This document shows, piece by piece, positions 1-64,000 of a DNA stretch of 64,000 bases; the first letter of the stretch is position 1, and each line of letters starts with the position of its first letter. The translations under genes were made by a program, and so were the position numbers. The stretch is from Verrucomicrobiota bacterium (GTDB lineage: Bacteria > Verrucomicrobiota > Verrucomicrobiia > Limisphaerales > Palsa-1400), in contig JBEKYR010000003.1 in assembly GCA_049510745.1 (NCBI GenBank), forward strand, positions 32,001 through 96,000, read 5' to 3'. A model generated the notes under the pieces. It was not told the DNA's origin. It searched no databases and saw only the letters and a list, made by a program, of their open reading frames with translations.

Positions 1-157
1 GATCGCCCAGGCCCCGCACCGCTTCATCGACGCAATAAACATAAACCTCCACCCCTTCTTCCAGCGCGGTTTCCGCCAGACGCAAGGCGTGCTGAAAGGC
101 GGGCTGGCCGGGCGGGGTGGAGAGCAAAAGTCCGAGTTTCTTGCCACGCAAGGACAT
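1..157 (-). CDS. DsrE/TusD-family sulfur relay protein, N-terminal part (runs off window start)
   Basis: Hand translation from ATG at 157: MSLRGKKLGLLLSTPPGQPAFQHALRLAETALEEGVEVYVYCVDEAVRGLGD, resembling the DsrE N-terminus. TTGACA-17-TAGCCT promoter lies directly upstream. Confidence 0.7.
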   Translation of the reverse strand, partial: MSLRGKKLGLLLSTPPGQPAFQHALRLAETALEEGVEVYVYCVDEAVRGLGD

Positions 158-164
158 CGCCGGC

Positions 165-193
165 AGGCTAGGTCAGGCGGCGGCGGCTGTCAA
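165..193 (-). promoter_or_regulatory. sigma70-type promoter of the DsrE-like gene (probably leaderless)
   Basis: Minus strand reads TTGACA (193-188), 17 nt, TAGCCT (170-165), 7 nt, ATG. Confidence 0.7.
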
Positions 194-258
194 CCTGGCC
201 CAAAATAATCCCCCATCGTTTTCCTTTACGGCAGCAAATTTTAGCCTATACTGCCGAC

Positions 259-1377
259 ATGGTGCCGATTGAGGACAATAAGCTGTTTAAAGAACTTACG
301 CCCGCCGAACTGCAACTACTGCGCGGGGCCACTCGTGAAATCAACTTCGCCGCCAATCAATTGATCTTCAAGGAAGGCGACCCCGGCAACGGCATCTACT
401 TCGTCAAAGACGGCATGGTGCAGATTTCGGCGGTGGTGGGCTACGGGGATTTGAAACTGTTGACGCGCATTCCGCCGGGGGACTTGTTTGGGGAAATGGC
501 GGTGCTGGACAATCAGCCGCGCTCGGCCAGCGCCACCGCCGAGGAAGCCACCACGGTCTATTTCATCACGCGGGAAGACTTGCTGCATCTGCTGGAACGC
601 ACCCCGCGCCTGGCGGCGGCCCTGGTGCGCGAGATCAGCCGGCGGTTGCGCGAATTCAACAGCAAGTACGTGCGCGAAGTGCTCGAATCCGAACGGCTGG
701 CGTTGGTCGGCCGCTTCGCCAGTTCCATCGTCCACGATTTGAAGAATCCGCTCAACATCATCGGCATTTCAGCCGACATGGCCTGCATGGCCGGCGCCAC
801 CACGGAGTCGCGCCAGGTGGCCAAAGTGCGCATTCGCAAGCAAGTCGAGCGCATCACCAACATGGTCACTGAACTGCTCGAGTTCACCCAGGGTTCCCAC
901 ACCAATTTTGTCCTGGCCCAGGTCGATTTCAAAAGCTTCACCGAGCAACTGATCGAGGAAATCCGGGCCGAAGTGGCCCTCAAATCGGTCACAATCGAAT
1001 ACCTCAACGCCCCGCCCGCCATCCCGGTGCGCATCAATCCCCAGCGTCTCTGCCGGGTCTTTCACAATCTCATCGCCAACGCCGCCGACGCCATGGCCGG
1101 GGGCGGGGCGGTCAAACTGCGGTTCACCGTCAGCGGGGCCGAAGTCATCACGGAACTGGAAGACACCGGCAAAGGCATCGCGCCGCAAATCCTGGACCGG
1201 CTCTTTCAGGCCTTTGCCACTTACGGCAAGGCCAACGGCACCGGTTTGGGCCTTTCCATCTGCAAAAAGATCGTCCAGGACCATCACGGCAGAATCTACG
1301 CCCGCAACGTCCCCGGCGGCGGCGCCCTTTTTGGTTTCACCCTGCCTGTTCCGAACGTTGAATCCAAGCCGGCGTAG
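259..1377 (+). CDS. cyclic-nucleotide-binding domain sensor histidine kinase (cytoplasmic)
   Basis: cNMP-binding motif (IFKEGDPG...GDLFGEMAVLD..PRSASA), HisKA H-box (SIVHDLKNPL), HATPase N/G boxes (NLIANAADA, DTGKGI, GTGLGLSI). Confidence 0.9.
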   Translation: MVPIEDNKLFKELTPAELQLLRGATREINFAANQLIFKEGDPGNGIYFVKDGMVQISAVVGYGDLKLLTRIPPGDLFGEMAVLDNQPRSASATAEEATTVYFITREDLLHLLERTPRLAAALVREISRRLREFNSKYVREVLESERLALVGRFASSIVHDLKNPLNIIGISADMACMAGATTESRQVAKVRIRKQVERITNMVTELLEFTQGSHTNFVLAQVDFKSFTEQLIEEIRAEVALKSVTIEYLNAPPAIPVRINPQRLCRVFHNLIANAADAMAGGGAVKLRFTVSGAEVITELEDTGKGIAPQILDRLFQAFATYGKANGTGLGLSICKKIVQDHHGRIYARNVPGGGALFGFTLPVPNVESKPA

Positions 1378-1395
1378 TCGCTTCGCCCGCCGAAG

Positions 1396-3234
1396 ATGAA
1401 CCGCATCCGTCTGCTGCCCGAGCAGGTGGCCAACCAGATCGCCGCCGGCGAGGTGGTCGAGCGCCCCGCCAGCGTGGTCAAGGAACTGGTCGAGAACGCC
1501 CTCGACGCCCAGGCCACCCGCCTGACCATCGAAATCCAGGCCGGCGGCCGCAGCCTCGTGCGCGTGACCGACGACGGGGCGGGCATGAGCCGGGACGACG
1601 CGCTGCTTTGCCTGGAGCGCCACGCGACCAGCAAGATCACGCGCGCCGAGGATTTGAGTTCGATTGCCACGATGGGCTTTCGCGGCGAAGCCCTGCCCAG
1701 CATCGCCAGCGTCAGCCGTTTCACCCTCACCACCCGCGAGCGGGACAGCGCCACGCCCGAAGGCACCCAGGTGGTCGTCACCGGCGGCAAGATCGTGGCC
1801 GTCAAAGCCTGCGGCAGCGCCCCGGGCGCCAGCGTCGAAGTCCGCCAGCTTTTTTTCAATCTGCCCGCGCGCCGAAAATTCCTGCGCACGGAGGAAACCG
1901 AGTCGGCCCACATCCAGCATTACTTGACGCTGGCTGCCCTGGCTTTTCCCGGCGTCGCGTTTGAGTTTTTCAAGGAAGGCCGGGCCGTCTGGCAATTGCC
2001 CGCCGTGAAATGCCGGGACAAACTGGAGGCCTTGCGCGAACGTCTGCGCGCCCTTTCCGGCCATGACGAAAAGTTGTTGGCCGTCGATTTTTCCGCCGAT
2101 CTGCCGGCGGCGGTTGAAGAGGAGGAGACGGCGGCGGCGGAGCCGGCGCGCTTTGCCGTTTGGGGATTCATCGGCGCGCCCGGGGTTTCGCGGGCCACGC
2201 GGGAAGAACAGCATGTCTTCGTGAACCGGCGGCCGGTGGAAAACCGCGGGGTCAATTTCGCGCTGCTCGAAGGCTACCACACCGCCCTGATGAAAGGCCG
2301 CTACCCCGTCTGCTGCCTGTTGATCGAGGTCAATCCCGCAGAGGTGGATGTCAACATTCACCCGGCCAAACGGGAAATAAAGTTCCACCGGGAAAAGGCG
2401 GTGCGGGGGTTGCTCGCCCGCGCGGTGTCGGAAACGCTGCTCAAGTTCCACGCCCCGGCGAATGTCCGTCCCCCGGTTCCGCCCGCCGCGCCGCCGCCGG
2501 CTCCGGCGCCCCGGCCCGAACCGGTGGAGTTGCCGGAATTTGGCGGGCTTTCCACGCCGCCGCCCGTGCGCCCGGCTTTCGCGCCGCCGCCGCTGGCCGT
2601 CGCGCCTCCGCCCGCGCCGCCCGCCGCGCCGCACCCGTCGGCTCTCCTGCAAGTGCCGCTGCGTCTGGTCGGCGTGATCGGCAAATTATATGTGGTGCTG
2701 GAGTCGGACCGGGGACTGGTGCTGCTGGACCAGCACGCGGCGCACGAGCGGGTTTTGTTCGAGCAGATGCTCCGCCGGCTGGAGGAAAGCGGAACCGCGC
2801 CGTCGCAACGGCTGCTGTTGCCGGAAACGGTCGAACTGAGCGCGCGCGACGCGCAGTTCCTGCGGGAGCAACTGCCGGCGCTGACCCGTTTGGGGGTCGG
2901 TCTGAGCGAATTTGGCGAGCAGACCTTTCTGCTGGACGCGCTGCCGCCGTTCGTCAAGGCCGGCCAGCCGCGCCGGTTCATTTTGGAGCTGGTGGATGAA
3001 CTGAAAGCGGCGGGACAAGGCATCAACGCCCTGCGTTTGGGCGAGCACACCATTGCCAAAACCGTCTGCCGTCACGCCGTCAAGGCCAACGATCCGCTGG
3101 CCGGACCGGAATTGGAAAACCTGGTCGAGGCCCTGCGCCACTGCGCGATGCCCTACACCTGCCCGCACGGACGCCCGACGCTGATCGAGATGAATTTCCG
3201 CGAATTGGAAAAAAAATTCGGGCGGGCGCAGTGA
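1396..3234 (+). CDS. mutL: DNA mismatch repair endonuclease MutL
   Basis: NQIAAGEVVERPASVVKELVENALDA, GFRGEAL, endonuclease motifs DQHAAHERVLFE and CPHGRP. Confidence 0.97.
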   Translation: MNRIRLLPEQVANQIAAGEVVERPASVVKELVENALDAQATRLTIEIQAGGRSLVRVTDDGAGMSRDDALLCLERHATSKITRAEDLSSIATMGFRGEALPSIASVSRFTLTTRERDSATPEGTQVVVTGGKIVAVKACGSAPGASVEVRQLFFNLPARRKFLRTEETESAHIQHYLTLAALAFPGVAFEFFKEGRAVWQLPAVKCRDKLEALRERLRALSGHDEKLLAVDFSADLPAAVEEEETAAAEPARFAVWGFIGAPGVSRATREEQHVFVNRRPVENRGVNFALLEGYHTALMKGRYPVCCLLIEVNPAEVDVNIHPAKREIKFHREKAVRGLLARAVSETLLKFHAPANVRPPVPPAAPPPAPAPRPEPVELPEFGGLSTPPPVRPAFAPPPLAVAPPPAPPAAPHPSALLQVPLRLVGVIGKLYVVLESDRGLVLLDQHAAHERVLFEQMLRRLEESGTAPSQRLLLPETVELSARDAQFLREQLPALTRLGVGLSEFGEQTFLLDALPPFVKAGQPRRFILELVDELKAAGQGINALRLGEHTIAKTVCRHAVKANDPLAGPELENLVEALRHCAMPYTCPHGRPTLIEMNFRELEKKFGRAQ

Positions 3235-3353
3235 CTGCCACGGTGATATTGGTCAACGGATGATCATGAAAGATTTGTTGCGGCTGTTATGCAGCCTTCG
3301 GACCGGCGGGGTGAACCATCCTTTGTAAGGGCAGTTGAGCAGGTGCTGCAAAA

Positions 3354-3472
3354 CTGGCTCATGAAGACCCTTCTGCGCCCCGGACGCGCGGCAGCGCGTC
3401 CCTACCACCCGAAAACCGGTAGGGACGCGCTGCCGCGCGTCCGGGGGTTCCCTAAAAGGTTTCATGAGCCAG
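3354..3472. repeat. REPIN/MITE-like palindromic element between convergent mutL and infC
   Basis: Outer inverted repeat CTGGCTCATGAA (3354-3365) / TTCATGAGCCAG (3461-3472). Inner perfect arms CCCCGGACGCGCGGCAGCGCGTCCCTACC (3378-3406) / GGTAGGGACGCGCTGCCGCGCGTCCGGGG (3418-3446), with a GTAG REP signature. Confidence 0.85.
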
Positions 3473-3482
3473 CCGTGCGCCT

Positions 3483-4190
3483 CTACCGGGGTTCGGGATC
3501 GGAGAGGCCGTTGTTGCCGAATTGCTGGCCGTTGCCCTCCGCGTCCGATGGCGGCGGCTCGGTTGGGGCGGGGGCCTGGCCGGCTTCAGTGGACGGCGGA
3601 ACGGCGCCGGTCTCGGAGGCGCGCGGGTTCCTGGCGCGCTTGGCCCGGGGCAGGGGGCTGAGCATGATGTTGATGCCCTTGCCAATCAGCTTGGCCGGGG
3701 CGTCGGGATGGCCGAAGAGGGTGAGGCACTTGACGAGTTTTTCGACTTGCTGGAAACCAAATTCCTTGTGCGCCATCTCGCGGCCGCGGAAGCGCAAGGT
3801 GACCTTCACCTTCATGTCTTCGCACAGGAAATCAATGGCGTGCTGGAGTTTGACGCCAAAATCGTGCGGGTCGATGTTGGGGCTGAGTTGGATTTCCTTG
3901 ACCTTGTTGGCGTGCTGGTGTTTGCGGGCTTCCTTCTCCTGCTTGGCTTGTTCGTAGCGGAATTTTCCGAAATCGACCAGCCGGCAGACCGGCGGCGTGG
4001 CGTTGGCGGCAATCTCAACCAAATCAACCCCCCTGGCACGGGCCATGCTAATGGCTTCGCCCAAGGGCATGACGCCCAGGTTTTTTTGATCGTCGTCGAT
4101 CACCCGGACTTCGCGGGCACGAATCTTGCCGTTGACACGCGTGAACGAGGCGGGCGGGGAAAAATTACGGGGAGAGAAAGGGCGACTCAA
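3483..4190 (-). CDS. infC: translation initiation factor IF-3
   Basis: RVNGKIRAREVRVID, DLVEIAANATPPVCRLVDFGKFRYE, KVKVTLRFRGRE. Apparent TTG start; Pro-rich C-terminal tail. Confidence 0.95.
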   Translation of the reverse strand: MSRPFSPRNFSPPASFTRVNGKIRAREVRVIDDDQKNLGVMPLGEAISMARARGVDLVEIAANATPPVCRLVDFGKFRYEQAKQEKEARKHQHANKVKEIQLSPNIDPHDFGVKLQHAIDFLCEDMKVKVTLRFRGREMAHKEFGFQQVEKLVKCLTLFGHPDAPAKLIGKGINIMLSPLPRAKRARNPRASETGAVPPSTEAGQAPAPTEPPPSDAEGNGQQFGNNGLSDPEPR

Positions 4191-4410
4191 GAGGCCCTCA
4201 CGGGTTGGAGTATGTTCATGTACGCTTCAACTATTTTTCACCTGCCGGGCATGGCCCGACTAAGGATAGAATAAGCCTGTTTGCGGGGTTTTCGCAAGTC
4301 AAAAATTTGTCACAAAAACCCGCCGTCCCAAAGCGGGGGTTCCCGGAGCCACCCAATATCCGGTCCGGCCGCTTGCCTTTGGCGGCGCGGCCCATTATTT
4401 TCGCGCCTCG

Positions 4411-5625
4411 ATGGCTGATATTTCACCGTTTGCCGCAGTGCGCCCGAAGCCCGAACTGGCGGGCAAGATTTGCGAATTGCCTTATGACGTCATGTCCGCG
4501 GCCGAGGCGCGCGCCCTGGCGCGGGGCAACCCGTGGAGTTTCCTGCGCGTGAGCAAGCCGGAAATCGACCTGCCCGAAGACATCGCTCACGACGACCCGC
4601 GAGTCTATGCCAAGGGCCGCGAACACTTTGCCCGGCTCCTGGCGGAAGGGGCCTTGGCGCGGGATTCCCAGCCGGCGTTCTATTTCTACCGCCAGATCAT
4701 GGGCCGCCACCGCCAAACCGGCCTGGTCGCCGCCGCCAGTTGCGAGGATTATCTCCGCGGCGTCATCAAGAAACACGAACTCACCCGCCCGGACAAGGAA
4801 GACGACCGCGTGCGCCACATCGAGGCGCTCAACGCGCAGACCGGTCCCGTCTTCCTGGTTTATCGCGCCAGCCGACAGATGGACGAGTTGACGGCGGCCC
4901 ACACCGCGCAGGCGCCCGACACCGATTTTACCGCCGCCGACGGCGTGCGGCATACCTCCTGGACGGTGCGCGACGCGGGGGCCATTGCCGCCATCCGCGC
5001 CGCCTTTGCCGCGATGCCGTTTCTGTATATTGCCGACGGCCATCATCGCAGCGCGGCGGCGGCGCGTGTTTATCAAACGCGCCAGGGGGCGGGCGGGAGC
5101 GGCTATTTTCTGAGCGTCATTTTTCCGCACAACCAGACGCAAATTCTTCCCTACAACCGGGTCTTGAAGGAATTGAACGGCCTGAGCGAAGCGCAACTGC
5201 TCGAAAAGATGGGGGCGTTCTTTGTCATCTCGGACGGCGGCCCGCCGCAGCCCGGGGCCAAGCATCAATTGGGCTTTTATCTGGCCGGACGCTGGCGCTC
5301 GCTGCGCTTCCGGCCGGAATTGACGGCGGGCCTGAGCGGGATCGAGGGGCTGGACGTGACGCTGCTGCAGAAGCTGGTGCTGAAACCGGTCTTTGGCATA
5401 GACGACCCGCGCACCAGCCGGCGGATCAACTTCGTCGGCGGCATCCGCGGGGCGGGCGAGCTGGAAAAGCTTGTCAAGACCAAGGAATACGCCTGCGCCT
5501 TCGCGATGTTTCCGACCAGCATCGAGGACCTGATGGCGATTGCCGACGCCGGGGGCCTCATGCCGCCCAAGAGCACGTGGTTCGAGCCAAAGCTGCGCGA
5601 CGCGATGTTTTGTAACGTGATTTAA
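4411..5625 (+). CDS. DUF1015 family protein
   Basis: PYDV, IKKHELTRPDKEDDR, YIADGHHRSAAA and MPPKSTWFEPKLR motifs. Confidence 0.9.
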   Translation: MADISPFAAVRPKPELAGKICELPYDVMSAAEARALARGNPWSFLRVSKPEIDLPEDIAHDDPRVYAKGREHFARLLAEGALARDSQPAFYFYRQIMGRHRQTGLVAAASCEDYLRGVIKKHELTRPDKEDDRVRHIEALNAQTGPVFLVYRASRQMDELTAAHTAQAPDTDFTAADGVRHTSWTVRDAGAIAAIRAAFAAMPFLYIADGHHRSAAAARVYQTRQGAGGSGYFLSVIFPHNQTQILPYNRVLKELNGLSEAQLLEKMGAFFVISDGGPPQPGAKHQLGFYLAGRWRSLRFRPELTAGLSGIEGLDVTLLQKLVLKPVFGIDDPRTSRRINFVGGIRGAGELEKLVKTKEYACAFAMFPTSIEDLMAIADAGGLMPPKSTWFEPKLRDAMFCNVI

Positions 5626-5626
5626 G

Positions 5627-8434
5627 TCACAAATGAGGCAGCGCCCCGGCCAGCACTTCCGCCAGATGGAGCGGGTGGCACTCGGAAAGGTGTTCGATCT
5701 GGTGGCGGCAACTGGCGCCGGAGGCGGCCACAATCGTTCCCGCCGGTTGGGCGGCGAGGCGCGCCAGCAACGGTTGCGCGACCTGGAGCGACAATTCGTA
5801 TTTGTCCGCCAACGCGCCGAAGGCCCCGGCCATCCCGCAGCAGCCGGTGTCGAGCACTTGGGCCGTCCGCCCCGGCAGCCGCTCGGCCAGGCGCTTCATA
5901 AAATTGGTGTTGACGAGCGATTTGGCGTGGCAATGGGCGTGGATGGCGACCGTTTGCCGCGCCGCCTGAAAGGCGATGGCCCCCGGTTCGCGCGCCAGCA
6001 GGTTCTCCACAAATTCCTCGAAAAGGAAACAGCGTCCCCGGACTTTTTCCGCGCCGGGCAGCTTCAATTCCAGGTAATCCTCCACGAACATCGAGTAGCA
6101 GGAGGGTTCCAGGAAAAGGATCGGCGCGGAGGAATCCGGCGCTGTCAATAATTGCAGATTGTGGCGGCCCAACGCCGCCGCCTGGTCCAGGCAGCCCTGG
6201 CTGAAGGCCGGGCGCCCGCAACACTTTCGCCCGACGGCCAGCGCCACGGAAAATCCCGCCGCCTCCAGCACCGCCACCGCCGCCCGCCCAATCCGCGGCT
6301 CGTGGTAGCGCACAAAGGTGTCGTCCCAAAGAATCACCGGCCCGCGCGCCGCGCCGCGCCGGGCCGGGCGCCGGGCAAACCAGCGGTCAAATCGCTCCGG
6401 CGCGTAGGGCGGCAACGGACGGCGCGCGGAGATGCCCAGGGCGCTTTCCATCCAGCGGCGCAGCGGCGGCGTTGACAGCAGACGATTGGCCACCGACGGC
6501 GCCACGCAACCGAGCCGGCCCATTAGATCCACCGCGCTGAAGAGCCGTTCCCGCGCGGAAATTCCATGGCGCCGGTGGCGCGCGTGCAACAGCTCGGCTT
6601 TGAGCAGGGCGAGATTGACATTGGACGGGCACTCGGTGGTGCAGGCTTTGCAGGAGAGACAATTGCCCAGGGCCGCCTCCATTTCCGCGCCGCGCAACGG
6701 ATCGGATGTCCCCCGCAATTCCAGCGCCGCCCGGATGGCGTTGGCGCGGCCGCGCGTGGACATGATTTCCTCCCAGGTGGCCGGAAAGGTCGGGCACATG
6801 GTGGGCGTTTCTTTGCGACAGCCGCCGCAGCCGTTGCACTGTTCAAGGTTGGCGGTGAAGGAGCCGTCCTTGGCGGCGAACGCCAGGACGGGGGCAAAGG
6901 GCAACTCCAGCGGGCGGTCCGGCGGCTGGCGCAGCCGGGTGTCGATCTTCCACCGGCCATCGGCAATGATCTTCCCCGGATTGAAGCGGTTGGCGGGGTC
7001 AAACATATCTTTTATCCCGCGCATCAAGTCCAGCAGGCTCGGGCCAATCTGCCCGGCCAGGTACTCGGTGCGGGCGATGCCCACGCCGTGTTCGGCCGCC
7101 AGCGAGCCTTTGAACTGCCGCACCAGCGCCGCCACCTCATCGGCCACCTCGCGGAATTTTTTCAAATCGCCCGGCTGCAGCAAGTTCAGCACCGGGCGCA
7201 CGTGCAAGAGGCCGGCGGCGGCGTGGCCGTAAAAGGAGGCCTCGATTTGCCGCGCCCGCAAAATCCGCGACAGCCCCGCGACGTAGTCCGGCAACTGGCG
7301 GGGATCGACGGCGGTGTCCTCGATGCCGGTGGCCGGTTTGGCGTCCCCTTTGCAGCCTGTCAACAAGGACAAGCCGGCCTGGCGCATGGCCCAGACGCAA
7401 GCCATGTCCGGGGCGTCCCGCAGGAGCAGCGCGCGCCGGCCGAGTTTTTTGCGGGAGACGGCTTCGAGGCGGCCGCCGTCGTCGTCAAAGAACTCGACCA
7501 GCAGGAGCGATGGGCAGGGGTGGGCGTCCAGTTCGAGCAAATCGCGCGCCGCCTTGAACTGCAACTGGCCGCGGGTCTGGTCGAAGAGCACCTGGTCCAC
7601 GTGCTCGATGGCGGCGGGCTGGAGATCGAGCAACTCGACCGTCGCGCGCATCGCCTCGGCGACGGAGGCGAAAAAGATCACGGCCAGACTCTTGCGCCGG
7701 GGCAGCGGCACAATCTTCAACTCGGCGGAAAGGACGGCGGCCAGGGTGCCCTCGCTGCCGGCCAGCAAATGACTGGCGTTGGGGTCGCGCAAATAGCGGT
7801 CCACGCCGTAGCCCGGCCAGCGTTTGAGGAGGCGGGCGGGCATGCGGCCGGCAATTTCATCCGCGGCGGCGGCAACCATTCTGGCCAGTTCGGGCCGCGG
7901 CTCCCGGCTCAGGGTTTCGATCCGCCCGTCGGCTCTCACGACTTCGAGCGAGCGGACATGATCGGCGGTGCAGCCATAAACCGGAACGTGGGCGCCGGAG
8001 GAATTATTGGCGATCATCCCGCCCAGGGTCGCGCGCGAACTGGTCGCCACGTCCGGCCCGAAGCCATAGCCGTGCGGCTTCAAAAAGGCGTTCAACTGAT
8101 CGAGCACGACGCCCGCGCCCGCGCGCACGGTTTGTTGTTCGAGGTCCAGCCCGGTGATGCGGCGGTTGAAGCGGGCGAAATCGAGAATCAACCCGTCGCC
8201 AATCGCGCCGCCGGCCAGTCCGCTGCCGGCTCCGCGCGGAGTCAACGAGATTTCCGCTTCCGCCGCCGCGGTGATGGCCGCGGCCGCCTGCCGGGCGTCG
8301 CGCGGAAACGCCACCGCCGCGGGTTCCACCTGGTAAATCGAGGCGTCGGTGGCGTAAAGCTGGCGGGTCAGATTGTCGAAGGCGATGTCGCAGCCGGCTT
8401 TTTCGAGGAGGGCGCGTTGGCGGGCGGAGAGCAT
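5627..8434 (-). CDS. FAD-linked oxidase / Fe-S oxidoreductase fusion (GlcD/LldD plus GlcF-like)
   Basis: YATDASIYQVEP, PRGAGSGLAGGA, GGMIANNSSG, GSEGTLA, EHGVG. Ferredoxin motifs CNGCGGC and CLSCKACTTECP; CCG domains. Confidence 0.9.
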   Translation of the reverse strand: MLSARQRALLEKAGCDIAFDNLTRQLYATDASIYQVEPAAVAFPRDARQAAAAITAAAEAEISLTPRGAGSGLAGGAIGDGLILDFARFNRRITGLDLEQQTVRAGAGVVLDQLNAFLKPHGYGFGPDVATSSRATLGGMIANNSSGAHVPVYGCTADHVRSLEVVRADGRIETLSREPRPELARMVAAAADEIAGRMPARLLKRWPGYGVDRYLRDPNASHLLAGSEGTLAAVLSAELKIVPLPRRKSLAVIFFASVAEAMRATVELLDLQPAAIEHVDQVLFDQTRGQLQFKAARDLLELDAHPCPSLLLVEFFDDDGGRLEAVSRKKLGRRALLLRDAPDMACVWAMRQAGLSLLTGCKGDAKPATGIEDTAVDPRQLPDYVAGLSRILRARQIEASFYGHAAAGLLHVRPVLNLLQPGDLKKFREVADEVAALVRQFKGSLAAEHGVGIARTEYLAGQIGPSLLDLMRGIKDMFDPANRFNPGKIIADGRWKIDTRLRQPPDRPLELPFAPVLAFAAKDGSFTANLEQCNGCGGCRKETPTMCPTFPATWEEIMSTRGRANAIRAALELRGTSDPLRGAEMEAALGNCLSCKACTTECPSNVNLALLKAELLHARHRRHGISARERLFSAVDLMGRLGCVAPSVANRLLSTPPLRRWMESALGISARRPLPPYAPERFDRWFARRPARRGAARGPVILWDDTFVRYHEPRIGRAAVAVLEAAGFSVALAVGRKCCGRPAFSQGCLDQAAALGRHNLQLLTAPDSSAPILFLEPSCYSMFVEDYLELKLPGAEKVRGRCFLFEEFVENLLAREPGAIAFQAARQTVAIHAHCHAKSLVNTNFMKRLAERLPGRTAQVLDTGCCGMAGAFGALADKYELSLQVAQPLLARLAAQPAGTIVAASGASCRHQIEHLSECHPLHLAEVLAGALPHL

Positions 8435-8443
8435 CGCGTGGCC

Positions 8444-9337
8444 TCACGCGCCGGGCGCCAGGCGCAGGTTGCGCAGGACTTGCGCCGTCGAGCGCGCTTT
8501 GTTCAGGGTGTAAAAGTGCAAGCCGGGCGCGCCGCCGCGCAGGAGTTCCTCGCATTGCCGGGTGGCGTATTCGATGCCGAACTCCGCGCAGGCTTCGTCG
8601 TTCTCGACGTATTTCTCCAGGCTGGCCAGCAAGGGCGCCGGCAGCGCCGCCCCGCACAGGGCGGTGAACCGTTGGATCTGGGAGGCGCTCAAAATCGGGA
8701 TGATTCCGGGGCAGACCGGCACGGTCACGCCCTTCTTGGACAGGTAATCGCGAAAGCGGAAGAAATCCGCGTTGTTGAAAAAAAGCTGCGTCAAGACGAA
8801 ATCCACCCCGGCGTCGATCTTCGCCTTCAGGCGGTCCCAGTCCACCTCGCGCCCTTCCTTGCAGGCGACGTGCCCTTCCGGGAAGCCGGCGGCGCCCACG
8901 CAAAAGCCGCCCATTTCGCGGATGAACCGGACCAGTTGCCAGGAAAACTCGAAGCCGCCGGCGGCGGGTTTGAAGCCGCCGCCGCCCGGCGGATCCCCGC
9001 GCAGGGCAAGGATATTCCGGATGCCCAGTTCCCGCGCCTGGAGCAGCACCGCGCGCAATTCGTCCGCCGTGGCGTTGACACACGTCAGATGCAGCATGGC
9101 GGTGAGTTGGTGCCGGCGCTGGATGCGATCGACGATCATAAGCGTCTTCTCGCGCGTGCCGCCGCCGGCGCCGTAAGTCACCGAGCAATAGTCCGGCCCC
9201 AGTTGTTTGAGGGCGGGAATGGTTTTTTCCAAAAGAGTGCGGTCACCCTCGTCGGTTTTGGGCGGAAAAAACTCGAAGGAGACGACCGGCTGGCGCAAGG
9301 CCGCCTTTTTCGCATGAATGTCCCGGATCAATTGCAT
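8444..9337 (-). CDS. metF: 5,10-methylenetetrahydrofolate reductase
   Basis: SFEFFPPKT, SVTYGAGG, HLTCV, ILALRGDPP, TQLFF, GLHFYTLNK. Confidence 0.96.
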   Translation of the reverse strand: MQLIRDIHAKKAALRQPVVSFEFFPPKTDEGDRTLLEKTIPALKQLGPDYCSVTYGAGGGTREKTLMIVDRIQRRHQLTAMLHLTCVNATADELRAVLLQARELGIRNILALRGDPPGGGGFKPAAGGFEFSWQLVRFIREMGGFCVGAAGFPEGHVACKEGREVDWDRLKAKIDAGVDFVLTQLFFNNADFFRFRDYLSKKGVTVPVCPGIIPILSASQIQRFTALCGAALPAPLLASLEKYVENDEACAEFGIEYATRQCEELLRGGAPGLHFYTLNKARSTAQVLRNLRLAPGA

Positions 9338-9565
9338 GGGGCAGAGTAAGTGGAAGCCGGACTAAAGGCAAATAGTGGAATCAGTTTGGCGGATTTCAGG
9401 GTTTGAATTTTTTTTCGGAAAATCGTTGCCAAAGCAACGGTTTGGCTTACACTCCCTTCCCGATGGTCGGAACATTCCGGTCGGACGTGAAAAAATTGAC
9501 CATTTCATTCCTCCACGTTTGGCCGGGGAAAGCGGCAGCATAAAGGCTGCGGCAATGTCGTGTGG

Positions 9566-10276
9566 ATGAGCGTTCCCGTTTGCTTTTTTGCGGAGACCCA
9601 GTTGCAATTCGTATGGGGCCGGGCCACTATCGAGGCCCGCTTCATCATCTTTTTCCTCATCATCTTCTCCATCTTCGCCTGGTACATGATGGTGTCCAAG
9701 GGGCTGCAGATGCTCCGCGCCAAAAGGCTCAACCAACACTTCGAGTTCGAGTTTCGGCCGCAGAAACATGTCCTGGCCATCTTCGACCGCCGCCTGGAGG
9801 TCTCCGGCTGCCCGATGTTCGCCGTCTATCAGGAGGGGTGCGTGGAGTTGGACGCGCGCCTCAGACAGGACAACGGCGAGGTCCGCCGCAACTGGGTCTC
9901 GCTCAAGAGCATGGAACATATCAAGCGCACCCTGGAAGGGGCCGTGGCCCGCGAGTGCCTCAAATTGGAATCGGGCCTGATCCTTCTGGCCATCGCCGTC
10001 AGTGGCGCTCCTTTTCTGGGCCTGCTCGGCACGGTCTGGGGCGTGATGGACACCTTTGCGCAAGTCGGCCAGATGGGGCGGGCGGACTTGCCCACCATGG
10101 CGCCGGGCGTGTCGGCCGCCTTGATCACGACCGTCGCCGGTTTGTTGGTGGCCATTCCGTCGATGTTCGGCTACAACTGGCTGGTGCATACCTTGCGCGT
10201 GCGAACGGTGGAGTTGGACAATTTTGCGCAGGATTTGGTGTCGAAGATGGAAACGGAGTATTTGAAGGAAGAATGA
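9566..10276 (+). CDS. tolQ: TolQ/ExbB/MotA proton channel protein
   Basis: APFLGLLGTVWGVM, MAPGVSAALITTVAGLLVAIPS. First gene of a tol-pal cluster; start at ATG 9566 or GTG 9560. Confidence 0.85.
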   Translation: MSVPVCFFAETQLQFVWGRATIEARFIIFFLIIFSIFAWYMMVSKGLQMLRAKRLNQHFEFEFRPQKHVLAIFDRRLEVSGCPMFAVYQEGCVELDARLRQDNGEVRRNWVSLKSMEHIKRTLEGAVARECLKLESGLILLAIAVSGAPFLGLLGTVWGVMDTFAQVGQMGRADLPTMAPGVSAALITTVAGLLVAIPSMFGYNWLVHTLRVRTVELDNFAQDLVSKMETEYLKEE

Positions 10277-10698
10277 GGCGCTTTTCCCAACGCAATTCGC
10301 TGGTGACGCTCAACGAGATCAACATCACGCCGCTGCTGGACCTGGCGTTTGTGCTCTTGATCATCTTCATCATCACCCGGCCCTTGCTGGAGGGAAGCGT
10401 CGATATGCAATTGCCGCAAAACATGGGCAAGCCCGACACGCGCAACATCGACCGCCACAATATCCGGGTGGTGGAAATCAGCCCGCGCGGCGAATACTGG
10501 CTGCAAGGCCGGCGCCTCTCGCTGGCGCAGTTGGAGGGGGAACTGGCGCGCACCCACCGCGAAAACCCAAGGCTCATCGTCGATATCCGCGCCGACAAAC
10601 GCACCCAATGGGACTATGTCATCGCCGTGATTGACTCCTGTTTGCGCAACAGCATCACCCAGTTTTCGGCGCGCACCGCGCCCACCCAGCACCCATGA
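10273..10698 (+). CDS. tolR: TolR/ExbD biopolymer transport protein
   Basis: MRRFSQRNSLVTLNEINITPLLDLAFVLLIIFII and IRADK. ATGA overlap with the tolQ stop; the upstream extension in the ORF track is spurious. Confidence 0.85.
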   Translation: MRRFSQRNSLVTLNEINITPLLDLAFVLLIIFIITRPLLEGSVDMQLPQNMGKPDTRNIDRHNIRVVEISPRGEYWLQGRRLSLAQLEGELARTHRENPRLIVDIRADKRTQWDYVIAVIDSCLRNSITQFSARTAPTQHP

Positions 10699-11564
10699 CG
10701 CGCCTGCAAAAAAAGTGTTTCGTCTTTTCCGTCGGCCTCCACGGCCTGCTGGCGGCGATTATCATTTTCAGCGCCGGCTTCCGCACCCGGCCCGCGGAGA
10801 CCGGCCTGGAGGTTCTTTCCATCATCCCGGCCAACATCCTGGACCGCGCCGGTGCCCGCGGCGGCACACCGGCGGCCGTTCCGCCCCGGCCGCAGGAGCC
10901 AATCATGCGGACTGAAGTCGTCGGCCGCGTCGAACATGCCAAGCCCAAGGAAGAAGAGCAGGAGGTCCGCCCCCTGCCAGCGCCGAAGCGCATTGAAACC
11001 CCGGTTGCGCAACGTGAAACCCCGGTCGCAAAGCCCTCCGCCAAGCCCACCCCGCGGCACGAAATCCACCCCTCCTACACCCCCGCCACAGGCGTGACGA
11101 ACAACAAAAAAACGACCGAGACCACCGAAGCGGCCCAATCCGCCTCCGCGGCTGAAGCCAAGCGGCTCAGACAGGTGGAGCAGTCTCTTTCCCAGTTATC
11201 GTCCGTCGTGCAAAGCAGCGCCGCGGAGAAAACGACCGTCGATGTTCCGGGAATTGGCGGCGGAGGGGAGGTTTTTGCCGGTTACAACGAAGTCGTCAAG
11301 AGCATCTATTACCGCGCCTGGATCACCCAGGACAGCGTGGCGGACCGGGTGGCCGCCCCGGTGGCCCGCATCGTCGTGGCCCGCGATGGCACGATCGTTT
11401 CGGCGGAATTGGTCACCCCTTCGGGCGACGATTCGCTGGACAAATCCGTGGACCGGGCGTTGCGGAGGGTGACCAAGTTGCCGCCTTTCCCCGCCGGCGC
11501 GCATGACGAGGAACGGACTTTTCGGATACGATTCAGTTTGGACGTCAAGAAAGCATCGGGATGA
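10695..11564 (+). CDS. tolA: TolA/TonB-family energy transducer
   Basis: N-terminal TM with SVGLH motif, Pro/Lys/Glu-rich linker, TonB_C-like domain (IVVARDGTI...PSGDDSLDKSV). Lies between tolR and tolB. Confidence 0.75.
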   Translation: MTRLQKKCFVFSVGLHGLLAAIIIFSAGFRTRPAETGLEVLSIIPANILDRAGARGGTPAAVPPRPQEPIMRTEVVGRVEHAKPKEEEQEVRPLPAPKRIETPVAQRETPVAKPSAKPTPRHEIHPSYTPATGVTNNKKTTETTEAAQSASAAEAKRLRQVEQSLSQLSSVVQSSAAEKTTVDVPGIGGGGEVFAGYNEVVKSIYYRAWITQDSVADRVAAPVARIVVARDGTIVSAELVTPSGDDSLDKSVDRALRRVTKLPPFPAGAHDEERTFRIRFSLDVKKASG

Positions 11565-12718
11565 GCACGAAATTCAAAGGAATTATCACCATAATAACGA
11601 CGGCCCTCTGCGCGATGAGCGCGCTGGCGGACGAAGTTCTTGATATTCACAAGGAGGCGGCCCGATTGATCCGCGTTTCGGTCAGCGGGTTCAGCGGGGA
11701 AGCCGATTCCGTCTTGAAATTCGACCTTTCCGTCCTGGGCATGGAGATCACGCCGCCCGAGAACGCGGAATATCTGGTCAGCGGCCGCGAAAATGGCCGG
11801 ATCGAGGGCAGCCTGAGCGCGGCCGGCAACAGCCGCCCCTTGTGGACGCGGGCCTACGCCGGCGGCGCGCCCCGCTCGCAAGCCCACGCCTTCGCCGACG
11901 ACATCGTGAAGGAGATACGGCAAACGCTGCCGATCTTCCAGGGCCGGATCGCTTTTCGCCTACAGTCGGGGAGCGCGACGGAGATTTGCGTGTCCGATTT
12001 CGACGGGTTTAATCCCGTGGTGCTGACCCATGACGGCGCGCTGGTCAACGGCCCCTCCTGGGCGCCAGGCGGACACGTATTGTTTTACACCTCCTGGAAG
12101 AACGGCGGCACGGAAATCCTGGAACACAACCTCGCCGCCGGCTCGCGCCGCGTTTTCGCCGGCTTTCCGGGGGCGGACCTCAGCCCCGAAGTTTCGCCCG
12201 ACGGCCAAAAAGTGGCGATGATTTTGAGCAAAGGGGGCAGCCCCAACTTGTATGTGTGCGACAGGGACGGCGGCAACCTCAGACAGTTGACGCGCACCCG
12301 CGACGAGGATTCCTCCCCAACCTGGTCGCCGGACAGCCGGAAGATTTGCTTTGTCTGCCGGAGCGGACGGGCGGGGTTGCAGACGATCAGCGTCGAGGGC
12401 GGGCTGGCGCAGCCCCTCCGGGCGGCGGGCGTTTACAACAACCTCACCTCGCCGGACTGGTCGCCCGACGGCCAGAAGATCGCCTTCACCAGCGGCAGCG
12501 TCAGTTTCACCATTTGCGTGATGCCCGCCGAGGGGGGCGAAGCGCAGAAATTAGTTGCGGGAGAAGACCCGTGCTGGGCGCCCAATTCCCGCACGATCCT
12601 CTTCACCCGCCGGGCAAATAACAAACGAATCCTATGTTTGCTTGACGTACCCACCAAACACGTCAAGGATGTCAGGCAACTTTCGGGAAGCTGTTCGGAG
12701 CCTTCGTGGGCAAGGTGA
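11561..12718 (+). CDS. tolB: TolB periplasmic beta-propeller protein
   Basis: Signal peptide; AHAFADDIV; repeated PxWSPDG (PD40) motifs. Confidence 0.88.
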   Translation: MSTKFKGIITIITTALCAMSALADEVLDIHKEAARLIRVSVSGFSGEADSVLKFDLSVLGMEITPPENAEYLVSGRENGRIEGSLSAAGNSRPLWTRAYAGGAPRSQAHAFADDIVKEIRQTLPIFQGRIAFRLQSGSATEICVSDFDGFNPVVLTHDGALVNGPSWAPGGHVLFYTSWKNGGTEILEHNLAAGSRRVFAGFPGADLSPEVSPDGQKVAMILSKGGSPNLYVCDRDGGNLRQLTRTRDEDSSPTWSPDSRKICFVCRSGRAGLQTISVEGGLAQPLRAAGVYNNLTSPDWSPDGQKIAFTSGSVSFTICVMPAEGGEAQKLVAGEDPCWAPNSRTILFTRRANNKRILCLLDVPTKHVKDVRQLSGSCSEPSWAR

Positions 12719-12750
12719 ACAACGGCTTTCCTGTCAACGAATTGAGAAAG

Positions 12751-13353
12751 ATGAAAAAACAAAATTTAGTCGCAACGTTCGTTCTAAGCATCGGTTTGCT
12801 GGCCAGTGTCACCGGTTGTCAGCACAAACCCGTCAACACGACCCAGATTCCCGAGGTCCGCAACAAGCCGGCCGTCAACACGCCTCCCTCCGAAGATCAT
12901 ACCGGGACGCTCCCCAACCCCAATCCCGTGGAAGTCTCGCCCCTGGCGGAGAATTACGGCCCCTACACCAATCTCTTTGATAACCCGCACAACGAAGACC
13001 GGGAGAAATTCAAAGCCGACACCATCTATTTCGAATTTGACAGCGCGACCATCAAGGCGTCGGAAGAGGCCAAACTCCAGGATCTGGCCGCGTATTTCAA
13101 AGGCAACGAGAAGCGCGAGGCGCTGGTTGTGGAAGGCAACTGCGACGAGCGCGGCACGGAGAAATACAACCTTTCCCTTGGGGAACGCCGCGCCCTGGCC
13201 GCGCGCGAATACCTCGGCAACCTGGGGGTCGATGTCCACCGCATCAAGACCGTCACGTTCGGCGCCGCCATGCCCGTTGAAGCCGGCCACAACGAGGCCG
13301 CCTGGAAGAAAAACCGCCGCGACGATTTCGTACTGATAACGCCCAAACAATAA
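12751..13353 (+). CDS. pal: peptidoglycan-associated lipoprotein Pal (OmpA family)
   Basis: Lipobox VTGC; IYFEFDS, EGNCDERGTEKYNLSLGERRA, AWKKNRRDDF. Confidence 0.92.
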   Translation: MKKQNLVATFVLSIGLLASVTGCQHKPVNTTQIPEVRNKPAVNTPPSEDHTGTLPNPNPVEVSPLAENYGPYTNLFDNPHNEDREKFKADTIYFEFDSATIKASEEAKLQDLAAYFKGNEKREALVVEGNCDERGTEKYNLSLGERRALAAREYLGNLGVDVHRIKTVTFGAAMPVEAGHNEAAWKKNRRDDFVLITPKQ

Positions 13354-13437
13354 GTTTGGGCGGCAAGGCGCCGGCCGCGCCGGCCGCGGAAATGGGCTTG
13401 CATTGCGCGCCCGCAGAGACGAAAACTTTCCGTGGAA

Positions 13438-14214
13438 ATGGAAACACCGTTGGACTTCCGCTTTGAACTCCCGCGGCCGCCCGGCGGACCGCTGCTGGAG
13501 GTTTCATCGCTGGAAATGGAGAAGTTCCTGCTCAAACGGCTCGACGAGGCCGAGACGGACCCGACCCAGGCCCTCTGGCAATTGGCCCAGTTTTACAAGC
13601 AAACCCGCCAGCCGGACAAGGCGCTGGCGCGCCTCCAGCAGTTGATCGAGTGGCTGCCCGCGCCCGAAGAGCGGGCCAGGTGCTTCCTGAGCATGGGCCA
13701 GGCCATGGAACTGGCGCGCGATTTCCCGGCCGCCGCCGGCTATTACACCAGAGCTTTGGCGCTGGAGCCGATGCACACCTCGACCTGGTATTTTATCAAT
13801 AACAACCTCGGCTTCTGCCTCATTGCGCTGGACCGCTTTGCCGAGGCGGAGAATTACTGCCGCAAGGCGATCGAAACCGATCCCAACCGCCCCAACGCCT
13901 ACAAAAACCTCGGCGCCGCCCTCTCCGGCCAGGGCCAATACCGCGACGCCGCGCAATGTTTTATCGCCGCCACCCAGCTCAACGCCGCCGATGACCGCGC
14001 GTATCTTCTCCTGCGCGAGTTGTTGCGGGAACATCCCGAACTGGAATTCGAGTTCGAAACCGCCGCCGCCTGCTGCCAAAAAGCCGTCGAGGCCGCCGCC
14101 CGCAAGATCGAGCAGATGAAGCCGGCTGTGCTGCGGGGCTGGAGAAAACACCTCATCCTCTTTCGCGCAAGAGTCCGGGCGCTGATTCGGCGTTTATGGA
14201 CCGGCTCCCTGTAA
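13438..14214 (+). CDS. tetratricopeptide repeat protein
   Basis: TPR motifs (NNLGFCLIALDRFAEAENYCRKAIETDPNRPNAYKNLGAALSGQG); no evident signal peptide. Confidence 0.8.
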   Translation: METPLDFRFELPRPPGGPLLEVSSLEMEKFLLKRLDEAETDPTQALWQLAQFYKQTRQPDKALARLQQLIEWLPAPEERARCFLSMGQAMELARDFPAAAGYYTRALALEPMHTSTWYFINNNLGFCLIALDRFAEAENYCRKAIETDPNRPNAYKNLGAALSGQGQYRDAAQCFIAATQLNAADDRAYLLLRELLREHPELEFEFETAAACCQKAVEAAARKIEQMKPAVLRGWRKHLILFRARVRALIRRLWTGSL

Positions 14215-15620
14215 GGCCGCCGCCGGCGCCGGCCTGGCCCGCTTTCCTCCGTCAAATCGAATCGGCCATTCTGGCCCGCAACCTTCTGCGCCACGGCCGG
14301 AAAATCCTTGTCGCCGTTTCCGGCGGATTGGATTCGATGTTGCTCCTTCATGGCTTGCGCGACCTGGCCCAAACTCATCGCTGGCAATTGACCGTCGCCC
14401 ATTTCAACCACCAATTGCGCGGAGCCGCCGGCAAGGCCGATGAACGCCTGGTGCGCCAAACCGCCCGCGCCCTTAAACTGCCCGTCGTCGTCGGCCGCGG
14501 CAATGTCCGCCAAGCCGCCCGCCGGGCCGGCATTTCCCTCGAAATGGCCGGACGCGCCTTGCGGCATGAGTTTCTGGCGCGCGCCGCCCGCCGCCGGCGC
14601 ATTCCGGTCGTGGCCCTGGCCCATCACGCCGATGACCAGGTGGAATTGTTTTTTTTGCGGCTCCTGCGCGGAACCGGCGCCCAGGGACTGGCCGGCATGA
14701 AATGGAGCAACCCCTCCCCGAGCGATCCTACGATTCTTCTGGTCCGCCCGCTCCTCAACCAATCCAAGGCCGCCCTGGCCGGGGCCGCGCGGGCCGCCGG
14801 CGTCCCCTTCTCCGAAGACGCGACCAATTCCTCCCTCGAAATCGAGCGCAACCGGGTCCGGCATGAATTGATTCCGCTGTTGCGCAAAAAATATCAGTCC
14901 GCCCTGACGGAAACGGTGCCGCGCCTGATGGAACTGGCGGGCGCCGAGGCGGAGGTCGTGACGGCCGCGGCGGAGACTTGGTGGCGCGCCCGCCGGCGGG
15001 TTGAGTTTGGACGCCTGGCGATCGCCGTGCAGCGCCGGGTCATCCAACTGCAATTATTTCAACTGGGTCACGCGCCTGATTTTGACCTCGTGGAACGGTT
15101 GCGCGCCGCGCCCGGCGAGCCGTTTGCCGTCAATCCCGGGCAAACGATTTCCCGCGACGCCCGCGGTTTGCTTCACTTGCGGAAAATCCAGGCCCCGAAG
15201 TTCGATCCTGCCCGGCGGCGGGTGCTTTTGCGGGGCGGCAAAGGGCGGGCGAGCTTCGATGGTTTGACCCTCTGCTGGAACATCGACCGGGCCGCCGGGG
15301 CGAGTTTCAGCCGGGAGCCAAACGTGGAATACTTTGATGCCGACAAGGTTGGCAGGACGATTTGGCTGCGGCATTGGCAGCCCGGCGACCGTTTCCAGCC
15401 GATTGGGTGCGAATCAGCCCGGAAACTCCAGAATCTGTTCGTCAACATGAAAGTCCCTCGCGCCCAGCGGCGGCGCCGGATCGTGGCGGCGGCCAGCCGC
15501 GGCGAAATCTTCTGGGTCGAGGGCCTGCGCATGGCGGAGCGCTTCAAGCTGGAGCCAGCCACCCTCCGCCGCCTGAAGTGGCAATGGCGGCGCGAATCTC
15601 CCTCGCCGCCATCAGATTGA
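14196..15620 (+). CDS. tilS: tRNA(Ile)-lysidine synthetase
   Basis: VAVSGGLDSM PP-loop, AHFNHQLRG, AHHADDQVE, VRPLL, RNRVRH, C-terminal RHWQPGDRF. Start position uncertain. Confidence 0.93.
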   Translation: MDRLPVRPPPAPAWPAFLRQIESAILARNLLRHGRKILVAVSGGLDSMLLLHGLRDLAQTHRWQLTVAHFNHQLRGAAGKADERLVRQTARALKLPVVVGRGNVRQAARRAGISLEMAGRALRHEFLARAARRRRIPVVALAHHADDQVELFFLRLLRGTGAQGLAGMKWSNPSPSDPTILLVRPLLNQSKAALAGAARAAGVPFSEDATNSSLEIERNRVRHELIPLLRKKYQSALTETVPRLMELAGAEAEVVTAAAETWWRARRRVEFGRLAIAVQRRVIQLQLFQLGHAPDFDLVERLRAAPGEPFAVNPGQTISRDARGLLHLRKIQAPKFDPARRRVLLRGGKGRASFDGLTLCWNIDRAAGASFSREPNVEYFDADKVGRTIWLRHWQPGDRFQPIGCESARKLQNLFVNMKVPRAQRRRRIVAAASRGEIFWVEGLRMAERFKLEPATLRRLKWQWRRESPSPPSD

Positions 15621-15625
15621 TTCAC

Positions 15626-15751
15626 TCACTCGCTGACCCGGTTCAACGGGCGCGCGGAATCAAAGGTCTCCAAGGCGCATCGAAGCAGGACAAAGTTATG
15701 TGGCATGAGTTTCAAGGAAATCTTTCAACGCCCGGCGCGGAGAGCGAACAA
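15626..15751 (+). pseudogene. internal fragment of an HNH restriction-endonuclease-like gene
   Basis: Translates as SLADPVQRARGIKGLQGASKQDKVMWHEFQGNLSTPGAESEQ. This resembles the 'ASLDP...RGIKGL..ASK.D..IW.EF' N-terminal segment of a widespread HNH endonuclease family. No own start and no HNH core. Confidence 0.6.
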
Positions 15752-15753
15752 TT

Positions 15754-16040
15754 TTTTTCTTCGCTATCACCGCGAAGAAATCTGCTGGAGTTGAAGCCCA
15801 GCGCCATCGGCGCGACATCTTTGTAGAAAACCAATCTCAAAAGAAAACCCAGCCCCGTCGGGGCGGCATATTCCGGAAATCACTCCTGACCAGAGACAAT
15901 GCCGGACATGATTTTTCTTCGCTATCACCGCGAAGAAATCTCCCGGAGTTGAAGCCCAGCGCCATCGGCGCGACATCTTTGTAGAAAACCAATCTCAAAA
16001 GAAAACCCAGCCCCGTCGGGGCGGCATATTCCGGAAATCA
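15754..16040. repeat. 129-bp direct duplication carrying REP hairpins
   Basis: 15754-15882 and 15912-16040 differ at two positions (tctgctgg vs tctcccgg). Confidence 0.92.
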
Positions 16041-16583
16041 TTCCTTGTTGGTTTTGAAAATGTATTGTGGGTCGTATTCCACGCCGAATTTCTCCAGCAG
16101 CGCAACGTATTCCTCGCGGAATGATTTCCTGGCATGATGTTTTTGCTGGTTCTCAATGTAACGGATAACCGTGCCCAGTTGTGAGCGCGAATAGGAAAAC
16201 GCACCGAACCCTTCCTGCCACGAAAATCTTCCCATCATCCAACGCTTCTCGTTGATGAATTTTGAAGAACCCGCTTTCACATCGCGCACCAAATCTGAAA
16301 GCGCCATGTCCGGCTTCATGCCGACGACCAAGTGCAAGTGATCCGGCATATTGTTGATGGCAATCAATTTTTGTTTCTGACCAGAGACAATGCCGGTGAT
16401 GTATTTTTGAAGTTCGTCGTTGTGTTCTGGTTTGATGAGGTTTTGCCGACCTTCGACGGCGAACACGACATGGAGATAGATTTGCGTGTAGGTATTGGCC
16501 ATAAGCCGAAGATGCCGCTCCTGACGGAGCTTGAAAATCCTTTTCTTGTTTTGGTTCTACAAAGATGTCGCGCCAATGGCGCT
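15958..16583. mobile_element. IS200/RAYT-type element: tnpA flanked by inverted REP doublets
   Basis: Left side: AGCGCCATCGGCGCGACATCTTTGTAGAA...AGCCCCGTCGGGGCGGCATA (15958-16028). Right side reverse complement: AGCGCCATTGGCGCGACATCTTTGTAGAA...AGCTCCGTCAGGAGCGGCATC (16583-16511). Confidence 0.8.
16038..16502 (-). CDS. tnpA: IS200/IS605-family Y1 (HUH) transposase, RAYT-like
   Basis: YLHVVFAV, MPDHLHL (HUH), FSWQEGFGAFSYS, YIENQQKHH (catalytic Tyr). Lower GC than flanks. Confidence 0.93.
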   Translation of the reverse strand: MANTYTQIYLHVVFAVEGRQNLIKPEHNDELQKYITGIVSGQKQKLIAINNMPDHLHLVVGMKPDMALSDLVRDVKAGSSKFINEKRWMMGRFSWQEGFGAFSYSRSQLGTVIRYIENQQKHHARKSFREEYVALLEKFGVEYDPQYIFKTNKE

Positions 16584-16596
16584 GCCAGCGACAAGC

Positions 16597-16755
16597 TCAA
16601 TTCCACAGGTGATCGGTGAGTGTGTATTTGTCCGGCACATCGGGGTCGAGGATGCTGGCAAGTTTCGGCCCTTCGGCGGGAAATTCCGGGAACGCGAACG
16701 CGCGCCCCGGCTTGAATCCGACAAGGAAGATGCGTTGACGGTGGTGCGGCACGAC
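16597..16755 (-). pseudogene. internal fragment of a DNA (cytosine-5) methyltransferase, Dcm/EcoRII-like
   Basis: VVPHHRQRIFLVGFKPGRAFAFPEFPAEGPKLASILDPDVPDKYTLTDHLWN*, matching motif VIII (PQxRxRxxxxG) and the 'KY.LT..LW' segment of Dcm-type enzymes. Confidence 0.75.
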
Positions 16756-16890
16756 AGAAATCTGAAATCTGAGATCGCCTCCCGCGCCGGCCCCGCCAAA
16801 AACCGGGACATGCCCCGCCGGAGCCGCCAAAATGTTGGGGGTTGCGGGCCGGGCCGCTTCGTATTATAGTGCGGCACAATTATTTGACGA

Positions 16891-18942
16891 ATGCCCGAGC
16901 CAAACAGAGCCAACGAACCGGATAAAAACGACAAACGCAATAACGAACTGCGCCTGCCCCCGCGCACCATCCTGCTTTGGATCGGCATCGTCGCCGTCGT
17001 CAGCGTCCTGGCCCTGGTCCGCAACGGCTCGGAAACGCCCGTCGAGGATATGGGGTCGTTCGCGGACTTGACGGGCAAGCTGACCAACAACCTGATCGTG
17101 CCCGGCAGCGGCCGCATCGTTTACGGCCTGCAATCGCCCGACATCAAGCGCATCACCGGCCGCTATTACAAAACCGACGATCACGGCAAAATCCTGGGCG
17201 CCGAGGGCAAAAAAGTCGAGGTCCCCTTCAAGCTCGAAACCCCGCTGACGGAGAAAAAGACCGACCTGCTGATCGACACGGGGGAATTCAAGGCCGTCAA
17301 TAACAGCAACCTGATGTTGAGCGTGTTCTTGAACACGTTCCTGCCCTTTCTCCTCATCCTGGGCGCCGTTTACTTTTTCATTTTCCGCCAAATCAAAATG
17401 GCGGGCAAAGGGGCGATGAGTTTTGGCAAAAGCCGCGCCCGCATGTTGAACAAGGAGAAAAACAAGATCACCTTCAAGGACGTCGCCGGCGTCGAGGAGG
17501 CCAAGGAGGAGGTTTCCGAGCTGGTCGAGTTCCTCAAAGACCCCAAGAAATTCCAAAAGCTGGGCGGCCGCATCCCCAAGGGCATCCTGATGGTCGGCGC
17601 GCCGGGCACCGGCAAGACCCTCCTGGCCAAGGCCATTGCCGGCGAGGCCGACGCCTCCTTCTTCAGCATCAGCGGCTCGGATTTTGTCGAGATGTTTGTC
17701 GGCGTCGGCGCCAGCCGCGTGCGCGACATGTTCGAACAGGCGCGCAAAAACGTCCCCTGTTTGATTTTCATCGACGAAATTGACGCCGTCGGGCGCAGCC
17801 GCGGCCACGGCTGGGGCGGCGGCAACGACGAACGCGAACAAACCTTGAACGCCCTGCTCGTGGAAATGGACGGCTTCGACACCCAGGACGGCATCATCAT
17901 CATCGCCGCCACCAACCGGCCCGATGTGCTCGACCCGGCGTTGCTGCGGCCGGGGCGTTTCGACCGGCAAATCATGGTCAGCCTGCCGGACGTGCGCGGG
18001 CGCGAAGCCATTCTGAAGGTCCACGCCCGCAACGTGAAGCTCGACCCGTCGGTCAACCTGGGCGTGATTGCCCGCGGCACACCCGGTTATTCCGGCGCCG
18101 ATCTGGCCAACCTCTTGAACGAAGCCGCCTTGCTGGCCGCGCGCCTGAGCAAAAAATCCATCGGCATGGCCGAGTTGGAGGAGGCCCGCATCAAAGTCCG
18201 CATGGGCCGCGAGCGCCGCAGCATGGCCATGTCCGAAGAAAACAAGAAATGCACCGCATGGCATGAAGCCGGCCACGCCCTGGTCAACGTCTGTCTCGAA
18301 CACACCCATCCCCTGCACAAAGTCACCATCATCCCCCGCGGCCAGACCCTCGGCTCGACCATGTCCCTGCCCCTGGAGGACGTCCTCAATCATCGCCGCA
18401 AAGAAATGCTCGACCTCATCGCCGTCATGATGGCGGGCCGCATCGCCGAAGAAATCATTTCCGGCGATATTTCCAGCGGCGCGGCGGGCGACATCCAGCA
18501 GGCCACCTCCATCGCCCGGGCCATGGTCTGCCAGTGGGGCATGAGCGACATCCTCGGCATGGTGCAATACGGCAACGACCAGGACCAGCTCTTCCTGGGC
18601 CGCGACATGGTGCAACGCAAGGATTACAGCGAATTCACCGCCCAGGAGATCGACACCGAGGTCAAGCGCATCATCAACGAAGCCTACGACCGCTCCAAGG
18701 CCCTCATCGACACCCATCGCGACAAATTGGAAATCATCGCCAACGCCTTGCTCGAATACGAAACGCTCGACGGCGTGCAAGTCAGTGAAATCGTCAAGAC
18801 CGGCGCTTTCACCCCGCCGCCGCCCGCCCCGAAAGTCGAGCCTCCCTCCGGCGCGGTCGCGGCCACGCCGCTGCCCGAAGTGCCCAAACCCCTTCCGCCA
18901 AAACTGCCCGGCTTCGGCTCGCCGTCGCCGGCGCCTGTTTAA
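16891..18942 (+). CDS. ftsH: ATP-dependent zinc metalloprotease FtsH
   Basis: Two TM segments, [13 protein letters not shown], Walker [22 protein letters not shown] region, HEAGH zinc motif. Confidence 0.98.
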
Positions 18943-19000
18943 ATTTTTGCACGATAAATGATCGCTTGAATTCAATGCCGCCCGGGCATATTCTTTCCGG

Positions 19001-19189
19001 GTGAGTTTGGCTGAATTAAAGGACACTGTAATCGCGCTGCCGGAAAGGGAGCGCCACGATTTTGTGGTGTGGGTTAATCGCTTGGAACAGAATTACGGCG
19101 ATGTGTCGGCCGAAGCGCTGGCCCAACTGGCCGCCGAAATTTGGGACGAAGACGACCGCCATGCCCCTCCCGTCCATCCAGCGCGGTGA
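19001..19189 (+). CDS. putative antitoxin (small acidic protein overlapping the toxin gene)
   Basis: 62 aa, GTG start 6 nt after TTGAAT-17-TATTCT; overlaps the start of the PemK/MazF gene. Confidence 0.6.
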   Translation: MSLAELKDTVIALPERERHDFVVWVNRLEQNYGDVSAEALAQLAAEIWDEDDRHAPPVHPAR

Positions 19190-19502
19190 ACTCTGGCTTG
19201 TGGATCTGGGTTACTTGGGCAAGGTCCGCCCCGTTGCGGTAGTCAGCATCCCATTTCTCGACTACGAACGCACGCTCTGCATTGTCGTTCCTCACACCAC
19301 TTCGGTCCTCGGCACTCGCTTTGAGATTTCCCTCATCCATCCGGCCTTGGCAGCGGGTGTGTTTGACGTCCAACAAACCGCGGCGGTTCCTGCCATCAAA
19401 TTTGTCAGGCGTTTGGGAAGATTGGACGCGGGCCAGATGCAGGCTCTCGAAGCGCCGCTGGCTCAAATACTCGGCCTAAAACTTGCAATCACTTCGCGTT
19501 GA
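19161..19502 (+). CDS. PemK/MazF-family toxin (mRNA interferase)
   Basis: QRGELWLVDLGYLGKVRPVAVVS...VVPHTTS...RRLGRL; ATG at 19161. Confidence 0.88.
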   Translation: MPLPSIQRGELWLVDLGYLGKVRPVAVVSIPFLDYERTLCIVVPHTTSVLGTRFEISLIHPALAAGVFDVQQTAAVPAIKFVRRLGRLDAGQMQALEAPLAQILGLKLAITSR

Positions 19503-19626
19503 GTCGAGAGAAAAACGCCCCGGACACGATTGCGGCCAGATGAGGACGACGAGCAACGCCAGAGAGGGCCGGCGGGCGGAAATGGCGGGGTTGCCGCGAG
19601 CGCATCGGAGCGATAGGATTGGCGGC

Positions 19627-20205
19627 ATGGAAAACGATGGAACACGCATTGCCCGCATCCTGGTTTTATACTTCAGCCGGGACGGGCACACGAAGATGAT
19701 GGCGGAGCTGGTCGCCGAAGGCGCCGGCAGCGTTCCGATGACCGAGCTGCGGCTCAAGACGGTCGCGCAGGCTGCCGCCGAGGACTTGATTTGGTGCGAC
19801 GGCATCGCCGCCGGATCGCCCACGCACATGGGGACGATCCCGTGGGAGATGAAGCAATGGTGGGATGTGACCGCACAACCGCTCTGGCCCAAGGTGGACG
19901 GAAAGATCGGGTGTGCGTTCACCTCCTCCGGCGGACTTGCCGGCGGAGGCGAACTGACCTGTCTGGCATTGCAAATTGTGATGATGAATTACGGGATGCT
20001 GGTCTTTGGCGTTCCGGATTATGTCGCGCCGGGACAAACGCTCCATTATGGAGCGATTTGCGCCGGAAGGCCCCGCAACGAAGGCGACCGCGAAGCCTGC
20101 CGCCGCCTCGGACGACGACTTTGCGAATGGGTCCAGACGCTGATTTGCCATCGCCCCGAGTATTCACCATTAAAGACGAGCTATCCGAGATTTCCGCCGG
20201 AGTGA
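19627..20205 (+). CDS. WrbA-like flavodoxin family NAD(P)H:quinone oxidoreductase
   Basis: LVLYFSRDGHTKMMAELVAEGA, GSPTHMG, GKIGCAFTSSGGLAGGGE. Confidence 0.87.
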   Translation: MENDGTRIARILVLYFSRDGHTKMMAELVAEGAGSVPMTELRLKTVAQAAAEDLIWCDGIAAGSPTHMGTIPWEMKQWWDVTAQPLWPKVDGKIGCAFTSSGGLAGGGELTCLALQIVMMNYGMLVFGVPDYVAPGQTLHYGAICAGRPRNEGDREACRRLGRRLCEWVQTLICHRPEYSPLKTSYPRFPPE

Positions 20206-20386
20206 GATCCTACTCTGAGAAAGCTGACCGCCACTTCGCCCTCCTCAACGGCCGCAAAGTCAGGGTCGTCGGCGCCCAAAAAGGCCGTCATCGGTCTCAT
20301 CGATGCTCTCATGCCCTTCTTGGCTATTGCATCCACGCCCGGCTTGCGCGACTCTACACCGCGAGCGCGCTTGAGCGCGCTCGACT

Positions 20387-21091
20387 ATGACTGAGGCTGC
20401 CGCCCCGCAAATCGTTATGGCTCCGTCCCTGCTGGCCGCGAATTTCGCGCGCCTGGGCGCCGAGGTTGCGCGCCTCAACCGCTCCGGGGCCGACTGGCTG
20501 CACCTCGACATCATGGACGGCCATTTCGTTCCCAACATTTCCTTCGGCCCCGCCGTGGTCGAGACCCTTCGGCCGTTGAGCCGGCTGACCTTTGACGTGC
20601 ATTTGATGTGCGCGCGCCCGGAAATCCTCCTCGAACCGTTTGCTAAAGCCGGCGCCGACCGCCTGACCATTCACGTCGAACTCGACGGCCAGGTCGTCCC
20701 CCTGATTTGGAAAATCCGTTCCCTGGGCAAGCAGGTCGGATTAGCCCTCAACCCGCCCACCGCCATGGCCAGCGTCGAGCCGCACCTGGAGCGGATTGAT
20801 TCGCTTCTGGTCATGAGCGTCAATCCCGGTTTTGGCGGCCAGGAATTCATCACCGAATGTTTGACAAAAATCCAGCAGGCGGCGGCCTGGCGGGAAAAAC
20901 TCGGCTTGAACTATCGCATTGCCGTCGATGGCGGCCTGGATGGCGCGACGGCCGCCAGTTGCGCGGCCGCCGGCGCCGACACCTTCATCAGCGGCACCGC
21001 CCTCTTCGGGCAAAAAAACCTCAAAGCCGCCGTGGCCCGGATGCGCAAGCTCACTTGCGCCGCGCGCCCGGACTTAAACAAGCCGGCTTAA
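20387..21091 (+). CDS. rpe: ribulose-phosphate 3-epimerase
   Basis: APSLLAANF, HLDIMDGHFVPNISFG, DVHLM, MSVNPGFGGQ, VDGG. Confidence 0.96.
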   Translation: MTEAAAPQIVMAPSLLAANFARLGAEVARLNRSGADWLHLDIMDGHFVPNISFGPAVVETLRPLSRLTFDVHLMCARPEILLEPFAKAGADRLTIHVELDGQVVPLIWKIRSLGKQVGLALNPPTAMASVEPHLERIDSLLVMSVNPGFGGQEFITECLTKIQQAAAWREKLGLNYRIAVDGGLDGATAASCAAAGADTFISGTALFGQKNLKAAVARMRKLTCAARPDLNKPA

Positions 21092-21108
21092 CAGGCTGGT
21101 TTCAGGCG

Positions 21109-22167
21109 TTACGCTGTCGTCATCAAAAAGGGGAGGCGGACTGTGACCGTGGTGGACTTTCCCGGCGCGGAAGCAATTTCAATGGAGCCGCCATGCGCCG
21201 TCACGATCCACTGCGCGATGCTCAGCCCCAGGCCGCACCCTTCCACCGCGCTGCTGTGCGCCGGATCACCCCGGAAAAACCGGTCGAAGACCCGCGGCAG
21301 GATGTCCGGCGCGATCCCCGGACCGCTGTTCGCCACGGTCAATTCCGCCGTTTCACCCGCCCGCCGCAACGCCAGCCTCACCCACCCTTGCGGCTGGTTA
21401 TACTTGATGGCATTGTCAAGAATATTCAATAGAAGCTGCCGCAGACGATGGGCGTTGCCCGCCACCGTCACGGCTGGCAATTCGCCGCATTCCACCCGCA
21501 GCCCCAGCGTCTCGGCCAGAATCTGCGCGTCCGCGAAACTGTCGCGCGCCAGGTCGTCCAGGCGCACCGGGGCCAGCTCCAGCGGCACCAGCCCGGCGTC
21601 CGCCTTGGTCAACAGCGTCAGCCCATCGACGATGCGCGAGAGGCGGCGCAATTCGTCCAGGCGGCTGGCGGCCCTCTCCCGTTGCGCGGGGGACAGCGAC
21701 TCGTCCCGCAGTTCGGTCTCCGTTTCGCCGCGCAGAATGGTCAGGGGAGTCTTGAGCTCGTGCGAAGCGTGCAAGGTGAACTCGCGAACGCGCGCAAACG
21801 AGCCGTCCAGCCGCGCCGTCATGCCATTGAGAACTTCCGCCAGCCGGTCCAGCTCGTCGCCGTTGCCGGTGCGGGGCAGCGGCTGGCTGAGATTGAATTC
21901 GTTGATCCGTTCGGCGGCGCGGCTCAACGCCGTGACGGGGGCCAGCGCCTTGCGCATCAGCCACCAACCGCCGCCAATGCTCAACAAGACGGCCGGGACG
22001 CCGATCCAGAAGGTAATCTCGATGATTTCCTCCATGCCCCGTTCCGCAGCGCGCGGCCTCCGTTCGTGCCGTTCGTGCAATTCCGCCAGAGACAAAACGG
22101 CGATGAGCACCAGCGAGCACAACAACAGGGCCGCGTTGCACCAGGTCACTCGCGCGCGAATCGTCAC
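21109..22167 (-). CDS. HAMP-domain sensor histidine kinase (CusS/CzcS-like)
   Basis: Two TM segments, HAMP (GNGDELDRLAEVLNGM), ASHELKTPL, NAIKY, GLGLSI. Confidence 0.9.
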   Translation of the reverse strand: MTIRARVTWCNAALLLCSLVLIAVLSLAELHERHERRPRAAERGMEEIIEITFWIGVPAVLLSIGGGWWLMRKALAPVTALSRAAERINEFNLSQPLPRTGNGDELDRLAEVLNGMTARLDGSFARVREFTLHASHELKTPLTILRGETETELRDESLSPAQRERAASRLDELRRLSRIVDGLTLLTKADAGLVPLELAPVRLDDLARDSFADAQILAETLGLRVECGELPAVTVAGNAHRLRQLLLNILDNAIKYNQPQGWVRLALRRAGETAELTVANSGPGIAPDILPRVFDRFFRGDPAHSSAVEGCGLGLSIAQWIVTAHGGSIEIASAPGKSTTVTVRLPFLMTTA

Positions 22168-22838
22168 GGCATCTCCTTCATCACGTAGCCGGAGCCGCGC
22201 ACGGTGTGGAGCAATTTCGGCCCCAGCCCGGCGTCGATCTTTTCCCGCAGCCGCCGCACGTAAACGTCCACCAGGTTGGTGCCGGGATCAAAGTCGTAGT
22301 CCCAGACCTTTTCCAGGATCATCATTCGTCCGCAGAGCCTGCCGCCGGAGCGCATGAGGAATTCCAGCAGCCGGTACTCGCGCGTCGTCAGGGTGATGGC
22401 CTGGCCGCCGCGTTGCGCCTGCCGCGTCAGCGTGTCCAGCAATAGATCGCCCACGCGCAACATGGTGGATTTGTTCTCGCCCCCGCGCCGGGTCAAGGCG
22501 CGCACGCGGGCGATCAGTTCGGCCAGTTCAAACGGCTTGGGCAGGTAGTCGTCCGCCCCGGCGTCCAATCCTTCCACGCGCTCGTTGACTTCGCCGCGCG
22601 CGGACAACAGCAGCACCGGCGTCGCGTTTTTGCCTTTGCGCAACTGCCGCACCACGCTCAATCCGTCCCGTCCCGGCAGCATGATGTCCAGCACGATCAC
22701 ATCGAAGGGCGTGCTCTGCGCCAGGGCCAGCGCGTCGTCTCCGTTCCCGCACGTGTCCACCGCAAACCCTTCCGCCTGCAGCGCCTTGCGGATGAACGAC
22801 GCCGTCTTCCTTTCATCTTCGACCACCAGAATGCGCAT
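22164..22838 (-). CDS. OmpR-family response regulator (CusR/CzcR-like)
   Basis: MRILVVEDE, LDIMLPG, GLDAGADDYLPKPF, VDVYVRRLREKID, TVRGSGY. Confidence 0.93.
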   Translation of the reverse strand: MRILVVEDERKTASFIRKALQAEGFAVDTCGNGDDALALAQSTPFDVIVLDIMLPGRDGLSVVRQLRKGKNATPVLLLSARGEVNERVEGLDAGADDYLPKPFELAELIARVRALTRRGGENKSTMLRVGDLLLDTLTRQAQRGGQAITLTTREYRLLEFLMRSGGRLCGRMMILEKVWDYDFDPGTNLVDVYVRRLREKIDAGLGPKLLHTVRGSGYVMKEMP

Positions 22839-23036
22839 AACAAAGGCAGTTTAAACCAACGCCGGCGAAATCCCAATGATGATCTGGGTTGCTCTCCCTT
22901 CCGCGCCCGCCGCGCCGGAGGGCGCCGGCCATTTCGTCATCCCGTAAACAAGAATTTTAAGGCGACCCGCAACCAGCCGGGGCCGCCGCCGCCTCAAACC
23001 TGGCCGGGCCAGGGTGGCATCTGCCTGTCGTTTGGT

Positions 23037-23396
23037 CTAATCGTTGTCTTTCTTCTTCCCCTTGCCCGCGTCTTCGGCCCGTTCTTTATCCTGGTCCTTG
23101 GGCGTTTCCTTCGCCACGGAAACCACGGCGCCGGTGATGGCATCCACATTCACCTCCGTGATGTCCTTGGACCCCGGCGTGGCGATGTCGAACGACCAGA
23201 TCAATCTGCCCTTTTCCTTTTCCAATTCGCCTTCCTTGACGGTGCCGTTGGGGGCCTGGGCCAGGGCGGTGGCTTGGGCGTCGGCCTTGCTGACCTTGGC
23301 CTGCGCCGCAAGCCGGGCTTGTTCCTTTTGTTCGGATTCGCAGCCGGCGAGCACGACGGCGGCGAGGGTTAAAACCATTATGGTTCGCACTTTCAT
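23037..23396 (-). CDS. PepSY-domain lipoprotein
   Basis: Lipobox VLAGC; ELEKEKGRLIWSFDI...EVNVDAITGAVV. Upstream of the two-component pair. Confidence 0.8.
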   Translation of the reverse strand: MKVRTIMVLTLAAVVLAGCESEQKEQARLAAQAKVSKADAQATALAQAPNGTVKEGELEKEKGRLIWSFDIATPGSKDITEVNVDAITGAVVSVAKETPKDQDKERAEDAGKGKKKDND

Positions 23397-23504
23397 TGTT
23401 TCTCCTTTTGTTGGTCAAGCATTCGGGCGCAATGCTACCCGTTCCGCATGAACCTCACATAAACCCAACATGACAGTTTTGTCATCTTCCGGCTCGCCGT
23501 GGAT

Positions 23505-23837
23505 TTAGCGCCGGCCAAACTGGATGAGCAGCCCGCCGGCCAGAATGAGCGCCAGCCCAATCCACGTCGAGGGCGGCACCGTTTCCCTGAAAACAAAGCG
23601 CCCGCAGAGAATGCTGACCAGCGCAAAAAACCCGACGTACACCCCCAGCAACTTGGAGAAATCCCACGGCACGGAATTGACCAGCAGCGCGTACCCCGCC
23701 AGCAGCGCGCATCCCGCCAGGATGGATAGAACGCCGCCGCCCCGCAAACCGCGTCGCACCGCCGCGTCGCCCGCGACTTCCAGCGACGCCGCCATGACGA
23801 AAATCACCCACGCAAACCTGTTCATCAAATCATGCAT
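23505..23837 (-). CDS. small 4-TM membrane protein (YnfA/SMR-like)
   Basis: Hydrophobic ~110 aa; AASLEVAGDA, LLGVYVGFF. Start may be ATG 23825. Confidence 0.7.
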   Translation of the reverse strand: MHDLMNRFAWVIFVMAASLEVAGDAAVRRGLRGGGVLSILAGCALLAGYALLVNSVPWDFSKLLGVYVGFFALVSILCGRFVFRETVPPSTWIGLALILAGGLLIQFGRR

Positions 23838-23867
23838 AATACTCCGCTTCCCGAGGCGCCGCCCGGT

Positions 23868-24170
23868 CTAATCCCCAAAGAGTTTCTTCAACTTGTCGCG
23901 GGCGGCGTCTTCGCGCGGGTTGTGGTCGGTCTTGGGGACAAAGGCGCGCCGGAAAAAATCGAAGTATTCGCAGAAATTTCCCGCGGCTTTTTCCATCACC
24001 GGCTCGGCCCGGCGGTCGCGGCATTGATGGGCGAAGCGCGGATCGTAGCTGGCGCAGTTGAGGCAGACACGCAAGTCCGCGTTGCAGCGGTCGCAGGTAT
24101 CGCCGCGTCCGGGGAAACCGGGCCTTGCCCACTCCCACCCGCAATTGTGGCAATGTCGAGTCTCAGTCAT
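23868..24170 (-). CDS. small Cys-rich (zinc-binding) hypothetical protein
   Basis: CHNC, CDRC, CLNC...C...NFCEYF. TATAAT and GGAGGGG directly upstream of ATG. Confidence 0.7.
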   Translation of the reverse strand: MTETRHCHNCGWEWARPGFPGRGDTCDRCNADLRVCLNCASYDPRFAHQCRDRRAEPVMEKAAGNFCEYFDFFRRAFVPKTDHNPREDAARDKLKKLFGD

Positions 24171-24380
24171 TCCCCTCCATTATATCGGTTTTCAGGGCGG
24201 ACGCCAGACCGGGTTGCGGGAAAAACGGGGGCGAAGCCGAACGTGTTCCGGCGCAAATGCAACTTAAAAATTTGGCAAATTGCACTTTTACATCTGGACG
24301 GCGCAATCGGTTGTGGCCTACAAGAAGTAAGCCCGGGCTGACCTGAAGCGGCTTGGGGAAAATTCAAATGTCCGAGTTGT

Positions 24381-25061
24381 GTGAGGCCAATCGAAAAGAG
24401 CGCGCGCCCGGTCGGGACGGGACCGGAGATCGCACCGAGTGAAGCGGCAAATCTGCTGGGCGATTTTTCCGCCCTCTTGCAGCAGATTGGCTCGCCCGTT
24501 GTCAGCGCCGCGCTTCCCAGCCCGAAGGGCGGCGCAACCCCCGGGGAATTCCCGGCCCTGCAAGAGTTCCTGGAGGCTTACCTGTCGGAAATCCTCCTGC
24601 CCTTGGAATTGCCGGCCATCGTCGAGGCTTGCGGCCACGCCCGGCGCGGTGAACTGCGCGAATTGATCGCCCAGGATCAGCGCTTGAACGCGCCCCTGCG
24701 CCTGACGCCCTTCGCCGGGCCGAGCCGGCAGATTGGACGGCTGCAATTGACCCGAATGCGTCCCTTGCGCGATGATCGCACGGTGCAACGCTACCTGGCG
24801 GCGGTCGAATCAGGCCACGCCCACGGCTGGCACACGGTGGTCTATGGGTTGACTTTGGCCGTGTATTCGCTGCCCTTGCGCCAGGGGCTGCTCTACTACG
24901 CGCAGGAAACGCTTGCCGGACTGGCGGGCGCGGCGGCCCGCGGGGCCGGCGGCGCGCAATCCGACTTGTCCCGCGCGCTGGAGGATTTGCTGGCACGGGT
25001 GCCTGCCGCCGTCGAAGCCAGCCTGGCCGGGAACGGGGCGCCGGGCGCCGGGCCGGAGTAA
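24381..25061 (+). CDS. UreF-like (urease accessory family) protein
   Basis: ELPAIVEACGHA...ELIAQDQRL...SRQIGRLQL...HTVVYGLTLAV pattern resembles the UreF core. GTG start uncertain. Confidence 0.6.
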   Translation: MRPIEKSARPVGTGPEIAPSEAANLLGDFSALLQQIGSPVVSAALPSPKGGATPGEFPALQEFLEAYLSEILLPLELPAIVEACGHARRGELRELIAQDQRLNAPLRLTPFAGPSRQIGRLQLTRMRPLRDDRTVQRYLAAVESGHAHGWHTVVYGLTLAVYSLPLRQGLLYYAQETLAGLAGAAARGAGGAQSDLSRALEDLLARVPAAVEASLAGNGAPGAGPE

Positions 25062-25105
25062 ATTCATTTGGCATCCTCCCGCCCCCCGGCTGTATCCTCG
25101 CGCGC

Positions 25106-26698
25106 ATGGCGACGGCACCCTCCAGCTTTCTGAACACGGCGGATTGGGCCGTTATTCTTTTTTACATGGGGGGCATCATTGTTTTGGGGAGCTGGTTCGG
25201 CAAGGACCAGCACAATACGCGCGACTATTTTCTCGGCGGCAAGGACATTCCGTGGTGGGGCATCGGGCTGTCGATTGTCGCCGCGGAGACCAGCGCGCTG
25301 ACGATCATCGGGGTTCCGGCCATGGCCTACGCCAGGAACGGGAACCTGGCCTTCATTCAATTGATCATCGGTTACGTCATTGCCCGCGTCATTTTGGCGG
25401 CGGTGATGGTGCCCTATTATTTCAAGGGGGAAATCTACTCGCCTTACCAACTCTTTTCCGGCGCCTTTGGCGAAAGTGCGCGCAATACCGCCGCCGGGCT
25501 TTTTCTTCTGAACGGCGCGCTTTCGGCGGGAGTGCGCGTGTATGTCGCCTGCATTCCCATCTCCTTGATGTTGGGCCGGAACGCGCTGGGCGCGTTCGGC
25601 GGCGGGGACCCGGTCCTGGGCGCCATTGTGTTGTTCGTCGTGCTTTCGCTGCTCTACACCTACGTGGGCGGCGTCAAGGCGGTGATCTGGACCGATGCGG
25701 TTCAATTCGGGCTTTTCCTGCTGGGGGGCGTCTTCGCCTTGTGTTATATCCCGCACCTCTTCGCGGGAGGAGCGCGCGAAGCCTGCCATCTGGCGGCGGC
25801 GGGCGGAAAACTCCGTTGGTTCAACGCCTCCGTCTCGTGGACCTCGCTCTGGCAGGAACCGATGAATATCTGGATGGGCGTCATCGGCGGCACGGTCATG
25901 GTCATGTCCTCCCACGGCGCCGATCAATTGATCGTGCAGCGGGTGCTGGCCTGCAAAACGGTGCGCGACGGCCGGTGCGCGTTGATTTTAAGCGCGGTCG
26001 TCATTCTCCCGCTCTTTTTGATCTTCCTGCTCGTCGGAGCGATGCTTTGGGCTTATTACCAGAAATTCCCCATGCTCATTCCCCTGCCGGAAGTCAGACC
26101 CGGCAGCGGAATCAAGGCCAATGATTACATCTTCCCAATTTTCATCATGTCGGTCGTGCCGCACGTTTTGAAAGGGCTGCTCATCGTGGCCATCCTCTCG
26201 GCCGCCATGTCGTCGGTCAGCTCGGCCCTGACCTCGCTGGCCTCGGTTTCGACGATGGATTTTGGCAGGAAGTTGTTGCCGGGCAAACCGGAGGCCTTCT
26301 TTCTGCGGTTCAGCAAGATCTCGACCGTGCTGTGGGCCGCGGTGCTCATTGTGGTGGCCTTCTTGAGCCGGTATTCCCCGCGGGTGCTCGACACGGCTTT
26401 TTTGTTGCGCGGCCTGACCAGCGGCGGGCTGCTGGGGGGATTGTTTCTGGCGCTGTGGTGGAAACGCGGCTCGGCCAAGCCGGTCATTCTGGGCATGCTT
26501 TCCTCGGTGGCCGTGATGACCTGGCTCTGCCGTCCGCACGGGGGGTTTCTCCTCTATTGGCCGTGGCAGACGATGATCGGCTGCGCGGTGACGCTCCTGG
26601 TGGCGATTCTCACACGGCGGCTGCTGCCCTCCGCCGCCGGGCGCTTATCAGTGCCGTCGGGAGCCAAGCCTCAAGCCACCGGGGAAAATGACGAATGA
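25106..26698 (+). CDS. sodium:solute symporter (SSS family)
   Basis: DYFLGGKDIPWW, SIVAAETSALTIIGVP, YTYVGGVKAVIWTDAVQ, ADQLIVQR, SAAMSSVSS. Confidence 0.92.
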   Translation: MATAPSSFLNTADWAVILFYMGGIIVLGSWFGKDQHNTRDYFLGGKDIPWWGIGLSIVAAETSALTIIGVPAMAYARNGNLAFIQLIIGYVIARVILAAVMVPYYFKGEIYSPYQLFSGAFGESARNTAAGLFLLNGALSAGVRVYVACIPISLMLGRNALGAFGGGDPVLGAIVLFVVLSLLYTYVGGVKAVIWTDAVQFGLFLLGGVFALCYIPHLFAGGAREACHLAAAGGKLRWFNASVSWTSLWQEPMNIWMGVIGGTVMVMSSHGADQLIVQRVLACKTVRDGRCALILSAVVILPLFLIFLLVGAMLWAYYQKFPMLIPLPEVRPGSGIKANDYIFPIFIMSVVPHVLKGLLIVAILSAAMSSVSSALTSLASVSTMDFGRKLLPGKPEAFFLRFSKISTVLWAAVLIVVAFLSRYSPRVLDTAFLLRGLTSGGLLGGLFLALWWKRGSAKPVILGMLSSVAVMTWLCRPHGGFLLYWPWQTMIGCAVTLLVAILTRRLLPSAAGRLSVPSGAKPQATGENDE

Positions 26699-26804
26699 CG
26701 AAAACCTAATGACGAAGGAATGCTCAAATGACTCAATGACGAAACCTTCGTCATTCGTGCTTCGTCATTCTTTAGTCATTCGGTTTTCGTCATTAGTCAT
26801 TCTT
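26679..26804. repeat. AATGACG-heptamer imperfect palindrome (dispersed repeat, copy 1)
   Basis: AATGACGAA units on the left face TTCGTCATT units on the right. Related in reverse orientation to 39912-40002. Confidence 0.85.
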
Positions 26805-26880
26805 GTCAAGAACCGGGACGCGCCATCCGCCGCAAAGAACGAACATTGAACCCGGAAAGAATCTTTGCAACACTGGCCTC

Positions 26881-27489
26881 ATGGCCATCACGCCCAGACA
26901 ATTCGAACAACTCCAGGCCCGGTTGGGCGGCCCGAAACGTTCGCCCGTCCCGGTTTTCGAGAGCGCGCTGCGGCCGCTCTCCGCCAAGGCCCGGATCATC
27001 ATTGGTGTTGACCCGTCGATGCGGGCCACCGGTTACGGCGTCATCCAGACCGGAAAACCCGCCCCGCGCGCCCTGGCGCACGGCACCATTGTCTGTCCCG
27101 CCGGCTGGGAGCGTTCCCGCTGCCTGGCCAGGATCGCCCAGACGTTGCGGGACCTCGTCGCCCGGCACCGCCCGGCGGCGTGCGCGATCGAGGGCCTGTT
27201 TTACGCGCAAAACCTGCAAACCGCCCTGATCATGGGCGAAGCGCGCGGCGCGGCGCTGGCGGCCCTGGGCGAAGCGGGAGTGGAGATTTATGAAATTGCC
27301 CCGCGCAAGGTCAAGCAGGCGATTGTCGGCTACGGCGCGGCCCAGAAAATAGCGGTCGCCAAAATGGTGCAGCGCCTCCTGCAACTGCCCAAGCCGCCCG
27401 CGCCGGACGCCGCCGACGCCCTGGCCGTCGCCTTGGCCTACGCGCAGGAATCGGGCCGCTACAGCCTGGGCGGGCTGAAGAAGATTTGA
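26881..27489 (+). CDS. ruvC: Holliday junction resolvase RuvC
   Basis: IIGVDPS..TGYGVI, AIEGLF, GEARG, VKQAIVGYG, DAADALAVA. Confidence 0.93.
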   Translation: MAITPRQFEQLQARLGGPKRSPVPVFESALRPLSAKARIIIGVDPSMRATGYGVIQTGKPAPRALAHGTIVCPAGWERSRCLARIAQTLRDLVARHRPAACAIEGLFYAQNLQTALIMGEARGAALAALGEAGVEIYEIAPRKVKQAIVGYGAAQKIAVAKMVQRLLQLPKPPAPDAADALAVALAYAQESGRYSLGGLKKI

Positions 27490-27508
27490 GGAATTATCCG
27501 CGCGATCT

Positions 27509-27729
27509 GGGGTCACATCTAAACCGGAACGATGCAGAAGGATTGGGGAGCGCGGGCGTCCTCGCCTGCAGCCTTCGGCGTCTCGCCGAAGGCATTCGAT
27601 CCCGGAGGACTTGGCGGTCACATCCAAACATTCGACATTTTGCTTTAGAGGACAGGCCGTACGGGTGAACGGCACGGCTTCAATTTCCGGAACCGGCAGC
27701 CAAAATGTAGAATGTTTAGATTTGACTCC
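27509..27729. repeat. nested REP-like repeats
   Basis: Direct copies GGTCACATCYAAAC (27511, 27616). Inverted pair 27617-27642 / 27701-27726 (23/26). Hairpin GCCTTCGGCG-TCT-CGCCGAAGGC (27571-27593). Confidence 0.75.
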
Positions 27730-27730
27730 G

Positions 27731-27880
27731 ATTCACATGACCAAGAAACTCAGCGGCTACGACCACCTTTGGTCTGTCCGCATCAACGAGCAATATCGCG
27801 CCATAGGCGAACGCCACGGCGACACCATGGTCTGGGTTTGGGTGGGCACGCACAACGAGTTCGACAATCTCTTCGGTTGA
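27731..27880 (+). pseudogene. C-terminal half of a ParE/RelE-like toxin
   Basis: KKLSGYDHLWSVRINEQYRAIGERHGDTMVWVWVGTHNEFDNLFG*. The N-terminal half is replaced by repeat DNA. Confidence 0.7.
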
Positions 27881-27904
27881 GTGAACCCTGACAGAAGCAG
27901 AGGA

Positions 27905-28303
27905 TCATTTCGCTTTCCGTTCCCGGTCTTCCCTTTCAACAATCATTTTGTAAGCGGGCCAACGGGCGACCATCTTCCCCAGTGCTTCGTTGTGAGCCTC
28001 CGAATAGGCGCATTTGGGCCCGTTACGAAAGGTGAATGGTGAATATTCGGACGGACCGAGGGGACAATGCATATTTGTCGAGAATGGGCCACCCATGAAT
28101 TGCCACAAATCCGCTTGGCTGATCGGCGTATCAACTGAAAGACTCGCCTCCAACATGTGCGACCGCGCCATATCCCAGAGCATCCCCATTTGCTGCACGC
28201 ACTTTGTCTCCATTGCAGCCCTTCTATGGAGATTGATCCCCGCTACTGTCAGGGCCGCGATGGATGGCAGGCCGACGATCGCCAAAATGAGTTTACCGCG
28301 CAT
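27905..28303 (-). CDS. hypothetical protein with N-terminal TM/signal, lower GC
   Basis: 132-aa ORF with ATG start and hydrophobic N-terminus; CPLG...PKC motif; composition differs from flanking genes. Confidence 0.55.
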   Translation of the reverse strand: MRGKLILAIVGLPSIAALTVAGINLHRRAAMETKCVQQMGMLWDMARSHMLEASLSVDTPISQADLWQFMGGPFSTNMHCPLGPSEYSPFTFRNGPKCAYSEAHNEALGKMVARWPAYKMIVEREDRERKAK

Positions 28304-28542
28304 AATTAACTCTCAATCCGATGTCCTCAACCGTAATCCGTCGGCACTTCCGATTCAACCGGTGATTCGCGCTGCTGTGAACAACTGCACAACTGGGGTC
28401 ACCCAGAGTTTGTTTTTTTGCTCTGGTCCAAACTTGGTTGACATGCGATTTCCCGCCGGGTCATCGCCATTTATGTGGAGTTCCACATAACGCCGTGACT
28501 ATTCAATGTGTGCGGTTGAGCGGCCCCGTCAAGAGATGCCTT

Positions 28543-29034
28543 TCAGCCAAGGCTCAGCACGGCCAGCACCACCAGGTTGACGTAAACGGCCGCCAGCACG
28601 TCGTCCACAGTCACGCCCAGCCCGCCGGGCAGGCTCTGGCTTTGGCGCACGGGCCACGGCTTGGCCACGTCGAAAAGGCGGAAGAGGATGAAGACACTGA
28701 TAGTTGACAGCCAGTGCGCGCAGAAATACCCGGGACCGGGCCAGCGGTGCTCCCGGAGGCAAATCACGGCCAGCCAGCCGGTGAAGCAGAGGGGCATGGC
28801 GACGATTTCATCCAGCACCACGCAGCCGGGGTCCTTCCGGTTGAGGGTCCGTTCCGCCGCGCCGCACAGCCAGATGGAAAGGGCGATGGCGGCGGCGTTC
28901 GCGCCCAGGAAGAGCGGCCAGGAGGGCAGTGTCAAGAGCAGGGCCAGCCAGCCCAAACCGACGAGCGACCCGAACGTTCCCGGCGCCACCGGAATGCGGC
29001 CCACGCCGAAGCCCTGGGCAATCCACAGCTTCAT
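28543..29034 (-). CDS. pgpA: phosphatidylglycerophosphatase A
   Basis: GFGVGRIPVAPGTFGS, DPGCVVLDE, FRLFDVAKPWP, GGLGVTVDDVLA. ATGA overlap with pgsA. Confidence 0.93.
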   Translation of the reverse strand: MKLWIAQGFGVGRIPVAPGTFGSLVGLGWLALLLTLPSWPLFLGANAAAIALSIWLCGAAERTLNRKDPGCVVLDEIVAMPLCFTGWLAVICLREHRWPGPGYFCAHWLSTISVFILFRLFDVAKPWPVRQSQSLPGGLGVTVDDVLAAVYVNLVVLAVLSLG

Positions 29035-29618
29035 AAATCCATCATGTAGAGCTTGCGATTGCGCCAGAGATAAATCCCGCCGGAGGTGAAGGTCAGAACC
29101 ACCGCCACCCAGAGGGAAAGAGTCGTAAACCAGTTGACCCAGGGTTCCCCGAAGAGATCGATGCCAAACGGTTCGCCCACCACTCCCACCTGCCGGTAGG
29201 AGTGCAACACCAGCACGGAAAGGATGGCCACGATTTGCGAAATCGTCTTGTGTTTGCCGAATCGTTCCGCCGCCAGGACCAGGTTCTTGGACGCGGCCAG
29301 CAGGCGCAGCCCAGTGATGGCCAATTCCCGCGCCACCACCACGACCACCATCCAGGCCGGCATCCAGCCCCGGCCCACGAACGCGATGAACGCCGAGCAA
29401 ACCAGGATTTTGTCCGCCAGCGGGTCCATCAAAATGCCAAAATTGGTGATCAGATTGTCGCGGCGCGCGATCTTGCCGTCAAAATAGTCGGTCAGGCTCG
29501 CCGCGCTGAAAAGCAGCAGCGAGAGGGTCTCGTAATAGGGCGCTCCGGTGAAAATGACGGCCAGGAACGCTCCGGTCAGGACAAAGCGAGAGAGGGTCAA
29601 TTTGTTCGGAACGTTCAT
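29031..29618 (-). CDS. pgsA: CDP-diacylglycerol--glycerol-3-phosphate 3-phosphatidyltransferase
   Basis: MNVPNKLTLSR, TDYFDGKIARR, FGILMDPLADK, ARELAITGLR. Confidence 0.95.
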   Translation of the reverse strand: MNVPNKLTLSRFVLTGAFLAVIFTGAPYYETLSLLLFSAASLTDYFDGKIARRDNLITNFGILMDPLADKILVCSAFIAFVGRGWMPAWMVVVVVARELAITGLRLLAASKNLVLAAERFGKHKTISQIVAILSVLVLHSYRQVGVVGEPFGIDLFGEPWVNWFTTLSLWVAVVLTFTSGGIYLWRNRKLYMMDL

Positions 29619-29803
29619 TCAGGCTTCAGATACGAAGCCGATATAAAGACAGATTCCGTCCGCGAAGCAAAGCAATTCCGCATGGCAATTCCGAATGGGA
29701 CGCATGCGGGGGCCAAAAATAAAGGGCCAAAAATAAAGCTTGCATTTTGGCGGGGAACGGGGCAGGTTTCGGTCAGCTTTAGATTGCGTTGTCCAATTCC
29801 AAC

Positions 29804-29865
29804 ATGGTGAATCTTCAAGTGAACTTGGTTCAGTGATGATTTGAAACCCGACAGACGGGAACAGT
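29804..29865 (+). ncRNA. candidate structured cis-regulatory leader RNA of RRM gene (copy 1)
   Basis: 51/62 identical to 49915-49854; two conserved hairpins; ends 41 nt before the RRM start. Confidence 0.65.
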
Positions 29866-29906
29866 TCCGGGAAGCCGCCAGCGATTCTAAAACCATTAGA
29901 AGACAA

Positions 29907-30218
29907 ATGAATACGAAATTGTACGTGGGAAATCTTTCCTTCGACACCACCGAGAACGATCTGCAAGATCTGTTCCAGCAGCATGGCCCCGTTTCCGAGG
30001 TGAATCTTATCACCGACCGCATGAGCGGCCGCTCGCGCGGCTTCGCCTTTGTGACCATGGCCACGCCGGAAGGCGCCCAGGCCGCCATTCAAGCCCTGGC
30101 GGGCAAGGATGTGCAGGGCCGCGCCTTGACCGTCAATGAAGCGCGTCCGCGCGAAGAGAACGCCCCTCCCCGAGGCGGTGGTGGCGGCGGCCAGCGCCGT
30201 CAGTACTCACGCCGTTAA
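29907..30218 (+). CDS. RRM-domain RNA-binding protein with Gly/Arg tail
   Basis: RNP2 [12 protein letters not shown]1 [21 protein letters not shown]. Confidence 0.95.
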
Positions 30219-30230
30219 TCCGGCTTTTCG

Positions 30231-30285
30231 CCGGCCTGACCGTTTGCGCGGCCAGGCCGGTCCTCTCCCTGTTTCGCATTTTTCG
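30231..30285 (+). terminator. probable intrinsic terminator
   Basis: CCGGCCTG...CAGGCCGG stem followed by pyrimidine/T-rich sequence just after the RRM stop. Confidence 0.5.
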
Positions 30286-30377
30286 GGCCGTCGCGCCCGT
30301 TCCGCCCGTTATCCAGACACGCCTCCGGCTTAACTTGGGGATTGTCACCCCGCGCCGGGCCTTGTAAGGCTGCATCC

Positions 30378-32630
30378 ATGAACGTGGATTGGCCTGATGC
30401 CCGCGAGAGCTTTGACCGCTGGTTTTCGGCCGGGCGCCTCCTGCTGCTCCTGGGGCTGATGCTCCTGATCTTCTTCCCGGACATCGTTCTGGGCACCCAT
30501 GCTTTCTTTTACCGGGACGCGGGCCTTTTCAGCTATCCGGTGGCCTATTATTTGCATGACAGTCTGCGGAGCGGGCAATGGCCGCTGTGGAACCCCTTCA
30601 ACAACTGCGGCCTGCCGTTTCTGGCCCAATGGAACACGCTGGCCCTGTATCCGCCGTCCATTCTTTATCTCCTGTTTCCCCTGCCTGGGTCGCTCAATGT
30701 CTTCCTGCTGGCGCATGTGTTTCTGGCCGGCGCCGGGATGTACGCGCTGGGGCGGCGCTGGTTCGGGACGCGCTTCGGCGCCAGCGTGGCGGGGCTGGCG
30801 TTTGCCTGGAACGGGCTGACCTTGCATTGCCTGATGTGGCCGTGCCACATCGCCGCCCTGGCCTGGATGCCGTGGGTCATTCTGTGGTGCGACCGGGCGG
30901 CGAAGGAAGGCGGACGGGCGCTTGTTTGGGCCGCGCTGTGCGGCGCCTGCCAGATGACGACCGGCTCGCCCGAACTGATCCTGTTCACCTGGCTGATCGC
31001 CGCCGCCAATTTTTTATGCGACACCGTTTGGCGGAAGGGGAAATTCCTGGCCGGCGCCGGGCGGCTGGTGTTTCTGGTGTTGATGGTCAGCGCGCTCAGC
31101 GCCGCCCAACTGCTGCCGTGGCTGGAGTTGCTGGCACAGGGCGACCGCTCCAGTTCTTTCGGCGGAGGCGACTGGTCCCTGCCGCCGTGGGGCCTGGCCA
31201 ATTTTCTCGTGCCGCTCTTTCACTCGCAAGGCTCCGTGACGGGGGTCTTCATGCAGGGGGAGCAGCAATGGACCTCGTCGTATTACGTCGGCATCCTGCC
31301 CCTGCTCCTGGCGCTGCTGGCGGCGGCGAGGTGGCGGCGGGAACGGGTCGCGCTGCTGGCCGCGCTGGCGCTGGGCGGGGTTCTGCTGGCGTTCGGCGAC
31401 GCCGGGGTTCTTCTTGACATTCTCAGGCGCGCCTGTCCGCTGCTGGGCTACATCCGCTACCCGGTGAAATTCATCGTCCTGACCGTCTTTTGCCTGTCGT
31501 TGCTGGCCGGGGCGGGCGCGGCCTGGCTGCAAAGCCAGCCGTTCCCGGCCGGGCGCCGCGGCCTGGCGTTGCCGGGCGCGTGGCTGGCCCTGGGGATCCT
31601 GCTGGTCCTGGCGGTCGGCGTCCGCTTCCCGTTTCCGTCCGATTCCACGAGCGCCCTCCGGCTCAACGCGCTGGGGCGGCTGCTTTTTCTGGCGGCGGGA
31701 ATTTTGGTGTTGACGTTAATGGGCGGAACGGCCCGGCCGTCCCTGCGCATCCTGGCGGCGTTCGCATTCCTGGTCTTGACAGGAGTGGACGCCGGCACGC
31801 ACGCGCCGCGGCAGAATCCGACCGTGGTGGCGCGGGCCTACGACGATTACCCGCCGCCCATGAGCCGGCTGCCGCGCCTGGGCGAGTCGCGCGCCATGCT
31901 CAGCCCTGCCGCGGAGGAGACGATGGAGCACCTGGTCAATCCCGACCCGCTTCGTTTCTACCTGGGGCAGCGGGCCGAGCTGTTCAGCGATTGCAACCTG
32001 CTCGAGCGTATTCCCAAAGTGGATGGCTTCTTCAGTTTGCACCTGGTCTGGCAGCAAAAGGTGGCCGGCTTGTTGCGCGCCGGAAAAGCGCCGCCGCAAC
32101 TGGCTGAATTTCTCGGCGTTTCCCAAATCGCCTCGCCGGCGCGCCTTTTCACGTGGGAGGCGCAAACCAACTTCATGCCCCTGGCCACCATGGGCCAGCA
32201 ACCGGTCTTCGTCGAGGACAGCGCGGCTTTGGCGGCGGTGGGATCGGCCGGGTTTTCGCCGCGTCAAACGGTGTATTTGCCCGCCGCCGCGCGCGGCCAG
32301 GTGCGGGCGGGGGCCGGGGCGGGCGCGCGCGTCCTCTCCAGCCGGGTGACTCCGTCGGAGTGCGTATTTAAAACCGTGGCGGACGCGGGGGCCATGCTGG
32401 TGGTGGCGCAATCGTATTATCGTTGTTGGAAAGCGACGGTGGACGGGGAGCCGGCGACGCTCTGGCGGGCCAACTACGCGTTTCAGGCGGTGGAAGTTCC
32501 CGCGGGCCGGCACGAAGTGCGGCTGGTCTATGCGGATCGCGCCTTTTGGTTTGGCGCGGGCATTTCGACAGCCGCCCTGGTCCTTTGCCTCGCCGGAGCG
32601 CTCAGGAGAAGGATGAAGTTTGAAGGATGA
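30378..32630 (+). CDS. YfhO-family polytopic membrane protein (GT-C-like)
   Basis: PLWNPFNNCGLPFLA..LYPP; many TM segments; C-terminal WKATVDG...RANYAFQAVEVPAGRHEVRLVY. Confidence 0.85.
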   Translation: MNVDWPDARESFDRWFSAGRLLLLLGLMLLIFFPDIVLGTHAFFYRDAGLFSYPVAYYLHDSLRSGQWPLWNPFNNCGLPFLAQWNTLALYPPSILYLLFPLPGSLNVFLLAHVFLAGAGMYALGRRWFGTRFGASVAGLAFAWNGLTLHCLMWPCHIAALAWMPWVILWCDRAAKEGGRALVWAALCGACQMTTGSPELILFTWLIAAANFLCDTVWRKGKFLAGAGRLVFLVLMVSALSAAQLLPWLELLAQGDRSSSFGGGDWSLPPWGLANFLVPLFHSQGSVTGVFMQGEQQWTSSYYVGILPLLLALLAAARWRRERVALLAALALGGVLLAFGDAGVLLDILRRACPLLGYIRYPVKFIVLTVFCLSLLAGAGAAWLQSQPFPAGRRGLALPGAWLALGILLVLAVGVRFPFPSDSTSALRLNALGRLLFLAAGILVLTLMGGTARPSLRILAAFAFLVLTGVDAGTHAPRQNPTVVARAYDDYPPPMSRLPRLGESRAMLSPAAEETMEHLVNPDPLRFYLGQRAELFSDCNLLERIPKVDGFFSLHLVWQQKVAGLLRAGKAPPQLAEFLGVSQIASPARLFTWEAQTNFMPLATMGQQPVFVEDSAALAAVGSAGFSPRQTVYLPAAARGQVRAGAGAGARVLSSRVTPSECVFKTVADAGAMLVVAQSYYRCWKATVDGEPATLWRANYAFQAVEVPAGRHEVRLVYADRAFWFGAGISTAALVLCLAGALRRRMKFEG

Positions 32631-33250
32631 AGGATGAAGTCCTGATTGCGGGCGCCGCAGTGACCCTGACCGGCCTTGACTGAGAGAGCGAATAGATGAA
32701 TTAGTGAATGAGTGAATCAGTGAATGGACTGCATGGACTGCACGGACTGGGCCGCCGCCGTTGCCTTGATTTGACCAGCCTTGACGAGCCTTGACTGACC
32801 TTGACTGACCTTGATCCGCCTTCGCTCGCTCGGCGCGAGCTATGGCGGGCGGGCCGGGGTGGCCCCCTCTGACGGTGGTGGCAGTTTTGAGGTTTTTCGT
32901 CACTGATCGCAGTCGCCAAATCCGGGCATTTTGTGGATTTTCATTTTTTGGCCCGATTTAGCCGGATTTACCCGGATTTGTCCGGATTTTTCCGGATTTG
33001 TCCGGGTCTTTGAGTTCGTTTTCCGGGTTGAATCCGGCATTTTTTGCCGCTTTTGGGGGTAGTATCTGGTGCTGGCGGCGCATGGCGTTTGCGTTTGAAG
33101 CGGTCCAGGAGTGAGTTTTTGCGTCAAGTTTGGCACCTGGAAATGACGGCCAATGTTGCATACGAGGGCGAGCGTCCAAGGGTTGACTGGCTTGATTAGT
33201 GAGGCAATGGGACCAAGGCGACGAATGCGACGAATGCGACGAATGGCTGA
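32610..33250. repeat. non-coding cluster of short tandem repeats (7- to 10-mers)
   Basis: GGATGAA, AGTGAATN, ATGGACTGC, CCTTGACTGA, CCGGATTTNN and GCGACGAAT arrays in succession. Confidence 0.8.
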
Positions 33251-33548
33251 TGCGATGGAAAAGGTCTGCGATCCACGGGCCGGTGTTGACCGGGCCGCAC
33301 TGCGCACTTTGCCTGTTGCATGTATCATTCATGCTGGCTCGATTTAAGCACAGGTCTATCAAGAGGAAAAACCTACGGAAGGAAAAAAAAGCGAATCAAC
33401 ATCTGAGGAGCCCTTTATGCTCAAGACCAGGCGGGGCTGAAAAGGCTCCCCGGCGCGCGTTCGTTTCTTGACAATTCAGTCCCATTCTGAGAGAAATTGC
33501 CCGGAACAGCACTAAAGAACAAACCATCACAACCTGAGGAGGCGACGA

Positions 33549-36500
33549 ATGAAACGGGTCCCCAAACAACTGGCGCCCCCGGCGCTTTGCGGGGTGGTGT
33601 TCGCGTGGCTGGCCGCTGCGGCGGCCCACGCGCAAACCGACCCGGCCATCACCCAGCAACCCGCCGACCAGGCGGTTGTGGTCGGAAGCCAGGTGACACT
33701 GACTGTGGGGGTGTCCGGCACGGGCCCCTTTACCTACCAATGGCGACTTAACGGCACGAACCTACCGAAAGTCATCACTACTGTGGCGGGCAATGCGAAT
33801 ACCGGTTACTCCGGGGATGGCGGGGCGGCAACCAACGCCAAGCTGAATTCCCCAGCCGGTGTCGCTATCGACGCCTTCGGCAACTTGTTTATTGCGGATT
33901 CGCGAAACAATCGCATTCGCAAAGTGGGAACCAATGGCATCATCACCACCGTGGCTGGGAAAACGGCGCCGGGTTCCTCGGGTGATGGCGGCGCTGCCAC
34001 CAATGCCACCTTGAGCGATCCTTCCGGCGTGGCGGCGGACGCCTTCGGCAACGTGTTCATTGCGGATGCAAATAACAACCGCCTCCGCGAAGTCGGAACC
34101 AATGGCATCATCGCTACCGTGGCTGGGAAGACGTCGGGTTTCTCCGGCGACGGCGGCGCGGCAACCAATGCCCAGTTGAATGATCCTTCCGGCGTGGCAG
34201 TGGATGCCGCCGGCGACCTGTTCATCGCGGACAGTGTTAATAGCCGCATCCGCGAAGTCGGAACGAACGGCATCATCAATACCGTGGCGGGGAATGGCAC
34301 GAACGGTTTCTCCGGCGATGGCGGGGCGGCAACCAATGCCAAGCTGAATTCCCCTGCCGGTGTCGCTATCGACGCCTTCGGCAACCTGTTCATTGCGGAT
34401 ACGGGAAACAATCGCATCCGCGAAGTTGGAACCAGCGGCATTATCACCACCGTGGCAGGGAAAGCGACGGCGAGTTACTTCGGCGATGGCGGGTTGGCAA
34501 CCAACGCCAGCTTGAACCGTCCCCAAGGCGTCAGCGTGGACGCCTTCGGCAACGTGTTTATTGCGGATACCCAAAACAATCGGATTCGAGAAGTGGCAAC
34601 CAACGGCATCATCACCACCGTAGTCGGGAATGGCAGCAGTGGTTACTCGGGCGACGGAGGCAATCCGACCAACACCAGCATTTACGCTCCTCAGGGTCTC
34701 AGCGTGGACGCCTTCGGCAACCTGTTCATTGCGGATACCTATAACAACCGCATCCGCAAAGCTTTCATCCAAGGGCCAACGCTCCAGCTCAATAACATGA
34801 GTTCGAACACCGCGGGCGGTTACGACGTGATCGTGACCGGCGCCAACGGCAGCGTGACCAGCAGCGTGGCGACGGTGACGGTGCTCTTGCCGCCAAGCAT
34901 CACGGCGCAACCGCAAGCCGTTGCGGCAGTGGGCGGGAGCGACGTTAGTTTGACAGTGGCGGTGGCGGGCACGGCCCCGTTCGGCTACCAATGGCAGTTC
35001 GACGGGACCAATCTTGTGGATAACGGCCAGATAACGGGTTCGCAGACGAACGCGCTCTCGCTCAGTTCGATCGACCTTACCGATCAAGGCTCCTACGAGG
35101 TCATCGTGACCAACGCTTACGGCAGCGTCACCAGCAGCGTCGCGACGCTGACCTTGCTCCTGCCGCCGAGCATCACCACGCAGCCGCAAGGCGGCACCGC
35201 GACGAACGGCAGCAACGTGGCGTTGACGGTGGCTGTTTCCGGCACCGCCCCGTTCACTTACCAATGGCGGCAGAACGGCGCCAATCTTCCGACGGTCATT
35301 ACGACAGTGGCGGGCAACGGCGCCAGCGGTTACGCCGGTGACAACGGGCCGGCGACCAATGCCAGCCTCACTTATGCGACCTCGGTGGCTGTGGATGCCT
35401 CCGGCAATTTGTTTATCGGGGATGCGGGCAACTGCCACATCCGCAAAGTGAGAACCAACGGTATTATCTCCACGGTGGCGGGAAACGGGAGCGATTTTTA
35501 CTCTGGGGACGGCGGCGCTGCTACCGGCGCCGGCCTCGACCCCTATTGCGTGGTGGTGGACGCCTCCGGCAACCTCTTCGTCGCGGACATGTTTAATAAC
35601 CGTGTTCGCAAAATCGGGACCAATGGCACTATCTCCACGGTGGCGGGTGCTGGCACCCAAGGATTCTCCGGCGACGGCGGCGCGGCGACCAGCGCCAAGC
35701 TGCGCTTTCCCTGGTGTGCGGCTCTGGACGCTTCGGGCAATTTGTTCATCGCCGATAGCGGCAACAACCGCATCCGCAAGGTCACCAACGGCATCATCAA
35801 TACCGTGGCGGGCAATGGCACCAATGGCTGCTCCGGCGATGGCGGGTTGGCAACCAATGCCGCACTGGGCAATCCGGAAGGCGTGACAGTGGATGCCCTG
35901 GGCAACCTCTTCATTGCCGATTTTAACAACAATCGCATCCGCAAAGTGGGGACCAACGGCATCATTACCACGGTCGCGGGCGGCGGCATCGACTACCCGG
36001 GCGATGGTGGCGCAGCCACCAATGCCAGCTTGTGCAATCCCTCGGGTGTGGCGGTGGACGCCTTCGGCAACCTCTTCATTGCGGACGGTGGCGACAACCG
36101 CATCCGAGAAGTGACCACCAACGGCGTCATTACCACCGTGGCGGGCGGCGGAATCCACATCCCCGGCGACGGCGGCGCAGCCACCGGCGCCGCATTATAC
36201 GCACCCTCTGGCGTGAGCGTCGATGCCGCCGGCGACTTGTTTATCGCCGATACCGGCAACAACCGCATCCGCGAAGTCCCCATCCCGGGACCGACCCTGG
36301 CGCTCCACGGGGTGACGGCTGGGAACGACGGCAGCTACGACGTGATCGTGAGCAATGCCTACGGCTGCGTGACCAGTGACGTCGCGGTCCTGACCGTGCA
36401 GGGGCCGCCGCCGTCGATTAGTGTTCAACCGCAAGACGGCCTGGCGGTGGTGGGGGGAACCTTCACCTTGACAGTGGCGGTATCCGGCCCCGGCCCGTTC

Positions 36501-37901
36501 ACCTGCCAATGGCAGGGCAACGGCGTCAATCTTCCCAGCCTCATTACGACCGTGGCGGGCGGCGGCACCAACAACTTCGGCGATGGTGGGGCGGCGACCA
36601 ATGCCTCACTACTCCAACCGTTTGGCGCGGCGGTGGATGCCTTTGGAAATCTGTTTATTGCGGATCGAAACCGAAACAACATCCGCAAAGTGGGAACCAA
36701 CGGCATCATCAACACTGTGGCCGGCAGCGCCGTCGGTGTCGTCGGTTACCTCGGAGATGGCTCCCCAGCCATTGCGGCTTTGCTGGCACTGCCTTGTGGG
36801 GTGGCCGTGGATCCCTATGGCAATCTGTTCATTGCGGATACGTTTTTCAGCCATATCCGCAAGGTGTCTAACGTCAGCCCCTACGACATCTCGACCGTGG
36901 CGGGCGTGGCGGGCAAAATCACCAATGGCTATTCCGGCGACGGCGTTGCGGCCACGAACACCCCCCTCAACGGACCTTATGATGTCGTGCTGGACGCCTC
37001 CGGCAGCCTGCTCATTGCCGACACATTCAACCACCGAATTCGCAGAGTGCCAAACAACGGCCTCATCTTCACCGTCGCCGGCATCGGGACCAACAGCTAC
37101 TCCGGCGACGGCGGCCCCGCCACCAATGCCGCGATCAACACGCCGTGCGGAGTGGCAGCGGACGCGTTGGGAAATTTCTTCATTGCGGATACGAGCAACA
37201 ACTGCGTCCGCGTCGTGGACACCAACGGCATCATTACGACCGTGGCCGGGACGGGGACGCCGGGTTTCTCCGGCGATGGCGGCGCCGCCACCAATGCCAG
37301 CCTGGCGCTTCCTCAGGGCGTGGCGGTGGATGCCTTTGGAAATTTGTTCATTGCGGACACCGGCAACAACTGCATCCGCGTCGTGGACGGCAACGGAATC
37401 ATTACGACCGTGGCGGGGAATGGCACGAACGGTTTCTCCGGCGATGGCGGCGCCGCCACGAATGCCAGCCTGGACCTTCCTTCCCGCGTGGCCGTGGACG
37501 CCTATGGCAACCTGTTCATTGCGGACCTTGCCAACCGGCGCATCCGCAAAGTGAGTATCCAAACGCCCATCTTGCAGCTCAGTCAAATTGCCGCCGGCAG
37601 TGCGGGCGTTTATGACCTAGTGGTGTCCAACGCCTACGGGGCCGTCACCAGCGCGGTGGTCACGCTGACGGTGGCGCTTCCGCCGTTCAGCGCCGGCCTC
37701 AGCGCCGGGCAAGGGGTGCAATTCCAATTCAGCGGCACAGCGAATTCCAGCTACGTCTTGCAGGCGGCGACCGACCTCACGCCGCCGGTCAATTGGCAGC
37801 CGCTGGTCACCAACGCCGCCGACACCAACGGCAATTGGACCTTCACCGACACGAACACCGCGGCCAACACGGCGCGCTTTTACCGCCTGGCGTCGCCCTG
37901 A
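33549..37901 (+). CDS. secreted NHL-repeat / immunoglobulin-domain protein
   Basis: Signal peptide; Ig segments (ITQQP...FTYQW...YDVIVT..GSVTS); many NHL/teneurin-like repeats (TVAGNG..GFSGDGGAATNA.L..PxGVAVD..GNLFIAD..NNRIR); C-terminal ...RFYRL domain; GAGGAGG RBS. Confidence 0.92.
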   Translation: MKRVPKQLAPPALCGVVFAWLAAAAAHAQTDPAITQQPADQAVVVGSQVTLTVGVSGTGPFTYQWRLNGTNLPKVITTVAGNANTGYSGDGGAATNAKLNSPAGVAIDAFGNLFIADSRNNRIRKVGTNGIITTVAGKTAPGSSGDGGAATNATLSDPSGVAADAFGNVFIADANNNRLREVGTNGIIATVAGKTSGFSGDGGAATNAQLNDPSGVAVDAAGDLFIADSVNSRIREVGTNGIINTVAGNGTNGFSGDGGAATNAKLNSPAGVAIDAFGNLFIADTGNNRIREVGTSGIITTVAGKATASYFGDGGLATNASLNRPQGVSVDAFGNVFIADTQNNRIREVATNGIITTVVGNGSSGYSGDGGNPTNTSIYAPQGLSVDAFGNLFIADTYNNRIRKAFIQGPTLQLNNMSSNTAGGYDVIVTGANGSVTSSVATVTVLLPPSITAQPQAVAAVGGSDVSLTVAVAGTAPFGYQWQFDGTNLVDNGQITGSQTNALSLSSIDLTDQGSYEVIVTNAYGSVTSSVATLTLLLPPSITTQPQGGTATNGSNVALTVAVSGTAPFTYQWRQNGANLPTVITTVAGNGASGYAGDNGPATNASLTYATSVAVDASGNLFIGDAGNCHIRKVRTNGIISTVAGNGSDFYSGDGGAATGAGLDPYCVVVDASGNLFVADMFNNRVRKIGTNGTISTVAGAGTQGFSGDGGAATSAKLRFPWCAALDASGNLFIADSGNNRIRKVTNGIINTVAGNGTNGCSGDGGLATNAALGNPEGVTVDALGNLFIADFNNNRIRKVGTNGIITTVAGGGIDYPGDGGAATNASLCNPSGVAVDAFGNLFIADGGDNRIREVTTNGVITTVAGGGIHIPGDGGAATGAALYAPSGVSVDAAGDLFIADTGNNRIREVPIPGPTLALHGVTAGNDGSYDVIVSNAYGCVTSDVAVLTVQGPPPSISVQPQDGLAVVGGTFTLTVAVSGPGPFTCQWQGNGVNLPSLITTVAGGGTNNFGDGGAATNASLLQPFGAAVDAFGNLFIADRNRNNIRKVGTNGIINTVAGSAVGVVGYLGDGSPAIAALLALPCGVAVDPYGNLFIADTFFSHIRKVSNVSPYDISTVAGVAGKITNGYSGDGVAATNTPLNGPYDVVLDASGSLLIADTFNHRIRRVPNNGLIFTVAGIGTNSYSGDGGPATNAAINTPCGVAADALGNFFIADTSNNCVRVVDTNGIITTVAGTGTPGFSGDGGAATNASLALPQGVAVDAFGNLFIADTGNNCIRVVDGNGIITTVAGNGTNGFSGDGGAATNASLDLPSRVAVDAYGNLFIADLANRRIRKVSIQTPILQLSQIAAGSAGVYDLVVSNAYGAVTSAVVTLTVALPPFSAGLSAGQGVQFQFSGTANSSYVLQAATDLTPPVNWQPLVTNAADTNGNWTFTDTNTAANTARFYRLASP

Positions 37902-37991
37902 AATCCCTCCCCTGGCCCCAATTTCGGGATCCCGCGCCGCCCGCTCATTTTTTGTGCGATTTGCGGGCCGGCGGGCATTATCTTACGAAAC

Positions 37992-39842
37992 ATGATGAGC
38001 GAGGACGCCGAATTATTGCGCCGCTACGCCACGGAACGTTCGGAGAGCGCCTTTGCCGAATTGATCCGCCGGCACGTCGATTTGGTTTATTCCGCCGCGC
38101 TGCGGCTGGTCAACGGCGACACGCATTGCGCGCAGGACTTGAGCCAGCAGGTCTTTACTGAACTGGCCCGGCGGGCCAAACCTCTGGCCCGGCATCCCGC
38201 CCTGGTCGGCTGGCTTTACACCACGACCCGGCAGATGGCCTGGCACGCGATCCGCTCGGAACAACGCCGCGCCGCCCGCGAACAAATGGCCCACACCATG
38301 AGCGAACTCCTCCGCCCACCCGCCGCCGAACCGGATTGGGAACATCTCCGCCCCGTGCTCGAAGACGCGATGCACGATCTCAATGACGCCGACCGCGTCG
38401 CCGTTCTGCTCCGCTTTTTCAAAAACAAAAGCCTCCGCCAAGTGGGGCTGGAATTGGGCTTGACCGAAAACGCCGCCCGCATGCGCGTCGAGCGCGCGCT
38501 CGAAAAACTGCGCCTTTGCCTGGCTCGCAAGGGCGTCACTTCGACCGGCGCGGCCTTGGCGCTGGCGTTGTCCGGCAACGCGGTCAGCTCCGCCCCGGCC
38601 GGGTTGGCGGCGGCGTTGGCGGGCGCGTCGCTGGCCGGCGCGGCGTCCGAAGCTGGAACCACCCTCGGCCTGTTGAAATTTATGGTTGCGACCAAACTCA
38701 AAATCGGACTGTCCGCCCTGGCCATCGCGGGGGCGGCGGTGACGCTGGTGCTCGAACATCAAGCGTGGCTCAACGCGCGCGAGGAAAACGATTCCCTGCG
38801 CCGCCAAATCGCGCAATTGAAGGCGGACAACGACGCCCTGTCCACCCGCATGGCGCGGGCGAGCCGGGCGCGCTCTCCCCACTTGCCCGCGCCGTCCCTG
38901 AGCGCCAACGCATCCGGCGGGGCGTTGCCGGGCGCGGATTCGCCCTCCACCAATCTGTACGCCCGCCTCGTCGAGAACCCGCCCAAAATCACCGCCGCGC
39001 AGCTCGAGGGTTATCTCAAAACAAATCACCGCAACGCCGCCAGTCTTCTGGCCGCCTATCGCGTCACGCACGACCCCGCGTTGCTGGCGGAGGCGATGCA
39101 AAAGTATCCCAACGATCCGCAGGTGGATTTCGAAGCGGCGTTCAAGAGCGACGCCACGCCCGAGGAGCGGCGCCAGTGGTTGAGCGCCTTCGAGAAGTCC
39201 GCGCCGGACAATTCCCTGGCCAATTACCTCTCGGCCCTGGATTATTTCAAATCCGGCCAGTCGGACCTGGCCGTCCAGGAGATGGTCGCCGCCTCGGGCA
39301 AGGCAGGATTTCAGGAGTACTCGACGGACCGCGTGATGGACGACAAAGAAGCCTACCTTGCCGCCGGTTACTCGGTGGGGGAGGCGACAGTGCTGTCCTG
39401 CTCCCAATTGGAGCTGCCGCAGCTTAAGCAAGTGAGACAATTAGGATTGGACCTCATTGATCTGTCCAAATCCTACCAGCAAGCCAGCGACAGCGCCTCC
39501 GCGCAGACCACGCTGCAAATGGCCGTCGCCCTGGGCCAGCGTTACACGACGACGGCGCCAGGCGAGGCGGAGATCAGTCAACTTGTTGGCATGGCGGTCG
39601 AGCGGTTCGCGCTCGGCGCGATGGACCCCACCGCCCCTTACGGTGACAGCGGGCAAACCGTCCAGGATCAGCTCAATCAATTGATCCAGGAACGCGCCAC
39701 GCTCAAAGAACTCAATCAACAGGCCGATCCGCTGATGCAATCCTTGTCGGACCAGGATTGGATCAGCTACAAAGACCGCTGGATGGCCTTCGGGGAGGTG
39801 GCCGCGTTGCGGTGGCTGATTGGCAAGTACGGGCAGCAATGA
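37992..39842 (+). CDS. ECF RNA polymerase sigma factor with long C-terminal extension
   Basis: DAELLRRYA..SESAFAELIRRHVDLVYSAALR, AQDLSQQVF, region 4 (LGLTENAARMRVERALEKLR), Ala-rich linker, TM segment, ~350-aa tail. Confidence 0.88.
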   Translation: MMSEDAELLRRYATERSESAFAELIRRHVDLVYSAALRLVNGDTHCAQDLSQQVFTELARRAKPLARHPALVGWLYTTTRQMAWHAIRSEQRRAAREQMAHTMSELLRPPAAEPDWEHLRPVLEDAMHDLNDADRVAVLLRFFKNKSLRQVGLELGLTENAARMRVERALEKLRLCLARKGVTSTGAALALALSGNAVSSAPAGLAAALAGASLAGAASEAGTTLGLLKFMVATKLKIGLSALAIAGAAVTLVLEHQAWLNAREENDSLRRQIAQLKADNDALSTRMARASRARSPHLPAPSLSANASGGALPGADSPSTNLYARLVENPPKITAAQLEGYLKTNHRNAASLLAAYRVTHDPALLAEAMQKYPNDPQVDFEAAFKSDATPEERRQWLSAFEKSAPDNSLANYLSALDYFKSGQSDLAVQEMVAASGKAGFQEYSTDRVMDDKEAYLAAGYSVGEATVLSCSQLELPQLKQVRQLGLDLIDLSKSYQQASDSASAQTTLQMAVALGQRYTTTAPGEAEISQLVGMAVERFALGAMDPTAPYGDSGQTVQDQLNQLIQERATLKELNQQADPLMQSLSDQDWISYKDRWMAFGEVAALRWLIGKYGQQ

Positions 39843-39911
39843 GGGGCGCCTCCCGGTTTTTGGCAACCCTGTGGACAATGAGAGATCATGGCTGGCCGCA
39901 GGCATGCGCAA

Positions 39912-40002
39912 AAGAATGACGAATGACGAAGCACCAATGACGAAACTCATGCGGGCCGACTTTTCGTCATTGAGTCATTTGAGCATTCGTCATTTTCCCC
40001 GG
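39912..40002. repeat. AATGACG-heptamer palindromic repeat (copy 2)
   Basis: TTTCGTCATTGAGTCATTTGAGCATTC and CATTCGTCATTTTCCCCGG are reverse complements of segments in 26679-26745. Confidence 0.85.
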
Positions 40003-40121
40003 TCAATTGAGGCTGGCGCTCTCGCGCATTGACGAGTGCCCAAATAGTGAGATGCGCACCACCGTATTAGGTCGCGCGGGATGGCCTTGACGGAGACTGT
40101 CGGTTGCGCCAAACTCAAAGC

Positions 40122-40343
40122 GTGAGTGTGCAAGAAATAAAGAAGAAGGTCAGCGGCGGCGGGTTCCGGCCCTTTGCGATTCGCACGACGGACGGCCAGG
40201 AGTTCGAGGTCCCGCATCCCGAATTTATCCTCATCGGGAAGTACAGCATTGCGATCCGTGACAAGCAGGGTTTCATCAACAACATTGATCCACTCCACAT
40301 CGTTTCAGCCAGGGAACTCATTCGTCGCAACAGCGCCTCTTGA
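40122..40343 (+). CDS. small conserved hypothetical protein
   Basis: MSVQEIKKKVSGGGFRPFAIRTTDGQEFEVPHPEFI...IDPLHI; GTG start 6 nt after TTGACG-17-CAAACT. Confidence 0.7.
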   Translation: MSVQEIKKKVSGGGFRPFAIRTTDGQEFEVPHPEFILIGKYSIAIRDKQGFINNIDPLHIVSARELIRRNSAS

Positions 40344-40371
40344 TAATCCGGCGCTGTTCTTCAATCTGTTC

Positions 40372-42918
40372 TTACCCTTCCTTCCTTCCCTTCCACTCCT
40401 CAAGTTGGGCGCGGACTTTGTCGGCACCAGGGATCTTGAGAACCTCGTAGATGTTCAATGCGGCTTCGGCGCGGGAAATGGCCTGAACGCGCTCGCCCAC
40501 TTTGTCCAAAGCCAGCGCGGAGTTGAAAAGATTAGCAGCCTCGCCACGTCGGTTGCCAATCTCGCGGTCTATCACCAGAGCCTCGTCAAAATGCTCGATG
40601 GCCTTGCGGATTTCACCCAACTCGGCATAAGCAATGCCGATATTGCAAAGGGCGATGCCTTCGCCGCGTCGGTCGCCGATTTCATAAGTGATGAGCAGTT
40701 GTTGCTCAAAAAACTCAATTGCGTTGAGGCCTTCGTCCAGCTTGGTATAGGCAATGCCAAGACAGCCGAGTATGTTGCCTTCGGCCTGCCGGTCGCCGAT
40801 TTCACGAGTGATAATCCGTGCCCGCTGGTAAAATTCGATAGCCTTGCGCACATCCCCCAATTTAGCGTAGGCGTTGCCAAGATTGCCGAGGGCGTTGCCC
40901 TCGCCACGCCGGTCGCCGATTTCACGAGTGATAACCAACGATTGCTCGAAAAGCTCGACAGCCTTCTGCCGCTCGTCCAAGTTGGAGTAGGAGAGGCCAA
41001 GATTGCCGAGGGCGTTGCCTTCTCCGCGCCGGTCACCAAGCACTCGATGGATCCCCTGCGCCTGCTGGTAAAATTCAATAGCCTTGCGCACATCGCCCAA
41101 TTTAGCGTAGGCGTTGCCAAGATTGCCGAGGGCGTTGGCCTCTGCCGCTCGATTTTTAGTGATCTTGGCAGCTTCACGCTGGCCCTCGCACCAACGGATG
41201 CTTTGGCCGGGATGGAAACGCAAGAGCAGCCCAGTATAAACGACCGAGTTCACGAGCCTTACGAGCATGGCGGCTGAGGATGCGTCGCGCCGATTCGCTA
41301 GCCACTCGTATGCGGCTTCTATGTGATTGCGTTCACGATCGAAAACTTCCAGGGCCCGGAGCAAGTTATTGCCGCCTTTAAGATAGAGTTCCTGGGCTTC
41401 CCTTCCGACCTCGGTGTAATGTTTAGCGTAACGAATCATGGCAGCGTCCCGTTCTGCTTCGCTCAATTTTCCATCGCAAAACTGTCGCACCAAGTCATGC
41501 AGTCGAAGCCGAACTTTCGTGTCATCAATTTCCACCAGACTCCCCTTCAAGAGCGCCTCCATGACGTCACGCGTCAATTCGGTTTTCGTTTCCCAAATCG
41601 CGGCGGCTGCCGGAAGATTAAAACCGGTCGGAAAAATGGCCAGCAAAGTCCAGCAGCGGCGCAAAGGTTCCTTCAGCAGGTCGTAACTGAGTTGAAAGGC
41701 GGCCTCCACTTTGCCGAGCTTCATTTCGTGTTTGCGGAGCCGGGCCACCAATTCTTCCACCGAATGCAGAGCTTTCTCACTGACCACGCCGGCGAAGACT
41801 TCCAGGGCCAGCGGCAGATGGCCGCAGAGGTCGGCGGCGACGGCTTCGTGGCCTGCCAAGCGCGGCGCGAGCTTGAGCAGCAGTTCCCGCGACTCTTCGG
41901 GCGGCAGGCAATCAATGTTTCGCGTCGCCAGTCCGGGCAGCGAGAATTGGTTGCGGGAGGTGACCAGGAACAGGCAATTCGGCGGCGGCAAGAGCGGCTG
42001 GATTTGTTCGGCATTGGCGGCATTGTCCAGAAAGAGCAGCACACGCCCGGCCTCGTTGAGCACGGAGATGTAGATGGATGTCAAATCTTCCGCCGTTTCC
42101 GGCAATTTGGCTTCCGGTTGAAAGAAGTGAATGATGTTCTGCATGGCTTCAGCCGGCGGCATCGGTTTGTGGCCCGTTGGATCAAAGCCGCGCAAATTCA
42201 GGCAAATCTGGGCATCCGGGTATTGCGTCTTGAGCCGGTGGGCCAGCACTGTGGCCAGCGCCGTTTTGCCCACCCCGCCCATCCCCTGAATCCCCGCCCC
42301 CGACGCCGAGATCGCTGCGCCGATGTTGCCCTGCGCCGCCAGCGCCTTTTCCAGGTACTTCAACTCCTCTTCGCGCCCGGTGAACGCCGCCGGCGCCGCC
42401 GGCAATTGATGCAGCGCAGACAAAGACCGCTGGTCTGTTTCGGGTTTGAGGCGCAGTTTTACGTCCGCAAGCGCCTGGACAATCTTGGCTCTGAGATCAT
42501 CGGGCGACTTGAACTTCTGATGTACCCGTCCTTTGCTCGCACGGGCCTTGAATTTCTTCAGTTTTCGCTGCGCTGCTTTGCCGACCTCAACGTCGCCTCC
42601 CTTCACCGGGTGATCGTCGTCCATGATGAAGACAAGGATCGTCTTTCCTCCCTCAACGGCCCGATTGAACTCCATTTCGGTTATCGAAATATCGCTGCCG
42701 TCCGGCACCCAGCCATATCGCCAGGCATAAATGCCGATGTATATATCCGCCTCATCGACCATTTCCAGCGAAGCGGCAACGCCCGACGCATCCCGCGCCG
42801 GAAGATGCTCCATGCCAATCGGGTGGAGGCCTGTGCTCAAGCAGGCTTCGATGGCCTGCTTTCGGTGCTCAGGCAGATCGACCGCCGTGCTGCTGATCAT
42901 GGCCTTTAAGATGCTCAT
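40372..42918 (-). CDS. DUF4062 - NB-ARC (STAND ATPase) - TPR protein, NLR-like
   Basis: N-terminal ISSTAVDLPEHR...YIGIYAWRYG..SITEMEF (DUF4062); FTGREEEL; Walker A GMGGVGKT; Walker B LLFLDNA; VTSR; HLPLAL; LHDLVR; TPR repeats (GDRRGEGNALGNLGNAY). Confidence 0.88.
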   Translation of the reverse strand: MSILKAMISSTAVDLPEHRKQAIEACLSTGLHPIGMEHLPARDASGVAASLEMVDEADIYIGIYAWRYGWVPDGSDISITEMEFNRAVEGGKTILVFIMDDDHPVKGGDVEVGKAAQRKLKKFKARASKGRVHQKFKSPDDLRAKIVQALADVKLRLKPETDQRSLSALHQLPAAPAAFTGREEELKYLEKALAAQGNIGAAISASGAGIQGMGGVGKTALATVLAHRLKTQYPDAQICLNLRGFDPTGHKPMPPAEAMQNIIHFFQPEAKLPETAEDLTSIYISVLNEAGRVLLFLDNAANAEQIQPLLPPPNCLFLVTSRNQFSLPGLATRNIDCLPPEESRELLLKLAPRLAGHEAVAADLCGHLPLALEVFAGVVSEKALHSVEELVARLRKHEMKLGKVEAAFQLSYDLLKEPLRRCWTLLAIFPTGFNLPAAAAIWETKTELTRDVMEALLKGSLVEIDDTKVRLRLHDLVRQFCDGKLSEAERDAAMIRYAKHYTEVGREAQELYLKGGNNLLRALEVFDRERNHIEAAYEWLANRRDASSAAMLVRLVNSVVYTGLLLRFHPGQSIRWCEGQREAAKITKNRAAEANALGNLGNAYAKLGDVRKAIEFYQQAQGIHRVLGDRRGEGNALGNLGLSYSNLDERQKAVELFEQSLVITREIGDRRGEGNALGNLGNAYAKLGDVRKAIEFYQRARIITREIGDRQAEGNILGCLGIAYTKLDEGLNAIEFFEQQLLITYEIGDRRGEGIALCNIGIAYAELGEIRKAIEHFDEALVIDREIGNRRGEAANLFNSALALDKVGERVQAISRAEAALNIYEVLKIPGADKVRAQLEEWKGRKEG

Positions 42919-43054
42919 CGCTCACCCAAAACGAGCCTACACAGGAAAATCCTGTTTGACAAGCGCAGCCTGACAGTATCGGCAATTTCGGGCGCATTTC
43001 AGGCATGGGGTTCAGTGCGCTTGCGTAATTTTTGAAAGGGAGGATAATGCGGGC

Positions 43055-43264
43055 ATGAAGAATTATACGGCCGTTGTCGAACGCGACCAGGACACCGGGC
43101 TGCTTGTGGGCTACGTGCCAGGGTTTCCCGGCGCGCATTCGCAGGCAGAGTCGCTCGACGAACTCCAGGCCAACCTTCGCGAAGTGATCGCCATGCTGTT
43201 GGAGGACGGCGAACCGCGGCTGGAAGCAGAATTCGTCGGCACCCAAAGCATTGCCGTGGCCTGA
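43055..43264 (+). CDS. hicB: HicB-family antitoxin
   Basis: YTAVVERD..TGLLVGYVPGFPGAHSQAESLDELQANLREVI. Confidence 0.88.
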   Translation: MKNYTAVVERDQDTGLLVGYVPGFPGAHSQAESLDELQANLREVIAMLLEDGEPRLEAEFVGTQSIAVA

Positions 43265-43266
43265 GT

Positions 43267-43491
43267 ATGGGTTCCGTGCCGGTCCTCAAGCCCGCCGAGG
43301 TCTGCCGCTTGCTCGAAAGGCTGGGTTTCAACGCCGTGCGTCAGCGCGGTTCGCACATCCAATACCGCCATGCCGACGGACGCGGCACCACCGTTCCGAT
43401 GCACAAAGGGCGCGACATTGCACCGTCGCTGCTGCGGCAGATTGCCCGGGACATCGGGCTGAGAGTCGAAGAGCTTCTCCAAAACCGTTGA
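43267..43491 (+). CDS. hicA: HicA-family toxin
   Basis: LERLGF..VRQRGSHIQYRHADGRGTTVPMH..RDI...LLRQI. Confidence 0.9.
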   Translation: MGSVPVLKPAEVCRLLERLGFNAVRQRGSHIQYRHADGRGTTVPMHKGRDIAPSLLRQIARDIGLRVEELLQNR

Positions 43492-43531
43492 CCGCCCCAG
43501 GGCAGCGCCGACAATGAAGGAGGCGCGCGGT

Positions 43532-44401
43532 TTACTGCCTGTCCTTGCCGTAGCCTTTGGCGGGCGTGCCGTCGTCGTTCAGATGGCCGGTGGCCCAGAG
43601 GACGCCGCGGGTGACCAGGTCCAGGTAGCGCGGGTCGGACACCGTTTCGTTGTTGTGGCCGATGGTCGTGCTGAAGACGCGGGTTTTATTCGGGCCATAT
43701 TCGTTGCTCCAGACGACGACGAAATCATTGGTCTTGACGCTGCCATCCTTTTGTCTGAGCGCTTGCCGGCCCCGGGCCAGAGCGTGGGCGGTGTCGAACA
43801 CGTGGACGTTGTTGTAATGTTCTTCTTTGATGGTGGTCCAATCGGCGAGTCCTTTCACGATGGGACTTTCCTTGTCGGCAAAGGTGATGGCGATCGGTTC
43901 CTGCGGGCCGTGGCCGCTGGATTGCAGCCCGAGATATTCAAACCAAAGCCCGTGCGGCGTGCCGGGCGTGACGGGGTCGTTTGGATTGCCAATCCGATAC
44001 GAGTGCATGGCGCAATGCAGGTTCACCCCCGGCAGGCCGTCGCGATGCGGCTGGAGCACGGCTTGGACCACGGCGGGATCGGAGATGTCCGCCGCGCATT
44101 CGTCGTGGATGACCAGGTCGTAGCCCTTGGCGTAATCGGCGCGGCCAAAAATGGCCAGCGGCGGGTGGGTGCTGTTGTCCGGGCTATTCATCTGATCGAC
44201 CACCAGGTTGGCGCGCGCCTCGAGGCCCTTTTTGAGGATGTCCTTTTGCGCCGCGTAATCGTGGCAGCAGCCGCCGGAAATGAGCAACACGCGCAGCGGT
44301 TTGGGAGCGTCGGCGGCGCGCCCGGCCGGAGCGCCGGCCAGAGTCATCAGCGCGAGCAAAGAGGCAGCGAGAGCGGTGCGGAACGGGAATTCATTAGTCA
44401 T
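43532..44401 (-). CDS. secreted ThuA-like domain protein
   Basis: Signal peptide; LRVLLISGGCCHDY, VNLHCAMHSYR, RVFSTTIGHNN. Confidence 0.8.
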   Translation of the reverse strand: MTNEFPFRTALAASLLALMTLAGAPAGRAADAPKPLRVLLISGGCCHDYAAQKDILKKGLEARANLVVDQMNSPDNSTHPPLAIFGRADYAKGYDLVIHDECAADISDPAVVQAVLQPHRDGLPGVNLHCAMHSYRIGNPNDPVTPGTPHGLWFEYLGLQSSGHGPQEPIAITFADKESPIVKGLADWTTIKEEHYNNVHVFDTAHALARGRQALRQKDGSVKTNDFVVVWSNEYGPNKTRVFSTTIGHNNETVSDPRYLDLVTRGVLWATGHLNDDGTPAKGYGKDRQ

Positions 44402-44440
44402 GCGGAGGTTGTAATGCTTTCGGTCGCAGCAGGCAAGCTG

Positions 44441-44902
44441 TCAGCGGCCGGCGCTACGCAAGGCGCTCTTGAAAGCGACCAGTGTTTCGGGACTCACATG
44501 GTGCTCGATCCCCTCGGCGTCCATCTCCGCCACGCCTTCGGAAATGCCCAGAGAACGAAGGAAAGCCACCACGGTTTCGTGCCGGCTTTTGCAGGTCGCC
44601 GCCAGACCGCGTCCCCGGTCCGTCAAAAAAATGGCGCGGTAAGGCTGGGAGGTGACAAAGCCGGCCTTTTGCAGGCGGACGATGGTGCGGTTGACGGTGA
44701 CATGGGTGACCCCCAGCCGCTTGGCCAGGTCCACGACGCGCGCTTCGCCCGTTTCGGCCACCAGATCGGCGATGGCCTCGACGTAATCTTCGGCGATCTC
44801 ATTGGCGTGTTCGCGGCGGGTTTGGGACAGGTATTCGGCCTGGCGTTTGGGGCTGCCGCCCGCGCGCGGTTTGTCGGACAGTTGTCTTTTTGCCGATGCC
44901 AT
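44441..44902 (-). CDS. mntR: manganese-binding transcriptional regulator (DtxR/MntR)
   Basis: AEDYVEAIADL...GEARVVDLAKRLGVTHVTV, PYRAIFLT, RHETVVAFL, DAEGIEHHVS. Confidence 0.92.
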   Translation of the reverse strand: MASAKRQLSDKPRAGGSPKRQAEYLSQTRREHANEIAEDYVEAIADLVAETGEARVVDLAKRLGVTHVTVNRTIVRLQKAGFVTSQPYRAIFLTDRGRGLAATCKSRHETVVAFLRSLGISEGVAEMDAEGIEHHVSPETLVAFKSALRSAGR

Positions 44903-44934
44903 TTGCTTTCCCCGCGAGCAAAACACAAACGGGC

Positions 44935-44971
44935 TTGACAGTCCAGCAGATTGTTGTAGTGTTGGCTACAT
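44935..44971 (+). promoter_or_regulatory. sigma70 promoter with overlapping putative MntR operator
   Basis: TTGACA (44935-40), 16 nt, TAGTGT (44957-62). Dyad TGTAG-N6-CTACA (44955-44970) overlaps the -10. Confidence 0.6.
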
Positions 44972-44999
44972 TCTGACACTTAAACAACAGAATAGAGTT

Positions 45000-46361
45000 A
45001 TGGCTACATCCGCGTTTGCGGCCGGCCAGGGCTTGCGCTGGATTGTGACGATGCTGGCGACGGGCGGCCTCACGGCCAAAGCGCAAGACGCGTCCCGCGC
45101 GGTCACGACCAACGCCGCGGCCAAGGCCGCGGAGCAGAAATGGAATTGGCACGTTCAAAACACGGACATCGTGCAAGGCGATTTCGGTTTTCCCGCCAAG
45201 TATTCCGGCCCCAATAGCCTGGACAGCCGGGGCGAAGTTCGCGACACGGTGTCACTGGACCTTTTTGCCGGCGTCCGCTTGTGGCGCGGCGCGGAAGCGC
45301 ACGTGGATGGCTTGATGTGGCAGGGCTTCGGCCTGAGCAAAACCCTTGGGGTGGAAGGGTTTCCCAACGGCGAAGCATTCAAAGTCGGAACGAAGGTTCC
45401 CAATGTGAACACCGCGCGCTTGTTCATTCGCCAAACCATCGGGTTTGGCGGCGCACAGGATGATGTGGAAGACAATCAGTTGCAACTGGCGGGCAAACGG
45501 GACGTTTCGCGGCTCACGCTCACACTGGGAAAAATGAGCGCCAAGGATATTTTCGACAACAATGCCTACGCCAACGACCCGCGCACCCAGTTTATGAACT
45601 GGGCGCTGATGAGCGACGAAGCCTGGGATTTCCCGGCAGACGCTTTGGGATATATCACCGGCTTTGCGGCCGAACTTAACCAGCCAAAGTGGACGATTCG
45701 CTATGGTTTCTTCCAAGTGCCACGGGTCGCGAACGGTGTGGCGTTGGATCAGCAATTCTTGACGGCCTGGGGAATGGTCACGGAGTTTGAGCGGCGTTGG
45801 TCTGTGGAAAGCCATCCCGGCGCCGTCCGTCTGCTGGCTTACCTCAACCACGCCCACATGGGCAGTTACGAGGAGGCACTGGATAATCCGGCGCGTCCCG
45901 CCGACATCGAGGCCACACGCGCCTACCGCTACAAATACGGCTTCGGGTTGAACGTGGAACAGGAGTTGGTTAAGAACGTCGGTTTCTTTTCACGTTTGGG
46001 TTGGAGCGACGGACAAAACGAGGCGTGGATGCTCAGCGACGTGGATCGCACGGCGACGCTGGGCTTGAGCGTCAAGGGCGAATCGTGGCATCGGCCAAAT
46101 GACACGCTCGGCGTGGGGGGCGCGCTGAACGGCCTTTCCGGCGTTCACCAGCGGTTCCTGGCCGCCGGCGGCACGGGCATCCTCGCCGGTGACGGCGCGC
46201 TGAACTACGGCTGGGAAAAATGCCTGGAATTCTGCTACGACTTTCAAATCTGCAAAAATGTCCACACCACGTTGGATTACCAATTCATCACCGACCCGGC
46301 GTTCAACCGCGATCGCGGGCCGGTGTCGGTTTTCGGCGCAAGACTCCATTGGGAGTATTGA
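45000..46361 (+). CDS. OprB-family outer-membrane porin, MnoP-like (probable Mn2+ channel)
   Basis: YSGPNSL, GFPNGEAFK, ARLFIRQTI, FDNNAYANDPRTQFMNW, NRDRGPVSVFGARLHWEY (terminal aromatic). Lies between mntR and mntH. Confidence 0.8.
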   Translation: MATSAFAAGQGLRWIVTMLATGGLTAKAQDASRAVTTNAAAKAAEQKWNWHVQNTDIVQGDFGFPAKYSGPNSLDSRGEVRDTVSLDLFAGVRLWRGAEAHVDGLMWQGFGLSKTLGVEGFPNGEAFKVGTKVPNVNTARLFIRQTIGFGGAQDDVEDNQLQLAGKRDVSRLTLTLGKMSAKDIFDNNAYANDPRTQFMNWALMSDEAWDFPADALGYITGFAAELNQPKWTIRYGFFQVPRVANGVALDQQFLTAWGMVTEFERRWSVESHPGAVRLLAYLNHAHMGSYEEALDNPARPADIEATRAYRYKYGFGLNVEQELVKNVGFFSRLGWSDGQNEAWMLSDVDRTATLGLSVKGESWHRPNDTLGVGGALNGLSGVHQRFLAAGGTGILAGDGALNYGWEKCLEFCYDFQICKNVHTTLDYQFITDPAFNRDRGPVSVFGARLHWEY

Positions 46362-46378
46362 CAAATGAACAAGACCGC

Positions 46379-47812
46379 ATGAGCGAAGACAACCACACAC
46401 CCGCAAACTCCCGCGAGCCGGCGGCGGACGGAGTCCCGGTGGTTTCGCACCCCGGCTCCGTTTCGCTCGAAGGGATGCACGGCAGCGTCTCCGTGCCTCC
46501 CCATCAAGCCGGTTTCTGGCGGCAATGGCGGGCCTTCGTCGGGCCGGCCATTCTCATCAGCGTCGGCTACATGGACCCGGGCAACTGGGGCACCGATCTG
46601 GCGGGCGGCGCGCAGTTCAAATACGGGCTGCTCTGGGTGGTCGGCGTGGCCAGTTTGATGGCCATCTTCCTGCAAGTCATCTCGGCCCGGCTGGGCGTGG
46701 CCACCGGCAAGGACCTGGCCCAGTGCTGCCGCGACTGGTATCCGCGTTGGACGCGCTGGCCGAACTGGCTGTCCATGGAAATTGCCATTGGGATGACCGA
46801 TCTGGCCGAATCGCTGGGCAGCGCGGTCGCCTTGAACCTGTTGTTTCACATCCCGATGTCGTGGGCGATCATCATCACGGCCTTCGACGTGCTGCTGTTG
46901 CTGGCCTTGCAAGGTTCTGGCATGAGGCTCATCGAGGCGGTAGTCGCGGTCTTCGTGCTGACCATCGGCGTCTGCTACGGCATCGAGATTTTTGGCTTGG
47001 CGCAGACCCGGCCGGATTTCCTGGAAATGGGGCGCGCCATGACGCGGCCGGACTTCGCGCGGGCCGGGATGCTCGTGGTGGCGATTGGCATCATCGGGGC
47101 GACCGTCATGCCCCACAACCTGTACCTCCACACGGCCTTGGTGCAGACCCGCCAGTTGCAGCAGGATGAGTCGTCCATTCGCCGCGCCATCCGGTTTAAC
47201 ACGATTGACACGACCGTGGCCCTGACCATCGCGTTTTTCGTCAACGCGGCCATCCTGGTGCTGGCGGCCATCGTGTTCTACGGGAAGACCAGCGTCACGG
47301 TGGCGGGCGGCCAGATCGTCCACTTCAGTCCGGACAGCGATTGGATTCGCATCGCCTATTACACCCTGGCGCCGCTGCTGGGGACGACGCTGGCGAGCAC
47401 CTTGTTCGCCGTGGCGCTTTTGGCCAGCGGGCAGAGCAGCACCATTACGGGCACGCTCGCCGGACAGGTGGTGATGGAAGGATTCATGCACTGGCGAATC
47501 CGCCCGTGGGTCCGGCGGCTCATCACCCGGACGCTGGCCGTCGTGCCGGCGATTCTGATCATCAGCGTCCGCGGCAATGGCAGCGTGACCGACCTGGTCA
47601 ACCTCAGCCAGGTGGTCCTGTGTCTGGAACTGCCCTTCGCGATGTTCCCGCTGTTGCAGTTCACCAGTTCGCGCCAGCGCATGGGCCGATGGCGCAACGG
47701 CTGGTTCCTGTTGATTACCGGCTGGGGGACTGCCATTCTCATCACGGCCATGGACCTCTACAGCCTGCCCGATGCGCTGCGGCAGGCGTGGGCGGTGATC
47801 GTGGGCCACTGA
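46379..47812 (+). CDS. mntH: Nramp-family Mn2+ transporter
   Basis: GYMDPGNW, GATVMPHNLYLH, SSTITGTLAGQVVMEGF. Confidence 0.95.
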   Translation: MSEDNHTPANSREPAADGVPVVSHPGSVSLEGMHGSVSVPPHQAGFWRQWRAFVGPAILISVGYMDPGNWGTDLAGGAQFKYGLLWVVGVASLMAIFLQVISARLGVATGKDLAQCCRDWYPRWTRWPNWLSMEIAIGMTDLAESLGSAVALNLLFHIPMSWAIIITAFDVLLLLALQGSGMRLIEAVVAVFVLTIGVCYGIEIFGLAQTRPDFLEMGRAMTRPDFARAGMLVVAIGIIGATVMPHNLYLHTALVQTRQLQQDESSIRRAIRFNTIDTTVALTIAFFVNAAILVLAAIVFYGKTSVTVAGGQIVHFSPDSDWIRIAYYTLAPLLGTTLASTLFAVALLASGQSSTITGTLAGQVVMEGFMHWRIRPWVRRLITRTLAVVPAILIISVRGNGSVTDLVNLSQVVLCLELPFAMFPLLQFTSSRQRMGRWRNGWFLLITGWGTAILITAMDLYSLPDALRQAWAVIVGH

Positions 47813-47829
47813 CGAACAAAAGGGCCGCC

Positions 47830-48246
47830 ATGTATAACAAAATTCTTGTAACCTTGGACGCGACGCCCACCGACCGGGCGATTATCGAGCACGTCAAACC
47901 GCTCGCCAAGTGGGCGCAGAGCCGGGTGGTGTTGCTCCACGTGGCGGACGGTTGGGCGGCGCGCACCTACGGCCCGGACGCGGTCAGCCCCGAGATCACC
48001 GAGGATACGGCGTATTTGGAGAAGGTGCGGGCGGAGTTTCAATCCGCCGGAATTCCGGCTGAGTCGGAACTGGCCTATGGAGAGCCGGGGGCGGAGATCG
48101 TCAAGTGGGTCGAGAAAAAGGGCTGCGATCTGGTGGCGATGAGCACGCACGGCCACGGCTTCCTCGCCGATCTGTTTCTGGGCAGCGCGTCGCGGCGCGT
48201 CCGGCACAGCATTCGCGTGCCCGTTCTCCTGCTGCGGGCGAGGTGA
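47830..48246 (+). CDS. universal stress protein
   Basis: MYNKILVTLD, VVLLHV, DLVAMSTHGH...LFLGS...VRH...PVLL. Confidence 0.9.
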   Translation: MYNKILVTLDATPTDRAIIEHVKPLAKWAQSRVVLLHVADGWAARTYGPDAVSPEITEDTAYLEKVRAEFQSAGIPAESELAYGEPGAEIVKWVEKKGCDLVAMSTHGHGFLADLFLGSASRRVRHSIRVPVLLLRAR

Positions 48247-48264
48247 ATCATTCGCGCCGCCTTT

Positions 48265-48942
48265 ATGGCTTCGGCTAATTCCGCCCACGTGCCAAAGTGG
48301 CTGAAGATGTTGGTCGGGATGGCGCTTTTGCCGGTGTGTCTCGGCACGGCCAGGGCGCTTTGGCTGGAGCTGGCCCAAGCCGGCGGGTTCGACCGGGTCT
48401 GGCTGCCGCTGCTGGCCGGGGCGGCCTGCTGGGTCGTCGTTTTTCTGCTCCTGCCAAAACCGATGTGGGTTTATGTCCTGGGCCACGAGTTGACGCACGC
48501 GGTCTGGACGTGGATTTTCGGGGGCAGCGTCAAACATATCAAAGCCGCTTCCTCCGGCGGGCACGTCATTACGACCAAGACCAATTTCGTCATCGTGCTG
48601 GCGCCGTACTTCTTTCCGTTCTACGCGGTGCTGGTTGTGCTCGTCTTTGTCATCGGCGACCTGCTGTGGAACTGGCGGCAGGCGTGCCTGCCCTGGTTTC
48701 ATTTGCTGCTCGGGGCCGCCTACGCTTTTCACATTACGCTGACCTGGGAGATTCTGAAAACCCGCCAAACCGACATCACGAGCCAGGGCTATCTTTTTTC
48801 CGGCGTGATTATCTTTCTGGGAAACGCGCTGACGCTGGCCGCGGCCGTGCCGCTGCTGACGGGGCACGGGTTGCTGCAAGCGTTCAAGGGGTGGGCGCAA
48901 TGCAACGCCCAAGTGCTGCATCAACTGGCGAATTTGCTCTAA
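48265..48942 (+). CDS. membrane protein with HExxH motif (M50B-like metallopeptidase)
   Basis: YVLGHELTHA, GGHV, LAPYFFP; several TM segments. Confidence 0.7.
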   Translation: MASANSAHVPKWLKMLVGMALLPVCLGTARALWLELAQAGGFDRVWLPLLAGAACWVVVFLLLPKPMWVYVLGHELTHAVWTWIFGGSVKHIKAASSGGHVITTKTNFVIVLAPYFFPFYAVLVVLVFVIGDLLWNWRQACLPWFHLLLGAAYAFHITLTWEILKTRQTDITSQGYLFSGVIIFLGNALTLAAAVPLLTGHGLLQAFKGWAQCNAQVLHQLANLL

Positions 48943-49087
48943 GGCCTCACGCAAAAACAACCTCCGATTTTCCGCGAGACCCCGCCAGGGCGCTTACGAA
49001 ACTTTGTCCCACGTGGGACAAAGTTTCGTACGCCTCTTTAGGTGGGAATAACGCCTCTCACAGCGGTTGTTACTTTTGCGCGATCCC
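48943..49087. mobile_element. MITE-like element with TAA flanks and a central 36-bp perfect palindrome
   Basis: Imperfect TIRs GGCCTCACGCAAAAACAAC vs GGGATCGCGCAAAAGTAAC (14/19). TAA at 48940-42 and 49088-90. Palindrome at 48995-49030. Confidence 0.65.
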
Positions 49088-49156
49088 TAATGTGAAATGC
49101 CGGACTGAAGCTTTTTGTCCGGCAGGGGCGGCTGGCGCGGAAAATTTTCGGCGGGC

Positions 49157-49372
49157 CTATTTCAGCCGCCACGTAATGCGGGCTTTGCTCAGGTCGTAGG
49201 GGGACATCTCCATTTTGACGCGGTCGCCGACGGTCAGGCGGACCCAGCGTTTGCGCATCTTGCCGCAGATGGTGGCCAGCACGAGATGTTTGTTGTCCAG
49301 TTCCACCCGGAACATCGTTCCCGGCAGCACGGTTTGGACACAGCCTTCGACTTCAATGTGTTCTTCCTTCAT
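49157..49372 (-). CDS. infA: translation initiation factor IF-1
   Basis: [11 protein letters not shown]...[21 protein letters not shown]...[16 protein letters not shown]. Confidence 0.95.
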
Positions 49373-49444
49373 TGGCAAATTCCGTCATGCAACCGGTCTC
49401 TGGCGAAGGCGCGCCCCGCAGACCGGCAAATCCGCAAGCGGCCG

Positions 49445-49483
49445 TGAAAAGGGATCGAGGCCCGGCCAATCCGGGCCTCGATC
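49445..49483 (-). terminator. intrinsic terminator after the second RRM gene
   Basis: Minus strand GATCGAGGCCCGG-ATTGG-CCGGGCCTCGATC followed by CCTTTTC. Confidence 0.75.
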
Positions 49484-49499
49484 GTGCTAAACTCGTGAA

Positions 49500-49814
49500 C
49501 TAGTAGCGGTCACGTCCGCCGCCGCGATATTCGCGACGACCGCCGCCGCCGCCGGCGGGCCGCTCTTCGCGGGGCTTGGCGGTGTTGACGGTCAGGGCGC
49601 GGCCGTCAACGGACTTGCCGTTGAGGGCTTCGGTGGCTTTCTGCGCCTCTTCAGGAGTGCTCATGGTGACGAAGGCAAACCCGCGGGGACGGCCGGTGGT
49701 CCGGTCCATCATCAGGTTGGTTTCCAGGACGGTGCCGTGGGCGGCAAAGGCGTCCTGCAGGTCGTTTTCAGTGGTGTTGAAGGAAAGGTTTCCGACAAAC
49801 AATTTATTACTCAT
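49500..49814 (-). CDS. RRM-domain RNA-binding protein with Gly/Arg tail
   Basis: [49 protein letters not shown]. Confidence 0.95.
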
Positions 49815-49853
49815 GTGATGTTTAACTGTCCTACTAACCGTTGCTTTCTGCAG

Positions 49854-49915
49854 ACTGTTCCCGGTCATCGGGATTAAAATCATCACTGAACTGAGTTCAC
49901 CTGAGGATTCGCCAT
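49854..49915 (-). ncRNA. candidate structured cis-regulatory leader RNA of RRM gene (copy 2)
   Basis: 51/62 identical to 29804-29865; same hairpins; ends 39 nt before the RRM start. Confidence 0.65.
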
Positions 49916-50087
49916 ATCTTGAAAGTGACAAGCTTCCGAACAGGAAGCCAAGATGGCCCCATCCGGCGGAATAGCAAGATATATTTACAACTATTTTTCC
50001 TGGAGAGGGATGCGGCCGGCGAGCCGGGGCGCCGCAGCGCGGTTTGAGTTGGCCCTGGAGCGGGTTTTGTGAGAGGGTTTGGCCCCG

Positions 50088-51329
50088 ATGAACGTCGCTT
50101 TGCTGCAAAGAATTGACCGCTGGGCGGGGGCGCCTCTCTGCGGGGCGCTGACGTTGCTGCGGGCGGTTTTTGGCCGCGCGCTGCCCCCCGGCCCTGCGCC
50201 CGTCAGGCGCATTCTTTTCGTCAAATTGGCGGAGCAGGGTTCGACGGTCCTGGCCGCCGCTGCCATCGCGCGCGCCGTGCAGATGGTGGGACGGGAGCAG
50301 GTCTATTTCGTCCTGTTCGAGGAGAACCGGTTCATTCTCGATTTGCTCGATCTGGTGCCGCCGGAGAATGTCCTGGCGCTTTCGTCCCGGAGCCTGCCGC
50401 GGCTGCTTTCCACGACCTGGCGCGCGCTGCGCCAAATGTGGCGGCTGAAACTCGACGCGGCTATTGACATGGAGTTTTTCGCGCGCGGTTCGGCGGCCCT
50501 CGCTTTCCTGAGTGGCGCGAGAGCGCGGGTCGGCTTTCACGCTTTTTTTGGCGCCGGGCCGTATCGCGGCGATTTAATGACGCATCGGCTTCTCTATAAC
50601 CCGCATCTTCACACGACGGCCATGTTTCAAGTGCTGGTGGAGGCGTTGACAGTGGACCCGTCCCAATTGCCCACCTTCGGCATCAAGCCGCCGCCGGCGG
50701 AGAGTGTCTTGCGGCCATTCGAGCCGCGTCCGGGTGAGCGCGAACCGCTGCGGGCGATGTTGCCCAAGTCCAACGCGCCGCCGCCGCCGCTGATCCTGCT
50801 CAATCCCAACGCCGGCGATTTTCTCCCGCTGCGCAAATGGCCCGGGACGCGCTACGTCGAACTGGCCCGCCGTCTCCTGGCGCGATTCCCGGAGGTCTGC
50901 GTCGGGTTCACCGGCGGGCCGGCGGAAGCGGCGGCGGTGGAGGCGCTGGCGCGGCAGGTCGATTCGGAGCGATGCGTTTGCCTTGCGGGCAAGACGACGC
51001 TGCGTCAATTGATGGTATTGTACACGCTGGCGGAGGTTTTGGTGACGAACGACAGCGGCCCGGCGCATTTCGCGTCGCTGACTTCGATTGATGCGGTGAC
51101 GCTGTTTGGCCCGGAGACGCCGGAGCTTTTCGCCGCGCGCACGCCGCGCAGCCGCGCCCTCTGGGCCGGCCTGGCGTGCAGCCCGTGTGTCAACGCCTAC
51201 AACAACCGGCAATCGCCCTGTCGCAACAACGTCTGCATGCAACAGATCAGCGTGGACCAGGTGTTTGGCGAGGTCTGCGCCATTTACACGGCCCGTCTCC
51301 GGCAAAAGAATTCCGGCGCCGGGCGGTGA
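50088..51329 (+). CDS. glycosyltransferase family 9 (heptosyltransferase-like)
   Basis: [53 protein letters not shown]. Confidence 0.9.
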
Positions 51330-51409
51330 ACCGGCGGCGGAAGGGCGTATTGGGTCATTTGAGCATTCTTTCACAAATACACCGATTGATGAAACCTGTT
51401 CGCCTGCGC

Positions 51410-52543
51410 TCAAGGCCGGAAGAACCGGATGGCCAGGACATTGGCCACGGCTCCGAAGGCAAGCAGGACGGCCATGGGCAGGAGCGCGGCTTGGAGGCCG
51501 GCGCCGAAGCTGATCAATTGGTTCAGGCCGGCCAAGGCCCAGCCGGTGGGAAAACAAAGCGCGATGGTCTTCCACACCGGCGGCGCGATTTCCAGCGGCC
51601 ACCAACAGCCGCCGAGCGCGCCCATCAGCAGGCTTGTCAATACGCAAACGGGGATGACCCGGTCTTCGGAGGCGAAGCACGATCCCACCAGGACGCCCAG
51701 CGCCCCCGCCACCCACGAGAGGATCAGCAGGATCAAAATGACTCCGGGCAGGTTCGCCCCCAGGTTGACGTGAAAGACGAATTTGCCGAGCAACAGAAAG
51801 AAGACGACCTGGGCGGCGCCCAGCAAGGTGTTGCCGTAAATCTTGCCCAGAACAATCTCCAGACGCGAGGCGGCTGAGGTCGTCAATCTTCTGAGGATTC
51901 CGTTGCGCCGGGAAGCGGCCATCGATGCGCCGCCAAAAACCAGGAGGTTCAGCATCAAATACATCACCAGGTTGCCGGGCAGCGAGAAATTGAATCCGGA
52001 GGGCACGGGTCTGCGTCCGGCGAAATGCGAATTCAACTTCACCGGGTTGGGCGTTTCCCTGATTTCGCGCAGGCGCTCTTCGGTCAGCGTTGCGATCGTT
52101 CCCTCCCTGGTGATCGCCTCCAGGAGGTGTCCGTTCAAGCCGATCAAGGCGCGAGCCAGGCGCAATTCCAGCAGCGCGCTGTCCGCTTCGCCAGCGCCTT
52201 CGCGCCGCAGGAACTGGAGCCTGGTCTTTTCGCCGCGCAGCGTTCGCGCGGTGAAATCGGCGGGGATGCGCAATTCGCGGGCGGCCTTTGCGGCGTTGGT
52301 GGGATCGACCACCCACAGGCCCTCGGCGTGCATCTCTTCGAGCAAGGCGCGGGAGAGAAAATTGGTGTCTTTGTTGTCAATCAGAACCGGCGGGTGGCGG
52401 TTGGAGGGATCGCCCGGCCCGCGCAGGGCGTAGCCCAGGAAGTACATCACGGCCGTCGGAATGGCGAAGAGCCAGACGTAGGCCGTCCTGCTCTTGAAGA
52501 AAATGCGCAGGTCGTTGTGGCCGATGTCAAGAATTCGTCGCAT
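51410..52543 (-). CDS. ABC-2 type exporter permease
   Basis: N-terminal TM, periplasmic loop, RRNGILRRL, LGGCWWPLEIAP, PTGWA. True ATG at 52543. Confidence 0.88.
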   Translation of the reverse strand: MRRILDIGHNDLRIFFKSRTAYVWLFAIPTAVMYFLGYALRGPGDPSNRHPPVLIDNKDTNFLSRALLEEMHAEGLWVVDPTNAAKAARELRIPADFTARTLRGEKTRLQFLRREGAGEADSALLELRLARALIGLNGHLLEAITREGTIATLTEERLREIRETPNPVKLNSHFAGRRPVPSGFNFSLPGNLVMYLMLNLLVFGGASMAASRRNGILRRLTTSAASRLEIVLGKIYGNTLLGAAQVVFFLLLGKFVFHVNLGANLPGVILILLILSWVAGALGVLVGSCFASEDRVIPVCVLTSLLMGALGGCWWPLEIAPPVWKTIALCFPTGWALAGLNQLISFGAGLQAALLPMAVLLAFGAVANVLAIRFFRP

Positions 52544-53835
52544 CAGCGCAATCCTTTCTCGAAACGGCGCTTGAAGAGAAAGGCCGCCAGGGCGACGCCC
52601 AGCGCGCCGAGCGCGGCCAGTTTGGCCGCGGGGATGAACCACGAGGCGTCCGACCACCACAGTTCCCGCGCCGTGGCGGCGAACCAATAGGTCGGCAGGA
52701 GCGGCGCGAGATGTTTGCCAACCGCGGCGGGCAATTGGTCCGGCGGAAACATGCAGCCTCCGGCCATGCTGAAAACCATGCTCAAGACGTTGTTGAGGGC
52801 GTTGGCGCGGCGTTCGTCCGGCATGAGGGCGACGGTGACGGCCATCAAGCCGGTGGCAAACCACACGTAAGCCAGCGTCAACAGGCCGAGCTGGAGCGGT
52901 CGTGGCCAGCGGAAATGAAAGAGCAACTGCCCGCCGGCCAGCATGATCGCCGCACCCATCGAAACGATGACGACCGTAAAAAGCGCCTTGGCCGCCACGA
53001 AGGGAAGCAGGCGGTCGCGCAGGGTGTGGTAACGCTCGAAGGTGCCCTGCCACAATTCGCGGTGCAGATCCGCCATCGCCTGGCTGGCGAGCAGGAGCAG
53101 GAACATTGCCGCCAAACCCACCAATAAATAGGCGAAGATATTAAACTTTGGCGCCGATCTTTCCCGCGGCCCTGAAGTTGAAGCGGCGGATTTTGGGCCG
53201 GCGTCCGCCGGGGCGTCGGCGGGCGCGGCGCTGTTGGTGTAGCCCACCAAGGGCGGGAAAAGGTATTTGCGCGCCGCCTGAAGTTTGTTGCCGGTCTGTT
53301 CGATGAGCCGGGCGGCCTCGTGGTAGTCGCCCCGGCCTTCGATCACTTCGCGCCAGGCGGGGAATTCGGAATTGAAATTGCGCGAGAGGCCGTTGAGGGC
53401 GCTGACGACGACTTGCAGCAATTCCTCCAAGACGGCCGGGTGAATTTGCTCCGCCGGATTCTTGACTAATTCGAGCTGGACGTTCCGGCCGGTCAGATAG
53501 TTGGAGGCGAAATGCGGCGGAATGACGAGGATCGCGCTGAGCTTTTCGTCTTTCAACTGCTGCTCCGCCGCGTCGCGCTCCAGAAAAACGGGTTCGAGAT
53601 ACTGGCCGGCTTTGCCCTGGTTGGCCGCGCCGCGCAGGAAGTCCGCCAGGGGCGACTTGTCTTGATCGACGACGGCGAATTTGATCCGGCCGAGGCTGTT
53701 GTCATTGCCGCTCCAGCCGCCGAAGACCATCCCGATGACCGCCGTGATGAGAATGGGCAGGGAGAGGTTCAGCAGCCAGGGCAGGGGGTTGCGCCAGGCG
53801 CGCCGCAGGTCTTTGGCGAGGAGAGCGCGCAGCAC
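52543..53835 (-). CDS. ABC-2 type exporter permease
   Basis: LLAKDLRR, AVVDQD, GGCMFP, LLPTYW; multiple TM segments. Confidence 0.88.
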   Translation of the reverse strand: MLRALLAKDLRRAWRNPLPWLLNLSLPILITAVIGMVFGGWSGNDNSLGRIKFAVVDQDKSPLADFLRGAANQGKAGQYLEPVFLERDAAEQQLKDEKLSAILVIPPHFASNYLTGRNVQLELVKNPAEQIHPAVLEELLQVVVSALNGLSRNFNSEFPAWREVIEGRGDYHEAARLIEQTGNKLQAARKYLFPPLVGYTNSAAPADAPADAGPKSAASTSGPRERSAPKFNIFAYLLVGLAAMFLLLLASQAMADLHRELWQGTFERYHTLRDRLLPFVAAKALFTVVIVSMGAAIMLAGGQLLFHFRWPRPLQLGLLTLAYVWFATGLMAVTVALMPDERRANALNNVLSMVFSMAGGCMFPPDQLPAAVGKHLAPLLPTYWFAATARELWWSDASWFIPAAKLAALGALGVALAAFLFKRRFEKGLR

Positions 53836-53836
53836 G

Positions 53837-54769
<933 letters not shown>

Positions 54770-54851
54770 GCGGGCATCGTAGGGGGCGCGCGACGGAGGG
54801 CAAGCGTTATGTGTTCAGCGGCGCGATAGTCGCTCCGTCAGGGGCCTCGCT

Positions 54852-57314
54852 TCATCGGGCCGTGAGCTGCAATTGGTAACGGGGAATGATTTCGACGCTC
54901 CGGAGCGTGGCAACGCCGGCTGCCTCGCCGAAATCCGGGCGCGCGTTTTCGGCCAGATAAATGGGCGCGTCTTTGCGCAGCGGAAGAATGGCAATGCGCA
55001 GGCCGCCCTTGAGAACGTCGGGAGCGTGACGGCGCAATCCGACGTCAAACGCGTTGCCGTTGTAAAAGTCATCGGTAATAAATTTGCCGTCCAGGATCAC
55101 GCGGGCGACGTCGCCGACGTAATGAAACCGAAGAATAGGATCGGCGCCGAGGTCCAAACGAGGCGGGATTTTCACGCGCCAAACCGCCGCCGCTTCAAAG
55201 TCCGAATCCAAAGGAGCGGCGGCAACGGGCTGCTTGATTTTGCCGACGGGAATTTCCCGCGGCGGCCCGGCGGCCCGCACCTTTTTGAAAGTGGCCTTGA
55301 GTTTGAAAGCTCGCGGGGCATGGGGAGTAAAGCGCTGGAAGACGCCCTCGGTTTTGGGCGCAAGATCGCTGCCCCCGGATTCGAGCGCGGAGGGGGCCGG
55401 GTAAATCGCCACGGTGAGGTCAGCCGGGTCGGCAGAGGCCAGGCGGAGATTGTCTCCATCGAGGACGAGGCCGGCACGAGTGAGAAAGACCCGGTCGCGA
55501 CCCCGCAAATTGCCTTTCCACAAAGCCAGGGAGCCATTCTTATCAAGCACAACGAGCTGGAGCGAGCGCCCATCCGCCAGCCGGACCCTGGCCGCGACCT
55601 CCGCGCCCGGCGTTATATCGCGGAGCAGGGTGGCGTCTTCGCCGCGGGTGAGGCGGCCGGTGACGGCTTCCAGCGGCGGGCTGTTTGTTTCGAAAGCAAA
55701 TTGCGCGGGAACGCCTTCGGTTTCCGCGAAAAAGACGGTGCGCACCTGGCCGTCGTCAATGGCGGTGAGCGGCTGCGCGGTGGCCCAGAGCAGCCGAACG
55801 CCCTGGCCAAGATCGAGATGGAACGGCCAGAGGAGGCAGGCGCCGGACGGAATGGTGACGGGGTTTTGCGGGAAGAGCAGGGGGCCGGCCGGAAGACGGA
55901 TCAGGAACTGCACGTCCTTTTTCGGAGGCATGTCCTGCAGGCGCTGATAATTATTGACGAAAACGAATCCGCTCTCGCCGTCGGAGCGAACACTCCAGCG
56001 CAGGGTGTCAAAGTCATTTTTTCCCTGCGGGCGCTGATCCGGCAGGGCCGCGGGCATTCCCGCCAAAACCGAACCCCACTCGTGAAGGAAAAGATGGAGG
56101 CGCCGCAAGAGGTGGTATTGCCCGCGGATTTGACCATACTGGCCGAGCGGGGCCTGGAAGTCGTAGTTCTTGACGGGCATGTCATTCCAGTACTCGGTGG
56201 CTTGCGATTCCATCAAGGTGGTCAACTTGCCTTCGGGATTGACGCCGCCGTGATACATGTAGTAGCCGGGCAAGGTGCTGCCCGAGCCGAGCTTGATGAG
56301 CGTGGTGGACTCGACGTCCTTGGGATTGACAAGAATGCGCCGGTGGTAGCTGTTCATCATGCCGCCCCCAATTTCGCAGGTGAGATACGGATATTGTTCC
56401 GAGTCCGGCGGGTCTTCCGCGCCGCCTTCGCCGGGAATCCCGCCGGCGGTGGCATCATCCATGCGGAAATTGGAAAAATGAAACCCTTTCCAATAGCCCG
56501 CCGGCATGGGCGTGAGAACCCGGTCCCAAAAACCTTCCGCATAGACGCCGTAGAGGGGGACGATTTCGCCGAAGGGCAGGCGCCCCGAGGGTTGGTTCCA
56601 GCCGGTGCGCGTGTAGAGCGGGGCGTCCAGCCCCGCTTCCCGGCCGATGCGTTTGAGCGTCAATAAATGTTCGGCGGGGCCGCTGTATTCGTTTTCGAAC
56701 TGGATGCCAATGACCGGTCCGCCGTCCTTCCAGAACAGCCCGTCAAGCTGCCGGGCGATCTCGCCGTAGAGGATTCTTGTCTTGTCGAGATAATTCGAAT
56801 CGTTGGCGCGGGTTTCCCAGCCTTTTTTCAGAAGCCAGTCGGGGAAGCCGCCGTTGCGCGCTTCGCCGTGGTCCCAGGGACCGCACCGCACAAAAGCCTT
56901 CAGCCCGACTTCCTGGCAGAGTTGAATGAAGCGCCGCAAGTTGCGCGATCCCGACCAATCAAATTGTCCTTCAATCTCTTCGTGAAAAATCCAGAAAACG
57001 TAGGTGGAGACGATGTCAACGCCGCCGGCCTTCATCTTGAGCAGCTCTTCGCGCCACTCCTGCTCCGGGTAGCGGGCGAAGTGAAACTCGCCCATCACAG
57101 GCGTCCACCGCTTGCCGTTGAGCAGGAGGCTGCCGCTATCAAGCGTCAGCGTGGCGCCGTCCGGGCGGCGGGCGCCGCCCATGTTGAAGCCTTCCGTGAC
57201 AGGAGGCTTTGGCGCGGTAATGGTGATGGTGTGGCCGTCCGCCAAGGCGATCGCGGGAGCCAGAAGGGCCAGGCACGTTGTCAACCCAAGTTTCCGCAGG
57301 TCAAATCCAGTCAC
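54852..57314 (-). CDS. secreted beta-galactosidase, GH35-like
   Basis: Signal peptide; MGEFHFARYP, YVFWIFHEE, GGFPDWL, IQFENEY (acid/base), CEIGGG, YYMYHGG, YDFQAPLGQYG. Confidence 0.9.
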   Translation of the reverse strand: MTGFDLRKLGLTTCLALLAPAIALADGHTITITAPKPPVTEGFNMGGARRPDGATLTLDSGSLLLNGKRWTPVMGEFHFARYPEQEWREELLKMKAGGVDIVSTYVFWIFHEEIEGQFDWSGSRNLRRFIQLCQEVGLKAFVRCGPWDHGEARNGGFPDWLLKKGWETRANDSNYLDKTRILYGEIARQLDGLFWKDGGPVIGIQFENEYSGPAEHLLTLKRIGREAGLDAPLYTRTGWNQPSGRLPFGEIVPLYGVYAEGFWDRVLTPMPAGYWKGFHFSNFRMDDATAGGIPGEGGAEDPPDSEQYPYLTCEIGGGMMNSYHRRILVNPKDVESTTLIKLGSGSTLPGYYMYHGGVNPEGKLTTLMESQATEYWNDMPVKNYDFQAPLGQYGQIRGQYHLLRRLHLFLHEWGSVLAGMPAALPDQRPQGKNDFDTLRWSVRSDGESGFVFVNNYQRLQDMPPKKDVQFLIRLPAGPLLFPQNPVTIPSGACLLWPFHLDLGQGVRLLWATAQPLTAIDDGQVRTVFFAETEGVPAQFAFETNSPPLEAVTGRLTRGEDATLLRDITPGAEVAARVRLADGRSLQLVVLDKNGSLALWKGNLRGRDRVFLTRAGLVLDGDNLRLASADPADLTVAIYPAPSALESGGSDLAPKTEGVFQRFTPHAPRAFKLKATFKKVRAAGPPREIPVGKIKQPVAAAPLDSDFEAAAVWRVKIPPRLDLGADPILRFHYVGDVARVILDGKFITDDFYNGNAFDVGLRRHAPDVLKGGLRIAILPLRKDAPIYLAENARPDFGEAAGVATLRSVEIIPRYQLQLTAR

Positions 57315-57416
57315 AAAAAAAAGCCCGGTTCATCAGTTTCGAAAACTCGCGGTTCAAACCAGGCTGTAAGCGGGGTCAACCGCTTGCAGCCTTTCTGGAT
57401 TTGGAGTTTGAGTGAT

Positions 57417-60400
57417 TTAACGCCCAATAAGCCGGAAGTACTTCTGGGACCCGGCAACGGACACTGTCAGCGAATGTTGCCCCAGCGTGTTGGGCACATC
57501 CTGCCAATTCGACGGGCTTAAGCTCGTTGCGCTCTGCAGGTTCACCGCCGCGTTTCCGACCCAAGTCAGCGTGACCGAACCGTTCACAAGGGGGCCGATG
57601 TTGAGGCCGCCAATGAGGCTGCCCGGACCGGTGGCTTGAATGGTGAAAGAATTGTAATTAAGGTCCGCGCCGGACGTGCCAAAATGCTGGAACAGCAAGC
57701 CCGCGGCCGTGATCGGCCCGCTCAGGTTTTGGGCCGGCGGCCCCCCCACGATCACGCCCGCCGTGCCAACAAGGGTGAGAGTCTTCCACTGCGACGCCAA
57801 GGGGCTGTATAGTTGCGGGCCTGAAGCGGGAAGAGTGGTGTAAGCCGTTGTGGACAAGGGAGTGGCGGGGGAAGAAGTGGCCGGCTCCACCGGTGTGGCC
57901 ATGGCATACCATTGGCCCCCCTGCTGCACGGCGAATGAGGCGGAGGCGTTGGTATAAGCCGCGTTGCCCGCCTCCATACTCGTTGAAAACCCGATGCTGC
58001 CGGCCGGATAGTTCGCAGGGTCGAAGGCGATGAACGGCAGTCCCGAAAAGCCGGTGTCACTTGCCGTCGAAGCGTAAAAGAGGGAATTGGTCGGGGTTCC
58101 TTCATAAGCGTAAGCCGCCCCCGTGCCAGCCAAGGCGCTGCCGATTTGGAAAACGCGAGCCGGAAAATCCGATTGGTTCGTCCAGCCAATAAGGCCAAGG
58201 GGCTGATTATTCGCGCTCCCCGCAGGGATTGGCTTATAAAGAGGGAAAGACTCATTGTAAATCAGGCCGAGCGGCGGAGGGTTCACCGTCAAGGTGGGAA
58301 GCCCGTAGGTATCGTTTGGACTGCTGGCAAGATCCGTCGTGCCGGCCGGGTTGGAGACAGTCGGATCATAAGCTCCCGCGTCCGCGCTGCTGACATTTTG
58401 GATGGTGATTTCCGTGGTCTGTGCTCCGCTAATAATGGACCCCGTGGCGGTCGTGCCATTGGTCAGATAAACGCCATTGAACTGCCAGTTGTTGGTGAGC
58501 GGAAGCGTGCCGGCCTCCGTAAAATAGAAGGACGCTCCGCCGCCCGCGTAAACCGTCTGCGGATAAGGCACGTCCGGCAGGGAGGGGAAGCTGGCCAGAA
58601 CGGGCGGGGTTGAATCCGTGACCAGGGCAAAATCATTGACAAAGTACTCCGCGGCAGTGCCGGCGAAAACGAAGACCAGCCCGGCGCCGATGATGTCTCC
58701 GGTAAGATCGGCCGCGGCGCCCGATCCGATGGTGGCGGAACTCGGGCCGACCGTCAGCGTGTTCCACTCCTGCATGGCTGGACTGAATTGCAGCCCGTAG
58801 GTGTTGAACAGAGTGGGATTGGGGGCAAACAGGATGGCGGACGAACTCACATACCACTGGCCTCCCGTCATCTGGACCGCGAAGTAGATGCTCGCGGTGG
58901 TGTCGGCAGTCGGGTCGGCGATCGAGGCGCGAAAAGACACAAAGGGGTAATTGCTGGGGTTTATGGCCGTAAAAGGCAAGCCTGACAGCCCGGGAACGTC
59001 CGAGGCGGTTGAGGTGAAAAAGCCCGTTGTCGTGGCCGTGGTTTCATAGGCATACAAACTTCCGCTTTCGTCAAGACGATTGGGATTGTCCGCGGAGGGA
59101 ACGGCGCCAAACCATCCGATCGCCGCCAGCGGCTCGCCGGCGGGGAAGGGTCCCACAAAGGGGAATGTTTCCGCGTACAAAACGTCGCTCGGGACAGGAT
59201 TGACGGTCAAAGTATTGGTCGTGTAGTTGGTGCTGTAATCCGCGCCATAGAGATTGCCGACCTCGACTGAATAAGTTCCCGCGTCGGCGGAGCTGACATT
59301 GGAAATGGTGATCAGGTTGGAAGCCGCCCCGATGACAAAGGACCCGGTTCCAGCAGCCCCGTTATGAAGAACAGTGGAGCCGCCAGGCGTCGTCAATGTC
59401 CAGGTGTAGGTCAAAGTGGGTGTGCCGACGAAGGCATCGACCGCAAACGACGCGGTCCCCCCTGCATAGGCTGTCTGGCTGAAGCCCGGCGCGTCAATCT
59501 TTGGCGCGACGGCGCCGCTCGGATTGACCAGCGGCGTCGTAACGCTAAAAGTGGCGTAATTGATGCCGTAACCGGTGGTGCCGCCCGCGTACGCCGGGTC
59601 CCCAACGAGCACGATCCCAACGCCGGTGATCGGACCGGACAAATTGGACGTCGCCAGACCGCCGATAATGACGGAGCCAGCAGGGTCCAAGGCACCCTCC
59701 TGGAATGTCAGGGTGTTCCAATAGCTGGCGAGGGGATTAAACACCAGACTGTTGAGCGTGAAAAAAGGGTTCCCGGGAGCGTTGTTCGTAAATCCGTTGG
59801 TGGAGACATACCATTGTCCGCCCACTCCGGCGACGGCGCCGATTTGAACCGCAAAATAGTTGGTCGCATGGGTGGTGGCGTTGAACTGGGACTCCATGTT
59901 CAAGACCACTCCGCCCGGATAATTGGCCGGGTTGATATCGGTGAACGTAGAGTCGCCGTCAGTGCCGGGGCCGTTGGTGTCGGTCGTGTAAAAAATTCCG
60001 ACGGAGTTGGCTTGGTCCAAGGACGCATAAAGGGCATTATTGGTGCCATTCATGTTCCCAAGGGGGGGAGGAGGGAAAGTCACACCCGTGCCAGGGTCTA
60101 AGCTCCCGGCTGCGGCGTACGACCCGGTGTAGGCAATGCCGGATGCGCTCCAGCCAACATCGGCCAAGTCCGCGGCCCCGTTCTGGGTGCCCGTGGCGTT
60201 GAAGAAGGGGGTGCCCCAGTCTTCCGCATAGATGGTGGCGGAGGGCGGGGTGGAAGTCGATGGAACGGACGCTGAGATGACAATCTCATTGTAATTCCAA
60301 CCGCCGGGACCCACCTGAACAATACCGACACCGGTGATCGGACCGGACAAATTCGCCGTCGCCGCCGAACCGATGGTAACGCTGTTGGCGTTGAGGGTCA

Positions 60401-61541
60401 GTTGATTCCAGGCGGATGCAAGGGTGGTATAAGGCGTGCTGGCAAGCGTAAACTGGGGGTAACTGGGATCGGAGCCTGTCAGCGCGGTGGCCGATACATA
60501 CCATGCCCCGCCCACCTGAACGGCAAAGTAGTTGGCGGCAGTGGTGCCTTCGTCGCTCGCTTCCACGGAAAGAGTCAGGCCCGTGTGTTGCGTCGGGTCA
60601 ATGGCGTTGAACGAGGTGTCGCCGCCGCTTCCGGCGCCGGCGCCCGCCACGGTGTAAAACATCCCGTTTTGCCCTGCTGACAAGCTGGTGAAATAAGCCG
60701 TGCTCTTGGGCAATGGATTGCCGCTGGAGGAGTCGGTTGCGCCCGTGGCTGGGTAGAAGCCCTCCCACGGCGGGCCGCCGGAAGGCGCTACGAGAGTCCA
60801 ACCCACAGCCGTGAAACTCCCGCCTCCGTTGGTCGTGCCCCAATCTTCTGTATAAACGATCGGGGACGGAGTAGCTGAGATGACAATCTCATTGTAATTC
60901 CAACCGCCGGGACCCACCTCGACAATGCCGACGCCGGTGATCGGACCGGACAAATTCGCCGTCGCCGCGGCGCCGATGGTGACGCTGTTGGCGCTGAGGG
61001 TCAGTTGATTCCAAGCGGAGGCAAGGGTGGTATAGGGCGTGCTGGTGAGCGTAAACTGCGGGTAACTGGGATCGGAGCCTGTCAGCGCGGTGGCCGACAC
61101 ATACCATGCTCCGCCCACCTGCACCGCAAAGTAGTTGGTGGCGGTGGTGCCCTCGTCGCTCGCTTCCACGGAAAGAGTCACGCTCTGGAATTGCGTCGGG
61201 TCAATGGTGGTGAACGAGGAGTCGCCGCCGCTTCCGGCGCCGGCGCCCGCCACGGTGTAAAACATCCCGTTCTGCCCCGCCGCCAAGCTGGTGAAATAAG
61301 CCGTGCTCTTGGGCAACGGCTTGCCGCTGGAGGAGTCGGTCGCGCCCGTGGCTGAATAGAAGCCCTCCCACGGCGGGCCACCGGAAGGCGCTATGAGAGT
61401 CCAACCCACAGCCGCGAAATTCCCGCCTCCGTTGGTGGTGCCCCAATCTTCTGTATAAACGATGGTGCTTGCGGCCGAGGCATGCGGGAGCGCGCCAAAA
61501 AGGGCGGCGGCAAGGACGATGAGTGACAGTAATTTTTTCAT
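57417..61541 (-). CDS. large secreted protein with five copies of an unnamed ~200-aa domain, two Ig-like domains and a C-terminal ...YFRL domain
   Basis: Signal peptide MKKLLSLIVLAAALFGALPHASA; repeated YxExW/F..GW...FAVQ.GG.WY...LSGPITG motif; Ig segments (ITISNVSSADAGTY). Confidence 0.85.
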   Translation of the reverse strand: MKKLLSLIVLAAALFGALPHASAASTIVYTEDWGTTNGGGNFAAVGWTLIAPSGGPPWEGFYSATGATDSSSGKPLPKSTAYFTSLAAGQNGMFYTVAGAGAGSGGDSSFTTIDPTQFQSVTLSVEASDEGTTATNYFAVQVGGAWYVSATALTGSDPSYPQFTLTSTPYTTLASAWNQLTLSANSVTIGAAATANLSGPITGVGIVEVGPGGWNYNEIVISATPSPIVYTEDWGTTNGGGSFTAVGWTLVAPSGGPPWEGFYPATGATDSSSGNPLPKSTAYFTSLSAGQNGMFYTVAGAGAGSGGDTSFNAIDPTQHTGLTLSVEASDEGTTAANYFAVQVGGAWYVSATALTGSDPSYPQFTLASTPYTTLASAWNQLTLNANSVTIGSAATANLSGPITGVGIVQVGPGGWNYNEIVISASVPSTSTPPSATIYAEDWGTPFFNATGTQNGAADLADVGWSASGIAYTGSYAAAGSLDPGTGVTFPPPPLGNMNGTNNALYASLDQANSVGIFYTTDTNGPGTDGDSTFTDINPANYPGGVVLNMESQFNATTHATNYFAVQIGAVAGVGGQWYVSTNGFTNNAPGNPFFTLNSLVFNPLASYWNTLTFQEGALDPAGSVIIGGLATSNLSGPITGVGIVLVGDPAYAGGTTGYGINYATFSVTTPLVNPSGAVAPKIDAPGFSQTAYAGGTASFAVDAFVGTPTLTYTWTLTTPGGSTVLHNGAAGTGSFVIGAASNLITISNVSSADAGTYSVEVGNLYGADYSTNYTTNTLTVNPVPSDVLYAETFPFVGPFPAGEPLAAIGWFGAVPSADNPNRLDESGSLYAYETTATTTGFFTSTASDVPGLSGLPFTAINPSNYPFVSFRASIADPTADTTASIYFAVQMTGGQWYVSSSAILFAPNPTLFNTYGLQFSPAMQEWNTLTVGPSSATIGSGAAADLTGDIIGAGLVFVFAGTAAEYFVNDFALVTDSTPPVLASFPSLPDVPYPQTVYAGGGASFYFTEAGTLPLTNNWQFNGVYLTNGTTATGSIISGAQTTEITIQNVSSADAGAYDPTVSNPAGTTDLASSPNDTYGLPTLTVNPPPLGLIYNESFPLYKPIPAGSANNQPLGLIGWTNQSDFPARVFQIGSALAGTGAAYAYEGTPTNSLFYASTASDTGFSGLPFIAFDPANYPAGSIGFSTSMEAGNAAYTNASASFAVQQGGQWYAMATPVEPATSSPATPLSTTAYTTLPASGPQLYSPLASQWKTLTLVGTAGVIVGGPPAQNLSGPITAAGLLFQHFGTSGADLNYNSFTIQATGPGSLIGGLNIGPLVNGSVTLTWVGNAAVNLQSATSLSPSNWQDVPNTLGQHSLTVSVAGSQKYFRLIGR
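60271..61463. repeat. intragenic tandem duplication, period 603 bp
   Basis: 60271-60860 and 60874-61463 are near-identical at DNA level (201-codon period). Confidence 0.92.
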
Positions 61542-61588
61542 ATTTGATTGGATCAGTCTAAGGTTTGGAACTCGGACACGAATTACCG

Positions 61589-61897
61589 CTAATTATATGC
61601 GTTCATCCACACGGGCCAGCGGACGGGAGGATCGGAAATCCACCCCGGATTCCAATTCAACGACCACAGCGGCTTTAAGCCGACGGCTCGGACGGACGAA
61701 TCGAGGAAGGCCATATTCTCCGGATTCCTGCCGCCGTGCCGCACCAGGGAAAATTCGCTCAAGCCGCCGTCCTGGACGGGAGTTTGGAGGCCTTGCGCTG
61801 TGGGCGGCGGATCAGTCGGATTGGGAGTGGTTCCATCCCAAATGCCGTCACCAAATACGGGGGTGATATGCAGCGGGCCTGCGATGGACATTTTCAA
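61589..61897 (-). pseudogene. 3' remnant of a prepilin-type (DUF1559 / H-X9-DG) protein
   Basis: TPVFGDGIWDG..P..DPP...RHGGRNPENMAFLDSSV...LWSLNW resembles the C-terminus of PVC pilin-like proteins. No N-terminal methylation motif upstream. Confidence 0.65.
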
Positions 61898-61946
61898 GCC
61901 GTAGAGACTGCCGTTGAATTCGAAACTGCCCTCCTCCCCCGCGTAA

Positions 61947-62408
61947 CCCCATTGTGCAATCGGATACCTCGTTACCGAATTCGGCGAATGGGCTCCCGAA
62001 CGCCACCGCTACGGTAAAATCGAACTCGTTCAGTTCACGCCAGACCGCAAACGCCACCTCTTCCAACACCTTCGCGCTCAATTCGAGAACCTCAAACTCC
62101 GCGTCCCCCCAATACGCACCATCCGCGAGGACCTTCACTCCGTCACCCGCACCTGCTCAAAAAAGGGCCAATTTTCTTACGCCGCCGCACAAACGGCAGA
62201 CGGCCATGCCGACCGCTGCACGGCATTGGCCCTTGCGATTAACGCAACCGGTCAAGGCTACATTGCGCCCTACGCCAGCGGAGTAGAACTCGAATTTGCT
62301 GAAAACCAACGTGCCATCAGCGGTTCAGCCTACGAACGGAACCGCGAAGCAATGGACCGCAGAGCCGAACGCAGATGGGGCGTCAAAACCGAACCCAAAT
62401 ACTACTGA
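61947..62408 (+). pseudogene. C-terminal fragment of a Mu-like phage terminase large subunit
   Basis: Frame open from the stop at 61944-46 with no start codon until 62226: GYLVTEFGEWAPERHRYGKIELVQFT...LRVPPIRTIREDLHSV...TADGHADRCTALALA. Confidence 0.7.
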
Positions 62409-63081
62409 CCCTTTCGCCAGAGTGCCGCAAAGCTGGCCGGTCAAGGCCCCGGCTCACTTTGCGGCACACTGGCTCACCCCGGAAACCGCAATCAGTCACG
62501 CCGTGGCAAGCTGTTTCGCAGGGCGCTCGTGTCCGCAGCCGTGCAGCACTCGCCACCCTGCAAAACAGCTTGTCACCGCGTGAGCTTTCCGCTACGCTCC
62601 ACACATGGCCGTCAAACCGGCGTGATCTTTGCAAGTTTGCAAACCTCGTTCCGCAAGGTAGGGAAAGGGAGCGGATAGCACCTATTCGCCCCTATTCGCG
62701 CCTAATCGCGCCAATAAAAAAATAAATTTCGCCACTCTCCGGCCCCTTCCAGCCCAGAAACGGATGATCCTCGGTCGTCACATGGCCATCAACGTCATCA
62801 CCTGTCGGGGCGTCACAGCGCGCATCCGTCATACAGGCTTCGTCCCTCAGCTTGGTTAGTCAGCACCGCCCGGTGGAGGGGGATGGGGAAGCACATCTAT
62901 ATCGGGACCGTTCCGCAGCCAAAAAAGGAACCTCGTGCCTCGTGCATAGTGTTGGCTGCTGCACTGTTTGGTCATAGCCGGCACCCTGCTCCCCAGCCGT
63001 CTAAGCCGCCCGCTTGCGCCTAACATCAAACGTCGGCCGCAATTCGGTAGCTCACATCGGGTTGCTTGCCGCCTGAGTAAG

Positions 63082-64000
63082 CAGAGCGGGCGGCTGGTGA
63101 GTCAAAGGAATACGCCGGCGGAGCAGGCCCTGGTAATGCGAGTGGGGCTGCGAACATTTTTGGCCCGATTGCCCGGAACCGATGAGGGCGTTCGGGCGAT
63201 CCCGGTGGGGAGTCAGCTCGAACTGACCGGAACGTATGCGAGCCAGGGCGCGAGCCAGGACGTCGTTTCGTTCGAGTTGCTGCTCGACTCGCCGTCGGAC
63301 ATCGCCGTCCTGGCGCGGCCGCCTTGGTGGACATTGGAAAGGCTCTTAATCATTCTGGGCGCCTTAGCGTGCATCCTGGCGGTGACGGTGCTCTGGATTA
63401 CGCAACTTCGCCGCAAGGTCGAGCAGCGCACCGCCGAACTTGAAATCCAAATCCAGGAACGGCAGCGGGTCGAGCAGCAGCACGCCCTGGAGCAGGAACG
63501 AGCGCGCATCGCCCGGGACCTTCACGACGAATTGGGATCGGGGCTGACTGAAGTGACCATGTTGGTGGCCCGGGCGCGATCGGCCTCCGCGCCGGCGGCC
63601 ACGCGGGGCGGTTATCTTGAGCAGATGGGCGACAAAGCGCGCCAGATGGTGACGGCCCTGGACGAAATCGTCTGGGCCATGAACCCCACGCATGACTCGC
63701 TGGCCTCGATGATCAGCTACTTTTCCCTTTACGCGGAGCGTTTCCTGGGATTGGCGAACATCGCCTGGCGGCTGGAACGCCCCTTCACGCCGGATGACCA
63801 TGCGGTGGACTCGCCGCATCGCCACCAGTTGTTTCTTGCCTTCAAGGAAGCGCTGACCAACATTGTGCGGCACTCGGGAGCCACGGAAGTGAGCATGAAC
63901 ATCCAGCTTGAACAGGGACAGGTCCGCCTGACCATCGCCGACAACGGCCGGGGCTGGGGCGACGGGGGCCAAACGGAAGAAATGGACGGTGTCGCCAATA
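63082..64000 (+). pseudogene. NarL-type (HisKA_3) sensor kinase, apparently 5'-truncated; runs off window end
   Basis: GSQLELTG...FELLLDSPSDIAVLARPPWWT, TM segment, ERARIARDLHDELGSGLT, KEALTNIVRHS, ADNGRG. Could be translated from GTG 63097 or ATG 63136 as a shortened protein. Confidence 0.7.

What the first reader, a model, noticed from the sequence alone, without database searches (positions are those of the whole stretch)
29804..29865. Conserved structured leader shared by both RRM RNA-binding protein genes: candidate undescribed cis-regulatory RNA
Seen: ATGGTGAATCTTCAAGTGAACTTGGTTCAGTGATGATTTGAAACCCGACAGACGGGAACAGT (29804-29865, +) and ATGGCGAATCCTCAGGTGAACTCAGTTCAGTGATGATTTTAATCCCGATGACCGGGAACAGT (49915-49854, -) align without gaps at 51/62. 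Each ends about 40 nt before an RRM start codon, and the flanking non-coding DNA is not similar. Both fold the same way: outer stem AATC-y-TCA / TGA-T-GATT, inner hairpin TGAAC-nnn-GTTCA, then CCCG-5nt-CGGG. All 11 differences fall outside the predicted pairs, though there is no compensatory change, so covariation is unproven. Known: cyanobacterial rbp (RRM) genes and cspA are cold-regulated through their 5' UTRs. Inference: an autoregulatory RRM-binding element or RNA thermometer for this lineage. I do not recognise it as a named family.
Basis: partly seen in the sequence, partly recalled or inferred. Interest (0 to 1): 0.85.

Follow-up and report, generated by a model that had tools for sequence, protein, structure and literature searches.

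The report
Cold-gene leader switch in Verrucomicrobia
The repeated stretch is part of a real, apparently uncatalogued folded RNA at the front of RNA-binding-protein genes and, less often, of other genes linked to cold growth in Verrucomicrobia; in many copies it can refold to cover the start codon, so it probably works as an on/off switch for making these proteins.

Summary
Confirmed and larger than reported. The 62-nt match is the core of a 130-nt leader behind a promoter-like site, folding as a three-way junction. It has no Rfam match. A covariance model finds it in 31 of 31 genomes of the family, 106 of 121 of the order and in other classes. 75 of 79 family hits precede RRM genes; the exceptions are mostly IF1, IF3, DEAD-box helicase and desaturase genes. 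Pairs co-change on a tree, though no single pair passed my stricter test. Window copy 2 is predicted to fold open first and closed later; copy 1 lacks the closed form. Best reading: a cspA-like translational switch for cold-acclimation genes, possibly reset by the RRM proteins; untested. The scan has noted what is probably the same leader on other DNA (e1-6943098).

The parts
29740..29768 (+). Promoter-like site of copy 1 (-35 hexamer 29740-29745, 17-nt spacer, -10-like hexamer 29763-29768); predicted start near 29775
   Evidence: Sequence; similar sites before 104 of 112 homologs in a permissive search; the strict consensus scan found none. Inferred, not mapped.
29789..29877 (+). Copy 1 of the three-way-junction RNA: P1 about 29795-29806 with 29862-29871 (weak, shifted register), P2 29809-29842, junction 29843-29846, P3 29847-29859
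   Evidence: Model R1 hit, 80 bits; structure
29833..29842 (+). 3' strand of P2 in copy 1 (the 'box'); only a weak partner at 29889-29898, no predicted closed fold
   Evidence: Duplex -5.7 kcal/mol, z about 0
29907..30218 (+). RRM gene 1, 103 aa with Gly-rich tail
   Evidence: PF00076 E 8e-24; NF058537 101 bits, cut-off 100
49950..49977 (-). Promoter-like site of copy 2 (-35 hexamer 49977-49972, 16-nt spacer, -10-like hexamer 49955-49950); predicted start near 49944
   Evidence: RNA contigs of relatives stop near 49930 (weak hint); strict scan found none
49842..49930 (-). Copy 2 of the three-way-junction RNA: P1 49924-49913 with 49857-49848, P2 49910-49877, junction 49876-49873, P3 49872-49860
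   Evidence: Model R1 hit, 84.9 bits
49877..49886 (-). Box of copy 2: pairs upstream in the open fold or with the start-codon region in the closed fold
49811..49823 (-). Anti-box: bases just before and over the start codon (49814-49812), complementary to the box
   Evidence: Duplex -10.4 kcal/mol, z -2.5 to -2.7
49500..49814 (-). RRM gene 2, 104 aa with Gly/Arg-rich tail
   Evidence: PF00076 E 3e-22; NF058537 95.9 bits, below cut-off
49157..49378 (-). infA (translation initiation factor IF1) directly downstream of RRM gene 2
   Evidence: PF01176, TIGR00008; infA follows the RRM gene in 22 of 106 loci examined

Best explanation
A cis-acting 5' leader of about 130 nt that controls translation of cold-acclimation genes by alternative folding. 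During transcription P2 and P3 form first and P1 closes a three-way junction, leaving the start codon free (open form). Once the start-codon region is made, the 3' strand of P2 can instead pair with it (closed form); P2 carries a mismatch that the anti-box lacks. The closed form is near-equal or slightly lower in energy but lies behind a barrier, so cold would keep new transcripts open, and warmth or accumulated RRM chaperone would close them (negative feedback). Shown by computation: conserved structure, position, gene context, box/anti-box complementarity and covariation. Inferred: transcription start, switching in the cell, cold as signal, RRM as trigger. My odds: real structured leader 0.95; functional closed form in most copies 0.7; cold link 0.7; RRM feedback 0.5.
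For: Position: 116 of 121 pattern matches have an RRM gene downstream, 114 of them at 36-58 nt; 75 of 79 family model hits. Structure: 25 of 28 pairs have two-sided changes in 61 copies; co-changes on a tree 75.6 against 31.5 (random partners) and 42.5 (within helix), p 2e-4; G-U against A-C at paired columns 248:40. Closed form: box/start-region duplex -10.2 against -6.1 shuffled, 98 of 112 better than shuffle; at or below -10 in 60% against 5.7% of 878 control starts; own box fits own start region better than permuted, p 2e-4 in 23 divergent copies, 5e-5 in 112, with clear matched changes in L163, L182, L108, L015. GGAG before the start in 1 of 112. Copy 2: P2 in all prefixes, closed form 2-3.5 kcal/mol lower at full length, barrier 17-21. 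Context: non-RRM genes behind the motif are IF1 (6 loci), IF3 (1), DEAD-box helicase (1), desaturase (2, plus a cut third). IF1 and IF3 are cold-induced in E. coli (PMC7873864, passages); Bacteroides RRM genes show cold feedback partly through the 5' UTR (PMC13370968, section 11). No cold-shock-domain gene in this genome, 6 of 31 in the family.
Against: Window copy 1 and the C37 copy lack the complementarity (z about 0) and copy 1 has no predicted closed fold; 42 of 112 do not reach z -1.64. Among 25 variant boxes, own beat consensus in 11 and lost in 12. Only 36 of 112 are predicted mainly closed at 37 C, and equilibrium does not shift with temperature. No single pair was significant in my R-scape-like test (best E 1.3); on the MAFFT-only alignment the within-helix test was marginal (p about 0.04, up to 0.12). 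Sequences are related, many were picked by pattern, and alignment A3 is fitted to the model. Several non-RRM cases carry RRM stubs (L117, L186, L265), so they may be operon deletions rather than recruitment. 92 of 121 genomes of the order keep a cold-shock-domain gene and 0 of 10 such loci carry the motif. Some motif copies precede unrelated ORFs (L141, L243).
Confidence: 0.55

Rival explanations
1. A fixed three-way junction that the RRM proteins bind for auto- and cross-repression, without a change of fold; the anti-box is a second copy of a binding word.
For: Junction bases are the most conserved; about 95% of hits precede RRM genes; copy 1 has the junction but no closed form; feedback in Bacteroides.
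Against: Start regions follow the complement of their own box rather than the 5' strand of P2 in divergent copies (L108, L163, L182).
Confidence: 0.2
2. A metabolite- or ion-binding riboswitch: the junction is the aptamer (ligand holds the open form), the anti-box the expression platform.
For: Aptamer-like conservation of junction bases with variable loops; mutually exclusive folds; several non-homologous downstream families.
Against: The genes share a stress, not a pathway; P2 can shrink to a few pairs (L168, L178); no Rfam riboswitch scores even at E 10.
Confidence: 0.1
3. A stability element: the fold buries the 5' end and sets mRNA half-life, as reported for the Anabaena rbpA1 leader; the anti-box is secondary.
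For: P1 extends to the predicted 5' end in many copies; titles on rbpA1 5' UTR and transcript accumulation seen in a reference list.
Against: Does not explain box/start-region covariation.
Confidence: 0.11
4. A DNA-level palindromic repressor site, or an independent small RNA.
For: The inner stem is a palindrome; Bacteroides feedback is partly transcriptional.
Against: Spacer 0-32 nt and G-U bias 248:40; compensatory changes; RNA contigs bridge motif and coding region; no terminator-like site after the motif.
Confidence: 0.04

Closest known systems
Chlorobi-RRM RNA motif (Rfam RF01697; PMC2864571, table rows and part of the alignment seen)
   Same: Conserved structured element scored as cis-regulatory, named for RRM genes
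   Different: Other phylum, no sequence or model match; ours also precedes IF1, IF3, helicase and desaturase genes and has a start-codon-covering alternative
E. coli cspA mRNA thermosensor (Rfam RF01766; PMC7873864 and PMC9947658, passages)
   Same: Works like it in the proposed model: a better-translated cold form and a closed 37 C form, tied to an RNA chaperone gene
   Different: No model match; compact 90-nt junction, no Shine-Dalgarno, RRM instead of cold-shock domain, found before several gene families; not found at 10 csp loci
Bacteroides rbpA/B/C 5' UTRs (PMC13370968, passages and section 11)
   Same: RRM-1 genes, leaders of 122-155 nt, negative feedback in the cold partly through the UTR
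   Different: No structure or element defined in the parts read; thermosensing left as an open question; sequence homology not tested
Cyanobacterial rbpA1 5' UTR (Sato and Nakamura 1998; Ehira 2005; titles only, in a reference list)
   Same: Cold regulation of an RRM gene through its leader
   Different: Reported at transcript-accumulation level by title; homology not tested

Membership tests
Chlorobi-RRM (RF01697) | Match to the covariance model | tested here: not met
   No match at E 10 locally or E 1 in the genome
Chlorobi-RRM (RF01697) | Upstream of RRM genes | tested here: met
Chlorobi-RRM (RF01697) | Found in Chlorobi | tested here: not met
   Named records are Verrucomicrobiota or oddly labelled MAGs; none Chlorobi
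cspA thermoregulator (RF01766) | Match to the model | tested here: not met
cspA thermoregulator (RF01766) | Upstream of a cold-shock-domain gene | tested here: not met
   No such gene in the genome; 0 of 10 csp loci have our motif
cspA thermoregulator (RF01766) | Two folds differing in access to the start region | tested here: inconclusive
   Predicted for copy 2, not copy 1; covariation
cspA thermoregulator (RF01766) | Fold depends on temperature of synthesis | not testable with these tools
   Equilibrium model shows no shift; kinetics need experiment
Zipper-type RNA thermometers | Weak hairpin over a Shine-Dalgarno site that melts with heat | tested here: not met
   GGAG in 1 of 112 start regions; no predicted shift
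Known riboswitches (FMN considered; resemblance recalled) | Match to an Rfam aptamer model | tested here: not met
Riboswitches in general | Specific ligand binding | not testable with these tools
   Needs in-line probing
Kink-turn (definition recalled) | Conserved tandem G-A/A-G pairs | tested here: not met
   30 of 61 copies

The most novel reading that the evidence does not exclude
A portable, phylum-wide RNA switch whose conserved junction senses a small molecule or ion that reports cold or translational stress, and which co-regulates non-homologous cold-acclimation genes (RRM, IF1, IF3, DEAD-box helicase, desaturase) by covering the start codon of mRNAs that lack a Shine-Dalgarno site: a new riboswitch class defining a cold regulon.
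Probability: 0.1. Interest if true: 0.92.

Novelty: new variant of a known kind. Interest (0 to 1): 0.64.

Why it matters
How bacterial RRM genes are switched on in the cold is open: the Bacteroides preprint lists thermosensing by rbp leaders as a key unanswered question. This motif gives a compact element with a defined open and closed form and specific compensatory tests, in an abundant soil and freshwater phylum with few described regulatory RNAs. Its presence before several unrelated cold-linked genes, and in two 0.9-Mb genomes, suggests a shared and hard-to-lose control element. It would also show start-codon masking as a switch in mRNAs without a Shine-Dalgarno site.

Tried and rejected
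Rfam at gathering and E 10: only chance hits to CRISPR repeats and C/D snoRNAs. FMN-variant idea (recalled resemblance): no match. Kink-turn: 30 of 61; a slipped register of P2 pairs in 43-54 of 61 and is not excluded. Equilibrium thermometer: no shift. My R-scape-like test: nothing significant (home-made, rate-weighted null, probably conservative). Own-versus-consensus box test: 11 against 12. Viral contigs: 0 pattern matches. Strict promoter and terminator scans: no promoter at either copy. Model R2 added a few RRM-linked hits in other classes but mostly noise below about 22 bits. Most phylum genomes have RRM genes without a hit (RRM 149 of 151; R1 22 of 151, strict filters): not found in those searched, not absent. 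Taxonomy of oddly labelled records could not be read. Read data were contigs of relatives with no DNA control, so they give no start, strand or level. Earlier-findings look-ups by sequence, place and one word set gave nothing.

Full report
Observation. The two stretches match at 51 of 62 positions and lie 41 and 39 nt before RRM_1 genes. Folding of each 62-mer is as described but no better than shuffles. Rfam gave nothing at gathering score over the window, and only chance hits at E 10 around the copies. The genome has four RRM genes; my model finds the element at three of them and nowhere else at E 1.

Distribution. 116 of 121 have an RRM gene downstream on the same strand. The other five are a contig end, one chance hit, infC, an RRM stub followed by a desaturase-like ORF, and an unknown ORF. 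Model R1 was built from 87 sequences that I chose from 112; those 112 came from 147 leaders after removing near-duplicates (122 left) and 10 rows under 50% identity to the consensus. R1 hits 31 of 31 family genomes (79 hits), 106 of 121 in the order and 22 of 151 in the phylum. Of 29 phylum loci inspected, 24 precede RRM genes, including all 21 at 28 bits or more. In the family 75 of 79 hits precede RRM genes and 75 of 121 RRM matches have a hit; the rest include paralog clades with other leaders. RRM genes occur in 149 of 151 phylum genomes, so many lineages have diverged beyond the model or lost the element.

Anatomy. RNA contigs of relatives bridge the motif and the coding region, and three from two studies stop at 49930-49931; this is a weak hint only. 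In 87 MAFFT-aligned copies 88.6% of cells pair and 12 of 29 pairs show two-sided changes; in 61 model-aligned, more divergent copies 25 of 28 do. On a tree, paired columns co-change 75.6 times against 31.5 and 42.5 for re-dealt partners (p 2e-4); on the MAFFT-only set 28.2 against 13.5 and 20.5 (p about 0.001 and 0.04). My stricter per-pair test found nothing significant, although the top three ranks were predicted pairs. G-U outnumbers A-C 248 to 40, as expected for RNA on the sense strand. The best-kept bases are at the junction; the distal part of P2 varies or is lost.

Alternative fold. The bases before the start codon are often the reverse complement of the 3' strand of P2. Duplex energies average -10.2 against -6.1 for shuffles; 70 of 112 reach z -1.64. 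CATCA lies in 50% of these start regions against 1.4% of 878 heuristically chosen, noisy control starts. Own pairs beat permuted pairs in both sets, although related sequences inflate the p-values and a direct own-versus-consensus test split 11 to 12. Copy 2 forms P2 in all short prefixes; the closed form takes over when the anti-box appears, 2-3.5 kcal/mol lower, behind a 17-21 kcal/mol path. Copy 1 and the C37 copy lack this. At 37 C, 55 of 112 are predicted mainly open and 36 mainly closed, with little change from 10 C. A Shine-Dalgarno core is nearly absent.

Gene context. In the family the four non-RRM hits are a DEAD-box helicase with a decayed RRM-like start, two infA genes with their own promoter-like sites, and one weak chance hit. 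In 15 order genomes picked because they had many hits, 46 of 55 precede RRM genes, 4 infA, 2 desaturases, 1 another ORF, and 2 are cut or without ORF. Among 106 RRM loci (some duplicated, not random), infA follows in 22, a helicase in 6, infC in 5, a desaturase in 1. IF1 and IF3 are cold-induced in E. coli (PMC7873864, passages); the cold link of DEAD-box helicases and desaturases is recalled, not from a call. Cold-shock-domain genes are missing here and in 25 of 31 family genomes but present in 92 of 121 in the order.

Mechanism and rivals. The best fit is a translational switch like cspA, whose cold form is translated better than its 37 C form (PMC7873864, PMC9947658, passages), possibly closed by RRM feedback as in Bacteroides (PMC13370968, passages and section 11). 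A fixed RRM-binding junction, a stability element and a riboswitch remain open; a DNA site is unlikely.

Novelty. It is not a member of RF01697 or RF01766. Nine paper searches (listings) showed no description. Term searches of the main texts of PMC11109978, PMC8632094 and PMC5737381 found no RRM or Verrucomicrobia; one supplement of PMC8632094 had none; the supplements of the other two could not be read and could hold it. Of PMC2864571 I saw table rows and supplement excerpts; of PMC6091082 passages. The library lacks most subscription papers. Verdict: a real, apparently uncatalogued leader family, a new variant of a known kind; function untested.

Noticed in passing
L003 (G000:C22, before the RRM gene at 10441) and 24 family loci: The fourth RRM paralog has a different, shorter conserved leader: a hairpin, then a stem around a CCC/GGG hairpin that resembles the P1-P3 core without P2; a CCC loop could pair with a downstream GGG as a pseudoknot. 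Not hit by R1 or R2.
   Followed up: partly
L157 (G000:C37:39898-39987, -): Third, diverged copy of the motif before a third RRM gene, with compensatory changes in the inner stem and no anti-box.
   Followed up: yes
window 49447-49483 (-): Strong GC-rich hairpin with a short U run between RRM gene 2 and infA; not called by the terminator scan. In relatives single RNA contigs hold both genes.
   Followed up: no
window 29672-29738: Two short tandem duplications (13 and 14 nt) just upstream of the copy 1 promoter-like site.
   Followed up: no
L186 1450-1570 (-), L117, L265: Leader kept while the RRM gene decayed to a stub or a degenerate N-terminus in front of a DEAD-box helicase or desaturase.
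   Followed up: partly
L158, L161: Two complete 0.9-Mb genomes keep both the RRM gene and the motif.
   Followed up: no
G000 C3, C4, C8: The genome holds three infA-like genes; only the window one follows an RRM gene with the motif.
   Followed up: no
L036, L071, L080, L095, L141 and others: Records labelled Bifidobacteriaceae, Akkermansia muciniphila, Limnocylindria, Methylomirabilota or Sulfotelmatobacter carry the motif; genome sizes of 3.6-6.7 Mb suggest mislabelled Verrucomicrobiota.
   Followed up: partly
window 33804-37526 and 40595-41137: Coding tandem repeats of 165-168 nt and of 120 nt; protein families not checked.
   Followed up: no
window 3555-4190: tRNA-Leu(CAG) of 94 nt beside an infC-like gene on the opposite strand, without the motif.
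   Followed up: no
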